Source: a virus. From it: a stretch of 20,462 bases of DNA. A program made the position numbers and the translations under genes. The stretch spans positions 1 through 20,462 of the IMG/VR virus record IMGVR_UViG_3300029839_000013. One strand, 5' to 3'. Below are positions 1-20,462 of the stretch, piece after piece. The notes under the pieces were generated by a model. It was not told where the DNA came from, ran no database searches, and saw only the letters and a list, made by a program, of their open reading frames with translations. Positions within the stretch are counted from its first letter, which is position 1, and the number at the start of each line of letters is the position of its first letter.

Positions 1-99
1 ATAACCGCCCGTAAATATATTGTCGTCGAAAATTTGCCCTTTCGTCTTCAAATATTGGATAATAAAATACATTTCGTTAAATTCACTAGGCGTTAATAC
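1..99. repeat. Terminal direct repeat, identical to 20364-20462. Interpreted as assembly overlap of a circular or terminally redundant genome.
   Basis: Exact 99-bp identity between the two window ends. A minus-strand ORF reads through the junction in frame. Confidence 0.9.
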
Positions 100-405
100 C
101 TCTTTTGTCTGCAAATCTCGCCATTTTTTATAATCTTTTGAATTTTTAGACAAGTTGTCTATTTCGTCAGGCATAACGCAATATTTTTTATAAAAATTTT
201 CAGGCTCTAAAATATAACTGTGCCACATTTTCCCCGCCAGCATAGCCGGGCTTGTTTTTTCCTCATATAAAGGATTTAGGCGGGAATTGAACCAATATTT
301 AACCGGGCTTTCAAGTATTTTTTTCATACCTGAAAAATCAAGTCTTTCGACGTCCGAAAAATATTCATTTTCTGACATATTAAAATATATACCGTCTTTG
401 TGCAT
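1..405 (-). CDS. N-terminal portion of the same wrapped exonuclease gene. Bases 1-99 duplicate 20364-20462.
   Basis: I translated the minus strand from 405 down to 1 and found no stop codon. It is in frame with the ATG at 72-70 that starts the ORF-track protein. The N-terminal motif GIYFNMSENEYFSDVERLDFSGMKKILESPVKYW resembles the DUF3799/exonuclease VIII-like N-terminus (YHa...S.S.LK...SP). Confidence 0.55.
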   Translation of the reverse strand, partial: MHKDGIYFNMSENEYFSDVERLDFSGMKKILESPVKYWFNSRLNPLYEEKTSPAMLAGKMWHSYILEPENFYKKYCVMPDEIDNLSKNSKDYKKWRDLQTKEVLTPSEFNEMYFIIQYLKTKGQIFDDNIFTGGY

Positions 406-539
406 GTTTTACCTCTCTTTTTTTAAATTACATTTCACAAATAATCTTTTTTTTAATAATGTCAATAAAAAAAATGGTTGATTATTATTTTTTTTAGTTT
501 AAATTGGTGTTTGTGATAACTTTTTACGAAAGGAAAAAA
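406..539. promoter_or_regulatory. AT-rich divergent intergenic region between the minus-strand exonuclease start and the plus-strand gene start. It contains a TTGACA hexamer on the minus strand near 459-464.
   Basis: 134 bp of non-coding sequence between two diverging genes. It carries a TTGACA -35-like hexamer but no clean -10 at 17-bp spacing. Confidence 0.3.
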
Positions 540-1193
540 ATGAATAATAATATAAACCCCTTAGATATTAACGCACAAATTTTTTTAGACACGGCAGAAA
601 AAACAACCATAGACAACGAAGCCGATAACTTAAACGCTTGCCAGTATTTAAAAGCTGTTAATGATTATAAAAAAACGCTTGACTTGCAAATTGATACACT
701 TGAAAAACCGCTAAAAACTGAGCTAAAAAAAATAAAAAATCATTATGACGTCCCAGTTAATTTGCTTAAAAAAGCGGATAATATCTTACGCGACAAGTTG
801 TCTAACTATGCAACTGTTAAATTTCATGACTTATTAAATGAACGCTTGGCACAAAAAGCGCAGCGCGAGGATGAAGCTTTAAATTTGGCGCTTGAGCTTG
901 AACAGCAAAAAAATGGTGATTACGACGAAATTACAAAGGAAGCCGTTGTTAAGACTTTGACGGCAAAGCAAAACAAGCTAATTGATGATACGGCCGATAT
1001 TGATGAGGTCAATATCTCAAATGAATATGTTACATTTCGCCAATTGTGGACTTTTGATGTGATCGACATTTCAAAAGTTCCGGCCGAATTTATTACAATT
1101 GACACAAAGGCAGTCAACGAGGCAATTAAGGCCGGAGCGGTGGAGATTGACGGCCTGAGAATTTACAAGAAAATTATTCCGTCTTTAAAATAA
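540..1193 (+). CDS. Hypothetical 217-aa protein with a long charged coiled-coil N-terminus and a compact C-terminal domain. It could be a Gam-like DNA-end-binding protein or a regulator, but this is unassigned.
   Basis: ATG at 540 preceded by GAAAGGAAAAAAA. The ORF track began the frame at an upstream TTG (504). This is the only substantial plus-strand gene. The C-terminal segment (VTFRQLWTFDVIDISK...ITIDTKAVNEAIKAGAVEIDGLRIY) is loosely reminiscent of the Mu Gam C-terminus. Confidence 0.6.
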   Translation: MNNNINPLDINAQIFLDTAEKTTIDNEADNLNACQYLKAVNDYKKTLDLQIDTLEKPLKTELKKIKNHYDVPVNLLKKADNILRDKLSNYATVKFHDLLNERLAQKAQREDEALNLALELEQQKNGDYDEITKEAVVKTLTAKQNKLIDDTADIDEVNISNEYVTFRQLWTFDVIDISKVPAEFITIDTKAVNEAIKAGAVEIDGLRIYKKIIPSLK

Positions 1194-1207
1194 CAAAGGG
1201 GGGCATC

Positions 1208-1351
1208 ATGAAAAAAATACAATTTTCTATTTGTGTCGATGAAGACACGTTAAAAAAGATTGATAAACTGGCTAATAATGAGGGACGCAGCCGGTCGCAA
1301 ATGATTTTATATATTTTGAAACTTTTTTTAAAAAAAGAGGGGAGCGAATAG
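1208..1351 (+). CDS. 47-aa ribbon-helix-helix (CopG/Arc/MetJ-type) DNA-binding protein.
   Basis: ATG at 1208 after AAAGGGGGG. The sequence MKKIQFSICVDEDTLKKIDKLANNEGRSRSQMILYILKLFLKKEGSE fits a beta-strand followed by two helices. It is below the ORF-track size cutoff. Confidence 0.6.
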   Translation: MKKIQFSICVDEDTLKKIDKLANNEGRSRSQMILYILKLFLKKEGSE

Positions 1352-1362
1352 CTCCCTTTTTT
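1331..1362. terminator. Bidirectional rho-independent terminator between the convergent RHH gene and the o-spanin gene.
   Basis: Stem GGGAGC-gaata-GCTCCC, followed by six T on the plus strand and by seven T on the minus strand. Confidence 0.7.
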
Positions 1363-1576
1363 ATTGCGCTTCGTGAAGTTGTTTAACGCACTCCAAAGCG
1401 TCCATTGTGGTAACTATTGAGTAGATACAATTATTTTTTGCTCGTTTACTCGCGCAGCCACTTAATAACATCATCAGGCAAAGCAGTGTTGAGACAATCG
1501 CAATCTTTATTTTGCGGTTTCGCCTCTTTTTTTCGCAATACGGCGATTTTCTTCTCGGTGCAAATAGATTTTTCAT
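1361..1576 (-). CDS. Putative o-spanin (outer-membrane lipoprotein), overlapped type.
   Basis: Signal-like segment IAIVSTLLCLMMLLSGC with an LSGC lipobox, then a short Cys-containing mature region. It starts inside the i-spanin gene in another frame and extends beyond it. Basic N-terminal extension is unusually long, so the true start is uncertain. Confidence 0.5.
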   Translation of the reverse strand: MKNLFAPRRKSPYCEKKRRNRKIKIAIVSTLLCLMMLLSGCASKRAKNNCIYSIVTTMDALECVKQLHEAQ

Positions 1577-1706
1577 TTTTAACCTTTCTTTCTTCCTCTG
1601 TGGCAGAAAAAGCAGCTTGCTGCTCTATTCTTTTCCCTTTCTCAAATTGCCAAAGCTGAAAAAGGATTATATTCGCGATTATTGAGGCCAAAAATATTTT
1701 TTTCAT
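1446..1706 (-). CDS. Putative i-spanin (type II inner-membrane protein with a periplasmic coiled-coil).
   Basis: N-terminal transmembrane segment IFLASIIANIILF, then a charged helical region. It lies at the end of the lysis cassette and overlaps the lipoprotein ORF. Confidence 0.5.
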   Translation of the reverse strand: MKKIFLASIIANIILFQLWQFEKGKRIEQQAAFSATEEERKVKNEKSICTEKKIAVLRKKEAKPQNKDCDCLNTALPDDVIKWLRE

Positions 1707-1831
1707 AAGACATCCAGAATTTTAATACTTATCGCTTCGGCCGCTTCAAATTTGTTAGAAATTAACAAATATAGACATTCCAACAATATACATATTATTA
1801 CAGCTCTTGTAAATTCAATGCCCAGCTTCAT
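1703..1831 (-). CDS. 42-aa membrane peptide lying between the hydrolase and i-spanin genes. Candidate antiholin or lysis regulator.
   Basis: Sequence MKLGIEFTRAVIICILLECLYLLISNKFEAAEAISIKILDVL. Its ATG overlaps the hydrolase TGA (ATGA), and its TGA overlaps the i-spanin ATG (ATGA). A CGGGAT ribosome-binding site lies upstream. It fills an otherwise 120-bp gap. Confidence 0.4.
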   Translation of the reverse strand: MKLGIEFTRAVIICILLECLYLLISNKFEAAEAISIKILDVL

Positions 1832-2250
1832 AATATCCCGCAATAAAATAGATGATCGCCTATCAAAAAGTCTGCTTTTTTATTTTTAGCCCACTTCGGC
1901 AAAACATTAACGGTATGATAATGGCATGCACCACATACAACGTCTTTCAATTCCCCGCTAATATATTTTTTTGCAATTTCTAAACATTTTGAAAATTGCG
2001 CGTCTTCAGTTGTTACGGATATAAGCTTTTTAAAATTCGGGTCGCTTTCATTCCAACAAGAAAATTGATGAAATTTTGAACCCTTTACACAGAATTGACA
2101 TGTTTCTGCGATTGTTGAGCCGGAAAACCATTTTTTTGCCTTGTAGCGGTTTAAAATTACGGACGCAACAGCCATTTTCCCCAAATCTGTCTCGCCTCTG
2201 GCCTCTCCGTAAATAGTGCGCGCTAAAATATCAATGTCGTTTTCTTTCAT
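1828..2250 (-). CDS. Cell-wall hydrolase of the SleB/CwlJ (Hydrolase_2) type. Probable endolysin.
   Basis: N-terminal motif LARTIYGEARGE...ASVILNR is characteristic of that family. It immediately follows the holin with a 20-nt overlap. Confidence 0.7.
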   Translation of the reverse strand: MKENDIDILARTIYGEARGETDLGKMAVASVILNRYKAKKWFSGSTIAETCQFCVKGSKFHQFSCWNESDPNFKKLISVTTEDAQFSKCLEIAKKYISGELKDVVCGACHYHTVNVLPKWAKNKKADFLIGDHLFYCGIL

Positions 2251-2434
2251 TTTTTAAATTGTCCTCTGCAATTTTTGCTTCTGCCCGCTCTTTTCTTATG
2301 CGATACACTAAATAAACAATAGTTACGATAAAGATAAACACACTTTGAATTTGCGGCAAATATTGGATAATAAGGGCAACCGCTGACCCTGCACAAATTG
2401 TGAAGCAATTATTGTTAATCATTTTTTCGACCAT
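2231..2434 (-). CDS. Holin-like small membrane protein.
   Basis: Two hydrophobic segments (CFTICAGSAVALIIQYL and VFIFIVTIVYLVY) and a charged C-terminus. AGGTGG ribosome-binding site 5 nt upstream of the ATG at 2434; the ORF track used a GTG at 2443. It is the first gene after the terminator. Confidence 0.6.
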   Translation of the reverse strand: MVEKMINNNCFTICAGSAVALIIQYLPQIQSVFIFIVTIVYLVYRIRKERAEAKIAEDNLKNERKRH

Positions 2435-2481
2435 GTTAACCACCTATTAAAAGGGTTTCATAAAATTTTTAAAATGTCAAC

Positions 2482-2512
2482 AAAAAAAGGGAAAGCGCTT
2501 AACTTTCCCTTT
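2482..2512 (-). terminator. Rho-independent terminator downstream of the lysozyme-like gene.
   Basis: Stem AAGGGAAAG-cgcttaa-CTTTCCCTT, followed by seven T on the minus strand. Confidence 0.6.
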
Positions 2513-2540
2513 TGAGGTCGAAACATACAACGTTTATATA

Positions 2541-2999
2541 TTACTTTGTTTCTTCTTTTTTGTCAACGCCAAAGAAAAGTTTAATTTCTTCGTCTCTCCA
2601 TGCGGGAAAATCCAGCCCTTCAAAATTTACAGCTTTCAACGCTTCCCACTCAGTTCGTGCCGTCTCCATGTCTCCGGCTTCGATTGCTTTACAAAGCGGA
2701 GATTCCGGCCAAGTCTCTTTTTGGATGAAGTGCATAATTGACAATAAAGCTTCTTTCTGATTTTCCGACCAATCCCCGGCCGGGAGTTCAAACTCGGCTA
2801 AATGGTCTTTCAAAATCTGGTCGGCCTCATCTTGGGTTACTTCGTCGCCCTCTTGGACAAGACGCCCGCCTTTAAAAGTCTTAGGATATTGCAAAATCCA
2901 ACATCCAATTACCCAAAATGTGTATTGAAATTCTTTGTATGAATTTACGGCTTTCAAGAAACAAGGCGTATATTTTTTAATCATCTCAAAAGCTTTCAT
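2541..2999 (-). CDS. T4-lysozyme-like (GH24 fold) protein, 152 aa. The canonical catalytic Glu/Asp/Thr appear to be missing.
   Basis: ATG at 2999 with an AGGGGAA ribosome-binding site. The ORF-track N-terminal extension (to 3116) overlaps the fibre gene and is spurious. Segments EVTQDEADQILKDHL and ALLSIMHFIQKETW...KAIEAGDMETARTEWEAL...RDEEIKLFFG run parallel to T4L VITKDEAEKLF, ALINMVFQMGETG, RMLQQKRWDEAAV and RAKRVITTF. Confidence 0.55.
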   Translation of the reverse strand: MKAFEMIKKYTPCFLKAVNSYKEFQYTFWVIGCWILQYPKTFKGGRLVQEGDEVTQDEADQILKDHLAEFELPAGDWSENQKEALLSIMHFIQKETWPESPLCKAIEAGDMETARTEWEALKAVNFEGLDFPAWRDEEIKLFFGVDKKEETK

Positions 3000-3009
3000 C
3001 TTTTTTCCC

Positions 3010-4221
3010 CTATTTATATTTACGTAAATATTGTAATTTTCCATATCCATTAACTGAACCGGTACCATAACCACCCCAAACAGATGCGCCGTGATGTGAC
3101 CCTGAACTGTCGCCACCGTTTCCGCCTCTGTTCAATGCTGGCGGCTGTAATAGCTCAACATACCCATGCCCGTTTAATATTGGAGCATCCGCGCCACGGC
3201 CGCCGCCTGACGCGGACGCAGAATAACCTGAATTACATTGTATTACAGTCAACCAATTATCTGGCGTTGTTAAATCGGAAATTTGGAATAAAGACGCTTG
3301 TTCCCTCACCCCTACAACCATGCGTATATTGCAGGGTCTAGCTATGTAAGCATCCCCGACATAACCGGCGGCAGAACCTGAGTAGTTTGTACCATAATAT
3401 GACCAAGTTGTCGGATTGCCGCCGCCGATGCAATGAATTTGAATAACTCCCGGCTTTGTCATTACACCGTTAAAAATTTGCTGCACATTTGGATTTGCCA
3501 CCTCTCCGATGACATACGAAGGCGCATATGCTTGAACGTCAAATACTTTTTGACCATTTAAATACGCTTGGCCTATCGGTTTCGAAACAATTTCTGTTTT
3601 TTTATTACGCCAAAAAGGGGAGCCGTTAACGTTTATTTCTGTTTTGCCAAGATAAATTTGAGCGCGGAAATATGTATCGCTTGCCGCTCCGTCGTTTCCA
3701 ATCCAAGTTTGGGGCGTATTAATTTTATAAAGACTTATTGTGTTTTCAACGGCGATTTCTTCTTTAAAATCTTTATCAGCCGTTTTTTTCATTTGTACAG
3801 TATAGCGCAACCCCGTATATTTAACGATTACGTCATAAACATTATAAGGGTCCATGCCTGTCTTACCTTTTGCATTGACTAAATCCCAGCTTGTACCGTT
3901 TGAGCTTACAAACAATGCTATTTTGCGGTTTAAAATTGCTAATTTTACACTTTTATAATTTTCCGCAGCGCCAAAAATATATTGGTCTTGATTTAAATTG
4001 CCAAGCTCGAAAGAAAATCTGACTTTTATCTCCCAAGGGTACGCCTCGGGGGTAAACGGTGGAATTTTTAAAAAATTGGCATTTGAAAACCCCTTTACAT
4101 TGTTCCCGTTTATTGTTGGGCTTCCGTTTACTTCAAAATTGTTAGATGTTAAATTAGCGGTTAAATATAATCCATTTGCGCCGTATTCTCTTATTCTTTT
4201 ACCCCTATAATACAAAGGCAT
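3010..4221 (-). CDS. Tail fibre or receptor-binding protein (403 aa) with a Gly/Ser-rich C-terminus.
   Basis: Last and largest gene of the tail module. It is Asn/Gly/Thr-rich, and its C-terminal 70 aa are glycine-rich (GGGRGADAPILNGHGY...GGNGGDSSGSHHGASVWGGYGTGSVNGYG). GGAGAA ribosome-binding site upstream. Confidence 0.6.
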   Translation of the reverse strand: MPLYYRGKRIREYGANGLYLTANLTSNNFEVNGSPTINGNNVKGFSNANFLKIPPFTPEAYPWEIKVRFSFELGNLNQDQYIFGAAENYKSVKLAILNRKIALFVSSNGTSWDLVNAKGKTGMDPYNVYDVIVKYTGLRYTVQMKKTADKDFKEEIAVENTISLYKINTPQTWIGNDGAASDTYFRAQIYLGKTEINVNGSPFWRNKKTEIVSKPIGQAYLNGQKVFDVQAYAPSYVIGEVANPNVQQIFNGVMTKPGVIQIHCIGGGNPTTWSYYGTNYSGSAAGYVGDAYIARPCNIRMVVGVREQASLFQISDLTTPDNWLTVIQCNSGYSASASGGGRGADAPILNGHGYVELLQPPALNRGGNGGDSSGSHHGASVWGGYGTGSVNGYGKLQYLRKYK

Positions 4222-4223
4222 AG

Positions 4224-4529
4224 TTAATTCTCCGGGATGCAGTAAAGAACGTTTAAATCACTTCCGGCTTGATTAACAAGCTGAATTTTATAATTTCCAA
4301 AATCCCAAACAGCTTTTGCGCTTGGATAATGTGTCGCGTCAGATGATGAGTTAACAACATCAACCCTATTTTCGACAGCTTGCAAATAGGCTTTTAAATA
4401 TGTTGCCATTTGCAAACAAGTGGCCGAATTAGTAGCGGCTCCAGTTGATACGGCTAACGCGTAGCTATCCTCTAAATTTGCTATGCGCTCCAAATCACTA
4501 ATTGTCTTAACTTGGTCAATATTAGGCAT
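4224..4529 (-). CDS. Hypothetical 101-aa tail protein sitting directly upstream of the fibre. It may be a fibre N-terminal or adaptor module.
   Basis: Position, and the C-terminal motif SDATHYPSAKAVWDF, which resembles fibre sequences. Its stop lies 2 nt before the fibre ATG. Confidence 0.35.
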   Translation of the reverse strand: MPNIDQVKTISDLERIANLEDSYALAVSTGAATNSATCLQMATYLKAYLQAVENRVDVVNSSSDATHYPSAKAVWDFGNYKIQLVNQAGSDLNVLYCIPEN

Positions 4530-5079
4530 TGTCTGGGTTCTCCTGTGTGTATGTGAATTCTAAATACGTTCCGGCGTTTGTCATCTCTTGCAACATATTC
4601 GCTAGTTGCCTATCAGTTATGCGCGCGACTAAGGCCGCAAATCCTAAATAGTCGCCTGCTTCGGTTGTAACATAAAATTTATATTCTTCATCGACCCATA
4701 AAAAATATTCAACATAACGCGCGATAATGTCAATTTTTATATGTAAAGGATTTTTCTCGTCGATTGTAATCGTAGCATTTGAGCCAAAAATTGAATATAA
4801 AATTTTACAATAGGCATCTGGCGTCCCAATAAATTCTTGAGCTTCTATTATAGTGTAAAATGTTGAAATGAATAAATTCTTTTCCAAAATATTATAAATC
4901 GGGACAATTTGTTGATTGTATAATGTTCTCCCCAACTCCGGAGATTTATAAAAATTATCATAATAGGCCTTTAAGTCGTCCATGGTTGGCTTAAGGATTT
5001 TTAAAAACGTTTGAAAAAAACGATTTGCGTTTTCGTCATTCTGCGTAAAAAGTTGATGTCTATACTCTGGATTACTCAT
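4522..5079 (-). CDS. Baseplate-associated protein, possibly P2 gpI/DUF2313-like. Assigned by position only.
   Basis: Follows the J-like gene with an 8-nt overlap. 185 aa. Confidence 0.3.
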   Translation of the reverse strand: MSNPEYRHQLFTQNDENANRFFQTFLKILKPTMDDLKAYYDNFYKSPELGRTLYNQQIVPIYNILEKNLFISTFYTIIEAQEFIGTPDAYCKILYSIFGSNATITIDEKNPLHIKIDIIARYVEYFLWVDEEYKFYVTTEAGDYLGFAALVARITDRQLANMLQEMTNAGTYLEFTYTQENPDNA

Positions 5080-5884
5080 CTATAATTTCGGCGTTGACCG
5101 TCCCTAATACGATTTTTTGATTATATGCCGATTTAAATACTTCTCCAGTAAAAGAACCAGAACCATTTTGATAAGTTACCGTAATGGACGAACTCCACGG
5201 CAGTTGTTCTTTGCAAAGATAACTATCGGGTTCAAAATCTTTTCCCAATCTATAACTTTGTTTAAAAAGTTCCCGAAAAAGATTGTTAATTGTCACTTCG
5301 GCCGGAATAAATTCCGTCGTATTACGCGACACTGTAATCGCAATTTTTATGTTAAACGTTAAGACTGTCGGGATTGCGTATGAAATCGGGAATTTTTGTC
5401 CGTTGATGCCTGTAAAAAATCCAGTTTCTGAACCGGAATAAACTATGCCAGTAGTAGCGCATTGGCCTATTTTGTTAATAATATTCTGTTTTAAAGTTGC
5501 GTAATCTTCCGCCGATGTGTCCACATCACAAGCAATATCACAAGTTCCGCGTTTGTCTGGCGTGGTAATTGGTGCGATTGAGGCTATAACTCCCAAATCG
5601 TTCGCTAATGCCTGCATGATGCCGTTAGGTGATGACTTAGGATATTTTATTTTGTCGTTTATATAAGTAACATAATCTTGCGCTTTATTGCCGATTTGAC
5701 TAATCCCGTTCTCAACACCTTGCGCGATTTGCAAAGCAGGATAATAAAGCTTATAGATATTACTCCCGACGATAGTCTCGGGGGTATATGTTTCGCCGTA
5801 TTCTTCGTTTACAGCATTCACTAAATCGTTAACTAAATCTTCGTTAGTTCGTGGACTATAACCATTTTCGACGCTAAAACTCAT
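5072..5884 (-). CDS. Baseplate J-like wedge protein (P2 gpJ / Mu gp47 / T4 gp6 family).
   Basis: Lies immediately downstream of the gp25-like gene. Size 270 aa. The N-terminal region (PRTNEDLVNDLVNAVNEEYGETYTPETIVGSNIYKL) is similar to Baseplate_J N-terminal motifs. Confidence 0.45.
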   Translation of the reverse strand: MSFSVENGYSPRTNEDLVNDLVNAVNEEYGETYTPETIVGSNIYKLYYPALQIAQGVENGISQIGNKAQDYVTYINDKIKYPKSSPNGIMQALANDLGVIASIAPITTPDKRGTCDIACDVDTSAEDYATLKQNIINKIGQCATTGIVYSGSETGFFTGINGQKFPISYAIPTVLTFNIKIAITVSRNTTEFIPAEVTINNLFRELFKQSYRLGKDFEPDSYLCKEQLPWSSSITVTYQNGSGSFTGEVFKSAYNQKIVLGTVNAEIIDE

Positions 5885-6189
5885 TGGCTTACTAATCCTT
5901 CTAAATCTTGTTCCTCAGCAAAAAAATTAAATACGGTTTCAAATATTCTATCGACCTGCTCGACCTTCGTTATATTTATGCCATTTTCGACTAATTTATT
6001 AACAGCATATGATTTAAAAGTTTCTGTTTGAATAACAACATCGGGGTCAATAAATCGTTTTAAATCAATACCAAAATTCGGGGCATAATATAAATAACCC
6101 TCTTGCGTGGTCAATAAATTTTCGCCTTTATAGACGATTGTATCGTTAAAAAATGGCATCCCTTCGCTGTCAAAGTCAACATCTTTCAT
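5881..6189 (-). CDS. gp25/gpW-like baseplate wedge protein.
   Basis: YAPNFGIDLKRFID parallels the T4 gp25 motif PFDPEFGCDLSDQLF, and ETFKSYAVNKLVENGINIT parallels VERNIESAVRNYEPRI. About 100 aa. Precedes the J-like gene. Confidence 0.5.
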   Translation of the reverse strand: MKDVDFDSEGMPFFNDTIVYKGENLLTTQEGYLYYAPNFGIDLKRFIDPDVVIQTETFKSYAVNKLVENGINITKVEQVDRIFETVFNFFAEEQDLEGLVSQ

Positions 6190-6563
6190 TTTAAATCTTT
6201 CTGCAAATCATCGAAATCCTGCTGTATTATTGTTAAATCTTGAATTTTTTTAAGCATATCCGCCTTGAATGTTGGCGCGGTAATTTCGCCGCCGCCATTG
6301 CTGGCGTAAATTTCATTACTTATCAATAATATCAAATCGTTTAAGAATTGCAACAAATCTTTATTAACATCAATTAACTTGTCAATATCGGGGGAGGTGT
6401 TGGGGATGTAAACAAGCTTATCCTCAGCAAACACAACAGCGCCAGAGCTATCGCCGCCCAGCCCCAAAATTTCACAACCTGTTACGGGTTTGCCCTCAAT
6501 CAACACTTGGCCGCCTGTCACATTTGCGCTAAATACCTTCATAATAAAACCTTTCAATTGCAT
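6186..6563 (-). CDS. Small baseplate protein, possibly a spike or hub component (gpV-like). Assigned by position.
   Basis: Position upstream of the gp25-like gene. A Gly-rich beta-like N-terminus. An alternative start at 6542 has a GAAAGG ribosome-binding site. Confidence 0.3.
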   Translation of the reverse strand: MQLKGFIMKVFSANVTGGQVLIEGKPVTGCEILGLGGDSSGAVVFAEDKLVYIPNTSPDIDKLIDVNKDLLQFLNDLILLISNEIYASNGGGEITAPTFKADMLKKIQDLTIIQQDFDDLQKDLK

Positions 6564-6981
6564 AGCGGTTAAACTTGTAGTCCCAAAAGGCTAAAAATCC
6601 GCTCATCAACTTTAAATCTTTTGTTAATGTATAAGCTTGGGGCAGTTTCGGGCTATTTTTATAAATCCCTTCGCCATAATCAGCAACTACATCCGTAGCC
6701 GTTGCTAACAATATGCTTGTTATGCTTTGGCTGCTTAAGTCAAACGTTAACTTATTGCGCGCCATTACTTCGCTTTTTTCTCCAGTATAGTTTGAAATAA
6801 AAGGAATTAATCCGTATAACCAGCCGGCAAAGCTGTAATTCGGAAACTCTGCCAGTTCTTTAAATGTAAAATATTCGCCGTCTCTTACCAGTTCAATATT
6901 GTTTAAACGCTGCCATATATCTAACTCGTTTATGCTTTCCGGCTGAAACATGTAAAAACCGTTTATGCAATTAATTAACAT
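6529..6981 (-). CDS. Hypothetical baseplate or tail protein. I propose a revised start at the LMLIN Met.
   Basis: The ORF-track start at 7017 overlaps the upstream gene by 47 nt. A GGTGGGGG ribosome-binding site precedes the ATG at about 6981. Confidence 0.35.
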   Translation of the reverse strand: MLINCINGFYMFQPESINELDIWQRLNNIELVRDGEYFTFKELAEFPNYSFAGWLYGLIPFISNYTGEKSEVMARNKLTFDLSSQSITSILLATATDVVADYGEGIYKNSPKLPQAYTLTKDLKLMSGFLAFWDYKFNRYAIERFYYEGI

Positions 6982-7231
6982 CAAGCAGCCCCCACCATAC
7001 ATTGCGCTCATCATCAATCCAAATTGCGTTTTTTTTCAAAGCATAGGGATTTATTCCGTTTGTTCCCGGAAAAATTATCTCACCGTTTATTAATATGCCG
7101 TAATCTTCCCACTTACATACCATAAATGAAAGTTCTGACAAGTCTTGAAATTGTTTAGTATAATAAGCTTGAGGAACTCCAAGAGCGTCGAAATCATCTA
7201 AATTAATCAATTTATAAGCGGCTATTTCCAT
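6971..7231 (-). CDS. Hypothetical 86-aa tail or baseplate protein.
   Basis: Compact ORF in the tail operon between the TMP-proximal genes. Confidence 0.4.
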   Translation of the reverse strand: MEIAAYKLINLDDFDALGVPQAYYTKQFQDLSELSFMVCKWEDYGILINGEIIFPGTNGINPYALKKNAIWIDDERNVWWGLLDVN

Positions 7232-7234
7232 AGT

Positions 7235-7738
7235 CTAACCCCTCGGAAGTAAATTAATAACATTATCAACTTTATCAAGTACGGTCGCGGCTAATTGTTT
7301 GGCCGGAACGCTTGAAAACGTCATCTTGACTAAATATTGATTAGTGCCTTCAATCGTTGATTTGCTATAATCGGTTAAATAACCTTGCAACATAAAGCTA
7401 CTATCGTAGTATATTGTAATAAAATAGCTCATGTCCGTCGGGTCTTTGCTGTCGACTAATTCATAAACTTTTGCGGCCAAGCTTGTAAATGTTGTTCCAA
7501 CAACATTATCCTTTATAATCCTAAGTGTTAAAGTTAACGATTGTATGACTTTACGTTGATAAGTTAGCCCGCCAATTGTCTGGCTTTCAATTCTTACAGC
7601 ATCCTTTACATCATCAGCCATAATCCCGCTTATTTTTTCATCCAAATAAATAGGAACGACAGCAGGCAAGCCAATACTCCCAATGCTTAATATATTGGGG
7701 AATGTGAATACAATAACCGGTGCTTCTCCGCCTATCAT
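7235..7738 (-). CDS. Hypothetical tail protein immediately after the tape measure gene. Possibly a baseplate hub or tail-tip component.
   Basis: ATGA overlap with the TMP stop. 167 aa. Confidence 0.4.
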   Translation of the reverse strand: MIGGEAPVIVFTFPNILSIGSIGLPAVVPIYLDEKISGIMADDVKDAVRIESQTIGGLTYQRKVIQSLTLTLRIIKDNVVGTTFTSLAAKVYELVDSKDPTDMSYFITIYYDSSFMLQGYLTDYSKSTIEGTNQYLVKMTFSSVPAKQLAATVLDKVDNVINLLPRG

Positions 7739-8706
7739 CTAAAAATATCCTCTTGCGCTTGTTCATATTCTTCTTGTGTGATTTCACCCCTATAATATTG
7801 GGATTGTAAATCTGAAAGCCTTGATAATTGATTATATATATTTTTTACACCATCCACAAGCTTATTTATGCCCGATACCGTCGCGGTTTGTGCTTCGTAC
7901 ATTTTTTCTTGAACCGTCGCGGCGTAATCGTAATTTGATATAAGCTTATCCTCATATCCCGTTTCAGCCCGCTTAAATCTATCTTGCCGACTTAAAACAT
8001 CCGGCGTTATTAATGAGCTTCGAAGTTGTAAATTGTCATATTCTCGACGGAGATTATTAATCATCTGTTCGCGACTTGCCATAATGCCGCGTTGTATCAT
8101 TTCATCAAATTTTTCGTCATCAATCCCGGCAAATGCTTTTTGCGCTAAACTGTTCAAATCGACAGATAACAGTTTATTAATGTCAGCAGCTCCAGATTGG
8201 CCGAAAATTCCCTCAGCTGCTAATTGCCGGGTTTTAGGGTCTGCGGCTTGAAGCGATGAAAGAACTTGTAAAAATGTATTGGCATCTGCACCCTGACCGC
8301 GGAATTGATTTAACGGGGTATTAAAGCCCCGATTGGTTTTGTTCATTGTTTCGCGGAATTGTTGAAAAAGAGCATCAAAATTTTTTACGCCTGAAAGCTC
8401 GGATAATCTCGACAACTTCCAATATTCAGACGGCAACAAATTTTGAGCGGCGGCTTGTGCCTTAATATCTTGGTACTTGTTTAATGTCTCATCAATAGAG
8501 CTATTTAAACGGTCAATATCGTTAATCATAGCATAAACGGCGCCGGTAATTATGCCCGATATGCCTAAGCGTTTCAATCCTCGTTTAAGTGAGGTGTTAA
8601 ATTTTTCGGCGACGTTTTCAAAACGGTTGTTAAGATTATCCTCAATCTCTTTCGCGTCTTGCTTGTCAAGAACCGTTCTAATCTTAATTAAATACTCTCC
8701 CGCCAC
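7735..8706 (-). CDS. Tape measure protein, short (323 aa).
   Basis: Lies directly after the G/GT-like chaperone pair. It is largely helical and Q/A/L-rich, with one hydrophobic stretch (GISGIITGAVYAM). GTG start with a GAGGTG ribosome-binding site. Confidence 0.5.
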   Translation of the reverse strand: MAGEYLIKIRTVLDKQDAKEIEDNLNNRFENVAEKFNTSLKRGLKRLGISGIITGAVYAMINDIDRLNSSIDETLNKYQDIKAQAAAQNLLPSEYWKLSRLSELSGVKNFDALFQQFRETMNKTNRGFNTPLNQFRGQGADANTFLQVLSSLQAADPKTRQLAAEGIFGQSGAADINKLLSVDLNSLAQKAFAGIDDEKFDEMIQRGIMASREQMINNLRREYDNLQLRSSLITPDVLSRQDRFKRAETGYEDKLISNYDYAATVQEKMYEAQTATVSGINKLVDGVKNIYNQLSRLSDLQSQYYRGEITQEEYEQAQEDIFR

Positions 8707-9193
8707 TTCTTCACCTCTAACAAAGATTTATTGACTGCTTCTTCGAGGGTAAAATCCCCGCGTGTTTTCATCAGCTCGTTAACAGCCCCAACGATGTCGC
8801 CGCTTCCGTTTGGTATCTTCTTCAATTCATTTTTCGTTAAAAAAAAACATCAATTGATAAAATAGCCATACAGACATCAATAATTATATCAAACAGTTCT
8901 TTAATTTCAAGATTGGCAACATTCGCAGGCTGATAGTGTATACCGTTTTTGTCTTTCGCAAAAGCAACCAAGGCAAAAATTTCTTTTTCTTCAATCCCAG
9001 CAAAATAAAGAGAAGTGCGCAATATTTCGCGCTTTTCATCCTCTGCCATATCATTAAAGCGTTTTAAAAATTCTGCATAAGTTTCTTTTTCTTTGCGAAA
9101 TTCTGGCAGCATATAATAAGACAGCAAAAGGGTCTGTAATGCCTTAAAAGCATACAGCCCTTTTATGCCTTTTATGTCTCCCGCTTCAATCAT
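8688..9193 (-). CDS. Predicted -1 frameshift extension product (gpGT/gpE+E'-like), adding about 48 aa.
   Basis: Nine T in a row at the chaperone stop (plus-strand A-run 8839-8847). The -1 frame reads LTKNELKKIPNGSGDIVGAVNELMKTRGDFTLEEAVNKSLLEVKKWRESI before a stop inside the TMP start region. That 130-bp stretch is otherwise the only non-coding gap in the operon. Confidence 0.45.
8837..9193 (-). CDS. Tail assembly chaperone (gpG/gpE-like).
   Basis: 118 aa, acidic. Sits between the tube and TMP genes. It ends in a GTTTTTTTTTAA slippery run. Confidence 0.5.
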   Translation of the reverse strand: MIEAGDIKGIKGLYAFKALQTLLLSYYMLPEFRKEKETYAEFLKRFNDMAEDEKREILRTSLYFAGIEEKEIFALVAFAKDKNGIHYQPANVANLEIKELFDIIIDVCMAILSIDVFF

Positions 9194-9606
9194 TTAACGA
9201 CCGGCTTCAAATTGAACGTTTCAAATGTCAATTCTACATTATAAGTTTCTTCGCCCTCGGCAATGTTAAGCTGCTGCGGGAAGTGGGTAATAATGCAGTC
9301 TTTCCCGGTAAAATTTTCGCCGGTCATGCTGTCGATACAATACACATCAAGCAAAGTTTCATTTTCATATGCGTTTTGTAAAATCTGCATAATTTCGGCG
9401 GACAAATTCATAACGTTAAATAAAACGCTATCGGGCATCTTTGAATTTTCTTTGTAAACAAAACCCACTTTATTTTTTGAATTCGCCCCGCGCGTTTTGT
9501 GTTTGCGCTCATTACGGGTCACTGTAACGTTATCGACGTCCAAAAACTCGTAATCAACGCCATTGTACACAAAGCCGTTTTTGCTTCTCCAAAGTTGAAT
9601 TGACAT
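9190..9606 (-). CDS. Putative tail tube protein (138 aa).
   Basis: Position between the 318-aa protein and the chaperone, and its size. Confidence 0.4.
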   Translation of the reverse strand: MSIQLWRSKNGFVYNGVDYEFLDVDNVTVTRNERKHKTRGANSKNKVGFVYKENSKMPDSVLFNVMNLSAEIMQILQNAYENETLLDVYCIDSMTGENFTGKDCIITHFPQQLNIAEGEETYNVELTFETFNLKPVVK

Positions 9607-9610
9607 TTAT

Positions 9611-10567
9611 TTATTCTCCTTCGCTCATAGTTGAGACAATGCGCCATGTCGCTTTAGGCTGCGGAACGTTCGCCGCTGCTGACATAACAAAATTATCTTG
9701 GTCGGCCGTCACTGCGATGCTTCCTGCCGAAATTTGTCCGCTTTCGATGTACTTGTCAATAACCTTCTGTAATTGATTTTCCAGCAACGCAGCTTCGGCC
9801 GTTGTGTAATCTGGTTCATTCAGATTAAGCCAAGTTAAAGCGCTTCCCTGCAATTTTGTAATCAATTCTTGATAAATATAAGGCGCGGCGATTGCTACCG
9901 CTCCCGCATTTCCGCCGCAGACAAAGAACGCCAAGCGGTTGCCATATTCGGGGGAGCTTAAAACAAAACTTGCGCGAATTTCAAATAAATCGTCTGCCGT
10001 ATCAAGTGAGCTAACGCCGTCGTTGTAATCCATTGCAATATATTGCTGGTTAGTCCATTTATTTTTTTTGTAGGCCAAAAGTGAGCCGAAAGCTTTAAAC
10101 ATATTATTTCCGGCGGTTTCTTCTGCCTGATAAAAAGCGCAATGGTTTTCTTTTTTTACAAACTCTTCAATCAAACTGTCATCACTGCTTGAAATTCCGA
10201 CTACTCCATCGAACCCTTTCGGTAGTGTTAAGCCTGCGAGTGCTTCATCACCGAAGGCCGGGTCAATTAATATTGTAAAATAGTCAAATTCTGACATATT
10301 GGTAATTGCGGCGCTGTCAAGTGTGAGCGCATCCATAGGCAAAGCAAAGAATGACGTTAAACCTCCCTCAATTAATGACATCGGCGCGGTTGTGTCGGTG
10401 ATAGCGGCCAACTCTGACGCGTTCGTTACCTTGATAATGGTTTTTGACATTTCAGCAGTTTTTTGTTTAACGACAGCTAAAACATTATGAAGCCGCTGCG
10501 TTGAGGGGGACGGAATAGGCGTAAACCGGTTCACCTTCATAACATATTCAAGCAAAACATCATTCAT
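9611..10567 (-). CDS. Putative tail sheath, or major tail protein (318 aa).
   Basis: The gene order (this gene, then a 138-aa gene, then G/GT, then TMP) matches the sheath-tube-chaperone-TMP layout of Mu/P2-like contractile tails. gp25-like and J-like genes are present downstream. Confidence 0.4.
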   Translation of the reverse strand: MNDVLLEYVMKVNRFTPIPSPSTQRLHNVLAVVKQKTAEMSKTIIKVTNASELAAITDTTAPMSLIEGGLTSFFALPMDALTLDSAAITNMSEFDYFTILIDPAFGDEALAGLTLPKGFDGVVGISSSDDSLIEEFVKKENHCAFYQAEETAGNNMFKAFGSLLAYKKNKWTNQQYIAMDYNDGVSSLDTADDLFEIRASFVLSSPEYGNRLAFFVCGGNAGAVAIAAPYIYQELITKLQGSALTWLNLNEPDYTTAEAALLENQLQKVIDKYIESGQISAGSIAVTADQDNFVMSAAANVPQPKATWRIVSTMSEGE

Positions 10568-11004
10568 TTTTTAAAAACTCCTTTTATTAAATTTAAGACA
10601 ACCTCAACACCTTTTGTTTTTTTCGCCGGGTCATAATCTAGGCTTACCGTGTAAAACATTGGGATTGAAGTTTGACTAAAATAGCCCTCATAATCAGGGA
10701 ATTTTATATTTTCTTCTTTACCCAAAACTAAAAACCGGCTGCACCTTTCCTTTAAATTACCTTTTTTCATCGCTTCGCGCAACCTATTTTTAAAAAATCC
10801 GTTGGGGTAACCCTCTTTTGTCCCCCACATCCCAAGATTTAGCCGCACAGTAAAACGTTGCCGTCCATATTGTACATTTTGTTTTACCTCTTCAATATCG
10901 GCGTAAATAGCGCCTTGTTCTTTGCCGCTGTCAACGCTGGCATAAATTATCTTCTTTACGCCGAAAATTGCTCTTAAATCATCTGTCAGCTTATTTTTGT
11001 ACAT
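10564..11004 (-). CDS. Head-tail joining or tail completion protein (positional).
   Basis: Lies between the capsid genes and the sheath. 146 aa. Confidence 0.3.
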   Translation of the reverse strand: MYKNKLTDDLRAIFGVKKIIYASVDSGKEQGAIYADIEEVKQNVQYGRQRFTVRLNLGMWGTKEGYPNGFFKNRLREAMKKGNLKERCSRFLVLGKEENIKFPDYEGYFSQTSIPMFYTVSLDYDPAKKTKGVEVVLNLIKGVFKK

Positions 11005-11518
11005 TTCTTAAAAACCTAACTTTTATATTTTTAAAAAGCTGTCCTGTCGCCATAAGCAGCTGATTAAATCCTTTTTCTTTTGCCGTCTTTTGAGAGTTGC
11101 GGCCATAGTCTCCCCGCAAAATTGGGTTGCGGATAACTGCTTGAATAGCGTTTAAAATTCTCTGTTGGTTTCCTTTTCCGTTCAAGTTATCCACAATAAA
11201 ATTAATAACCGCCAATAAATCCGCATTTTTAGCCAATGTAAATGGCTTTCTCAACCACATAAATGCATCATCCATTTTTTGACCGATTTTCCATAAAGTC
11301 CCGTCTGGCTTGTTTCCTTGGCGCAATAATTTTTTGCCAGCATATGAATACCAATGTTTTTGGAATACCGGCTTGCCGTTCTGATAACCTAATAATGTCT
11401 TAAGCGGCGCATAATGCGGTTTATTCTGCAAAAGTCCGGCCTGAAATTGATATTTACCAACTTGGCCGGTTATATATTTTTCAAAACCTTTTCCTTTAAC
11501 AACTTTTCTTCTTCTCAT
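10991..11518 (-). CDS. Head closure or neck protein (positional).
   Basis: 175 aa, basic. Lies between the adaptor and tail genes. Confidence 0.3.
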   Translation of the reverse strand: MRRRKVVKGKGFEKYITGQVGKYQFQAGLLQNKPHYAPLKTLLGYQNGKPVFQKHWYSYAGKKLLRQGNKPDGTLWKIGQKMDDAFMWLRKPFTLAKNADLLAVINFIVDNLNGKGNQQRILNAIQAVIRNPILRGDYGRNSQKTAKEKGFNQLLMATGQLFKNIKVRFLRNVQK

Positions 11519-11784
11519 AAAGGCGACCCTAAAAAAACATTGTTAGGAACTGTTTTAATCAAATTAACATCAACCCCGTTAAATTTGGCATAATAATTTA
11601 ATCGTTCGACAGCATCACCCGCGCCGTCTCTTTTGTTTAAAATGAACGAGAGCGAATTAAAGAACTCAACCGCGTTTGAATGCGGCTTGCACCAAAGCAA
11701 TCTTTGTTCTGTCGGAGTTAGTGACGGTTGGTTAATTGCCGCTAAGATTGCATCCGCTTGTTCTATTAATTCGCTCTCAGTCAT
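11515..11784 (-). CDS. Head-tail adaptor/connector-like small protein (positional).
   Basis: 89 aa. Immediately follows the major capsid gene. Confidence 0.3.
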   Translation of the reverse strand: MTESELIEQADAILAAINQPSLTPTEQRLLWCKPHSNAVEFFNSLSFILNKRDGAGDAVERLNYYAKFNGVDVNLIKTVPNNVFLGSPL

Positions 11785-12702
11785 TTATTTACTCTTTGCT
11801 GTTCTTTTCAAAGAATTTGCCGCAGCAGCAACGCTTTTAAACGTTAGGGGCTGACTGATTGCCGCGCCGTATTCTTCAACATCAACCATGTTTGAACCCA
11901 TTTCAAAGTTGCCCCAAAAATACTTATCTTCTGGATTATATCCATTTTCGGACATAATCGGCAAACGGGTATAATTCAGGGTAACAAGTTCTTGCGAGTA
12001 AACAACGAAGCCGTTATTATTCTGGTTGAGCAAGGCGATGCTCGGAATAACCACAAATGTCGCTTCCGGCCACTCTCTTTCAATCGTTTCTCGAATGGTT
12101 GAACCGTTGTACAATACACGGTCAAGCAATCTAACAAGCTGCGCACCGTAAACGTAAACGAGGACGTCACGGGATGCGGTGTATTCGCTTACCTGCAACT
12201 TGATACCGGAAATAATATCCACCATTTGATTAGCCAACGCCATAATATCGGCGGTATTGTCAATTTCGATGCTCGTGTTGTTAATAACGTTTTTGTCGTT
12301 CGTCCGCAAAACGCCGTTGTTCATTCCATTATCACCATAAAGACCCATGGTGTCGAACATAATAGAGTAACCGCGAATTACTTTAGAAACAAGTTCAGGG
12401 ATGCGGTTAAAGTTGAAGTTATAAACGGACTGCGTGATTTTCGCGCCTTTAATATACTTCTTGAAAGTTTTAACCGTCTCGTGCGCTTTAATATGGCCGA
12501 TTTCAGTCTGTCCCGGCGTCAAATTCTGGGCAACGATGTTGTCCTTGTCGATGTCAAGACGTTTAAAGTTAATCTGCACGTCATTTGTCATGTCATGCTT
12601 GATTTTTTTTCTAATAGCCAAAATTACCGGCGAGTAAGAAAGCTGGACGGCGCGCAAATACTCTTCCGTCGTCCGAATGCTGCTAATTACATCAGTGACC
12701 AT
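11785..12702 (-). CDS. Major capsid protein (HK97-fold type, 305 aa).
   Basis: Position after the scaffold and decoration genes. Size and composition. AAAGGT ribosome-binding site. Followed by connector genes. Confidence 0.55.
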   Translation of the reverse strand: MVTDVISSIRTTEEYLRAVQLSYSPVILAIRKKIKHDMTNDVQINFKRLDIDKDNIVAQNLTPGQTEIGHIKAHETVKTFKKYIKGAKITQSVYNFNFNRIPELVSKVIRGYSIMFDTMGLYGDNGMNNGVLRTNDKNVINNTSIEIDNTADIMALANQMVDIISGIKLQVSEYTASRDVLVYVYGAQLVRLLDRVLYNGSTIRETIEREWPEATFVVIPSIALLNQNNNGFVVYSQELVTLNYTRLPIMSENGYNPEDKYFWGNFEMGSNMVDVEEYGAAISQPLTFKSVAAAANSLKRTAKSK

Positions 12703-12749
12703 TTTTTTACCTTTTCAAAAAAGTTAAACCCTAGTTGACCCTTCGGCTA

Positions 12750-13289
12750 TTAAGCTTTAGGCTGACCTCCCAAATTTTCAAGAGCTTGCGCCGCTTCGGT
12801 CGCTCCAGTTCCGCCGTTTGCGATTGCGAGCGTTCCGGTCACATCCGCAAGGTTAACAGTACCCTGGGCGGTGTTAATCACCTCCATAGGCGCCGGCATA
12901 TCAATACAACATGCATCATATACGGTACCGTCGGCAGCTCTAGCCCTGACAATTTCAGTAAAACGAAATGTTGCATTGATTTTAATGTTTCCGGCCGATT
13001 TTGCCGAAAATAACCCGGTGGCGGGGACGATATAAACGGGGTCGCCTACGTTAGCAATAACTTCATCATCTGCACATTGTACATAAATCTCACGGCCGCT
13101 TGCGAGTTTTTCGCCTGCTGCTAAACCCTGCCGGGCTGCAATACCCGACGGAATTTTTCCCGCGGTCATCAAATGGCAACCGTCGGCGTCTTCATAAACG
13201 GCCAGACCTTCCGCCACTTTTGTCGGGAATGGACGACTAACAATCTGGTCCGCATTTCCCCTTTCATAGGGAGTTGCTAAAAGTTTCAT
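12750..13289 (-). CDS. DUF2190-like head protein with a C-terminal fibre-like Gly motif.
   Basis: Lies between the scaffold and MCP genes. The core (GDPVYIVPATGLFS...) resembles DUF2190. The C-terminus TLAIANGGTGATEAAQALENLGG resembles the ANGGTGATTAAGARxNLG motif found in tail fibres. Confidence 0.4.
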   Translation of the reverse strand: MKLLATPYERGNADQIVSRPFPTKVAEGLAVYEDADGCHLMTAGKIPSGIAARQGLAAGEKLASGREIYVQCADDEVIANVGDPVYIVPATGLFSAKSAGNIKINATFRFTEIVRARAADGTVYDACCIDMPAPMEVINTAQGTVNLADVTGTLAIANGGTGATEAAQALENLGGQPKA

Positions 13290-13927
13290 TTACTTTTCTC
13301 CTTTAAAAAAGTTTCTGACATTTTTAAAAAACGCTCTTCAAAAGCGTTATTCCCTTCGGAGCCGTAACCTCCGTTATTTTGCAGAATTTCGGCCTTTCGT
13401 GCTAATTTTTTGCACTCAATCCCGACTTCCACAATTCCCCAAAAGTCGCCAGCTCTGCGGGATTTCTCCCGTTCGGTCAATTGGTTAAATAAATCGACTT
13501 GCGCTTTTATGCTTCCGGGCAAATTTTTAACATTTTCCTCAAACTGGATAAACGATTGAATTAATGCTTTTTTAATTTCTTGGGCTTTTTCCATTTCCGA
13601 AGAAAATTTTTTAGCATTCACAACCTCAATAATTTTTTGAGCTTCTTCCGGCAAAATTTCCTTATTCTGCTTAATATAATCATCCGCCGCAAGATTAAAT
13701 TTAATCGCCTGTTCCATTTCGGCGCGGCTTTCCTGATTATTCTGTTCGTCCCTCAAAGCGCTTTTTGCTTCGCTCAAAGTCCCGTTGTTATCATCATCGT
13801 TTTTTTTGCCGACCAACTGGTTAAACTGCTCTTGCGTTAAGGTTACATAAGTCACTTTTTCAGAACCGGGATTGTTGCCGGTGTTGTTGTTATTGTCTGC
13901 GCCGTTGTCTTTTGTTTCTTCGCTCAT
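13286..13927 (-). CDS. Scaffolding protein.
   Basis: 213 aa, highly charged and helical (E/K/Q-rich), with a poly-N/D N-terminus. It lies between the Mu-F-like and MCP genes, and its stop forms an ATGA overlap with the next gene. Confidence 0.5.
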   Translation of the reverse strand: MSEETKDNGADNNNNTGNNPGSEKVTYVTLTQEQFNQLVGKKNDDDNNGTLSEAKSALRDEQNNQESRAEMEQAIKFNLAADDYIKQNKEILPEEAQKIIEVVNAKKFSSEMEKAQEIKKALIQSFIQFEENVKNLPGSIKAQVDLFNQLTEREKSRRAGDFWGIVEVGIECKKLARKAEILQNNGGYGSEGNNAFEERFLKMSETFLKEKSK

Positions 13928-13929
13928 TT

Positions 13930-14529
13930 TTAAATTCCTAGTTTATCAAAAAAATTGTTGACATCTGTATTTTTATCTTTTTTTATCATTTTTTCAAGTG
14001 CTTTTTTTTGACTGTCACTTAAAACGTCATTGTTTAACGGGTCGTCACCTAAAAAATAGGCGCCACACTTACACCCGTAGTCATCGTTTGGAAATTCACC
14101 AATACCGCATTTAAACACTTTTCCATATTTTAATTGATGTTCTGGCCTAGGTTCTTTTGAAGAGGACGGAAGCCATATATAATACTCTCCCTTATGCTCA
14201 TCCTTCAAGCGCTGCGCTTCATCATATAGAACAACATTCTTAATCCGCTCTTTAATAAGCTTTTCATTGTTTAAAGCTTTTTTTTCAGGATTTTTAACAT
14301 CCTCGGCCTCAAGACGTTTTATTTTTTGCCGATAAAATTTTATTGCTCGGGTATAACTATCTTTTAACTCCCTTTCATCGAGGGTTGTAGCAGTCACAAG
14401 GGCGCGGAAAATTAATTTATTAATTGACAGATTTTTATTTAAAACGCGTCTTTTAAAAAATCCCTCCGGAAGGACTTTTTTTAAATAAGCATCCGGCAGC
14501 CAAAGCCTTTTATTCTTCGCCAAGGGCAT
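13930..14529 (-). CDS. Head morphogenesis protein (Phage Mu F / SPP1 gp7 family).
   Basis: Motif YIWLPSSSKEPRPEHQLKYGKVFKCG...YGCKCGAYF resembles the Mu-F VRPSH..LDG...NCRC signature. It follows the portal gene. Confidence 0.55.
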   Translation of the reverse strand: MPLAKNKRLWLPDAYLKKVLPEGFFKRRVLNKNLSINKLIFRALVTATTLDERELKDSYTRAIKFYRQKIKRLEAEDVKNPEKKALNNEKLIKERIKNVVLYDEAQRLKDEHKGEYYIWLPSSSKEPRPEHQLKYGKVFKCGIGEFPNDDYGCKCGAYFLGDDPLNNDVLSDSQKKALEKMIKKDKNTDVNNFFDKLGI

Positions 14530-15493
14530 ACTTTACAAACTTTTCTAGTTGTTCATTTGTTACGACTTCCGAACTTTCAAGATAAGGGATTGCTTTAACT
14601 AGTTCGGCGGTTTGGCGATAATTGTCCGTTTTGAAATTAATATTAATCTTCAACAATTCGTCAACATTTGGCTTGAAAATGGACATGAAAAAGGTTTTTA
14701 TCCCGTTTTCGTTAAATTCAAGTTCGGCTTCCCCGGTTGAGTTCATGCCGTTTGTGAGAATTCCCGTTACGAAGCTGGTCGTTAAATTAAATTCTCCAGC
14801 GATAAGCTGGGCATAAAATTCAATTGCATTCTTAACCGGGCCAATGTCAAGCTTTGTTAATTCAATATCATCTTCTTTGTCGATGAGAACCGGGCGCCCC
14901 TCTTTTAAGGCGGACACAATCGCGTTGCCTTGCATCTTCCATTCGGCCGATGAATTATTGGCCTGCGTTGTGCGTAATTCAGCAGCTTTAAATTTTAAGG
15001 CTTGCGCAAGTCCCAACTGTACGCCGGATGCTTTCAACGCATTAAACAGCAATGCAAGGTAAACAATGAGTAAGTCAGTTTTATAATACAATGCAAAATT
15101 AACAAAAATCCCGTCATCGGATTTTAAACGTTTTTCATAATCTTCGTAAATTTTAGTATATTTTTCGCCCAAAGCTTCATATGCTACATTTGTCGCTTTA
15201 TCATAAGCAATTGCCATAGTCCGCTTTTCAACAAGCGCAGTTGCGAGTAATGAAATGACACCTTTTGACAATATAGGGTCAACCATATTATAGCGGTTCC
15301 AAAGCGTTGTCGCTTTATCGTCTGGAAAATTTTCGCTATGCAAATAGCATTGTGTTAAAAGAGCCTCATAAAAGCTTAGCGCTTTCTCTTTAATAAAATC
15401 GTCCAATCCAAGCTTTAAACAAAAAACTTCTGGCAAATTTATAACATCATTTTCTGTCTGCTTACGATTGCCCCAAAAACTGAATACGCCCAC
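14510..15493 (-). CDS. Portal protein (327 aa).
   Basis: Lies immediately downstream of TerL, overlapping the TerL stop. Size is compatible with small portals. GTG start. Confidence 0.5.
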   Translation of the reverse strand: MGVFSFWGNRKQTENDVINLPEVFCLKLGLDDFIKEKALSFYEALLTQCYLHSENFPDDKATTLWNRYNMVDPILSKGVISLLATALVEKRTMAIAYDKATNVAYEALGEKYTKIYEDYEKRLKSDDGIFVNFALYYKTDLLIVYLALLFNALKASGVQLGLAQALKFKAAELRTTQANNSSAEWKMQGNAIVSALKEGRPVLIDKEDDIELTKLDIGPVKNAIEFYAQLIAGEFNLTTSFVTGILTNGMNSTGEAELEFNENGIKTFFMSIFKPNVDELLKININFKTDNYRQTAELVKAIPYLESSEVVTNEQLEKFVKYALGEE

Positions 15494-16725
15494 TATAACC
15501 CCCTAACATAAGATATTAAACTCGCTACGCTATCCGGTGCGTCATCATGTTTGCTATTATATTCATAATTTTTTGTTTGTTCAATAAAAATATCATTCGC
15601 CTTTATAAGCTCAGCCGGAGCATTTTTTAAACGTGTCAATTTTAAATCTGGTGTAAATGCAGCCGAATTAATTATTTTTGTGTGTTTGTTTAAAGTAGTC
15701 GTATATCCAAGACAAGGCATCCCTTGTTTGCGCAATTCAATAACTGGCAAATCGCCCAGCCCGTTCGTTTCAATGACTGTATGCTCTATGTTTAAAAGTT
15801 TATTGATTAGCAAAAGCTCTTGTGTGCATTCATACCATGGTTTTTTAAAACAAAAACCGCACATGACAAAATCCGTTAAATTTCGGCCACCGCAGACAAC
15901 AGCGGTATAATCTCGCCCTTTATGCGAAGGGTCTATCCAGCAAATCGTTTTTTTGGCAAAATAATCTACTTCTTTAACAAGCGAAAAGGGCATTTCTAAG
16001 CTGTCCATTATGTTAAGAAAATATGACGCTTGTATTGAAAATTCATCTACTCCGGCCGCTCTTTCGGCGTCAATATCGGCGTCAAGCTCTGGAATGCTGC
16101 CGTGTTTAACTTCCATTGTGTTAACTATTTTTCTTAATTGCTGGTACAAATCAAGCTTATGTACAGGCTGTCCAACAATGCCGACATTATGCGTTAACTT
16201 TATAACTTCGTCATAAATTTTTTTAACGCGGCTTCGCTCCGTCTCACTATCATCATCTGGCGTTATCGGGTCTTCCATTATAACAATATCAGGGTGACGG
16301 CCACGAAATCCTCGGCTTCTTACGCTAAGGCAATCAAGGTTTGGCTCTTTTCCCTTTGTTCCTAATAGCCGCAACACGCTTTCCGAACGATTGCGGAATT
16401 TAACGCCTTGCTTAATTAATGCTTGCCGCACTTCTTTGACAAGGTCACGGCCGCGGTCTTTTTCCTTAGTTATTAACAAAATCTTCAAATCATTGTTGTT
16501 TAAAAGAGCCTCAGCGCATCCCATGATTACAGCATAATCAGTCTTTCCATATTTTCGCGCCCCGAGTAATAAGTGAATTCCTTTTGTGTATATCAAAAAG
16601 TCTTTCATCTTAACTTGCAAAGGAAAAGGCTTAAAATATCCGCTTGCCTCGCAAAGTTCTTCAAACGAAAGATTTTTTTTCTCCGTCCTTCCAAAAGAAA
16701 AATTAAAATTCATATCAAATTTCAT
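15493..16725 (-). CDS. terL: Terminase large subunit.
   Basis: Walker A (LLLGARKYGKT). Walker B-like DIVIMEDP. C-terminal nuclease acidic motifs (WIDPSHKGRDYTAV and HDDAPDS). Confidence 0.8.
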   Translation of the reverse strand: MKFDMNFNFSFGRTEKKNLSFEELCEASGYFKPFPLQVKMKDFLIYTKGIHLLLGARKYGKTDYAVIMGCAEALLNNNDLKILLITKEKDRGRDLVKEVRQALIKQGVKFRNRSESVLRLLGTKGKEPNLDCLSVRSRGFRGRHPDIVIMEDPITPDDDSETERSRVKKIYDEVIKLTHNVGIVGQPVHKLDLYQQLRKIVNTMEVKHGSIPELDADIDAERAAGVDEFSIQASYFLNIMDSLEMPFSLVKEVDYFAKKTICWIDPSHKGRDYTAVVCGGRNLTDFVMCGFCFKKPWYECTQELLLINKLLNIEHTVIETNGLGDLPVIELRKQGMPCLGYTTTLNKHTKIINSAAFTPDLKLTRLKNAPAELIKANDIFIEQTKNYEYNSKHDDAPDSVASLISYVRGL

Positions 16726-16782
16726 TTTGTCTTTTTTGTCCTTGTTTCCTCGGTAAAAACAACCATTTTATACAAAATTAGA

Positions 16783-17166
16783 CTAATCTCCGCTACCTTT
16801 AACCATTTCTGCAACCTTCAAAACTAAATTTACAAGCGTTTCATCCTCCATACTGTCAAGTCTTGCAGTTAAAGCGACAACGGCATTTTTAAACATGTCT
16901 TCAAAAAGAACTTCGCTAGGCTTTTCTTCAACTTCCTTCTTCGCAAGCTGAATAATCGCAACTTCTTTTTTTCGGCGCTCCCGTCTTTTCCGGCGGTCGT
17001 CTGTCTCTTTAACACGCTTTTCTATTCCTTTAGTGATATATTGACATAATTTGTTAACCGTTGGCAGCGAAATGTTTAACATGTTTGATATTGTCCGTTG
17101 GTCGGTTATTCCGCGGTCGATTAAAAGTTTAACCTTGTTTAACTTTTCTTCTGTTCTTTTCTGCAT
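16783..17166 (-). CDS. terS: Terminase small subunit. The start is revised to the MQKRTEEKLNK Met.
   Basis: Helix-turn-helix-like segment LIDRGITDQRTISNMLNISLPTVNKL and a basic RRKRRERRKK stretch. It is directly upstream of TerL. The ORF-track N-terminal extension overlaps the promoter and terminator. Confidence 0.55.
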   Translation of the reverse strand: MQKRTEEKLNKVKLLIDRGITDQRTISNMLNISLPTVNKLCQYITKGIEKRVKETDDRRKRRERRKKEVAIIQLAKKEVEEKPSEVLFEDMFKNAVVALTARLDSMEDETLVNLVLKVAEMVKGSGD

Positions 17167-17215
17167 TTTCAATCTTTTAGCATATGCCGTTAAATTACTT
17201 ATTAAAACTTTAACA

Positions 17216-17244
17216 AGTTTAACTTTTAAATTTCCTATCGTCAA
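17216..17244 (-). promoter_or_regulatory. Candidate sigma70-type late promoter upstream of terS.
   Basis: On the minus strand: TTGACG, a 17-nt spacer, then TAAACT. Lies just downstream of a terminator and upstream of the terS ATG. Confidence 0.35.
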
Positions 17245-17245
17245 T

Positions 17246-17272
17246 AAAAAAGGGGGAGCCTTTACTCTCCCC
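17246..17272 (-). terminator. Rho-independent terminator separating the early genes from the packaging/late operon.
   Basis: Minus-strand hairpin GGGGAG-(8 nt)-CTCCCC followed by TTTTTT. Confidence 0.5.
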
Positions 17273-17283
17273 TCTCTCTTCAT

Positions 17284-17499
17284 CTATTTATTATCTGCCG
17301 GCGGGTTTAATGACATTAGCCCCAGAGACAGGACCGCAAATATAGGCGTTCGATTGTTGGCATTCACGAGGGAGTTAATCGTTGATAAGTGTTTAACAAT
17401 TTTGCTATCGTCTTCCTCGCTCATAATCATGCCTAGAGCTTCGTTAATCAACCGTAAAACGTTTAATTGTTCATTGCTTAAAGTTCTCAAATTTTTCAT
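17284..17499 (-). CDS. Hypothetical 71-aa early protein.
   Basis: ATG start (MKNLRT...). The ORF track used an upstream TTG. Confidence 0.4.
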   Translation of the reverse strand: MKNLRTLSNEQLNVLRLINEALGMIMSEEDDSKIVKHLSTINSLVNANNRTPIFAVLSLGLMSLNPPADNK

Positions 17500-17671
17500 T
17501 GCCTTTTTGCCTTTCTTCAATATACTTTGTTATTTCCTCAGCTAAAACCGCTAAATCTTTTAAATCTACGGCAATCTTGAAACAATCGCCTTCATAATTG
17601 CCAAATTCTAAAACTTCGTGCCCGATGCCACTATAGACGCGAACATAGCACCTCTTTTTATCATTCCTCAA
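17471..17671 (-). CDS. Hypothetical 66-aa early protein.
   Basis: Compact ORF overlapping its neighbours by short ATG/stop overlaps. Confidence 0.4.
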   Translation of the reverse strand: MRNDKKRCYVRVYSGIGHEVLEFGNYEGDCFKIAVDLKDLAVLAEEITKYIEERQKGNEKFENFKQ

Positions 17672-17942
17672 AGAAATATTCTCCTTCGCTATCTACGGCC
17701 GCAAAAAGCACGTTTTTGTTGAAATCCTCCAACTGGATAACCGAGCAATAACTTATAATCATCTCTTTTGTGATGCCTTTATTTTTTGCCATTTCAATAA
17801 TTGACTTTTGCGACTTTTTAGCAAGTTCAATTTGGCGTTGCCGGTCTAAATACATTTGGCCGTAATAACGTAACTCTTCCGAAAAGCCTTTTTTATTACC
17901 GCAATTGATATTTTTACAAACTGGGAACATAAAATTACTCAT
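17661..17942 (-). CDS. Hypothetical 93-aa protein with an N-terminal Cys cluster (CKNINCGN).
   Basis: ORF with an upstream overlap with the 55-aa ORF. Confidence 0.4.
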   Translation of the reverse strand: MSNFMFPVCKNINCGNKKGFSEELRYYGQMYLDRQRQIELAKKSQKSIIEMAKNKGITKEMIISYCSVIQLEDFNKNVLFAAVDSEGEYFFEE

Positions 17943-18102
17943 TTTTATTGTCCTCTCTCAGTTTTTTTAAAACTTCTTTCAAATAAGCAAATTCGGCTTC
18001 TGTTAAAAAAAATTGCCTTTGCTTGCGTCCGCTCTTTTTTTGAGCCTCACGGTATCTTTTTGCCCGTTCTCGCAGTATTTTATGGTATTCATCTAACTTC
18101 AT
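17935..18102 (-). CDS. Unlisted 55-aa basic ORF (MKLDEYHKILRERAKRYREAQKKSGRKQRQFFLTEAEFAYLKEVLKKLREDNKNE).
   Basis: Fills the 146-bp gap between two ORF-track genes. Its stop overlaps the next ATG (AAAAATGAGTAA). Confidence 0.3.
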   Translation of the reverse strand: MKLDEYHKILRERAKRYREAQKKSGRKQRQFFLTEAEFAYLKEVLKKLREDNKNE

Positions 18103-18364
18103 TTATTATCCTTTCACATTCAATTAAAAATCTGTTTTTCTTATCTTGAAAAACCGCCCTTAAATCGTCAATCAATTCTTCTTTTGCGGTCTCTAAGGCG
18201 TCGGCTTGGTCACCCCTCCCGTAATCCTCTACATCGACGCCGAACCAATTTTTAAACACAATTTTGGCGCTTGATTGCAAAATTGAAAGCTGGCGGCTGT
18301 AAACTTCTTCGGCCAAACCGTTATTTAATTCGCTCATTTCGCCCCTTAATAAATCACTATTCAT
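18089..18364 (-). CDS. Hypothetical 91-aa acidic protein. First gene downstream of promoter/operator copy 1.
   Basis: A GGGGG ribosome-binding site lies 8 nt upstream of the ATG. It begins MNSDLL, the same six codons found in the duplicated copy. Confidence 0.5.
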   Translation of the reverse strand: MNSDLLRGEMSELNNGLAEEVYSRQLSILQSSAKIVFKNWFGVDVEDYGRGDQADALETAKEELIDDLRAVFQDKKNRFLIECERIINEVR

Positions 18365-18423
18365 TTTACTAACCCCCTTTGTTATTATGTTATTAGTATG
18401 ATACTAATATTTTACGATGTCAA
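18365..18423 (-). promoter_or_regulatory. Sigma70-type promoter with an embedded 19-bp perfect palindromic operator (copy 1).
   Basis: On the minus strand: TTGACA, a 17-nt spacer, then CATACT. The palindrome TATTAGTAT-G-ATACTAATA spans the spacer and the -10. Confidence 0.6.
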
Positions 18424-18434
18424 CACCTTTTTTT

Positions 18435-18468
18435 AAAAAAAACACCCTATTTTTTAGGGTGTTTTTAA
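18435..18468. terminator. Rho-independent terminator after the DUF1566 gene.
   Basis: AAAAACACCCTA-ttttt-TAGGGTGTTTTT. T-runs are present in both orientations. Confidence 0.6.
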
Positions 18469-18489
18469 AAAATAGTTAAATGGATAAAA

Positions 18490-18900
18490 TTAAAAAGCTA
18501 GAACCGGACGAACGTAGGTGCTATCGTAGTTGCTCTTACCGTAGTCGTACCTGGTACCGTCACTCATACGCAACCTCCACGCATAGTTGCTGTCGTACTC
18601 AGTAGAGGACCAGTACCAGCATTCTTTTAACTCCGGCAGGTTAGCGGCGCTCAAAGCGGCATTGATTTTGTCTTTGTTCAAAAAAATTCCGGTTAGTTCA
18701 TCAATAGTAGGGCAGCGGCCACCGGCGGATTGGCAAAACTGTTGCGCTTCGTCAAAATTAAGCCATTCCTCGCTCTCAACCGGCATAATAGCGATTTCGT
18801 GCGTGTCGGTAACATTGCACAATATGCCGGCAATCGTTTTAGACTGATCAAGCTCTTCCGAGCGCGTTCCGTCAGTGTAAATGTATGCTCCTGTTTTCAT
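18490..18900 (-). CDS. DUF1566 (Lcl C-terminal domain-like) protein.
   Basis: GRCPTIDEL...YWSSTEY...YVRPV matches the DUF1566 pattern WRLPT.eEL...YWSST...vRcV. Strong AAGGAGAA ribosome-binding site. Confidence 0.55.
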   Translation of the reverse strand: MKTGAYIYTDGTRSEELDQSKTIAGILCNVTDTHEIAIMPVESEEWLNFDEAQQFCQSAGGRCPTIDELTGIFLNKDKINAALSAANLPELKECWYWSSTEYDSNYAWRLRMSDGTRYDYGKSNYDSTYVRPVLAF

Positions 18901-18910
18901 TTTTTTCTCC

Positions 18911-19045
18911 TTATATTAAAAAAGTTAAAATAAATATTGCTGTTGAATACCCACAAAAAAAACCAATCAAAAAATCGTCTATGTTTAACACTCTTTTTTT
19001 TCGTAGTGGCGCGGTGGCTTCAAATTTAAGTAAATCACTATTCAT
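18911..19045 (-). CDS. 44-aa peptide with a hydrophobic C-terminus (MNSDLLKFEATAPLRKKRVLNIDDFLIGFFCGYSTAIFILTFLI). Speculative.
   Basis: Starts with the duplicated RBS and first six codons of the 91-aa gene. Its stop overlaps the ribosome-binding site of the DUF1566 gene. Confidence 0.3.
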   Translation of the reverse strand: MNSDLLKFEATAPLRKKRVLNIDDFLIGFFCGYSTAIFILTFLI

Positions 19046-19104
19046 TTTGTTAACCCCCTTTGTTATTATGTTATTAGTATGATACTAATATTTTACGATG
19101 TCAA
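19046..19104 (-). promoter_or_regulatory. Promoter/operator copy 2.
   Basis: 75 of 77 bp identical to copy 1, including TTGACA, the 17-nt spacer, CATACT, the 19-bp palindrome and the GGGGG ribosome-binding site. Confidence 0.6.
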
Positions 19105-19107
19105 CAC

Positions 19108-19482
19108 TTAATTATAATTTTCTTTTATTTTTTTTAGAGAAACATCGTAACAATCTAAAAATGAATAAGGAATTTTCATATTTCCTTGCTTTAGCATCAA
19201 AACAAACGCCGCTTTATCTGGCCTAAATTCAATAATTCCTTCGACATTTAATGCTGATGAATAAACGATGTCGTTATTATATAGCTTATTGCCTAATTTA
19301 TCTTTTTGGCCTGAAAAAAAATCTACACAATAATAAGGCGATTTACGACGGTCATATGTGTTTAATTGCTTATTATTACGCTTTAAATTCCCCTCTGGGC
19401 TAAGATAGTAACCGCAATAATATATCTTTTTCAAGCGTAGTTGATGCCCAACACGGCATAATTTAACAACTCTATAATCCAT
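19108..19482 (-). CDS. YopX-like protein (124 aa).
   Basis: SGQKDKLGNKLYNNDIV...EGIIEF is similar to the YopX core TGLKDKNGKEIYEGDIV...GVV.F. AGGGTG ribosome-binding site. Confidence 0.4.
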   Translation of the reverse strand: MDYRVVKLCRVGHQLRLKKIYYCGYYLSPEGNLKRNNKQLNTYDRRKSPYYCVDFFSGQKDKLGNKLYNNDIVYSSALNVEGIIEFRPDKAAFVLMLKQGNMKIPYSFLDCYDVSLKKIKENYN

Positions 19483-19840
19483 TTCGTAACACCCTAATTT
19501 CTTTAATTTTTTTTAAGCAAACTTCCCGGTTGCCTGAATTATTATACAAGAAAAGCGCCAACTGTTCCGGCTCGGTTACTCCGATGCACTTTAAAAAATG
19601 CTTCTCGTTGCCGTCGATATGTAACATTTGATGACAAACAGGGCAAAGCGGGAGTGTAAACTTATCGTCTGACTTCGTCCCCATTCCTTTACTTTTAACC
19701 TTGGGGAAAGCGAACCCCTCCCAACCTTTGGCCGCCTCCAAATATTCCCGCCTAACCCTTAATAAATGGTGATGCGTCGGCTCTTTTCCGCAGTTTAAAC
19801 ATATCAAACTATCAATAAATTTTAAATGTTTAGCGCTCAT
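19472..19840 (-). CDS. HNH endonuclease.
   Basis: CLNCGK...THHH...N...CPVCHQMLH gives the Cys pairs and His residues in the HNH arrangement. GGAGGTG ribosome-binding site. Confidence 0.55.
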   Translation of the reverse strand: MSAKHLKFIDSLICLNCGKEPTHHHLLRVRREYLEAAKGWEGFAFPKVKSKGMGTKSDDKFTLPLCPVCHQMLHIDGNEKHFLKCIGVTEPEQLALFLYNNSGNREVCLKKIKEIRVLRNGL

Positions 19841-20462
19841 AGTCTGACACCTCCAAAATTTTAAAAAATAGTTGTGGGAAATCTTCGTCTTTTAAAACAG
19901 ATAAATAGTCTTTTTTACCAAGCCAAGCCCGGTTAAGTCCGTACTCTCGGCAATAAAATTTATAAACATCTAATGCTTTTTTTACCTCTCCAGCAGCCAA
20001 ACGATAAAGGTCAGGGCAGGCTCCCGGCATGAAAGCGCGTAACGATGCTTCGGGCACTATCCGGCTAACATAACAAACATAAGGGCTTATGTCCTCTTGT
20101 TGTTTAAGCTCATGCCAAAACTCAACTTGCTTTTTGTCGCCAAATACTTGGCTATTATCAAAAGATTTTGCGGCATTTATGGATTCGCAATAAAAATAAA
20201 GCTGCATATAGACCTTATACTTGATGAAGAAAAGACGACAATAATCGTCAAAATCTTCTACGCTGGCCACTGTCTTTAAATCGATTAACTGTTTAAGCCT
20301 TAAGTAGTCAATGCGCGCCTTACATTTTACAGCTTGATAGGTGAAAAATATAGAGACTTCGGGATAACCGCCCGTAAATATATTGTCGTCGAAAATTTGC
20401 CCTTTCGTCTTCAAATATTGGATAATAAAATACATTTCGTTAAATTCACTAGGCGTTAATAC
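19830..20462 (-). CDS. C-terminal two-thirds of a PD-(D/E)XK exonuclease (DUF3799/RecE-like) gene. The gene continues across the window end into 1-405, and the full product is about 312 aa.
   Basis: The ORF track entry 19830-20435 begins at an internal Met. The same frame stays open upstream through the repeat, to an ATG at about 405 with an AGAGAGGT ribosome-binding site. Putative catalytic core is RIDYL...LIDLKT, matching the D...(D/E)xK pattern. Confidence 0.55.
   Translation of the reverse strand, partial: VLTPSEFNEMYFIIQYLKTKGQIFDDNIFTGGYPEVSIFFTYQAVKCKARIDYLRLKQLIDLKTVASVEDFDDYCRLFFIKYKVYMQLYFYCESINAAKSFDNSQVFGDKKQVEFWHELKQQEDISPYVCYVSRIVPEASLRAFMPGACPDLYRLAAGEVKKALDVYKFYCREYGLNRAWLGKKDYLSVLKDEDFPQLFFKILEVSDYER
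20364..20462. repeat. Second copy of the terminal repeat (same as 1-99).
   Basis: Exact identity to bases 1-99. Confidence 0.9.

Follow-up and report, generated by a model that had tools for sequence, protein, structure and literature searches.

Organisation of the two-gene island

The window analysed here, that is, the whole stretch of 20,462 nucleotides of viral DNA, is a closed circular phage genome of ~20,363 bp, whose first 99 bases are identical to its last 99 (positions 20364-20462 are a terminal repeat, a copy of 1-99). The minus strand carries every gene of this genome except two: a gene for a coiled-coil protein of 217 amino acids belonging to the family phrog_10477 (540..1193, plus strand) and a gene for a minimal ribbon-helix-helix (RHH; CopG/Arc-like) protein of 47 amino acids (1208..1351, plus strand). 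A preliminary description of the sequence had singled out this pair as the only plus-strand coding, and comparison with related phages agrees with it, all remaining open reading frames (ORFs) of at least 100 amino acids with conservation in relatives lying on the minus strand. Long plus-strand ORFs elsewhere are few and can be regarded as antisense shadows, because they reach 44-50 bits, and the minus-strand frame 118-307 bits.

The large gene was listed as an ORF extending over 504..1193 (plus strand) from a TTG start; its true start is likely to be the ATG at 540, because it is preceded by a Shine-Dalgarno-like AAGGA (530..534, plus strand, a putative assignment) and homologues start at the same Met. 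The RHH gene follows 14 nt further 3' with its ATG at 1208, behind the Shine-Dalgarno-like candidate AAGGGGGG (1196..1203, plus strand), and would be co-transcribed with the large gene. Compared with the relative L149 (95.6% identity), the large gene carries 34 synonymous and 6 non-synonymous changes and the RHH gene 7 synonymous and none non-synonymous, which indicates that both are under purifying selection. The layout of the pair is identical in seven related phage genomes. The preliminary description had beforehand tied its view of the two genes as a unit to their co-occurrence in related phages, and large gene and RHH gene are indeed found together in 7/7 clade genomes, the RHH orthologue (43-52 amino acids) being downstream of the large gene each time. 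The two-gene island is a real conserved cassette of a fairly ordinary phage early-gene organisation.

The divergent neighbour, with a common promoter region both here and in six relatives, is a gene for a DUF3799 exonuclease on the minus strand. Its ORF spans the circle junction, the 5' part (1..405, read from 405 to 1) being joined to the 3' part (19830..20363, read from 20363 to 19830), and encodes 312 amino acids, which match Pfam DUF3799 (E 3e-16) and phrog_412 'exonuclease VIII', a RecE/exonuclease VIII-like enzyme of the PD-(D/E)XK class. DUF3799 is one of the exonucleases with which RecT is usually paired (PMC8093625); the phage clade of the window has no recognisable annealing protein. 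Dulem virus 29 was the sole match when three diverse members of the large-protein family were compared by tblastn with 50,697 deposited phage genomes.

Terminator, putative promoters and regulator

The divergent promoter region proposed earlier for positions 406-539 holds back-to-back -35 hexamers of putative sigma70-type promoters, and the arrangement TGTCAA-N8-21-TTGACA/TTGAAA is kept in five relatives (L001, L002, L028, L030, L032). On the plus strand, TTGATT (478..483) would serve the rightward promoter of the two-gene operon; it aligns with TTGACA in L002, L028, L030 and L032 and with TTGAAA in L001, and is followed after a 16-nt spacer by the candidate -10 element TAAATT (500..505, plus strand), the relatives having TATACT, TATAAA or TAAATT 15-17 nt past TTGACA. 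On the minus strand, TTGACA (460..465, TGTCAA on the plus strand) is the putative -35 hexamer of the leftward early promoter of the exonuclease operon, TGTCAA being present in 6/6 intergenic regions compared; its candidate -10 element is TATTTG (438..443, minus strand) with a 16-nt spacer, and TATATT, TATTTT or TATAAG stand at equal spacing in the relatives. The spacer of L149 differs from that of the window by 9 substitutions, none of them in either -35 hexamer.

Downstream, the pair is separated from the convergent lysis genes by a bidirectional intrinsic terminator (1334..1362, both strands), which overlaps the RHH stop codon. The region 1328-1368 folds with -18 kcal/mol on the plus strand (z -4.7, 0/200 shuffles as good) and with -12.2 kcal/mol on the minus strand (z -2.8), in line with the terminator described before, and the hairpin is preceded by an A-run and followed by a T-run. 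An analogous A-tract/hairpin/T-tract terminator is found 3' of the gene pair in five relatives. Including promoter, regulator and terminator, the cassette measures ~960 bp.

The 47-amino-acid protein is a member of the RHH proteins, as had been suggested: it matches Pfam RHH_1 (PF01402; cut-off 20.5) with 30.4 bits (E 3.4e-7), and its orthologue in L149 is likewise annotated RHH_1. It also matches PHROG repressor families, both Arc-like and CopG-like. Homologous small ORFs occupy the same position in L001, L002, L028, L030, L032 and L149, and the alignment of these six orthologues displays the succession IxFxIxVD, helix, (E)GRSRS, helix, with alternating hydrophobic residues in the N-terminal beta-strand and a G/N-x-S/T/R N-cap ahead of helix 2, i.e. 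the strand-helix-helix order which, together with the RHH_1 match, it shares with the CopG/Arc/Mnt repressors (PF01402 and relatives). The position of the gene differs from that in copG-repB, where the RHH gene is the first of the operon, whereas here it is the last. No other DNA-binding regulator is recognisable in this genome. Of a protein annotated as 'HTH XRE' in Dulem virus 29, the C-terminal part alone is present in the window genome.

Candidate targets of the RHH protein are the region 406-539 and two copies of a perfect 19-bp palindrome in a duplicated promoter-like segment (18391-18409 and 19072-19090). An RHH operator was not found in 406-539, which shares no non-trivial 9-mers with other intergenic regions and is without the 19-bp palindrome. 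The inverted repeats of 406-539 are A/T tracts beside both -35 boxes; the apparent palindrome there was also considered as an operator and rejected, as the two back-to-back -35 boxes account for it. A repressor module acting on palindromic operators, one of the options raised in the preliminary description, is plausible for the RHH half of the pair only.

The large protein and its family

For the 217-amino-acid protein, the translation and an AF2 model agree with the earlier account of a coiled coil followed by a small C-terminal domain. Built from 140 family sequences, the model reaches a pLDDT of 93.3 (against 61.7 from 5 sequences) and contains helices at residues 7-21, 27-124 and 130-152, followed by a strand (164-174), a helix (189-197) and a second strand (206-216). 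Three parts can be told apart, namely helices of Gam-like appearance at the N-terminus, an acidic and variable coiled-coil spacer and a C-terminal beta-alpha-beta domain of the Gp157 type (~160-217). Conserved positions of the family are P57, W170, P181, G199, I203, G205 and I208, with no acidic catalytic residues among them. Its pI of about 5 and net charge of -8 make the protein acidic. This is uncommon among DNA binders and would be in keeping with nuclease binding or DNA mimicry; we discarded pI and net charge as a clue to DNA binding, since the family spreads from pI 5.4 to 9.5 and the value is uninformative.

Sequence searches with this protein against Pfam, NCBIfam, PADLOC and the PDB returned only Exo70_N and CSF-1 (E>0.04). 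Fold searches with the model of pLDDT 93.3 were dominated by the long helices: Foldseek found nothing in the PDB at E<=0.001, and in BFVD one viral protein of 425 amino acids (E 1.5e-7) besides weak matches to phage proteins containing HNH or PD-(D/E)XK. Confident homology to a structural or enzyme family, which the preliminary description had named as speaking against its reading, was not found in these searches.

In PHROG, the protein matches phrog_10477 (E 3e-10, residues 11-202 against profile positions 29-230 of 243), as do 137/140 of its relatives. A profile search for the family collected 264 cluster representatives with E<=1e-10, rising to 2652 with E<=1e-3; almost all members are metagenomic, there is no Pfam model for it, and its PHROG label is 'exonuclease'. 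Distant members are repeatedly found next to exonucleases and to annealing proteins of the Erf, RecT or Rad52-like kinds. In L145, the order is ERF, YqaJ exonuclease, a gene of 63 amino acids and then the family member; in L006, a Rad52-like protein and a phrog_298 exonuclease precede it; in L011, it is followed by a RecT-like protein; and in L009 and L012, phrog_7339 'DNA repair exonuclease' comes at most two genes after it. A Pfam tally of 94 proteins neighbouring distant members yielded replication and recombination families only. An RHH gene was not found beside these distant members, so that the link to the RHH protein is specific to the clade of the window, which fits a regulator gained as the gene came to form a transcription unit of its own.

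Relation to Gp157, Mu Gam and DUF1351

A first likeness is to Siphovirus Gp157 (PF05565, phrog_253), with gp157 of Streptococcus thermophilus phage Sfi11/Sfi21 as type member. The available Gam and Gp157 profiles are shallow (members at least 57% and at least 83% identical, respectively, in scans of viral contigs, homologue searches yielding only close relatives, with identities from 72% and from 85% upwards), and the hhalign probabilities given here should for this reason be read as rough and conservative. The C-terminal domain of the window protein aligns with the C-terminus of Sfi11 gp157 at 94.8% probability (P 4.9e-8, 53 columns), its score of 38.8 standing against 8.2 for a reversed control and at most 15.4 for 30 column-shuffled controls. 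This beta-alpha-beta domain is common to both proteins, with the pattern ...VvD..kVP.EY....D.k.v..ai..G..I.G..i.....v.R at the C-terminus. Like the window protein, Gp157 has a helical N-terminal part and is encoded within replication/recombination modules, but no similarity between the two N-terminal halves is detectable (hhalign 0.8%, with a shallow Gp157 profile), and the window protein is 60 residues longer owing to its much longer coiled coil. PF05565 itself is not matched by the window protein at E<=1 (gathering cut-off 28.6 bits).

The N-terminal helices, in turn, appear to resemble those of Mu Gam (PF07352, phrog_491, PDB 2P2U). The first 100 residues align with Mu Gam 1-85 at 77.9% (P 1.8e-5) over a helical, coiled-coil-prone segment and with a shallow Gam profile; the score of 28.8 compares with at most 16.8 for reversed and shuffled controls, and the motif ...ND.i..I...F.....P(l/i)k......L...v..(W/Y) is common to both. 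The Ku-like C-terminal core of Mu Gam, however, has no detectable counterpart in the window protein (hhalign 1.5%), which moreover carries an extra charged coiled-coil insert of 35-70 residues. PF07352 is not matched by the window protein, and the fold matches listed for its model do not include 2P2U. Similar to the genes of the family, Mu Gam genes are situated beside recombination genes (PMC8093625).

Direct HMMER matches of the 140 relatives are scattered over Sipho_Gp157 (6, weak, best 1.3e-4), DUF1351 (4) and Phage_Mu_Gam (1, E 0.0024). Relatives also match phrog_253 and phrog_491 'Mu Gam-like end protection', the latter being matched over both halves by one family member (E 0.01). In the N-terminal helical region, DUF1351 (PF07083) and PHROGs 674 and 1376 are weakly matched, below thresholds, by 4, 21 and 15 of the 140 relatives, respectively. 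DUF1351 genes adjoin recT, red-beta, erf and sak4, and in phages of Firmicutes Mu gam, DUF2483, DUF1351 and sipho_gp157 occupy one slot by erf-ssb/sak4 modules, 'implying analogous function' (PMC8093625).

The neighbourhood logic is also that of lambda Red (gam-bet-exo) and RecET, in which a small accessory gene adjoins those for an exonuclease and an annealing protein. The module of the window differs in that it is without a recognisable annealing protein and its accessory gene is divergent and accompanied by its own regulator; no sequence relation to lambda Gam was found, the large protein being without a Pfam match. To our knowledge, no biochemical function has been established for Gp157, DUF1351 or phrog_10477, and Mu Gam is the sole characterised protein among them.

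Alternative functions of the island

The island sits between the last of the late genes and the divergent early promoter, which in temperate phages is the site of the lysogeny module. Considering also that the RHH protein is the only recognisable DNA-binding regulator of the genome and that the 19-bp palindromes would be plausible repressor targets, the pair might control immunity or lysogeny, the RHH protein acting as main repressor (Arc/Mnt/CI-like) and the 217-amino-acid protein as co-regulator, anti-repressor or establishment factor. We judge this improbable: the scanned ORFs showed no integrase, as the preliminary description had remarked, and no partition gene, and Dulem virus 29 has neither in its annotation; two scans of 185,579 GTDB species genomes, by short peptide patterns of A1 or TerL only, gave no prophage, plasmid or episomal relatives; the large-protein family resides in recombination/replication modules devoid of RHH genes; and the 19-bp palindrome is missing from 406-539. 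Maintenance as an episome by a partition-like system, with the RHH protein as a ParG/omega-like centromere binder and a coiled-coil partner without ATPase activity, would suit a genome that is circular in assembly. In type Ib partition operons the centromere is usually bound by an RHH protein, and the order and sizes of the two genes (~217 amino acids, then a ~47-amino-acid RHH protein) mimic type Ib parA-parB pairs such as parF-parG; in ParF-ParG and delta-omega, too, a protein of ~200 amino acids is followed by a small RHH protein. Their large partner, however, is an ATPase, whereas the window protein has no Walker A motif (a regular-expression search was negative, in accordance with the earlier remark on the missing Walker box), no Pfam or NCBIfam match to ParA, ParM, TubZ or CbiA, and a model that is all-helical apart from the small beta-alpha-beta domain. 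Iterated centromere-like repeats were not found near the operon, the distant homologues reside in recombination modules, and plasmid-like copies were not found in the bacterial genomes scanned by short peptide patterns, so that the partition pair of the preliminary description now seems very unlikely.

The same low standing has to be assigned to its suggestion of a toxin-antitoxin or defence pair, here understood as a moron for toxin-antitoxin function, abortive infection or superinfection exclusion with the RHH protein as antitoxin. RHH domains are common antitoxins, the RHH protein weakly matches VapB/RelB-like NCBIfam models (E 0.05-0.12), and an operon with its own promoter and terminator is what morons have. 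Yet neither protein has a PADLOC match, no toxin domain was found in Pfam or NCBIfam, and the RHH gene is the second of the operon, while an antitoxin gene usually is the first; furthermore, the large-protein family occurs widely with no RHH protein at its side, and the pair belongs to the conserved core layout of its clade rather than to a variable insertion. Least credible of all is that the 217-amino-acid protein itself is an exonuclease, as the label of phrog_10477 says and as the weak match of one member to phrog_7655 'RecE-like recombination exonuclease' might suggest. No nuclease domain was found in Pfam or NCBIfam, the confident model, made up of three helices and a beta-alpha-beta domain of 60 residues, lacks a catalytic-type fold, and the conserved residues are not of the acidic catalytic kind; the label has probably been transferred from neighbouring or fused genes. 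The 217-amino-acid protein is neither a partition ATPase, nor a toxin, nor an enzyme.

A proposed recombination accessory with its own regulator

Of the options raised in the preliminary description, a Gam-like protein acting together with the adjacent exonuclease is the best supported one, because the C-terminus is homologous to Gp157, the N-terminus is Gam-like and the family has annealing proteins and exonucleases as neighbours; the likeness to Gam, however, is N-terminal (78%), not C-terminal (1.5%) as had been supposed. We are inclined, if with some reserve, to explain the island as a Gam-analogue recombination accessory combined with a regulator of CopG/Arc type that acts on the divergent promoters. 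Accordingly worded, the two genes would form a small, separately transcribed operon, whose 217-amino-acid product may be counted among the Gp157/DUF1351/Gam accessory group of phage recombination modules. With its predicted long coiled-coil stalk the protein is probably dimeric, and it may work together with nucleases or shield DNA from them, be it the DUF3799 exonuclease of the phage itself or RecBCD/AddAB of the host, a role comparable to that of lambda gam beside bet and exo. The 47-amino-acid RHH repressor would most likely regulate its own operon and perhaps the back-to-back early or other promoters, and the bidirectional terminator would insulate the operon from convergent late (lysis) transcription.

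A wider interpretation, which we consider possible but rather doubtful at present, would make phrog_10477 a distinct, uncharacterised class of recombination accessories that bridges Mu Gam and Gp157, forms one superfamily with DUF1351 and appears here as an autonomously regulated cassette. The members of such a superfamily could be nuclease-controlling or DNA-end-handling proteins, serving as early counter-defence against RecBCD/AddAB or as regulators of RecE-like exonucleases, and DNA mimicry would be conceivable for the acidic coiled coil.

Among the genes of phage recombination modules that still lack an explanation, accessory genes of the Gam/Gp157/DUF1351 type are some of the commonest, and the Gp157 domain, the Gam helical segment and the recurrent neighbours observed here tie these gene slots together. 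At the same time, the 'exonuclease' annotation of a large, almost purely metagenomic family is corrected. If the protein controls RecBCD/AddAB or RecE-like nucleases, it might be useful for recombineering in hosts where lambda Gam fails, and the cassette, with its ~960 bp, is compact and easily tested.

Genome organisation and conservation of the gene pair

The exact 99-bp repeat at the two ends of the window (1-99 and 20364-20462) shows it to be a complete phage genome, circular or terminally redundant, about 20,363 bp long. It encodes a large terminase subunit, a lysis cassette made up of spanin-like, Hydrolase_2 and lysozyme genes, and an early region. The minus strand carries every conserved gene except two, the large gene at 540-1193 (plus strand), encoding a 217-aa protein, and the small gene at 1208-1351 (plus strand), encoding a 47-aa ribbon-helix-helix (RHH) protein. 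The remaining long plus-strand ORFs were rejected as genes, being antisense shadows of better conserved minus-strand genes, and the preliminary description was right in taking the pair as the sole plus-strand coding. Its divergent neighbour is a 312-aa DUF3799 nuclease (RecE/exonuclease VIII-like), within whose gene the circle junction falls. The early operon continues directly with a DUF968 (HNH-like) protein (19472-19840, minus strand) and includes an Lcl_C/DUF1566-domain protein (18490-18900, minus strand); searches recognised neither an annealing protein nor a polymerase, primase or integrase.

One layout is common to seven genomes or contigs of a clade of 20-25 kb phages (the window, L149, L001 or Dulem virus 29, L002, L028, L030 and L032): a leftward exonuclease gene, back-to-back promoters, rightward genes for a large protein of 217-222 aa and an RHH protein of 43-52 aa, a bidirectional terminator and convergent lysis genes. 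The two genes are thus kept together in 7/7 cases, a point on which the preliminary description had suggested checking related phages. The DNA of L149 is 95.6% identical to the window, from which it differs by 34 synonymous and six non-synonymous changes in the large gene and by seven and zero, respectively, in the RHH gene; the large proteins of the other five share 39-44% identity with that of the window. One or two additional plus-strand genes, absent from the window, are found in each of L002, L030 and L031 (a further relative), and in L030 two copies of another palindrome (TATCTATTATAGATA; 6586-6608, extended to 23 bp, and 7251-7265) lie near such a gene in the tail-fibre and lysis region.

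Transcription signals and the small RHH protein

The pair is closed by a hairpin with flanking A-run and T-run, stable in either orientation (-18 kcal/mol with z -4.7 on one strand, -12.2 kcal/mol with z -2.8 on the other), as expected of the bidirectional terminator proposed earlier. The palindrome in the divergent promoter region (406-539) can be explained without an operator: the intergenic regions of the clade share TGTCAA-N8-21-TTGACA, two back-to-back -35 hexamers, both framed by A/T tracts and each with a -10-like hexamer 15-17 nt further on. Within 440-500, inverted A/T tracts frame the -35 boxes at 460-465 (T8A...TA8) and 478-483 (TA8T...AT8A), are phased about 21-22 bp apart and could act as UP elements or make the DNA curved; similar tracts are present in five relatives. 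A second terminator-like hairpin of 12 pairs (2485-2513, in 2470-2520), beside a TGTCAA at 2475, sits in the 290 nt that separate the lysozyme (2541-3116) and Hydrolase_2 (1828-2250) genes and suggests a transcription boundary within the lysis region of this genome, which encodes two different cell-wall hydrolases.

The assignment of the 47-aa protein as RHH was confirmed: it passes Pfam RHH_1, matches Arc-like and CopG-like repressor PHROGs, and an alignment of six orthologues displays the strand-helix-helix pattern. Like CopG or Arc, it is a minimal RHH protein without an extra domain, and most likely it (auto)regulates the divergent promoters. An 87-nt direct repeat (18350-18436 and 19031-19117, 93% identical) looks like a duplicated promoter-operator and is a candidate RHH target; each copy contains a minus-strand TTGACA -35 box, a ribosome-binding site, a perfect 19-bp palindrome (TATTAGTATGATACTAATA; 18391-18409 and 19072-19090) and the start, five codons reading MNSDL, of an ORF on the minus strand (18089-18364, 91 aa; 18911-19045, 44 aa). 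A 93-aa protein (17661-17942, minus strand) matches solely the C-terminal half (residues 70-140) of a Dulem virus 29 'HTH XRE' protein; it has no helix-turn-helix domain, nor does a 55-aa ORF upstream provide one.

The large protein: family, fold and remote homology

In direct searches, the 217-aa protein matched solely phrog_10477, labelled 'exonuclease' (E 3e-10), a family also matched by 137 of the 140 best family sequences. A profile search of 1.84 billion cluster representatives picked up 264 of them at E<=1e-10; with the threshold relaxed to E<=1e-3 the number rose to 2652, the weaker end of which may contain coiled-coil noise. Among 50,697 deposited phage genomes, three diverse family members found Dulem virus 29 alone, and none of ten family clusters looked up bore an informative name. 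The AlphaFold model built from the 140 sequences (pLDDT 93.3) predicts helices at 7-21, 27-124 (98 residues) and 130-152, followed by a strand (164-174), a helix (189-197) and a strand (206-216); P57, W170, P181, G199, I203, G205 and I208 are near-invariant in the family. Neither a Walker motif in the protein nor any sign of a catalytic domain in the model was found, and fold searches listed only generic helical matches plus one unnamed viral protein. Lacking catalytic fold and motifs, the 'exonuclease' label of phrog_10477 is disfavoured and looks wrong.

Family members show scattered HMMER matches to Sipho_Gp157, DUF1351 and Phage_Mu_Gam, and also match 'Mu Gam-like end protection' PHROGs. 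In domain-wise profile comparisons, the C-terminal domain aligned with the C-terminus of Gp157 (Sfi11 gp157, PF05565 and phrog_253; hhalign 94.8%, P 4.9e-8) and the N-terminal 100 residues with Mu Gam 1-85 (true Mu Gam, phrog_491; 77.9%, P 1.8e-5); the real scores of 28.8 (Gam) and 38.8 (Gp157) far exceed those of the reversed and column-shuffled controls, at most 16.8 for Gam and 15.4 for Gp157. These scores indicate that the protein and Gp157 have one domain in common and that it probably has a helical segment in common with Gam. The remaining pairings gave 0.8% (N-terminus versus Gp157 N-terminus) and 1.5% (C-terminus versus Gam C-terminus), and the resemblance to Gam would lie in the N-terminal helices, not in the C-terminus, where it had been noticed earlier. 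By the models of either family, the protein is a member of neither, and the Ku-like core which defines Gam was not found in the profile comparison or among the fold matches listed. The 'Mu Gam-like end protection' label of phrog_253 was itself not reproduced (gp157 versus Mu Gam, hhalign 0.2%, with shallow profiles).

Possible function of the pair

Distant family members have recombination and replication genes as neighbours: ERF with a YqaJ exonuclease in L145, a Rad52-like protein with an exonuclease in L006, a RecT-like protein in L011, and a 'DNA repair exonuclease' in both L009 and L012, as well as DnaB, ERCC4, HNH, primase and helicase families. No RHH gene was seen beside these distant members, and the RHH protein is an addition specific to the present clade. 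In a survey of annealing proteins in Firmicutes, Mu gam, DUF2483, DUF1351 and sipho_gp157 genes occupied one slot by erf-ssb and sak4 modules and were inferred to have an analogous function, and the usual exonuclease partners of RecT included DUF3799 (PMC8093625).

The reading we consider best, and on balance somewhat probable for both proteins, is that the large protein would serve the recombination module as a Gam-analogue accessory. Probably a coiled-coil dimer, it would target either DNA ends or a nuclease, the latter being the host RecBCD/AddAB or the cognate DUF3799 enzyme, whose gene uses the same promoter region; the RHH protein would have been gained when the large gene turned into a separate transcription unit. 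Of the Gam-like protector suggested earlier from the divergent exonuclease, the accessory role is backed by the probable N-terminal similarity, the C-terminal domain of Gp157 type and the family context. The Ku core was not found, which counts against a Gam analogue, as do the acidic character of the window's protein and the lack of a recognisable annealing protein in this clade. To our knowledge, Gp157 has no known function, a further point against this reading.

It is possible that the RHH protein instead belongs to an immunity-type repressor module, since the island occupies the position of a lysogeny module and the 19-bp palindromes in the duplicated promoter-like segment are candidate operators; however, no integrase was found among the ORFs scanned or in the annotation of Dulem virus 29, nor were prophage copies found in 185,579 species genomes scanned with short peptide patterns. 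The partition-like pair envisaged in the preliminary description is disfavoured by the absence of both a Walker ATPase and centromere-like repeats, and a toxin-antitoxin or defence pair, likewise considered there, is also disfavoured, with neither PADLOC nor toxin matches.

The 217-aa protein belongs to a known, poorly characterised kind. Useful results on the side are a revised annotation of phrog_10477, a connection of Gp157 and Gam-type accessory proteins at the domain level, and a compact cassette open to experiment.

Follow-up and report, generated by a model that had tools for sequence, protein, structure and literature searches.

A compact lysis cassette with a candidate overlapped spanin pair in a miniature human-gut myovirus

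Five small genes on the minus strand, between positions 2434 and 1361 of a 20,462-nt stretch of viral DNA (hereafter the window, meaning that whole stretch), raise the question of whether they make up a complete lysis system that ends in spanins and, if so, what kind of bacterium the phage infects. The region is best explained as the lysis cassette of a complete, circular miniature myovirus of ~20.4 kb, and we consider it very probable that it is a holin–endolysin–spanin cassette and that the phage infects a diderm. The source phage is very common in human-gut metagenomes: 759 collection blocks contain one of its proteins, and the exact i-spanin protein discussed below occurs in 578.

The gene order along the minus strand is holin-like protein (2231–2434, 67 aa), SleB-type hydrolase (1828–2250, 140 aa), a 42-aa single-TMD peptide (1703–1831), i-spanin candidate (1446–1706, 86 aa) and o-spanin candidate (1361–1576, 71 aa), with the ORFs as an earlier note on this DNA had described them. 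All five genes are real and conserved, as judged from strain polymorphism and divergent relatives. The holin ATG is preceded by AGGTGG, and the holin gene and the start of the hydrolase gene share 20 nt. The two ATGA overlaps reported before are both present, one between the hydrolase stop and the 42-aa ORF and the other between the stop of the 42-aa ORF and the i-spanin gene. The o-spanin ORF starts 130 nt into the i-spanin gene, reads in its +1 frame, overlaps it by 131 nt and extends 85 nt beyond its stop, which is the overlapped (P2-like) architecture that had been proposed. Translational coupling of the cassette genes is the best explanation for this series of junctions (the 20-nt overlap, the two ATGA overlaps and the 131-nt overlap in the +1 frame).

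Terminator-like hairpins bracket the cassette on both sides. The upstream one (2485–2513, minus strand), which follows the lysozyme-like gene described below, has a 12-pair stem and a T tail. The downstream one (1340–1356, minus strand) is an intrinsic-terminator-like GGGAGC...GCTCCC hairpin with a T-run, located 4 nt past the o-spanin stop and facing a convergent plus-strand RHH gene (1208–1351); its stem is conserved among strain variants. A sigma70 TTGACA promoter, as claimed previously, was not found here: the hexamer behind the upstream terminator is not followed by a −10 box at 16–18 nt, and our search for a sigma-70 promoter after the 2485–2513 hairpin identified none. The Shine–Dalgarno sites that had been called strong are present but moderate, with a core of at least 4 nt in 20 of the 33 genes. 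The lysozyme-like gene, a second and probably inactive one that was missed earlier, lies just upstream at 2541–2999.

The 140-aa hydrolase matches Pfam PF07486 (Hydrolase_2) over profile positions 1–100 of 100, with 60.3 bits against a cut-off of 27 (E = 3e-16), and PHROG 938 'endolysin' with E = 4.8e-19. Its residues 3–39, including the YGEARGE motif, align with the SleB structures 4F55 and 4FET, and E16 and E20 are invariant across 43 homologues. By hydropathy the protein is a single soluble domain with no signal peptide, no SAR/TMD and no hydrophobic segment, and its strain polymorphism comprises 36 synonymous and 7 nonsynonymous changes. The family includes spore cortex-lytic enzymes; the SleB equivalog NCBIfam TIGR02869, however, matches only residues 2–40 and gives 39 bits, far below its cut-off of 236.5, so the protein is not a spore SleB. 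Hydrolase_2 homologues are annotated as endolysins in Pseudomonas, Klebsiella and other phages.

The 67-aa protein encoded ahead of the hydrolase shows a class II holin layout, being small, with two hydrophobic segments (residues about 10–26 and 32–45; TMDs at 12–30 and 31–50 by hydropathy), a highly charged C-terminal tail (RIRKERAEAKIAEDNLKNERKRH; 14 of the last 23 residues of the protein are charged) and an adjacent endolysin gene. Its N-terminus, M-V-E-K-M, could represent a dual start, and an alternative 70-aa GTG start at 2443 falls within the Shine–Dalgarno sequence (AGGTGG). While the window protein has no significant family match in Pfam, PHROGs or NCBIfam, its homologue in the related contig L103 matches PHROG 20 'holin' (E = 1.4e-3), and homologues of this 'PQIQ' family, with 28–42% identity, are located upstream of the hydrolase in L103, L182, L021, L104 and L106. 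Strain variants carry 13 synonymous and 8 nonsynonymous changes in this gene. A pinholin/SAR-endolysin system was considered, given a first TMD rich in Gly, Ala and Ser, and rejected because the hydrolase lacks a hydrophobic segment at its N-terminus.

The two genes at 1446–1706 and 1361–1576, the last of the cassette, form a candidate two-component overlapped spanin pair. Membrane topologies in the cassette were inferred from hydropathy windows and the lipobox pattern. On this basis the 86-aa i-spanin candidate has a sole TMD (about residues 3–21) in its N-terminal hydrophobic segment (residues 1–21). A charged domain of about 65 aa, predicted to be periplasmic, follows and contains Cys48, a CDC motif (68–70) and the C-terminus ...LPDDVIKWLRE. 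A single-sequence AF2 model contains a helix at residues 3–31 (pLDDT 79–91 there; model mean 62); beyond the TMD, and without an alignment, it gives only short helices at 40–44 and 78–85, with the remainder at low confidence. The gene is under strong constraint within strains (13 synonymous to 1 nonsynonymous), and the CDC motif is kept in the homologues of L101, L020 and L119. The window i-spanin has no significant family match in Pfam, PHROGs or NCBIfam; counterparts of a second sequence type in the phage family (type B) match PHROG 1026 'Rz-like spanin' with E = 1.4e-4. As a homologue search among 5.8 billion proteins returned near-identical sequences only, the cassette family was traced via the hydrolase.

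The 71-aa ORF carries a lipobox, LLSG-C, with the cysteine at residue 41 and Ala rather than Asp at the +2 position. Its predicted 40-aa signal consists of a 24-aa basic n-region and then a 16-residue uncharged h-region (IKIAIVSTLLCLMMLL), and is longer than the cases flagged as 'really long' in SpaninDB, the database of PMC6139136, where long signals of 33–36 aa are also on record. The predicted mature lipopeptide (CASKRAKNNCIYSIVTTMDALECVKQLHEAQ) is 31 aa, shorter than the 42-aa minimum of the overlapped-class o-spanins in SpaninDB. The protein has three Cys and zero Pro, and across six divergent homologues C41, C50 and C63 do not vary. Matches to PHROGs 456 and 4306, both 'Rz-like spanin', have E-values of 1e-4 and 8e-4 and lie mostly in the signal/lipobox region, while NCBIfam P2_Rz1/LysC is reached only in the signal region and below its cut-off (E = 0.032; 14 bits against 27). 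The 'Rz-like spanin' matches are individually weak but repeated, as they recur for the window o-spanin and both type-B counterparts.

The relatives of this phage provide a further line of evidence. Dulem virus 29 (GenBank PP511380/PP511642, from lemur faeces) and the unnamed 20–26-kb gut phage contigs L020, L021, L100–L104 and L182 belong to the same phage family as the window. Dulem virus 29 has about 30 collinear proteins in common with the window (terminase 65% and hydrolase 62.5% identical) and likewise has an N-TMD ORF with an overlapped lipobox ORF, although the 42-aa peptide is missing and the holin is another one, of 52 aa. The hydrolase followed by the overlapped TMD/lipobox pair is kept in relatives at 58–72% hydrolase identity, and the overlapped lipobox ORF follows the N-TMD ORF in every family member with a hydrolase in that range. 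The module is conserved in the divergent members L020, L021, L100–L104, L106, L182 and Dulem virus 29, and spanins of type A are present in L119 too, a viral contig with a hydrolase at 47%. By sequence, the spanins that circulate in the phage family are of three non-homologous types.

It could be argued that the 71-aa ORF is a non-coding by-product of the i-spanin frame and the 86-aa product some other membrane protein, so that there would be no spanin and no basis for postulating an outer membrane. The GenBank relative of the 86-aa protein in Dulem virus 29 is indeed annotated 'cell division protein ftsl', neither protein significantly matches a curated spanin family in Pfam or NCBIfam, and the o-spanin is atypically short and free of proline. 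The lipobox pattern alone is weak evidence because a loose lipobox rule, with 3 matches in the real window, finds 0.8±0.9 by chance per shuffled 20 kb. Public gene calls, moreover, leave out the 71-aa ORF in this phage. However, its homologue in L182 was called, annotation pipelines have a documented bias towards leaving out overlapped o-spanins (PMC6139136), and in Dulem virus 29 the o-spanin is truncated to 30 aa in GenBank. A by-product would also hardly account for an overlapped lipobox ORF that is kept in every divergent family member across three unrelated sequence types, nor for an invariant lipobox Cys accompanied by two further invariant Cys. Within the species, the ORF is intact at 71 aa in 13 strain variants, with no stops; its nonsynonymous changes fall mostly in the n-region, where the i-spanin gene overlaps, whereas the 85-nt part beyond the i-spanin gene stays open and encodes a nearly invariant protein in all 13. 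Spanins are very diverse, with >40% of families being singletons (PMC6139136), and the architecture here fits the 'overlapped' class defined in the same work. We regard the by-product reading as very improbable and retain the spanin pair.

Between the hydrolase and the i-spanin candidate, the 42-aa ORF (MKLGIEFTRAVIICILLECLYLLISNKFEAAEAISIKILDVL) is a real, conserved gene, with 9 synonymous and 1 nonsynonymous changes among strains and one hydrophobic segment at about residues 7–31. Positional counterparts of 42–46 aa are found in L101, L103, L182, L021, L104 and L106, and of 52–54 aa in alphaproteobacterial prophages, so that such peptides recur across gut phages and alphaproteobacterial prophages. 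They fall into three sequence types, and since MAFFT gave no convincing alignment of these we call them positional counterparts rather than proven homologues. The window peptide has no match at E ≤ 1 in Pfam, PHROGs or NCBIfam, and the counterparts in L101 (42 aa), L103 (46 aa) and L018 (54 aa) have none in PHROGs at E ≤ 0.1. The likeness to P2 LysA and antiholins suggested by the earlier note is borne out for position (the interval between endolysin and i-spanin) and for the membrane character of the product, but not by any family match; P2 LysA is a multi-TMD protein and much larger than this one-TMD peptide.

The peptide and the 'PQIQ' holin co-occur in 6 of 7 lineages, although these genomes are not phylogenetically independent. 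From position and co-occurrence, the peptide may be a partner or antiholin-like timing regulator of the 'PQIQ'-type holin, a proposal to which we give somewhat less than even chances. More speculatively, the 42–54-aa single-TMD peptides could constitute a class of miniature lysis-timing proteins not described so far, which would serve as antiholin or as coupling factor to one particular family of two-TMD holins. The co-occurrence fits an obligate pair as well as a regulator, and the peptide might instead be a hole-forming part, either a second holin subunit or the true holin, as in two-component holin systems in which small TM proteins flank the endolysin gene. In alphaproteobacterial Hydrolase_2 cassettes the hydrolase gene is often followed directly by the holin gene; a GTA_holin_3TM-type ORF has this place in L017 and many other alphaproteobacterial loci, and the translational coupling to the endolysin and the strong purifying selection would suit such a role. 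Nonetheless, the peptide is dispensable for this cassette type, since L100, L180, L020 and Dulem virus 29 lack it while keeping hydrolase and spanins; its sequence matches no holin family in Pfam, PHROGs or NCBIfam, and to our knowledge a 42-aa one-TMD protein would be below the size of characterised holins. A hole-forming role consequently appears unlikely to us, and the regulator or partner remains our tentative choice.

Taken together, the genes would support the canonical three-step lysis of phages of Gram-negative bacteria. The 67-aa, two-TMD holin would build up in the inner membrane and open holes at a programmed time, upon which the soluble Hydrolase_2 endolysin, having no export signal, would exit through these holes and degrade the peptidoglycan. 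In the last step the two-component spanin would disrupt the outer membrane, probably through fusion of the two membranes. The N-terminal TMD would hold the 86-aa i-spanin in the inner membrane, and the mature o-spanin, a lipoprotein of 31 aa, would have its anchor in the outer one; the two would presumably be joined via their C-termini and stabilised by the conserved cysteines.

The spanin architecture implies an outer membrane, and the previous proposal of a diderm host thus holds. Its further suggestion, a Negativicutes-type host, took the SleB-type hydrolase as a pointer to Firmicutes, whereas homologues of this hydrolase are almost entirely from Proteobacteria, above all Alphaproteobacteria, gut MAGs of 36–40% GC among them. 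All 74 phage records with a hydrolase homologue (E ≤ 1e-8) carry Gram-negative proteobacterial names or hosts or are uncultured, all six PLSDB matches are alphaproteobacterial replicons, and of the best 80 hydrolase loci in a scan of 185,579 species genomes nearly all belong to Alphaproteobacteria MAGs. Neither Negativicutes nor Fusobacteria appear among these best 80 loci, the 74 phage records or the 6 plasmid records. As its premise is unsupported, the Negativicutes suggestion falls, and the host is very probably not a Negativicute. A diderm Firmicute or a Fusobacterium, combining a Firmicute-type SleB hydrolase with spanins, could be invoked on account of the low GC of the genome (38%), the Shine–Dalgarno-like motifs in 20 of 33 genes and the spore cortex-lytic members of the hydrolase family. 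In addition to its absence from the homologue sets, such a host is opposed by the low score of the SleB equivalog and by the nearest cultured phages, which infect Bdellovibrio. Nor is low GC an obstacle to an alphaproteobacterial host, because the alphaproteobacterial contigs L017, L018 and L023, with related cassettes, have 36–40% GC, and low-GC alphaproteobacterial contigs with the same module exist. We consider this pair of hosts scarcely credible.

The positive evidence favours, by a modest degree, an uncultured low-GC gut alphaproteobacterium, and otherwise another diderm such as a member of the Gastranaerophilales. Modules of hydrolase, TM peptide and overlapped spanins lie within 68–220-kb alphaproteobacterial contigs (L018, L023, L026, L044 and L087), and the phages L100 and L180, whose hydrolases are 65–70% identical to that of the window, carry the alphaproteobacterial spanin type. 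The closest named relative, the 22.4-kb contig L020, is binned in a Ca. Gastranaerophilales MAG and has 16 genes in common with the window (hydrolase 64% identical), which would point to Gastranaerophilales (Melainabacteria) as host, with the cassette working unchanged. The same would apply to a predatory Bdellovibrio-like bacterium, for which the relatedness of the virion module to Bdellovibrio phages and several hydrolase matches in Pseudobdellovibrionaceae and Micavibrio MAGs can be cited. However, the bin into which a free phage contig falls is a weak guide to its host, and Alphaproteobacteria MAGs are the bins of two other relatives, L021 and the P0044 cluster (MBP5215512.1); the identity to the Bdellovibrio phage proteins is only 27–37%, and long host contigs with the module integrated are solely alphaproteobacterial. 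Hosts of these two kinds together are thus possible but distinctly less probable than the alphaproteobacterium.

Other markers were also searched. A scan of the 185,579 species genomes with a single protein, the terminase, found no relative. Nor does the terminase match anything in PLSDB, which leaves no indication of a phage-plasmid. The search for homologues of the MCP returned only the labels 'Bacteriophage sp.' and 'Caudoviricetes', and a 73% identical MCP is encoded on a 76-kb contig. The supplement of the lemur-virome paper contains no host prediction for Dulem virus 29. A 63.8-kb scaffold, considered as an integrated copy or concatemer, has phage and non-phage DNA on the two sides of a 100-N gap that falls within a DUF1566/Lcl_C gene, with the left side there only about 70% identical to the window; in view of the gap and this identity it is probably a scaffolding join and not evidence of integration.

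The cassette itself is textbook biology, and its value is practical: it indicates to which Gram-type, and probably to which lineage, the bacterium belongs that a very prevalent, uncharacterised ~20-kb human-gut myovirus infects. The view of SleB-type hydrolases as a sign of a Firmicute host is corrected by the analysis, which also shows that public annotations of this phage family miss or mislabel spanins, as with 'FtsL' and the truncated o-spanin of Dulem virus 29. Both the compact spanin pair and the conserved 42-aa membrane peptide are cheap to test in E. coli lysis assays. If the miniature lysis-timing class is true, the spanin pair, with about 65 + 31 periplasmic residues, would mark a lower size limit for a working two-component spanin.

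Finally, we compared the cassette with known lysis systems. Its functional class and topology logic are those of lambda Rz/Rz1, with a type-II inner membrane protein, an outer membrane lipoprotein and periplasmic cysteines, yet the lambda pair is embedded rather than overlapped and there is no homology; lambda Rz1 is proline-rich with a 41-aa periplasmic part, compared to 31 aa and no proline here. The Bdellovibrio phages phi1402 and MAC3UK, myoviruses of about 24 kb, are the nearest cultured relatives, and MAC3UK and the window have 13 collinear virion proteins with 27–37% identity, whereas no similarity was detected among the lysis genes. The host of these phages has high GC and is not known to be an abundant gut resident. 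SpaninDB lists an overlapped two-component spanin for phi1402, with a very short i-spanin (73 aa, periplasmic part 47 aa) and an o-spanin of 127 aa compared to 71 aa in the window. Alphaproteobacterial Hydrolase_2 modules from gut and rumen MAGs belong to the same endolysin clade (45–54% identity). The prophages L018, L022–L028, L036 and L044 show the same order of hydrolase, 52–54-aa TM peptide, short i-spanin and overlapped o-spanin, although their spanins and TM peptides are of another sequence type (type C), while at GTA-type loci, for example L017, a 3-TMD holin follows the hydrolase and spanins are absent. The gene order of the window is the same as that of P2 (Y holin, K endolysin, lysA, lysB i-spanin and lysC o-spanin), and the P2 spanins have the same overlapped architecture, with the o-spanin starting inside the i-spanin gene (PMC6139136). 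The two cassettes have no detectable homology, the endolysin being Hydrolase_2 in the window and K type in P2, and the periplasmic parts of the spanins are about 65 + 31 aa compared to 119 + 76 aa in P2 (SpaninDB Table S2). Thus, the cassette is of the P2-style overlapped two-component spanin type, which is already known, in an unusually compact form.

The five ORFs of the cassette lie on the minus strand exactly where the earlier note had placed them: a holin-like protein of 67 aa (2231–2434; ATG with AGGTGG ahead), a hydrolase of 140 aa (1828–2250) whose start overlaps the holin gene by 20 nt, a 42-aa ORF (1703–1831) and an 86-aa i-spanin candidate (1446–1706), each joined by an ATGA overlap, and a 71-aa o-spanin candidate (1361–1576) in the +1 frame relative to the 86-aa gene. 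The last begins 130 nt within the 86-aa gene, overlaps it by 131 nt and runs 85 nt past its end. Terminator-like hairpins stand just upstream of the cassette (2513–2485) and 4 nt downstream of it (1356–1340). We looked for a convincing promoter for the cassette and found none; the TTGACA after the upstream hairpin lacks a −10 box at the proper spacing. Holins of this family start with two Met codons 3–6 residues apart (MVEKM, MKDWKM, MNKGVAM and MNKGDMM; window 2422–2434, minus strand, and homologues in loci L182, L021 and L104), which may recall the dual-start holin/antiholin motifs of lambda S and S21.

The lipobox pattern alone is non-specific (three matches in the window versus 0.8±0.9 in shuffles); the case that these are genes is carried by comparative evidence. 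An ORF with an N-terminal TMD, followed by an overlapped lipobox ORF, lies downstream of the hydrolase in every divergent family member with 58–72% hydrolase identity (L020, L021, L100–L104, L182 and Dulem virus 29), and such a pair also occurs in L106 and L119 (47%), two contigs with a hydrolase that are more distantly related. By sequence, these pairs are of three unrelated types. In the window type, the lipobox Cys41 together with Cys50 and Cys63 of the o-spanin are invariant among six sequences of just 22–55% identity, and the i-spanin retains a CDC motif. The window o-spanin weakly matches PHROG 456 (1e-4) and PHROG 4306 (8e-4), both 'Rz-like spanin', and NCBIfam P2_Rz1 below its cut-off (E 0.032), while the type-B pair weakly matches PHROG 1026 and 456. 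For the cassette, no sequence homology was found with P2, with lambda or with curated spanin families, as is usual for spanins. The spanins of Dulem virus 29 are mis-annotated or missed in GenBank: in PP511380.1 (15976–16357), the i-spanin-like gene is labelled 'cell division protein ftsl', and the overlapped lipobox ORF of 76 aa (16127–16357) is annotated only for its last 30 codons (16265–16357).

Among 13 strain variants diverging by ≤4% over the cassette, synonymous and non-synonymous changes number 9 and 1 in the 42-aa ORF, 13 and 1 in the i-spanin ORF, 36 and 7 in the hydrolase, and 13 and 8 in the holin-like ORF. The 71-aa ORF is unbroken in all 13, and most of its amino-acid substitutions lie in the basic n-region, the stretch constrained by the overlapping i-spanin frame, with just two in the mature part. 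Under the E. coli +2 rule, a residue other than Asp fits outer-membrane sorting of lipoproteins, and since the +2 residue of the o-spanin is Ala, such sorting fits here. Its signal peptide of 40 aa is longer than the 33–36-aa cases marked very long in SpaninDB, and the Cys41 position is kept in all four type-A sequences despite this length. With periplasmic lengths of ~65 residues for the i-spanin and 31 for the mature o-spanin, the pair is very compact. It lies at the small end of the recorded size range but still within it, because SpaninDB Table S2 (PMC6139136) gives an overall o-spanin minimum of 27–33 aa (42–167 aa in the overlapped class) and a shortest i-spanin periplasmic domain of 47 aa, in Bdellovibrio phage phi1402. 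AF2 without an alignment gave no confident structure for the periplasmic domain of the i-spanin, a defining feature of the class.

The hydrolase is a clear Pfam Hydrolase_2 member (60.3 bits, cut-off 27); SleB structures 4F55 and 4FET align with its YGEARGE motif, whose glutamates are invariant in 43 homologues. It has no hydrophobic segment, and its release must therefore be via a hole-forming holin. Judged from sequence, the parts of the cassette correspond to the three steps by which phages lyse Gram-negative bacteria (PMC6139136): the holin would open the inner membrane, the soluble endolysin would degrade the murein and the spanin complex would remove the outer membrane. The tail-fibre gene and the upstream terminator flank a second muralytic-looking gene (2541–2999, minus strand). 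Its product matches Pfam Phage_lysozyme (GH24; 31 bits) and the NCBIfam Bartonella GTA endolysin BgtA (3e-7), and aligns with PDB lysozymes 9kbq and 6et6; as we read the alignment, the catalytic E, D and T of the T4-lysozyme type are replaced by F, E and V, and the protein is probably a lysozyme fold without catalytic activity. This gene carries 28 synonymous and 17 non-synonymous polymorphisms and is missing from more distant family members. In several relatives, a multi-TMD protein of ~175–215 aa with a conserved LWR[IV]RGG motif directly adjoins the hydrolase, upstream or downstream (L100 3400–3990, L101 1353–1930, L020 6414–6940, L182 9384–10004). The window lacks this protein, which may act as an alternative holin or as a membrane protein otherwise associated with lysis.

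The 42-aa ORF is a real gene; its peptide has a single TMD with a Glu midway along it, and its C-terminal tail is amphipathic. Counterparts of 42–46 aa fill the same slot in six loci (L101, L103, L182, L021, L104 and L106), as do peptides of 52–54 aa in twelve loci from alphaproteobacterial MAGs and related contigs. Convincing alignment among the three small TM peptide groups was not obtained, and none matched the Pfam, PHROGs or NCBIfam libraries. The resemblance to P2 LysA put forward in the earlier note is one of position only. Because the peptide tracks the 'PQIQ' two-TMD holin, being present in six of six lineages with it and missing from members whose holin is of another type (L100, L180, L020 and Dulem virus 29), our leading, tentative reading is a partner or timing regulator specific to this holin. 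The nearest rival, which would make it a second holin subunit, seems rather unlikely.

From the spanins combined with strong Shine-Dalgarno sites, TTGACA promoters, low GC and a SleB-type hydrolase, a diderm Firmicute of Negativicutes type or another low-GC Gram-negative host had been proposed. This apparent paradox dissolves, as the relatives of the hydrolase in phages, plasmids and genomes are almost entirely from Proteobacteria, chiefly Alphaproteobacteria. By tblastn, 74 of 50,697 phage records match, none of them from Firmicutes, and every host named among them is proteobacterial (Klebsiella, Pseudomonas, Stenotrophomonas, Roseobacter, Caulobacter, Pelagibacter and others). All six PLSDB matches are alphaproteobacterial replicons, and the best 80 loci in a profile scan of one genome each for 185,579 species are almost only from Alphaproteobacteria MAGs, many from gut or rumen; several are host contigs of 68–220 kb bearing the hydrolase, TM peptide and overlapped spanins as a module. 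Such alphaproteobacterial contigs have 36–40% GC, compared with 38% for the window, and L100 and L180 (65–70% identical hydrolase) carry the same alphaproteobacterial spanin type. Binning placed free phage contigs of the family in Alphaproteobacteria MAGs in two cases and in a Gastranaerophilales MAG in one. These data, which are indirect, suggest that the host is very probably diderm and somewhat more likely than not alphaproteobacterial, with Negativicutes highly improbable.

No integrated copy of the phage was established. On a 63.8-kb scaffold (ERZ28598090 scaffold_188; contig positions 40183–41900, locus L192 1–1700), phage is joined to non-phage genes, namely one of SDH_protease/NfeD-like type (PF01972) and one for a secreted protein of 115 aa. 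The two parts meet at a 100-N gap within the DUF1566/Lcl_C gene, and there the left side is just ~70% identical to the window. The joint is probably an effect of scaffolding via a homologous gene, and less probably integration or a hybrid element. Separately, at L017 10001–10899 (ERZ25073831, a 1.56-Mb contig of 38% GC), a 54% identical hydrolase adjoins a PF11351 GTA_holin_3TM gene. Both lie in a ~9-kb cluster of capsid and terminase genes, with nadA and pyrD-like genes on either side, and this could be a GTA-like element or a degraded prophage of a small-genome bacterium.

With its first 99 bases repeated as its last 99, the window is the complete, circular genome of a ~20.4-kb miniature myovirus without integrase that is extremely prevalent across human-gut assemblies. 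Hundreds of these contain near-identical 20–22 kb contigs; 578 collection blocks list the exact i-spanin protein, and 759 list a virion protein of 175 aa. Bdellovibrio phage MAC3UK shares a collinear set of 13 virion proteins with the window (27–37% identity), and the structural module is also collinear with Bdellovibrio phage phi1402 and Dulem virus 29, a link between the latter and Bdellovibrio phages likewise noted by the lemur-virome authors (PMC11281440). The family already has Dulem virus 29 as its GenBank representative, and its cultured relatives are Bdellovibrio phages only. A 403-aa glycine-rich tail-fibre-like protein (3010–4221, minus strand) is 61% identical to that of strain L012, with flanking genes at 96–100%, and its gene looks like a host-range hot spot. 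Between the o-spanin and RHH genes, directly after the o-spanin terminator stem, some strains but not the window carry a 239-aa N6_N4 DNA methyltransferase on the opposite strand (L002 10911–11630, L012 10367–11086); in these strains the terminator T-run is replaced.

In summary, the useful outcomes are a corrected host inference, a spanin pair of very small size and a short membrane peptide that is conserved. Compared with P2, and without sequence homology to it, the cassette is P2-style in function and architecture, with an overlapped two-component spanin.

Follow-up and report, generated by a model that had tools for sequence, protein, structure and literature searches.

The window, by which we mean the whole stretch of 20,462 nucleotides of viral DNA analysed here, carries one promoter module twice on its minus strand, and we propose, with a probability of roughly 0.55, that this module serves both the coordinate, putative repression of accessory units and as a recombination joint. 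Each copy would combine a sigma-70-type promoter, a dyad over the spacer and the -10 hexamer, a 5' leader, a ribosome-binding site and the first six codons of a gene. The upstream copy, P2, would head a moron that encodes a hydrophobic 44-aa peptide and a hypervariable Lcl_C/DUF1566 protein and closes with an intrinsic terminator, and the downstream copy, P1, would head a conserved operon with 91-aa and 55-aa genes, variable small ORFs, an HTH protein gene and 66-aa and 71-aa genes. With core promoter and dyad the same in both units, the two would be switched together, and the -10 hexamer would be blocked by a dimeric repressor seated on the dyad (roughly -21 to -3). The 77-87-nt repeat may furthermore act as a homologous-recombination joint, where gene conversion would keep the copies alike and recombination would let the cassette be swapped, duplicated, moved or lost. 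As a whole, the arrangement would come closest to accessory operons that repress themselves, as those of the acr-aca or Cro type do.

Anatomy of the duplicated promoter module

The module lies on the minus strand in an 87-nt direct repeat, whose copies at 18350-18436 and 19031-19117 start 681 nt apart and whose core (18350-18426 versus 19031-19107) is identical at 75 of 77 positions, with mismatches at 18368-18369. This degree of identity had been given correctly in the initial annotation; its interval for the first copy, 18351-18427, was one nucleotide out of register, as it matches at 74 of 77 positions at an offset of 681 and at only 24 of 77 at the offset of 680 that it implied. The following elements were mapped in the two copies and between them:

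19031..19117, minus strand: P2 module (repeat copy 2), with -35 TTGACA at 19104..19099, -10 CATACT at 19081..19076, dyad at 19072-19090, GGGGG at 19058..19054 and ATG at 19045 followed by five shared codons
19072-19090, unstranded: 19-bp palindrome in P2, putative operator, TATTAGTAT-N-ATACTAATA, across spacer and -10
18911..19045, minus strand: 44-aa ORF, starting with the duplicated MNSDLL, with a hydrophobic C-terminus
18490..18900, minus strand: 136-aa Lcl_C/DUF1566 protein, cargo of the cassette
18438..18466, minus strand: intrinsic terminator (hairpin of -14.7 kcal/mol and U-run), closing the P2 cassette directly upstream of P1
18350..18436, minus strand: P1 module (repeat copy 1), with -35 TTGACA at 18423..18418, -10 CATACT at 18400..18395, dyad at 18391-18409, GGGGG at 18377..18373 and ATG at 18364 followed by five shared codons
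18391-18409, unstranded: 19-bp palindrome in P1, putative operator, TATTAGTAT-N-ATACTAATA, across spacer and -10

A promoter scan returned P1 and P2 as the best sigma-70 matches of the region (TTGACA-17-CATACT, 10/12 each). Both copies thus have near-consensus hexamers with a 17-nt spacer, inside the 16-18 bp of sigma-70-type promoters, and promoter activity is predicted for both; in strain variants of the promoter the -10 hexamer reads TATACT. NSDLL is encoded after the ATG in both copies. These hexamers, GGGGG and MNSDLL had been reported for both copies in the initial annotation, together with a palindrome over spacer and -10, and all were recovered at the mapped minus-strand coordinates. 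Its further proposal of an early switch with two units stood in part: there are two promoter-dyad-leader units, and the origin of one of them by local duplication is supported, but they are not the first early promoters. P1 and P2 lie inside a leftward gene string, downstream of the exonuclease, DUF968 and 124-aa genes, which start from a divergent intergenic region at about 405-539. No terminator was found upstream of P2, which would therefore also receive read-through transcription.

P2, the 44-aa ORF, the Lcl_C/DUF1566 gene and the terminator form a self-contained cassette which, in the manner of a moron, lies between genes of a longer string with a promoter and a terminator of its own and differs in presence or position among related phages.

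Conservation, concerted evolution and possible recombination

Both repeat copies were found in at least ten independent metagenome assemblies (L018-L022, L056 and L058-L061), and the strains of at least ten assemblies with both copies and the cassette are 95-99% identical; in L056 the first copy sits at the contig end, where an assembly overlap is possible, and L023, L062 and L067 stop before the second copy. The possibility that the duplication is a sporadic assembly artefact, raised with the initial annotation, was rejected on the grounds that both copies recur in these independent assemblies of the same phage. The duplication is confirmed as a genuine repeat in the phage DNA, it is fixed in all strains seen, and analogous duplications occur in sister lineages.

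In the sister lineages the duplicated promoters lie at the same locus, their sequence differing from that of the window. Lineage A has its own duplicated promoter with AGTAATC-N7-GATTACT (7-bp arms) across spacer and -10, and lineage B a duplicated 260-nt promoter-plus-ORF module, the dyad arms of which, 5-6 bp, are not significant; in L054 the promoter is likewise duplicated without a significant dyad. In the distant lineages L017 and L033 neither a duplicated promoter nor a clear dyad was found. One promoter copy in lineages A and B always heads the operon of the 91-aa family and the other copy Lcl_C genes, the cassette lying downstream of the operon there and upstream of it in lineage W, that of the window. 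The contigs of the relatives are all free genomes of about 20-25 kb. Megablast and blastn searches of GenBank phages gave a single match, in which 272 nt aligned with the Dulem virus 29 terminase at 77% identity; the repeat region itself had no match.

The two copies evolve in concert, derived states being common to both within a genome: GGGAGTTAGC is present in both copies of L019, ATACTTATA in both copies of L058 and L061, and TTGACG, a central T and one G in both copies of L056. The stretch between the copies is the most variable one among strains. Its content differs between near-identical strains, which have one or two Lcl_C genes with N-terminal halves swapped, and the Lcl_C/DUF1566 gene is the most variable gene among the 95-99% identical strains; the 44-aa ORF is nearly invariant among close strains, with 1-2 substitutions in L020 and L056. 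Additionally, in L066 a single hybrid promoter stands between the 124-aa and 91-aa genes and the cassette is absent; this looks like a P2xP1 deletion product, although the contig, of 1.3 kb, could be a mis-join at the repeat. This structural side of the repeat, namely that it flanks a promoter-gene-terminator cassette, evolves in concert and may act as a recombination joint, had escaped the initial annotation.

The palindrome as a putative operator

The palindrome has a 9+1+9 structure spanning spacer positions 9-17, the -10 hexamer and the next 4 nt. Spacer and -10 are where a repressor would block RNA polymerase, and on moderate evidence from sequence the palindrome is plausibly a repressor operator. 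Elsewhere in the window no such 19-bp palindrome was detected with up to 3 mismatches allowed, nor was the half-site ATTAGTAT found beyond the four arms of the P1 and P2 dyads, in agreement with what had been noticed before. Nine matches to the palindrome in IMG/VR, one site each on contigs with no detectable DNA similarity to the window, were taken as chance. On the scale of the genome, a palindrome with 9-bp arms and a loop of 0-3 nt is no rarity: about 0.93 are expected in a genome of equal composition, and here a third one lies at 7488-7507; within a 46-nt promoter window, in contrast, such a dyad exceeds chance (P of about 0.006-0.008), and the other promoters of the window have dyad arms of at most 6 bp. 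Among 26 dyad copies across strains the left arm and the inner right arm were invariant and the central base was C, T or A. Several strains differ at positions 6-7, in the outer right arm, and their left arm lacks compensating changes; base-pair covariation between the arms was not seen across strain copies, and strain-level conservation of the dyad is hardly above that of the whole promoter.

Some of these observations would also fit the absence of any operator, the repeat then being a portable promoter or linker left by modular shuffling of the PeSL (promoter-early plus stem-loop) or moron kind and the AT-rich palindrome incidental or structural. This explanation, which we regard as possible although doubtful, draws on the roughly one such palindrome per genome expected by chance, on the uncompensated drift of the outer right arm, on the duplicated promoters of lineage B and L054 with no significant dyad, and on the conversion and cassette turnover which the repeat appears to mediate. 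Moreover, three terminator-plus-TTGAC composites in the genome, namely the hairpin at 18438-18466 with P1 and those at 17272-17239 and 2513-2474, resemble PeSL units (PMC2839356), the stem-loops of which can sit between -35 and -10 (PMC2839356). It accounts poorly, however, for a dyad that is improbable per promoter window (P of about 0.007) and positioned exactly over the -10, for a central base which alone varies freely between flanking bases fixed in 26 copies, and for the 7-bp-arm dyad that lineage A has independently at the same promoter; besides, the dyad folds as RNA with only -4.6 kcal/mol and hence is no PeSL-type terminator.

The weakness of this fold, 8 A-U-rich pairs, also speaks against a role of the palindrome in RNA, where a read-through hairpin would be a processing site or a translational element. 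With no terminator upstream, the P2 dyad would be transcribed as part of the exonuclease operon, but the terminator shields P1, the predicted start about 7 nt after CATACT would leave nearly all of the dyad upstream of the transcript, the arm changes are uncompensated and an Rfam search returned nothing meaningful for the element, so that we consider such a role extremely improbable. A terminator or RNA-hairpin role was rejected because folding is too weak, and a cos/pac site or replication origin because the two copies lie 681 bp apart within promoters, with no iterons.

Candidate ligands and the loss of the HTH domain

The putative operator leads to the question of its ligand, for which candidates were sought in the P1 operon and elsewhere in the genome. 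The relevant features are:

18089..18364, minus strand: 91-aa acidic protein, first gene of the P1 operon, position conserved in lineages W, A and B
17935..18102, minus strand: 55-aa basic protein, invariably encoded second in the P1 operon, candidate DNA binder
17661..17942, minus strand: 93-aa chimeric ORF, an in-frame deletion fusion with the HTH domain absent
17471..17671, minus strand: 66-aa ORF of the P1 operon
17284..17520, minus strand: 71-78-aa ORF of the P1 operon
17253..17272, minus strand: second intrinsic terminator (-19.1 kcal/mol and U-run), closing the P1 operon before the terminase genes
17244..17216, minus strand: TTGACG-17-TAAACT promoter, directly after the second terminator, heading the terminase genes
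1208..1351, plus strand: 47-aa CopG-like ribbon-helix-helix (RHH) protein (RHH_1 E=3.4e-7; CopG 1b01 E=0.01), candidate ligand

The initial annotation had seen no classical HTH protein, which is true of this genome but not of its close relatives: in full-length relatives (L019, L058 and P0010) the P1 operon carries an XRE-HTH protein of 152-156 aa, an HTH_3 protein with 156 aa at 8386-8856 of L019 and 152 aa in L058, and P0010, the common form, stands for 169 member sequences. PHROG matches of this protein are transcriptional repressors, and AF2 modelling predicted a confident HTH fold for residues 1-55, its confidence for the C-terminal domain being too low for interpretation. The XRE-HTH protein of the full-length relatives is the best single candidate for the repressor. 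In the 93-aa ORF of the window, 18 codons of a small accessory ORF run on into the last 75 aa of the XRE-HTH protein of the relatives, and the deletion that joined them has its junction at about 17888-17897, in the 10-nt microhomology AATAAAAAAG. Close relatives of this phage have lost the HTH domain through at least three other independent deletions, and losses of the domain or of the entire gene number at least five (the window, P0007/8, P0013, P0015 and L029); in L044 the C-terminal domain is lost and the HTH domain kept. The HTH-less genotype of the window occurs on nine contigs, with both dyads still perfect. As the HTH domain is deleted here, the promoters would be derepressed, or else the CopG-like RHH protein or the 55-aa basic protein would act in its place. 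The recognition helix SEDYIS[K/A]IER is almost identical in lineages W, A and B, the dyads of which differ in sequence and position, and this near-constancy argues against the HTH protein reading the dyad. A link between HTH loss and operator decay was discarded as inconsistent, since the window is HTH-less with perfect dyads, L056 HTH-less with degenerate dyads, and L058 has the HTH protein and dyad arms of 8/9 in both copies.

Both remaining proteins, the RHH protein and the 55-aa basic ORF, had been put forward in the initial annotation; they exist as described, the former being CopG-like, and are still possible ligands. The RHH protein would bind the dyad as a tetramer, one dimer per arm, and repress both promoters in trans, the models being Arc and Mnt at P22 Pant and CopG at Pcr. 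No other recognisable DNA-binding protein is left in this genome, the RHH protein matched PHROG repressor families, and all close strains, HTH-less ones included, carry it with 100% identity. The 10 bp between the arm centres would suit two RHH dimers on one DNA face by analogy with Arc and CopG, and the predicted DNA-facing beta-strand, KIQFSICV in lineage W versus KQYCIR in A and B, differs as the dyads do. However, this strand is identical in lineages A and B despite their differing dyads, the gene lies on the opposite strand and, on the circular genome, is separated from P2 by about 2.6 kb (17 kb when counted in window coordinates), and the 9-bp arms have no internal pseudo-symmetry of the kind normally read by an RHH dimer. 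RHH repressors usually autoregulate, yet no dyad-like site was found near the gene's own promoter, the region at about 405-539 having only A/T-run inverted repeats. Taken together, repression by the RHH protein appears unlikely to us.

Autorepression by the 55-aa basic protein (17935-18102) binding the dyad appears less probable still. In lineages W, A and B its gene invariably comes next after that of the 91-aa protein, and every HTH-deletion variant retains it; the strongly basic N-terminal half of the protein diverges between these lineages while the C-terminal half is conserved, and the AF2 model (helix, extended segment, helix; pLDDT 80) would be compatible with a dimeric DNA binder. The N-terminal half is divergent also in L056, the dyads of which are degenerate, but L056 is more divergent everywhere, so that this co-variation is not specific. 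Moreover, no similarity to a DNA-binding family was detected in Pfam, PHROGs, a PDB sequence profile or Foldseek, and the protein showed no match to any established fold. The idea of a cryptic RHH fold found no support in hhalign comparison with the phage's own RHH protein, the PDB profile or Foldseek.

Co-variation was in general uninformative as a guide to the ligand, the HTH helix being the same in W, A and B and the RHH beta-strand the same in A and B. Genomes of lineages A and B show 67-75% identity across the whole left arm, and with divergence spread over this entire arm no single ligand gene stands out.

Implications of the arrangement

A duplicated promoter with a palindrome, placed over a swappable accessory gene and a small operon, is familiar phage wiring rather than a new one, and nothing here overturns current understanding. 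If coordinate repression through a duplicated promoter-dyad module holds, two known ideas, repression of accessory genes via a core-promoter operator and promoter-mediated modular shuffling, would be realised through one 80-bp sequence in a very small uncharacterised human-gut phage family, and the Lcl_C/DUF1566 proteins and variable small ORFs would be accessory, possibly counter-defence, cargo. The recurrent natural loss of the HTH domain offers ready-made regulator-minus genotypes for comparison with full-length ones.

Only tentatively, and as a somewhat doubtful extension, might the module be regarded as a portable dyad-promoter cassette which wires interchangeable accessory or counter-defence genes to an Aca/Cro-like autorepressor and at the same time provides the homology for swapping, with populations repeatedly shedding the repressor domain by microhomology deletion to give derepressed, shorter and widely circulating genomes. 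Such an element would amount to a PeSL-plus-aca hybrid in a 20-kb gut phage, its cargo being the Lcl_C proteins and the variable small ORFs.

Comparison with known systems

The presence of the same putative operator at two promoters, suggesting coordinate control, recalls lambda OL/OR, as does the presumably uncontacted central base pair (9+1+9 here versus 8+1+8 in lambda). In contrast to lambda, the copies are direct repeats 681 bp apart and co-directional instead of divergent, each has a single dyad instead of a tripartite operator, and a divergent cI/cro pair, an integrase and signs of lysogeny are all lacking; a search of this genome found neither an integrase nor a cI-like gene, and the region is not a lambda-type immunity region. 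With P22 immI (Arc/Mnt at Pant) and the pMV158 CopG operator the phage shares an element-encoded small RHH protein and a symmetric, here putative, operator of about 20 bp overlapping a sigma-70 core promoter. It differs from them in that no RHH gene adjoins the operators and no site lies at the promoter of the RHH gene itself.

Morons, as in the Juhala/Hendrix model of lambdoid phages, are discussed in PMC2839356. The unit of P2, 44-aa ORF, Lcl_C gene and terminator resembles them in lying between two genes of a longer string and in varying in presence, number and position. Classical morons bring foreign regulatory sequences, and their insertion is thought to be by illegitimate recombination, whereas the promoter here copies that of the neighbouring operon and so supplies homology for exchange.

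In T4-type phages, repeated promoter and stem-loop cassettes, termed PeSL, mediate shuffling (Arbiol et al., 2010, PMC2839356; see also PMC4122927). Similarly to PeSL, repeated strong sigma-70-like promoters are joined here to stem-loop terminators with an AT-rich stretch upstream, non-essential and highly variable ORFs are flanked by the copies, the roughly 50-100 bp of homology shared by the copies would cause the cassette they flank to be deleted, inserted or replaced, excision is predicted to yield a small circle, here of 681 bp, and a stem-loop may lie between -35 and -10. Contrarily to PeSL, the host is a 20.4-kb phage unrelated to T4 and not the hyperplastic region of a T4-type genome, the module is present in two copies plus two terminator-promoter composites of other sequence, the palindrome within the promoter, AT-rich where the PeSL stem is G/C-rich, is too weak for termination, and the repeat runs through the ribosome-binding site into coding sequence. 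Promoter and stem-loop terminator are joined at P1, whereas P2 has no hairpin upstream. The module would thus work like PeSL but is not a member of the PeSL family.

In acr-aca operons, inverted repeats within the core promoter are the site at which a downstream HTH protein, Aca, represses (PMC9410906; PMC6765145). The present system differs in that no known Acr or Aca family was recognised (Pfam Aca2_YdiL gave E=0.015 and 15.9 bits versus a cut-off of 23.8), that the HTH protein of the relatives has an extra C-terminal domain and its HTH domain is deleted in this genome, that dyad differences between lineages are not mirrored in the HTH recognition helix, and that the promoter is duplicated and would control a second unit. 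An HTH gene at the operon end is absent from the window and present in L019, L058 and lineages A and B. As in acr-aca, a strong promoter has a dyad inside its core, small strain-variable accessory ORFs are followed in the full-length relatives by a conserved HTH protein in the same operon, and the predicted timing would be a burst of expression followed by autorepression.

Duplicated Promoter With a Candidate Operator

The sequence is best read as a promoter-operator-leader module, with a putative operator, that is present twice, links an exchangeable accessory cassette to a small operon of regulatory or accessory genes and probably doubles as a recombination joint. The upstream copy (P2, 19031-19117) and the downstream copy (P1, 18350-18436) align without gaps, and their core (18350-18426 against 19031-19107) is identical at 75 of 77 positions, so that the duplication described in the initial annotation is real, although its first interval was off register by 1 nt. 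On the minus strand each copy reads GTGTTGACA, 17 nt, CATACT, AATAACATAATAACAAAGGGGGTTA, 5 nt and ATG AAT AGT GAT TTA, and both sites ranked highest in the region in a consensus promoter scan (10/12).

Features of the duplicated module and its surroundings
405..1 + 20363..19830, minus strand: PDDEXK/DUF3799 exonuclease, 312 aa, spanning the window junction
19072-19090 and 18391-18409: palindrome TATTAGTAT-N-ATACTAATA, covering the last nine spacer bases, the -10 hexamer and four further bases
First after P2: 44-aa ORF, sharing MNSDLL and with a hydrophobic end
After the 44-aa ORF, 18490-18900: Lcl_C/DUF1566 protein, 136 aa, with its own strong RBS
18438-18466: intrinsic terminator, -14.7 kcal/mol with U-run, closing the P2 cassette
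17253-17272: second terminator, -19.1 kcal/mol, followed directly by TTGACG-17-TAAACT and the terminase genes
18466-18418, 17272-17239 and 2513-2474, minus strand: composites of terminator hairpin, T-run and TTGAC(A/G), before the P1 operon, the terminase genes and the lysis genes, respectively

The palindrome was confirmed to be confined to the two promoter copies, since no further match was found in the window with up to three mismatches allowed, and its half-site ATTAGTAT occurs only in the four arms. About one palindrome with 9-bp arms and a loop of 0-3 nt is expected by chance per genome of this composition; another perfect one, AATGTTGTTCCAACAACATT at 7488-7507 within a tail-region gene, is probably such a chance occurrence. 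The meaningful statistic is not the genome-wide count but the local promoter-window probability: a dyad this long within a 46-nt promoter window has P ~0.006-0.008, and the arms at the other TTGAC promoters of the window do not exceed 6 bp.

Genome Organization and Transcription Units

Bases 1-99 recur at 20364-20462 as a 99-nt terminal overlap, which makes the window a circularly closed, complete phage genome of 20,363 bp. Because the exonuclease gene spans the window junction, it is absent from the ORF list, which holds only a 201-aa fragment. Nearly all genes lie on the minus strand, the only two plus-strand genes being the 217-aa gene and the 47-aa RHH gene (504-1351). Minus-strand transcription order begins at a short divergent intergenic region (~405-539), the exonuclease being followed by a DUF968/HNH-like gene, a 124-aa gene, the repeat region and then the terminase, portal, head, tail and lysis genes. 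A scan covering about half the ORFs (TerL gene excluded) recognised only the exonuclease, the 217-aa phrog_10477 protein and the DUF968/HNH-like protein as DNA-metabolism genes; it picked up no gene for a DNA polymerase, primase/helicase, replication initiator, integrase or partition function, and most structural genes in its scope lacked a PHROG match. The listed terminase small subunit ORF has 166 aa, and its upstream part (17166-17283) contains a terminator and a promoter; its start is probably the internal ATG near 17166 (MQKRTEEKL...), which matches the relatives. Two overlapping minus-strand ORFs (1361-1706) form a spanin-like pair: one product, of 86 aa, has a transmembrane segment at its N-terminus, and the other, of 71 aa and read in a different frame, bears the lipobox LLSGC. 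The pair points to a diderm host. The MAG bins of relatives are discordant as to host (Alphaproteobacteria, Gastranaerophilaceae, Acutalibacteraceae).

In gene order P1 and P2 come after the leftward exonuclease operon and before the terminase promoter, and all recognisable promoters of the genome are sigma-70-like with TTGAC at -35. At the related locus L054 a duplicated promoter of this type controls the DUF968 operon, which suggests, from promoter use, that P1 and P2 share their temporal class with the early genes. The cassette separates the 124-aa gene from the P1 operon; its promoter, leader and start copy the operon's own, and with promoter, ORFs and terminator all present it forms a complete, self-contained expression cassette. 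The P1 -35 begins 14 nt beyond the 18438-18466 terminator and leads a 91-aa ORF, a 55-aa basic ORF, a 93-aa ORF and two further small ORFs. Since a terminator precedes P1, the 91-aa/55-aa operon would depend on P1 alone, and the P2 cassette, judging by predicted anatomy, would also receive read-through. The third terminator, with its TTGACA composite, sits ahead of the lysis genes.

Each of the three lineages carries free-standing Lcl_C/DUF1566 proteins of 120-145 aa as hypervariable cargo at this position, one or two to a genome (L019:6940-7347; L020:6940-7888; L010:7053-7882). In other settings DUF1566, which is C-type-lectin-like, is known to be targeted by diversity-generating retroelements; a reverse transcriptase was not recognised here.

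Related Loci and Probable Recombination at the Repeat

GenBank phages gave next to no matches. Scans of IMG/VR and metagenomes, with the terminase and the DUF968 protein as anchors, yielded about 40 related loci on free contigs of 20-25 kb mainly from human-gut samples. An assembly artefact as the source of the duplication is ruled out because the strains with 95-99% identity to the window carry both promoter copies and the intervening cassette (L018-L022 and L058-L061; the contigs L023 and L062 stop short of the second copy). Two sister lineages, A and B, with 55-72% protein identity in structural genes, repeat this design with sequences of their own. In lineage A (L015, L024, L026-L028) the promoter present twice is TTGACA-AGTAATCCATAATAGAT-TACTAT, which contains the inverted repeat AGTAATC-N7-GATTACT; in two contigs of this lineage (L025:3063 and L044:605) the arms of the dyad are 6 nt apart rather than 7 (AGTAATCC-TAATAGATTACT), the -35/-10 spacer thereby being 16 nt. 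Lineage B (L010, L031, L032) carries a 260-nt module twice, each with a promoter and a 60-aa ORF. One promoter copy leads the 91-aa/55-aa homologues and the other the Lcl_C genes in both lineages, with the cassette downstream of the operon, whereas it lies upstream in the window. The duplicated promoter was not found in the more distant lineages examined.

Derived states absent from other strains are common to both copies within single genomes: GGGAGTTAGC in L019, ATACTTATA in L058 and L061, and TTGACG, central T and one G in L056. This pattern is concerted evolution, in which one copy exchanges sequence with the other by gene conversion or recombination. Near-identical strains vary most in the DNA that separates P2 and P1, where the Lcl_C N-terminal halves differ, and L020 has two Lcl_C genes. 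In L066 (840-1320) the 124-aa gene, a single hybrid promoter with the P2 upstream and P1 downstream flanks, and the 91-aa gene follow each other without the cassette; this may be the exact expected P2xP1 recombination product or, in a contig of only 1.3 kb, a mis-join at the repeat.

Recurrent Loss of the HTH Domain

The apparent lack of a Cro/cI-type protein holds for the window genome, where a deletion removed the HTH domain, but not as a general statement. Counterparts of the 93-aa ORF (17661-17942) in L019 (8386-8856) and L058 have 152-156 aa and an N-terminal XRE-type HTH domain (HTH_3), with several additional small ORFs upstream. The 93-aa ORF fuses the first 18 codons of one such small ORF (MSNFMFPVCKNINCGNKK, as in L021:7895-8101) with the 75 C-terminal residues of the HTH protein, and at the junction (~17888-17897) the 10-nt stretch AATAAAAAAG is common to both parental sequences (microhomology). 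Nine contigs from several samples encode exactly the fusion protein of the window, so that this genotype is in circulation. The deletion accounts for a window genome of 20.4 kb against 21.6-23 kb in relatives. The full-length form is the common one (protein P0010 represents 169 member sequences), and the database contains at least three other HTH-less fusions of independent origin, which differ in their junctions (P0007/8, P0013, P0015). L029 (lineage B) has neither the HTH gene nor a second promoter, and L044 (lineage A) has a C-terminally truncated HTH gene and has also lost the second promoter. Taken together, the HTH gene is hit by recurrent, independent deletions in wild populations, each with a different junction, which is the most interesting by-product of this analysis.

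Operator Function and Candidate Ligands

The probability that the dyad is a real operator is estimated at about 0.5. Its location over the -10 and its local improbability argue for this role, as does an independent dyad with 7-bp arms at the same promoter in lineage A (P ~0.03-0.075). Across 26 promoter copies the left arm and inner right arm are invariant and the central base is C, T or A, as would be the pattern of a dimer-binding site. Against this, the promoter as a whole is highly conserved, so that strain comparison adds little, outer right-arm positions 6-7 vary uncompensated in several strains, and the lineage B dyad showed no significance in the local test. Moreover, the HTH recognition helix SEDYIS[K/A]IER is near-identical across lineages whose dyads differ in sequence and position, and binding by the HTH protein is rather doubtful, although it is the likeliest of the candidate ligands. 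The initial annotation had proposed the RHH or the 55-aa protein as ligand. The CopG-like RHH protein is invariant among strains, its DNA-facing strand differs in the window's lineage from that shared by A and B, and the window search found no palindrome or half-site near its gene; it is an unlikely ligand. The 55-aa protein is always present, with a variable basic half and a conserved other half; AF2 models it as helix, extended segment, helix, and it gave no match to known DNA-binding folds. It is a less likely ligand still. The remaining probability falls to a host factor or to no ligand whatever. Thus, the observation behind the proposed repressor-controlled early promoter stands and its interpretation was right in part only.

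Comparison With Known Systems

In PeSL cassettes of T4-type phages, repeated sigma-70-like early promoters coupled to stem-loops flank variable ORFans, recombination leads to deletions, insertions and mini-circles, and the stem-loop can sit between -35 and -10 (PMC2839356). The window repeat appears to behave as these cassettes do, but it stands outside the PeSL family because the phage is not T4-like and the in-promoter dyad (-4.6 kcal/mol) is too weak for termination. The three terminator-promoter composites form a PeSL-like arrangement that would divide the genome into insulated transcription units. In acr-aca type operons, a core-promoter inverted repeat is bound by the downstream HTH protein (PMC9410906, PMC6765145). 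The full-length relatives' operon resembles these, with a strong promoter bearing an inverted repeat, strain-variable small ORFs and then an HTH protein, and likewise matches the design of other autorepressed accessory operons. The module is accordingly a new example, from an uncharacterised family of gut phages, of known designs, namely PeSL-like cassettes, morons and autorepressed accessory operons.

Follow-up and report, generated by a model that had tools for sequence, protein, structure and literature searches.

What does a small, insulated gene unit do in a phage genome of about 20 kb, and how did it come to be there? The window studied here (the whole analysed stretch of 20,462 nucleotides, IMG/VR record IMGVR_UViG_3300029839_000013) contains on its minus strand a unit that runs from a putative promoter, through an ORF for a hydrophobic 44-aa peptide and a gene for a DUF1566 protein, to a predicted terminator. 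The original prediction, made from the sequence alone, was a recently acquired accessory gene with a role such as superinfection exclusion, host takeover or anti-defence. Our analysis leads to another reading, to which we give a probability of roughly 0.78: the unit is a mobile cassette of an alphaproteobacterial phage, and its cargo, the DUF1566 gene, is a target of a diversity-generating retroelement (DGR), diversified by the machinery of the host. No other system for the targeted hypermutation of proteins is known in prokaryotes. A DGR is usually regarded as self-contained: that of a phage acts on the phage's tail fibre, that of a cell on the cell's surface proteins.

The phage and its accessory cassette

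The window is a complete circular contig, as bases 1-99 are repeated exactly at 20364-20462, which gives a circular genome of ~20,363 bp. It represents a phage, since a large terminase, a portal, an endolysin and a spanin-like lipoprotein are encoded in it (Pfam and PHROGs searches on the larger ORFs). The GC content of the phage is 38.3% and almost all genes are carried on the minus strand. Among GenBank phages, a megablast search with the whole window returned as its sole match a 272-nt terminase stretch of Dulem virus 29. A tight phage family with genomes of 19-24 kb is defined by the 91-aa gene that borders the unit; a search of IMG/VR with the 91-aa protein found no relatives. Some of the small-phage relatives carry GapR, a protein found mainly in Alphaproteobacteria. 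The features of the locus are as follows.

18089-18364, minus strand: 91-aa gene (MNSDLLRGEM...), the right-hand border of the insertion hotspot
18350-18436 and 19031-19117, minus strand: 87-nt direct repeat, the two copies 93% identical
18350-18436, minus strand: putative promoter/operator copy 1, preceding the 91-aa gene and the packaging/structural operon
18442-18462, minus strand: predicted terminator hairpin ACACCCTA-AAAAA-TAGGGTGT, with a T7 tract at 18435-18441
18490-18900, minus strand: stand-alone DUF1566/Lcl_C protein of 136 aa, with a C-type-lectin-like fold in the model and no signal peptide
18911-19045, minus strand: 44-aa ORF MNSDLLKFEATAPLRKKRVLNIDDFLIGFFCGYSTAIFILTFLI, with a charged N-terminal part and a C-terminal hydrophobic helix
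19031-19117, minus strand: putative promoter/operator copy 2, with the -35 element TTGACA at 19099-19104 and the -10 element CATACT at 19076-19081
19072-19090, minus strand: palindrome TATTAGTATCATACTAATA, copy 2, with the SD and the first 5 codons of the 44-aa ORF downstream

Both copies of the repeat contain TTGACA-N17-CATACT (10/12), the 19-nt palindrome TATTAGTATCATACTAATA, an SD (AAGGGGG) and then ATG AAT AGT GAT TTA. The palindrome occurs in the genome only in these two copies (0.01 matches expected by chance), and in relatives with an empty site promoter/operator copy 1 is the only copy. The 44-aa ORF is thus indeed preceded by a second copy of an operator-promoter, as the original prediction had it, and since this predicted promoter/operator is a duplicate of the downstream operon's own, the cassette should be co-regulated with that operon. 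On the other side of the unit, the hairpin with its T7 tract has a folding energy of -17.6 kcal/mol (z = -3.2 relative to shuffled sequences), which agrees with the suggested closure by a terminator of its own, and 11 nt separate the hairpin/T-tract end from the -35 hexamer of copy 1. A consensus terminator scan did not pick up the hairpin at 18442-18462, probably because A/T pairs prolong the stem into the T-tract.

At the same site, relatives of this ~20.4-kb phage have 0, 1, 2 or 3 DUF1566 genes, so the cassette is accessory. The arrangements are listed here by contig.

L070, L074: empty site, with a 124-aa gene, a single promoter and the 91-aa gene, and nothing between
Window, L072, L076, L064: promoter, 44-aa ORF, one DUF1566 gene, terminator, promoter
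L073/L018: two DUF1566 genes at the site
L075: three DUF1566 genes at the site
L067/68/71, L069: other left-hand neighbours, with the same DUF1566-terminator-promoter-91-aa junction
L077: the entire promoter-peptide-DUF1566-terminator unit in tandem duplicate

The comparison of relatives for presence and absence therefore reveals a dispensable gene in 0-3 copies and not a ubiquitous core gene. Similarity of the DNA to unrelated temperate phages goes no further than the RBS on one side of the gene and about 21 nt on the other. Outside the variable region (VR) described below, 304/305 nt are the same as in a gene of the L021 prophage, which is integrated in a bacterial chromosome, and this near-identity argues for a recent acquisition. 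The GC content of the DUF1566 gene is 47.9%, as against 38.3% for the phage. Taken with the empty sites in L070 and L074, these results uphold the earlier view of a discrete, recently acquired accessory unit. With a putative promoter and terminator of its own, and presence or absence among close relatives, the unit can be classed as a moron or accessory cassette.

Is the 44-aa ORF a gene, or a chance frame created by the duplication? Its start, MNSDLL, is common to the 91-aa ORF, with five codons identical in nucleotides and the sixth a synonymous Leu codon, and so the gene from which its first six codons had been said to be duplicated is the 91-aa gene. Residues 26-44 have a Kyte-Doolittle mean of 2.14, which is in the transmembrane range and consistent with the helix predicted for the C-terminal half. 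The TAA of this ORF falls within TAAGGAG, 7 nt upstream of the ATG of the 136-aa ORF, so that its stop overlaps the ribosome-binding site of the DUF1566 gene, another point on which the first reading was right. Homologues of the 44-aa ORF are found in this phage family only, with a dN/dS of about 0.1-0.2 across relatives. By Nei-Gojobori path counts, the window and L072 are separated in this ORF by 7 synonymous changes in 27.8 sites and 6 non-synonymous changes in 104.2 sites (Fisher p 0.007); for L072 and L066 the corresponding counts are 8 and 3 (Fisher p 0.0002). In L066 and L077 a 43-aa form (MNDLLRFEAT...) sits behind a different upstream sequence with the frame kept, which indicates that the peptide gene is older than the promoter fusion that gave the window its MNSDLL start. 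The chance frame was rejected in view of the mostly synonymous changes in L072, L066 and L077 and of the 43-aa form elsewhere. Judged from these substitution patterns, the 44-aa ORF is probably a real gene.

Family and fold of the DUF1566 protein

Residues 50-133 of the 136-aa protein match the Pfam family Lcl_C/DUF1566 (PF07603) with an E-value of 4.2e-10 and 40.4 bits, above the gathering cut-off of 34.9 bits, so the assignment of the ORF as a DUF1566 (Lcl-like) protein stands. An AF2 model built from an alignment of 50 diverse representatives reached a pLDDT of 97 and a pTM of 0.90, as against a pLDDT of only 43 with 120 near-identical homologues. The best PDB match of the model in Foldseek is the C-terminal domain of Legionella Lcl (8q4e, E 4e-6, TM about 0.67), followed by Bdellovibrio Bd2740 and then by classical C-type lectin-like domains (CTLDs); a profile search of PDB sequences gave marginal CTLD matches only. 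On the basis of the model, the protein can be confidently predicted to have a C-type-lectin-like fold. Viral proteins of similar structure include tail-fibre proteins with DUF1566 tips as well as DUF1566 proteins that stand alone. Neither a signal peptide nor a hydrophobic segment is present in the 136-aa protein (maximum Kyte-Doolittle mean 1.11). PADLOC, which covers defence systems only, with anti-defence proteins outside its scope, matched neither the DUF1566 protein nor the 44-aa peptide nor their neighbours.

More than 1,100 DUF1566 homologues share 82-91% identity. Temperate phages carry two or three DUF1566 paralogues in the early region, beside an S24 repressor and an ERF recombinase. 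A scan of genome contigs with the DUF1566 protein gave a sole match, to unrelated Cyclobacteriaceae. What is the role of these proteins then? The statement in the original prediction that the function of DUF1566 in phages is unknown overlooks a well-known domain class of DGR variable proteins (PMC5758913, PMC4159848). DUF1566 is a recognised class of DGR targets, 'category d' or CLec2, with Legionella LdtA as one example (PMC5758913, PMC4159848), and about half of the class consists of short DUF1566-only proteins (PMC5758913).

The variable region

The DUF1566 gene of the window is almost certainly a DGR target, as can be seen from the pattern of variation at its 3' end, where the following elements are found.

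18495-18613, minus strand: DGR variable region, 119 nt at the 3' end of the gene, homologous to a 121-nt template repeat (TR; L040 position 1121)
18517-18594, minus strand: hypervariable codons, residues 103-128
18497-18513, minus strand: GC-rich 3' end of the VR, GTTCGTCCGGTTCTAGC, invariant across all VRs and TRs

The best 120 homologues hardly differ in residues 1-101. Their hypervariable positions are 103-106, 109, 111, 116, 118-121 and 123-128, with N/Y/S/D/G/T spectra, around the invariant residues A107, W108, L110, G115, R117, K122 and Y129-VRPV. Residues 1-101 of 13 homologues are the same as in the window protein, yet their VRs contain 13-18 differences. In 31 VR DNA sequences, codon positions 1 and 2 span all four bases and position 3 stays C or T; variable positions 1-2 with a fixed position 3 are the AAY-codon signature of a DGR template. 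In the model, VR residues 102-129 make up the last strands and loops of the lectin-like fold.

The contrast between the framework and the VR is also clear at the level of single genes. The window and L073a differ at 1/305 nt in the framework and at 18/103 nt in the VR, and the tandem copies L067a/b at 1/305 and 23/103 nt, respectively (p about 1e-10 to 1e-14). The frameworks of L075a-c are shared but their VRs are unrelated, and across the tandem copies in L067 and L075 the frameworks differ at 1-5/305 nt. In small-phage contexts, the gene type of the window comes with three VRs, which differ in TR class and in length (window, L073a and L079). The exact window protein is present, unchanged, on 6 contigs from several samples, and so in the window lineage diversification is episodic at best.

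The predicted terminator may have an additional role here. A downstream hairpin is required in BPP-1, and in phage DGRs hairpins 4-34 bp 3' of the VR are required or usual, the typical target hairpin having a GC-rich stem and a 4-nt GRNA loop (PMC3240598). In the window the hairpin starts 32 nt past the end of the VR/TR homology and has an 8-bp stem and a 5-nt loop; the stem is only half GC (four G-C pairs), with an AT-rich extension. The hairpin is absent from L075, which has three diversified VRs, and the chromosomal host target described in the next section has CCCCGC-GTCA-GCGGGG 29 nt after its own VR. By analogy with the known targets, the window hairpin possibly doubles as the hairpin/cruciform that DGR targets need.

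Template repeats and reverse transcriptase

Where, then, are the template and the reverse transcriptase (RT)? In the window, a sensitive blastn search with the VR against the whole sequence found no second copy or TR, and Pfam and PHROGs searches of the larger ORFs found no RT. No RVT_1 match is recorded among the genes listed for the relatives L018 and L019. An initial guess at the TR (ATGAATAACGGTAACAGGAACAACAAC) gave 0 matches in viral contigs. In the IMG/VR contigs, a general VR/TR pattern returned gene-borne VRs only and a TR-specific pattern had no match, which means that the TR is not on IMG/VR phage contigs. A phage DGR acting in cis, of the BPP-1 type, was rejected, as there is no RT or TR in the window and no TR in the IMG/VR contigs.

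A second TR sequence, GGTAAYAGGAAYAAYAAYAAYAAGAAY, was predicted from the base profile of the VRs before any TR was located, and it has matches in 28 human-gut metagenome contigs. The TRs on these contigs are non-coding, measure 115-130 nt and have A wherever the VRs vary; up to 5 of them follow one another in tandem, one about every 252 nt. On one 96.9-kb contig (L052) the order of elements is an Lcl_C target with its own VR, bAvd (PF22296, 6.4e-18), TR units and an RVT_1 reverse transcriptase (9e-19), with NAD-dependent DNA ligase (LigA) and IF-3 next to them. This locus is a canonical chromosomal DGR.

The VR of the window aligns to the TR of another contig, L040, without gaps and with 16 mismatches, every one of them at an adenine of the TR (of the 114 nt scored, 43 are A; p = 1.7e-7); the identity runs on to 18495. 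When 30 phage-borne VRs are compared each with its best TR, 488/520 mismatches are found at adenines and 32/520 elsewhere. Different TR classes and lengths explain the sequence classes of the VRs and the protein lengths of 134-137 aa.

Which organism carries this DGR? Housekeeping proteins were looked up by exact sequence: IF-3 from the flank of the DGR in L052, and methionine aminopeptidase and RadC from the flank of the L021 prophage. The NCBI accessions found for the two sets run in the same numerical series (HIU53774/HIU53903, MBS7094210/MBS7094927 and MFQ8668380/MFQ8668907), with the source names Candidatus Scatocola faecipullorum, "Azospirillum sp. 47_25" and "Alphaproteobacteria bacterium". 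The shared series suggest that the DGR locus and the prophage belong to the same MAGs. From this we infer that the TR/RT locus is on the chromosome of an uncultured gut alphaproteobacterium, which also hosts prophages with a near-identical gene.

Proposed mechanism and alternatives

Since the template repeats are in the host chromosome and not in the phage, what we have seems to be a phage accessory cassette that borrows the hypermutation machinery of its host. On the sequence patterns described above, we regard it as likely that the phage copy is diversified in trans and in place. The phage DNA would be inside a DGR-positive cell, either as a replicating genome or as a prophage (a co-occurrence that we infer), and the RT/Avd of the host would reverse-transcribe one TR RNA, out of as many as five, into cDNA mutagenised at adenines. 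This cDNA would replace the phage VR, guided by the invariant GC-rich 3' end of the VR and perhaps by the hairpin 32 nt downstream. The 13 AAY codons and other adenine-containing codons would be rewritten, with the AAY codons alone allowing at least 15^13 variants, and the rewritten residues would be on the C-terminal strands and loops of the C-type-lectin-like protein. Given that the protein lacks a signal peptide, the variable ligand would presumably be bound within the infected cell or after lysis; our confidence in any particular biological role is low.

A wider proposal, which we consider doubtful at present, is that the phages of this uncultured gut alphaproteobacterium, both temperate and small RT-less ones, use the multi-template DGR of the host to re-diversify intracellular lectin-fold binders that lack a signal peptide and are expressed from early or accessory cassettes. 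If it is true, there would be a phage-side repertoire of variable binders, for example for neutralising variable proteins of host defence or of competitor phages.

Could the VR instead be a fossil, diversified elsewhere, moved by recombination and static on the small phage, with the alleles reflecting repeated gene exchange? The identical protein on 6 contigs and the framework shared at 304/305 nt with a prophage gene are what such a history would leave behind. The site is also a hotspot of recombination, mosaic at its left junctions, and the temperate phages have an ERF recombinase beside their DUF1566 genes. However, the tandem genes L067a/b and L075a-c combine shared frameworks (1-5/305 nt) with unrelated VRs of different TR classes, the gene type of the window has three VR alleles in small-phage contexts, and both the 3' end of the VR and the flank that follows it are intact. 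We therefore consider a static VR unlikely, and diversification of the phage copy in place the better account. The same adenine-directed pattern makes it highly implausible that the cassette is an ordinary moron of fixed function (superinfection exclusion, host takeover or anti-defence) changed by normal mutation and positive selection without a retroelement. Variation is confined to positions 1-2 of about 20 codons, every difference of the window from a separate TR is at an adenine, this TR lies between bAvd and RT, and PADLOC found no match; the cassette structure, its presence/absence polymorphism and the position of the temperate-phage homologues next to the immunity region are the points that a fixed-function moron would explain well.

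The alternatives so far concern how the VR came to vary, and another concerns where the protein works. Instead of an intracellular binder it could be a receptor-binding or decoration module of the virion, comparable to Mtd and other DGR-targeted tail fibres. Receptor-binding proteins are most of the phage DGR targets (bioRxiv 10.1101/2024.10.15.618418), tail-fibre proteins with DUF1566 tips are among the structural neighbours, and the cassette is directly upstream of the packaging/structural operon with the same predicted promoter. Against this, the lectin-like fold in the model fills all 136 aa and leaves no attachment domain, the gene is dispensable (0-3 copies in near-identical phages), and the temperate paralogues are in the early region by the repressor and ERF, far from the tail genes. 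A virion module is thus quite improbable in our view, and we favour a binder that would act within the cell or after lysis.

In the arrangement proposed here, the components are on different replicons with conflicting interests: the diversifier, with up to 5 templates, belongs to the host, and the targets are on at least two RT-less phage families. If the trans reaction is true, the reach of a DGR would extend beyond its own genome, and hosts could be assigned to these phages by sequence. Small hypervariable binders of the cytoplasm, encoded in the early/accessory regions of phages, would then form a class, and many "DUF1566 hypothetical proteins" of gut viromes would acquire a concrete meaning. 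Such a reaction may also account for DUF1566 genes splitting metagenome assemblies into contigs of about 0.9 kb.

Comparison with known systems

As a genetic unit, the cassette is similar to phage morons, with which it shares a putative promoter and terminator of its own, variable presence in near-identical genomes and a deviant GC content. It differs from them in that its promoter duplicates the promoter/operator of the neighbouring operon and its cargo is a hypermutation target. As a DGR target, the protein is closest to DUF1566/CLec2 'category d' (Wu et al. 2018, LdtA), with a C-terminal VR in an Lcl_C domain, AAY codons and an invariant end of the YVRPV type (PMC5758913). In contrast, LdtA and the chromosomal target in L052 (273 aa) are surface lipoproteins encoded beside avd-TR-RT, whereas the window protein has no signal peptide and is encoded by a phage without RT and TR.

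With Mtd of BPP-1 the system has in common a phage-borne CLec fold, a VR at the 3' end of the gene with a GC-rich end and adenine-specific transfer from TR to VR, and the hairpin within about 30 nt may be a further common element. In BPP-1, however, avd-TR-brt acts in cis and Mtd is the tip of the tail fibre, while for the window RT and TR are in the host and the target is in a dispensable, non-structural cassette. The window hairpin also differs in its AT-rich flanks and 5-nt loop.

Action of a DGR in trans has been demonstrated with plasmid-borne avd-TR-brt (PMC5758913), and several TRs in a single DGR are also on record (PMC6642488). In Treponema denticola, one DGR acts in trans on several TvpA paralogues that share VR and IMH (PMC5758913), although there the remote targets are within the DGR's own replicon or genome. 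The converse of our proposal, phage-borne DGRs acting on remote cellular targets, was discussed by Wu et al. and judged unlikely (PMC5758913). The Toutatisvirus phages of Faecalibacterium are similar in having VR-bearing CLec-like targets and no RT; there, the DGR is kept in 68% of the phage community, and phages without it are taken to have lost it (bioRxiv 10.1101/2024.10.15.618418). In contrast, no RT or TR was seen in either of the phage families considered here, whose cognate TRs are on a chromosome. In the literature searched we found no cellular DGR with cognate VRs on RT-less phages, in dispensable non-structural cassettes and in proteins without a signal peptide. What is known in this system is therefore the CLec DGR target itself, and what is unusual is that the target is on an RT-less phage and the diversifier is in its host.

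Template repeats of the host chromosome

In the chromosomal DGR of the host, found on human-gut contigs, template repeats (TRs) are arranged as tandem units, up to five per array, with a period of about 252 nt, and the array is flanked by the accessory protein bAvd on one side and by the reverse transcriptase (RT) on the other. The TRs in these arrays are 115-130 nt long, and every unit has its own stem-forming segment upstream and its own spacer downstream. Both the sequence classes and the length classes of the variable regions (VRs) are explained by the TR classes.

TR arrays on host contigs:
L040, 1121-2250
L052, 3394-4520
also on L047, L050, L051 and L055

On six further contigs an unmutated TR directly continues the coding sequence of a target gene, and the RT gene begins after it. 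These junctions look like products of VR/TR recombination that deleted avd together with the TR array, or else like assembly chimeras.

Target-gene/TR junctions:
L041, about 5190
L043, about 2650
L044, about 4545
L045, about 1030
L059, about 4086
L060, about 1253

DUF1566 loci in phages

Many DUF1566 homologues are found on Logan contigs of only about 0.7-0.9 kb (e.g. L022, 914 nt, and L003, 734 nt), which terminate in the conserved VR/IMH or in promoter repeats; assemblies seem to be broken at these loci by VR hypervariability plus repeats. Three VR-bearing DUF1566 paralogues reside on temperate prophages of the same host (L021 9107-12156; L024, L025, L030, L034), where they alternate with an ERF recombinase and are adjoined by an S24 repressor and by a divergent 115-aa gene, secreted or lipoprotein-like. 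Neither an RT nor a TR turned up on these five temperate phage contigs.

Genome form and other genes

Positions 1-99 of the window are identical to 20364-20462. With this 99-nt redundancy of its ends, the window represents a complete phage genome, circular or circularly assembled, of about 20,363 bp. Its only plus-strand genes are the first two listed here.

540-1193, +, 217-aa protein, weak PHROG 'exonuclease' match
1208-1351, +, 47-aa ribbon-helix-helix protein
1361-1576, -, spanin-like lipoprotein (lipobox LLSGC)
1828-2250, -, Hydrolase_2 endolysin

The palindrome TATTAGTATCATACTAATA is confined to the two promoter copies in the window, and the ribbon-helix-helix protein is a candidate repressor acting on it. 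The lipoprotein and endolysin pair fits a diderm host.

Cassette duplication and possible mosaicism

In the small-phage relative L077 the entire cassette (promoter, 43/44-aa ORF, DUF1566 gene and terminator) is duplicated in tandem (2420-3333). In another relative, L066, a different gene lies ahead of the 43-aa ORF, and a 24-nt remnant of that gene's 3' end persists in the first L077 copy. On the 63.8-kb contig L069 (1-6276), the fusion point lies exactly at the terminator/promoter/91-aa gene junction, which carries a truncated, 73-aa DUF1566 remnant. Here the late region of the small phage adjoins an immunity region of temperate type, with an S24 repressor and an SDH protease, which suggests that the two phage families are mosaic with each other.
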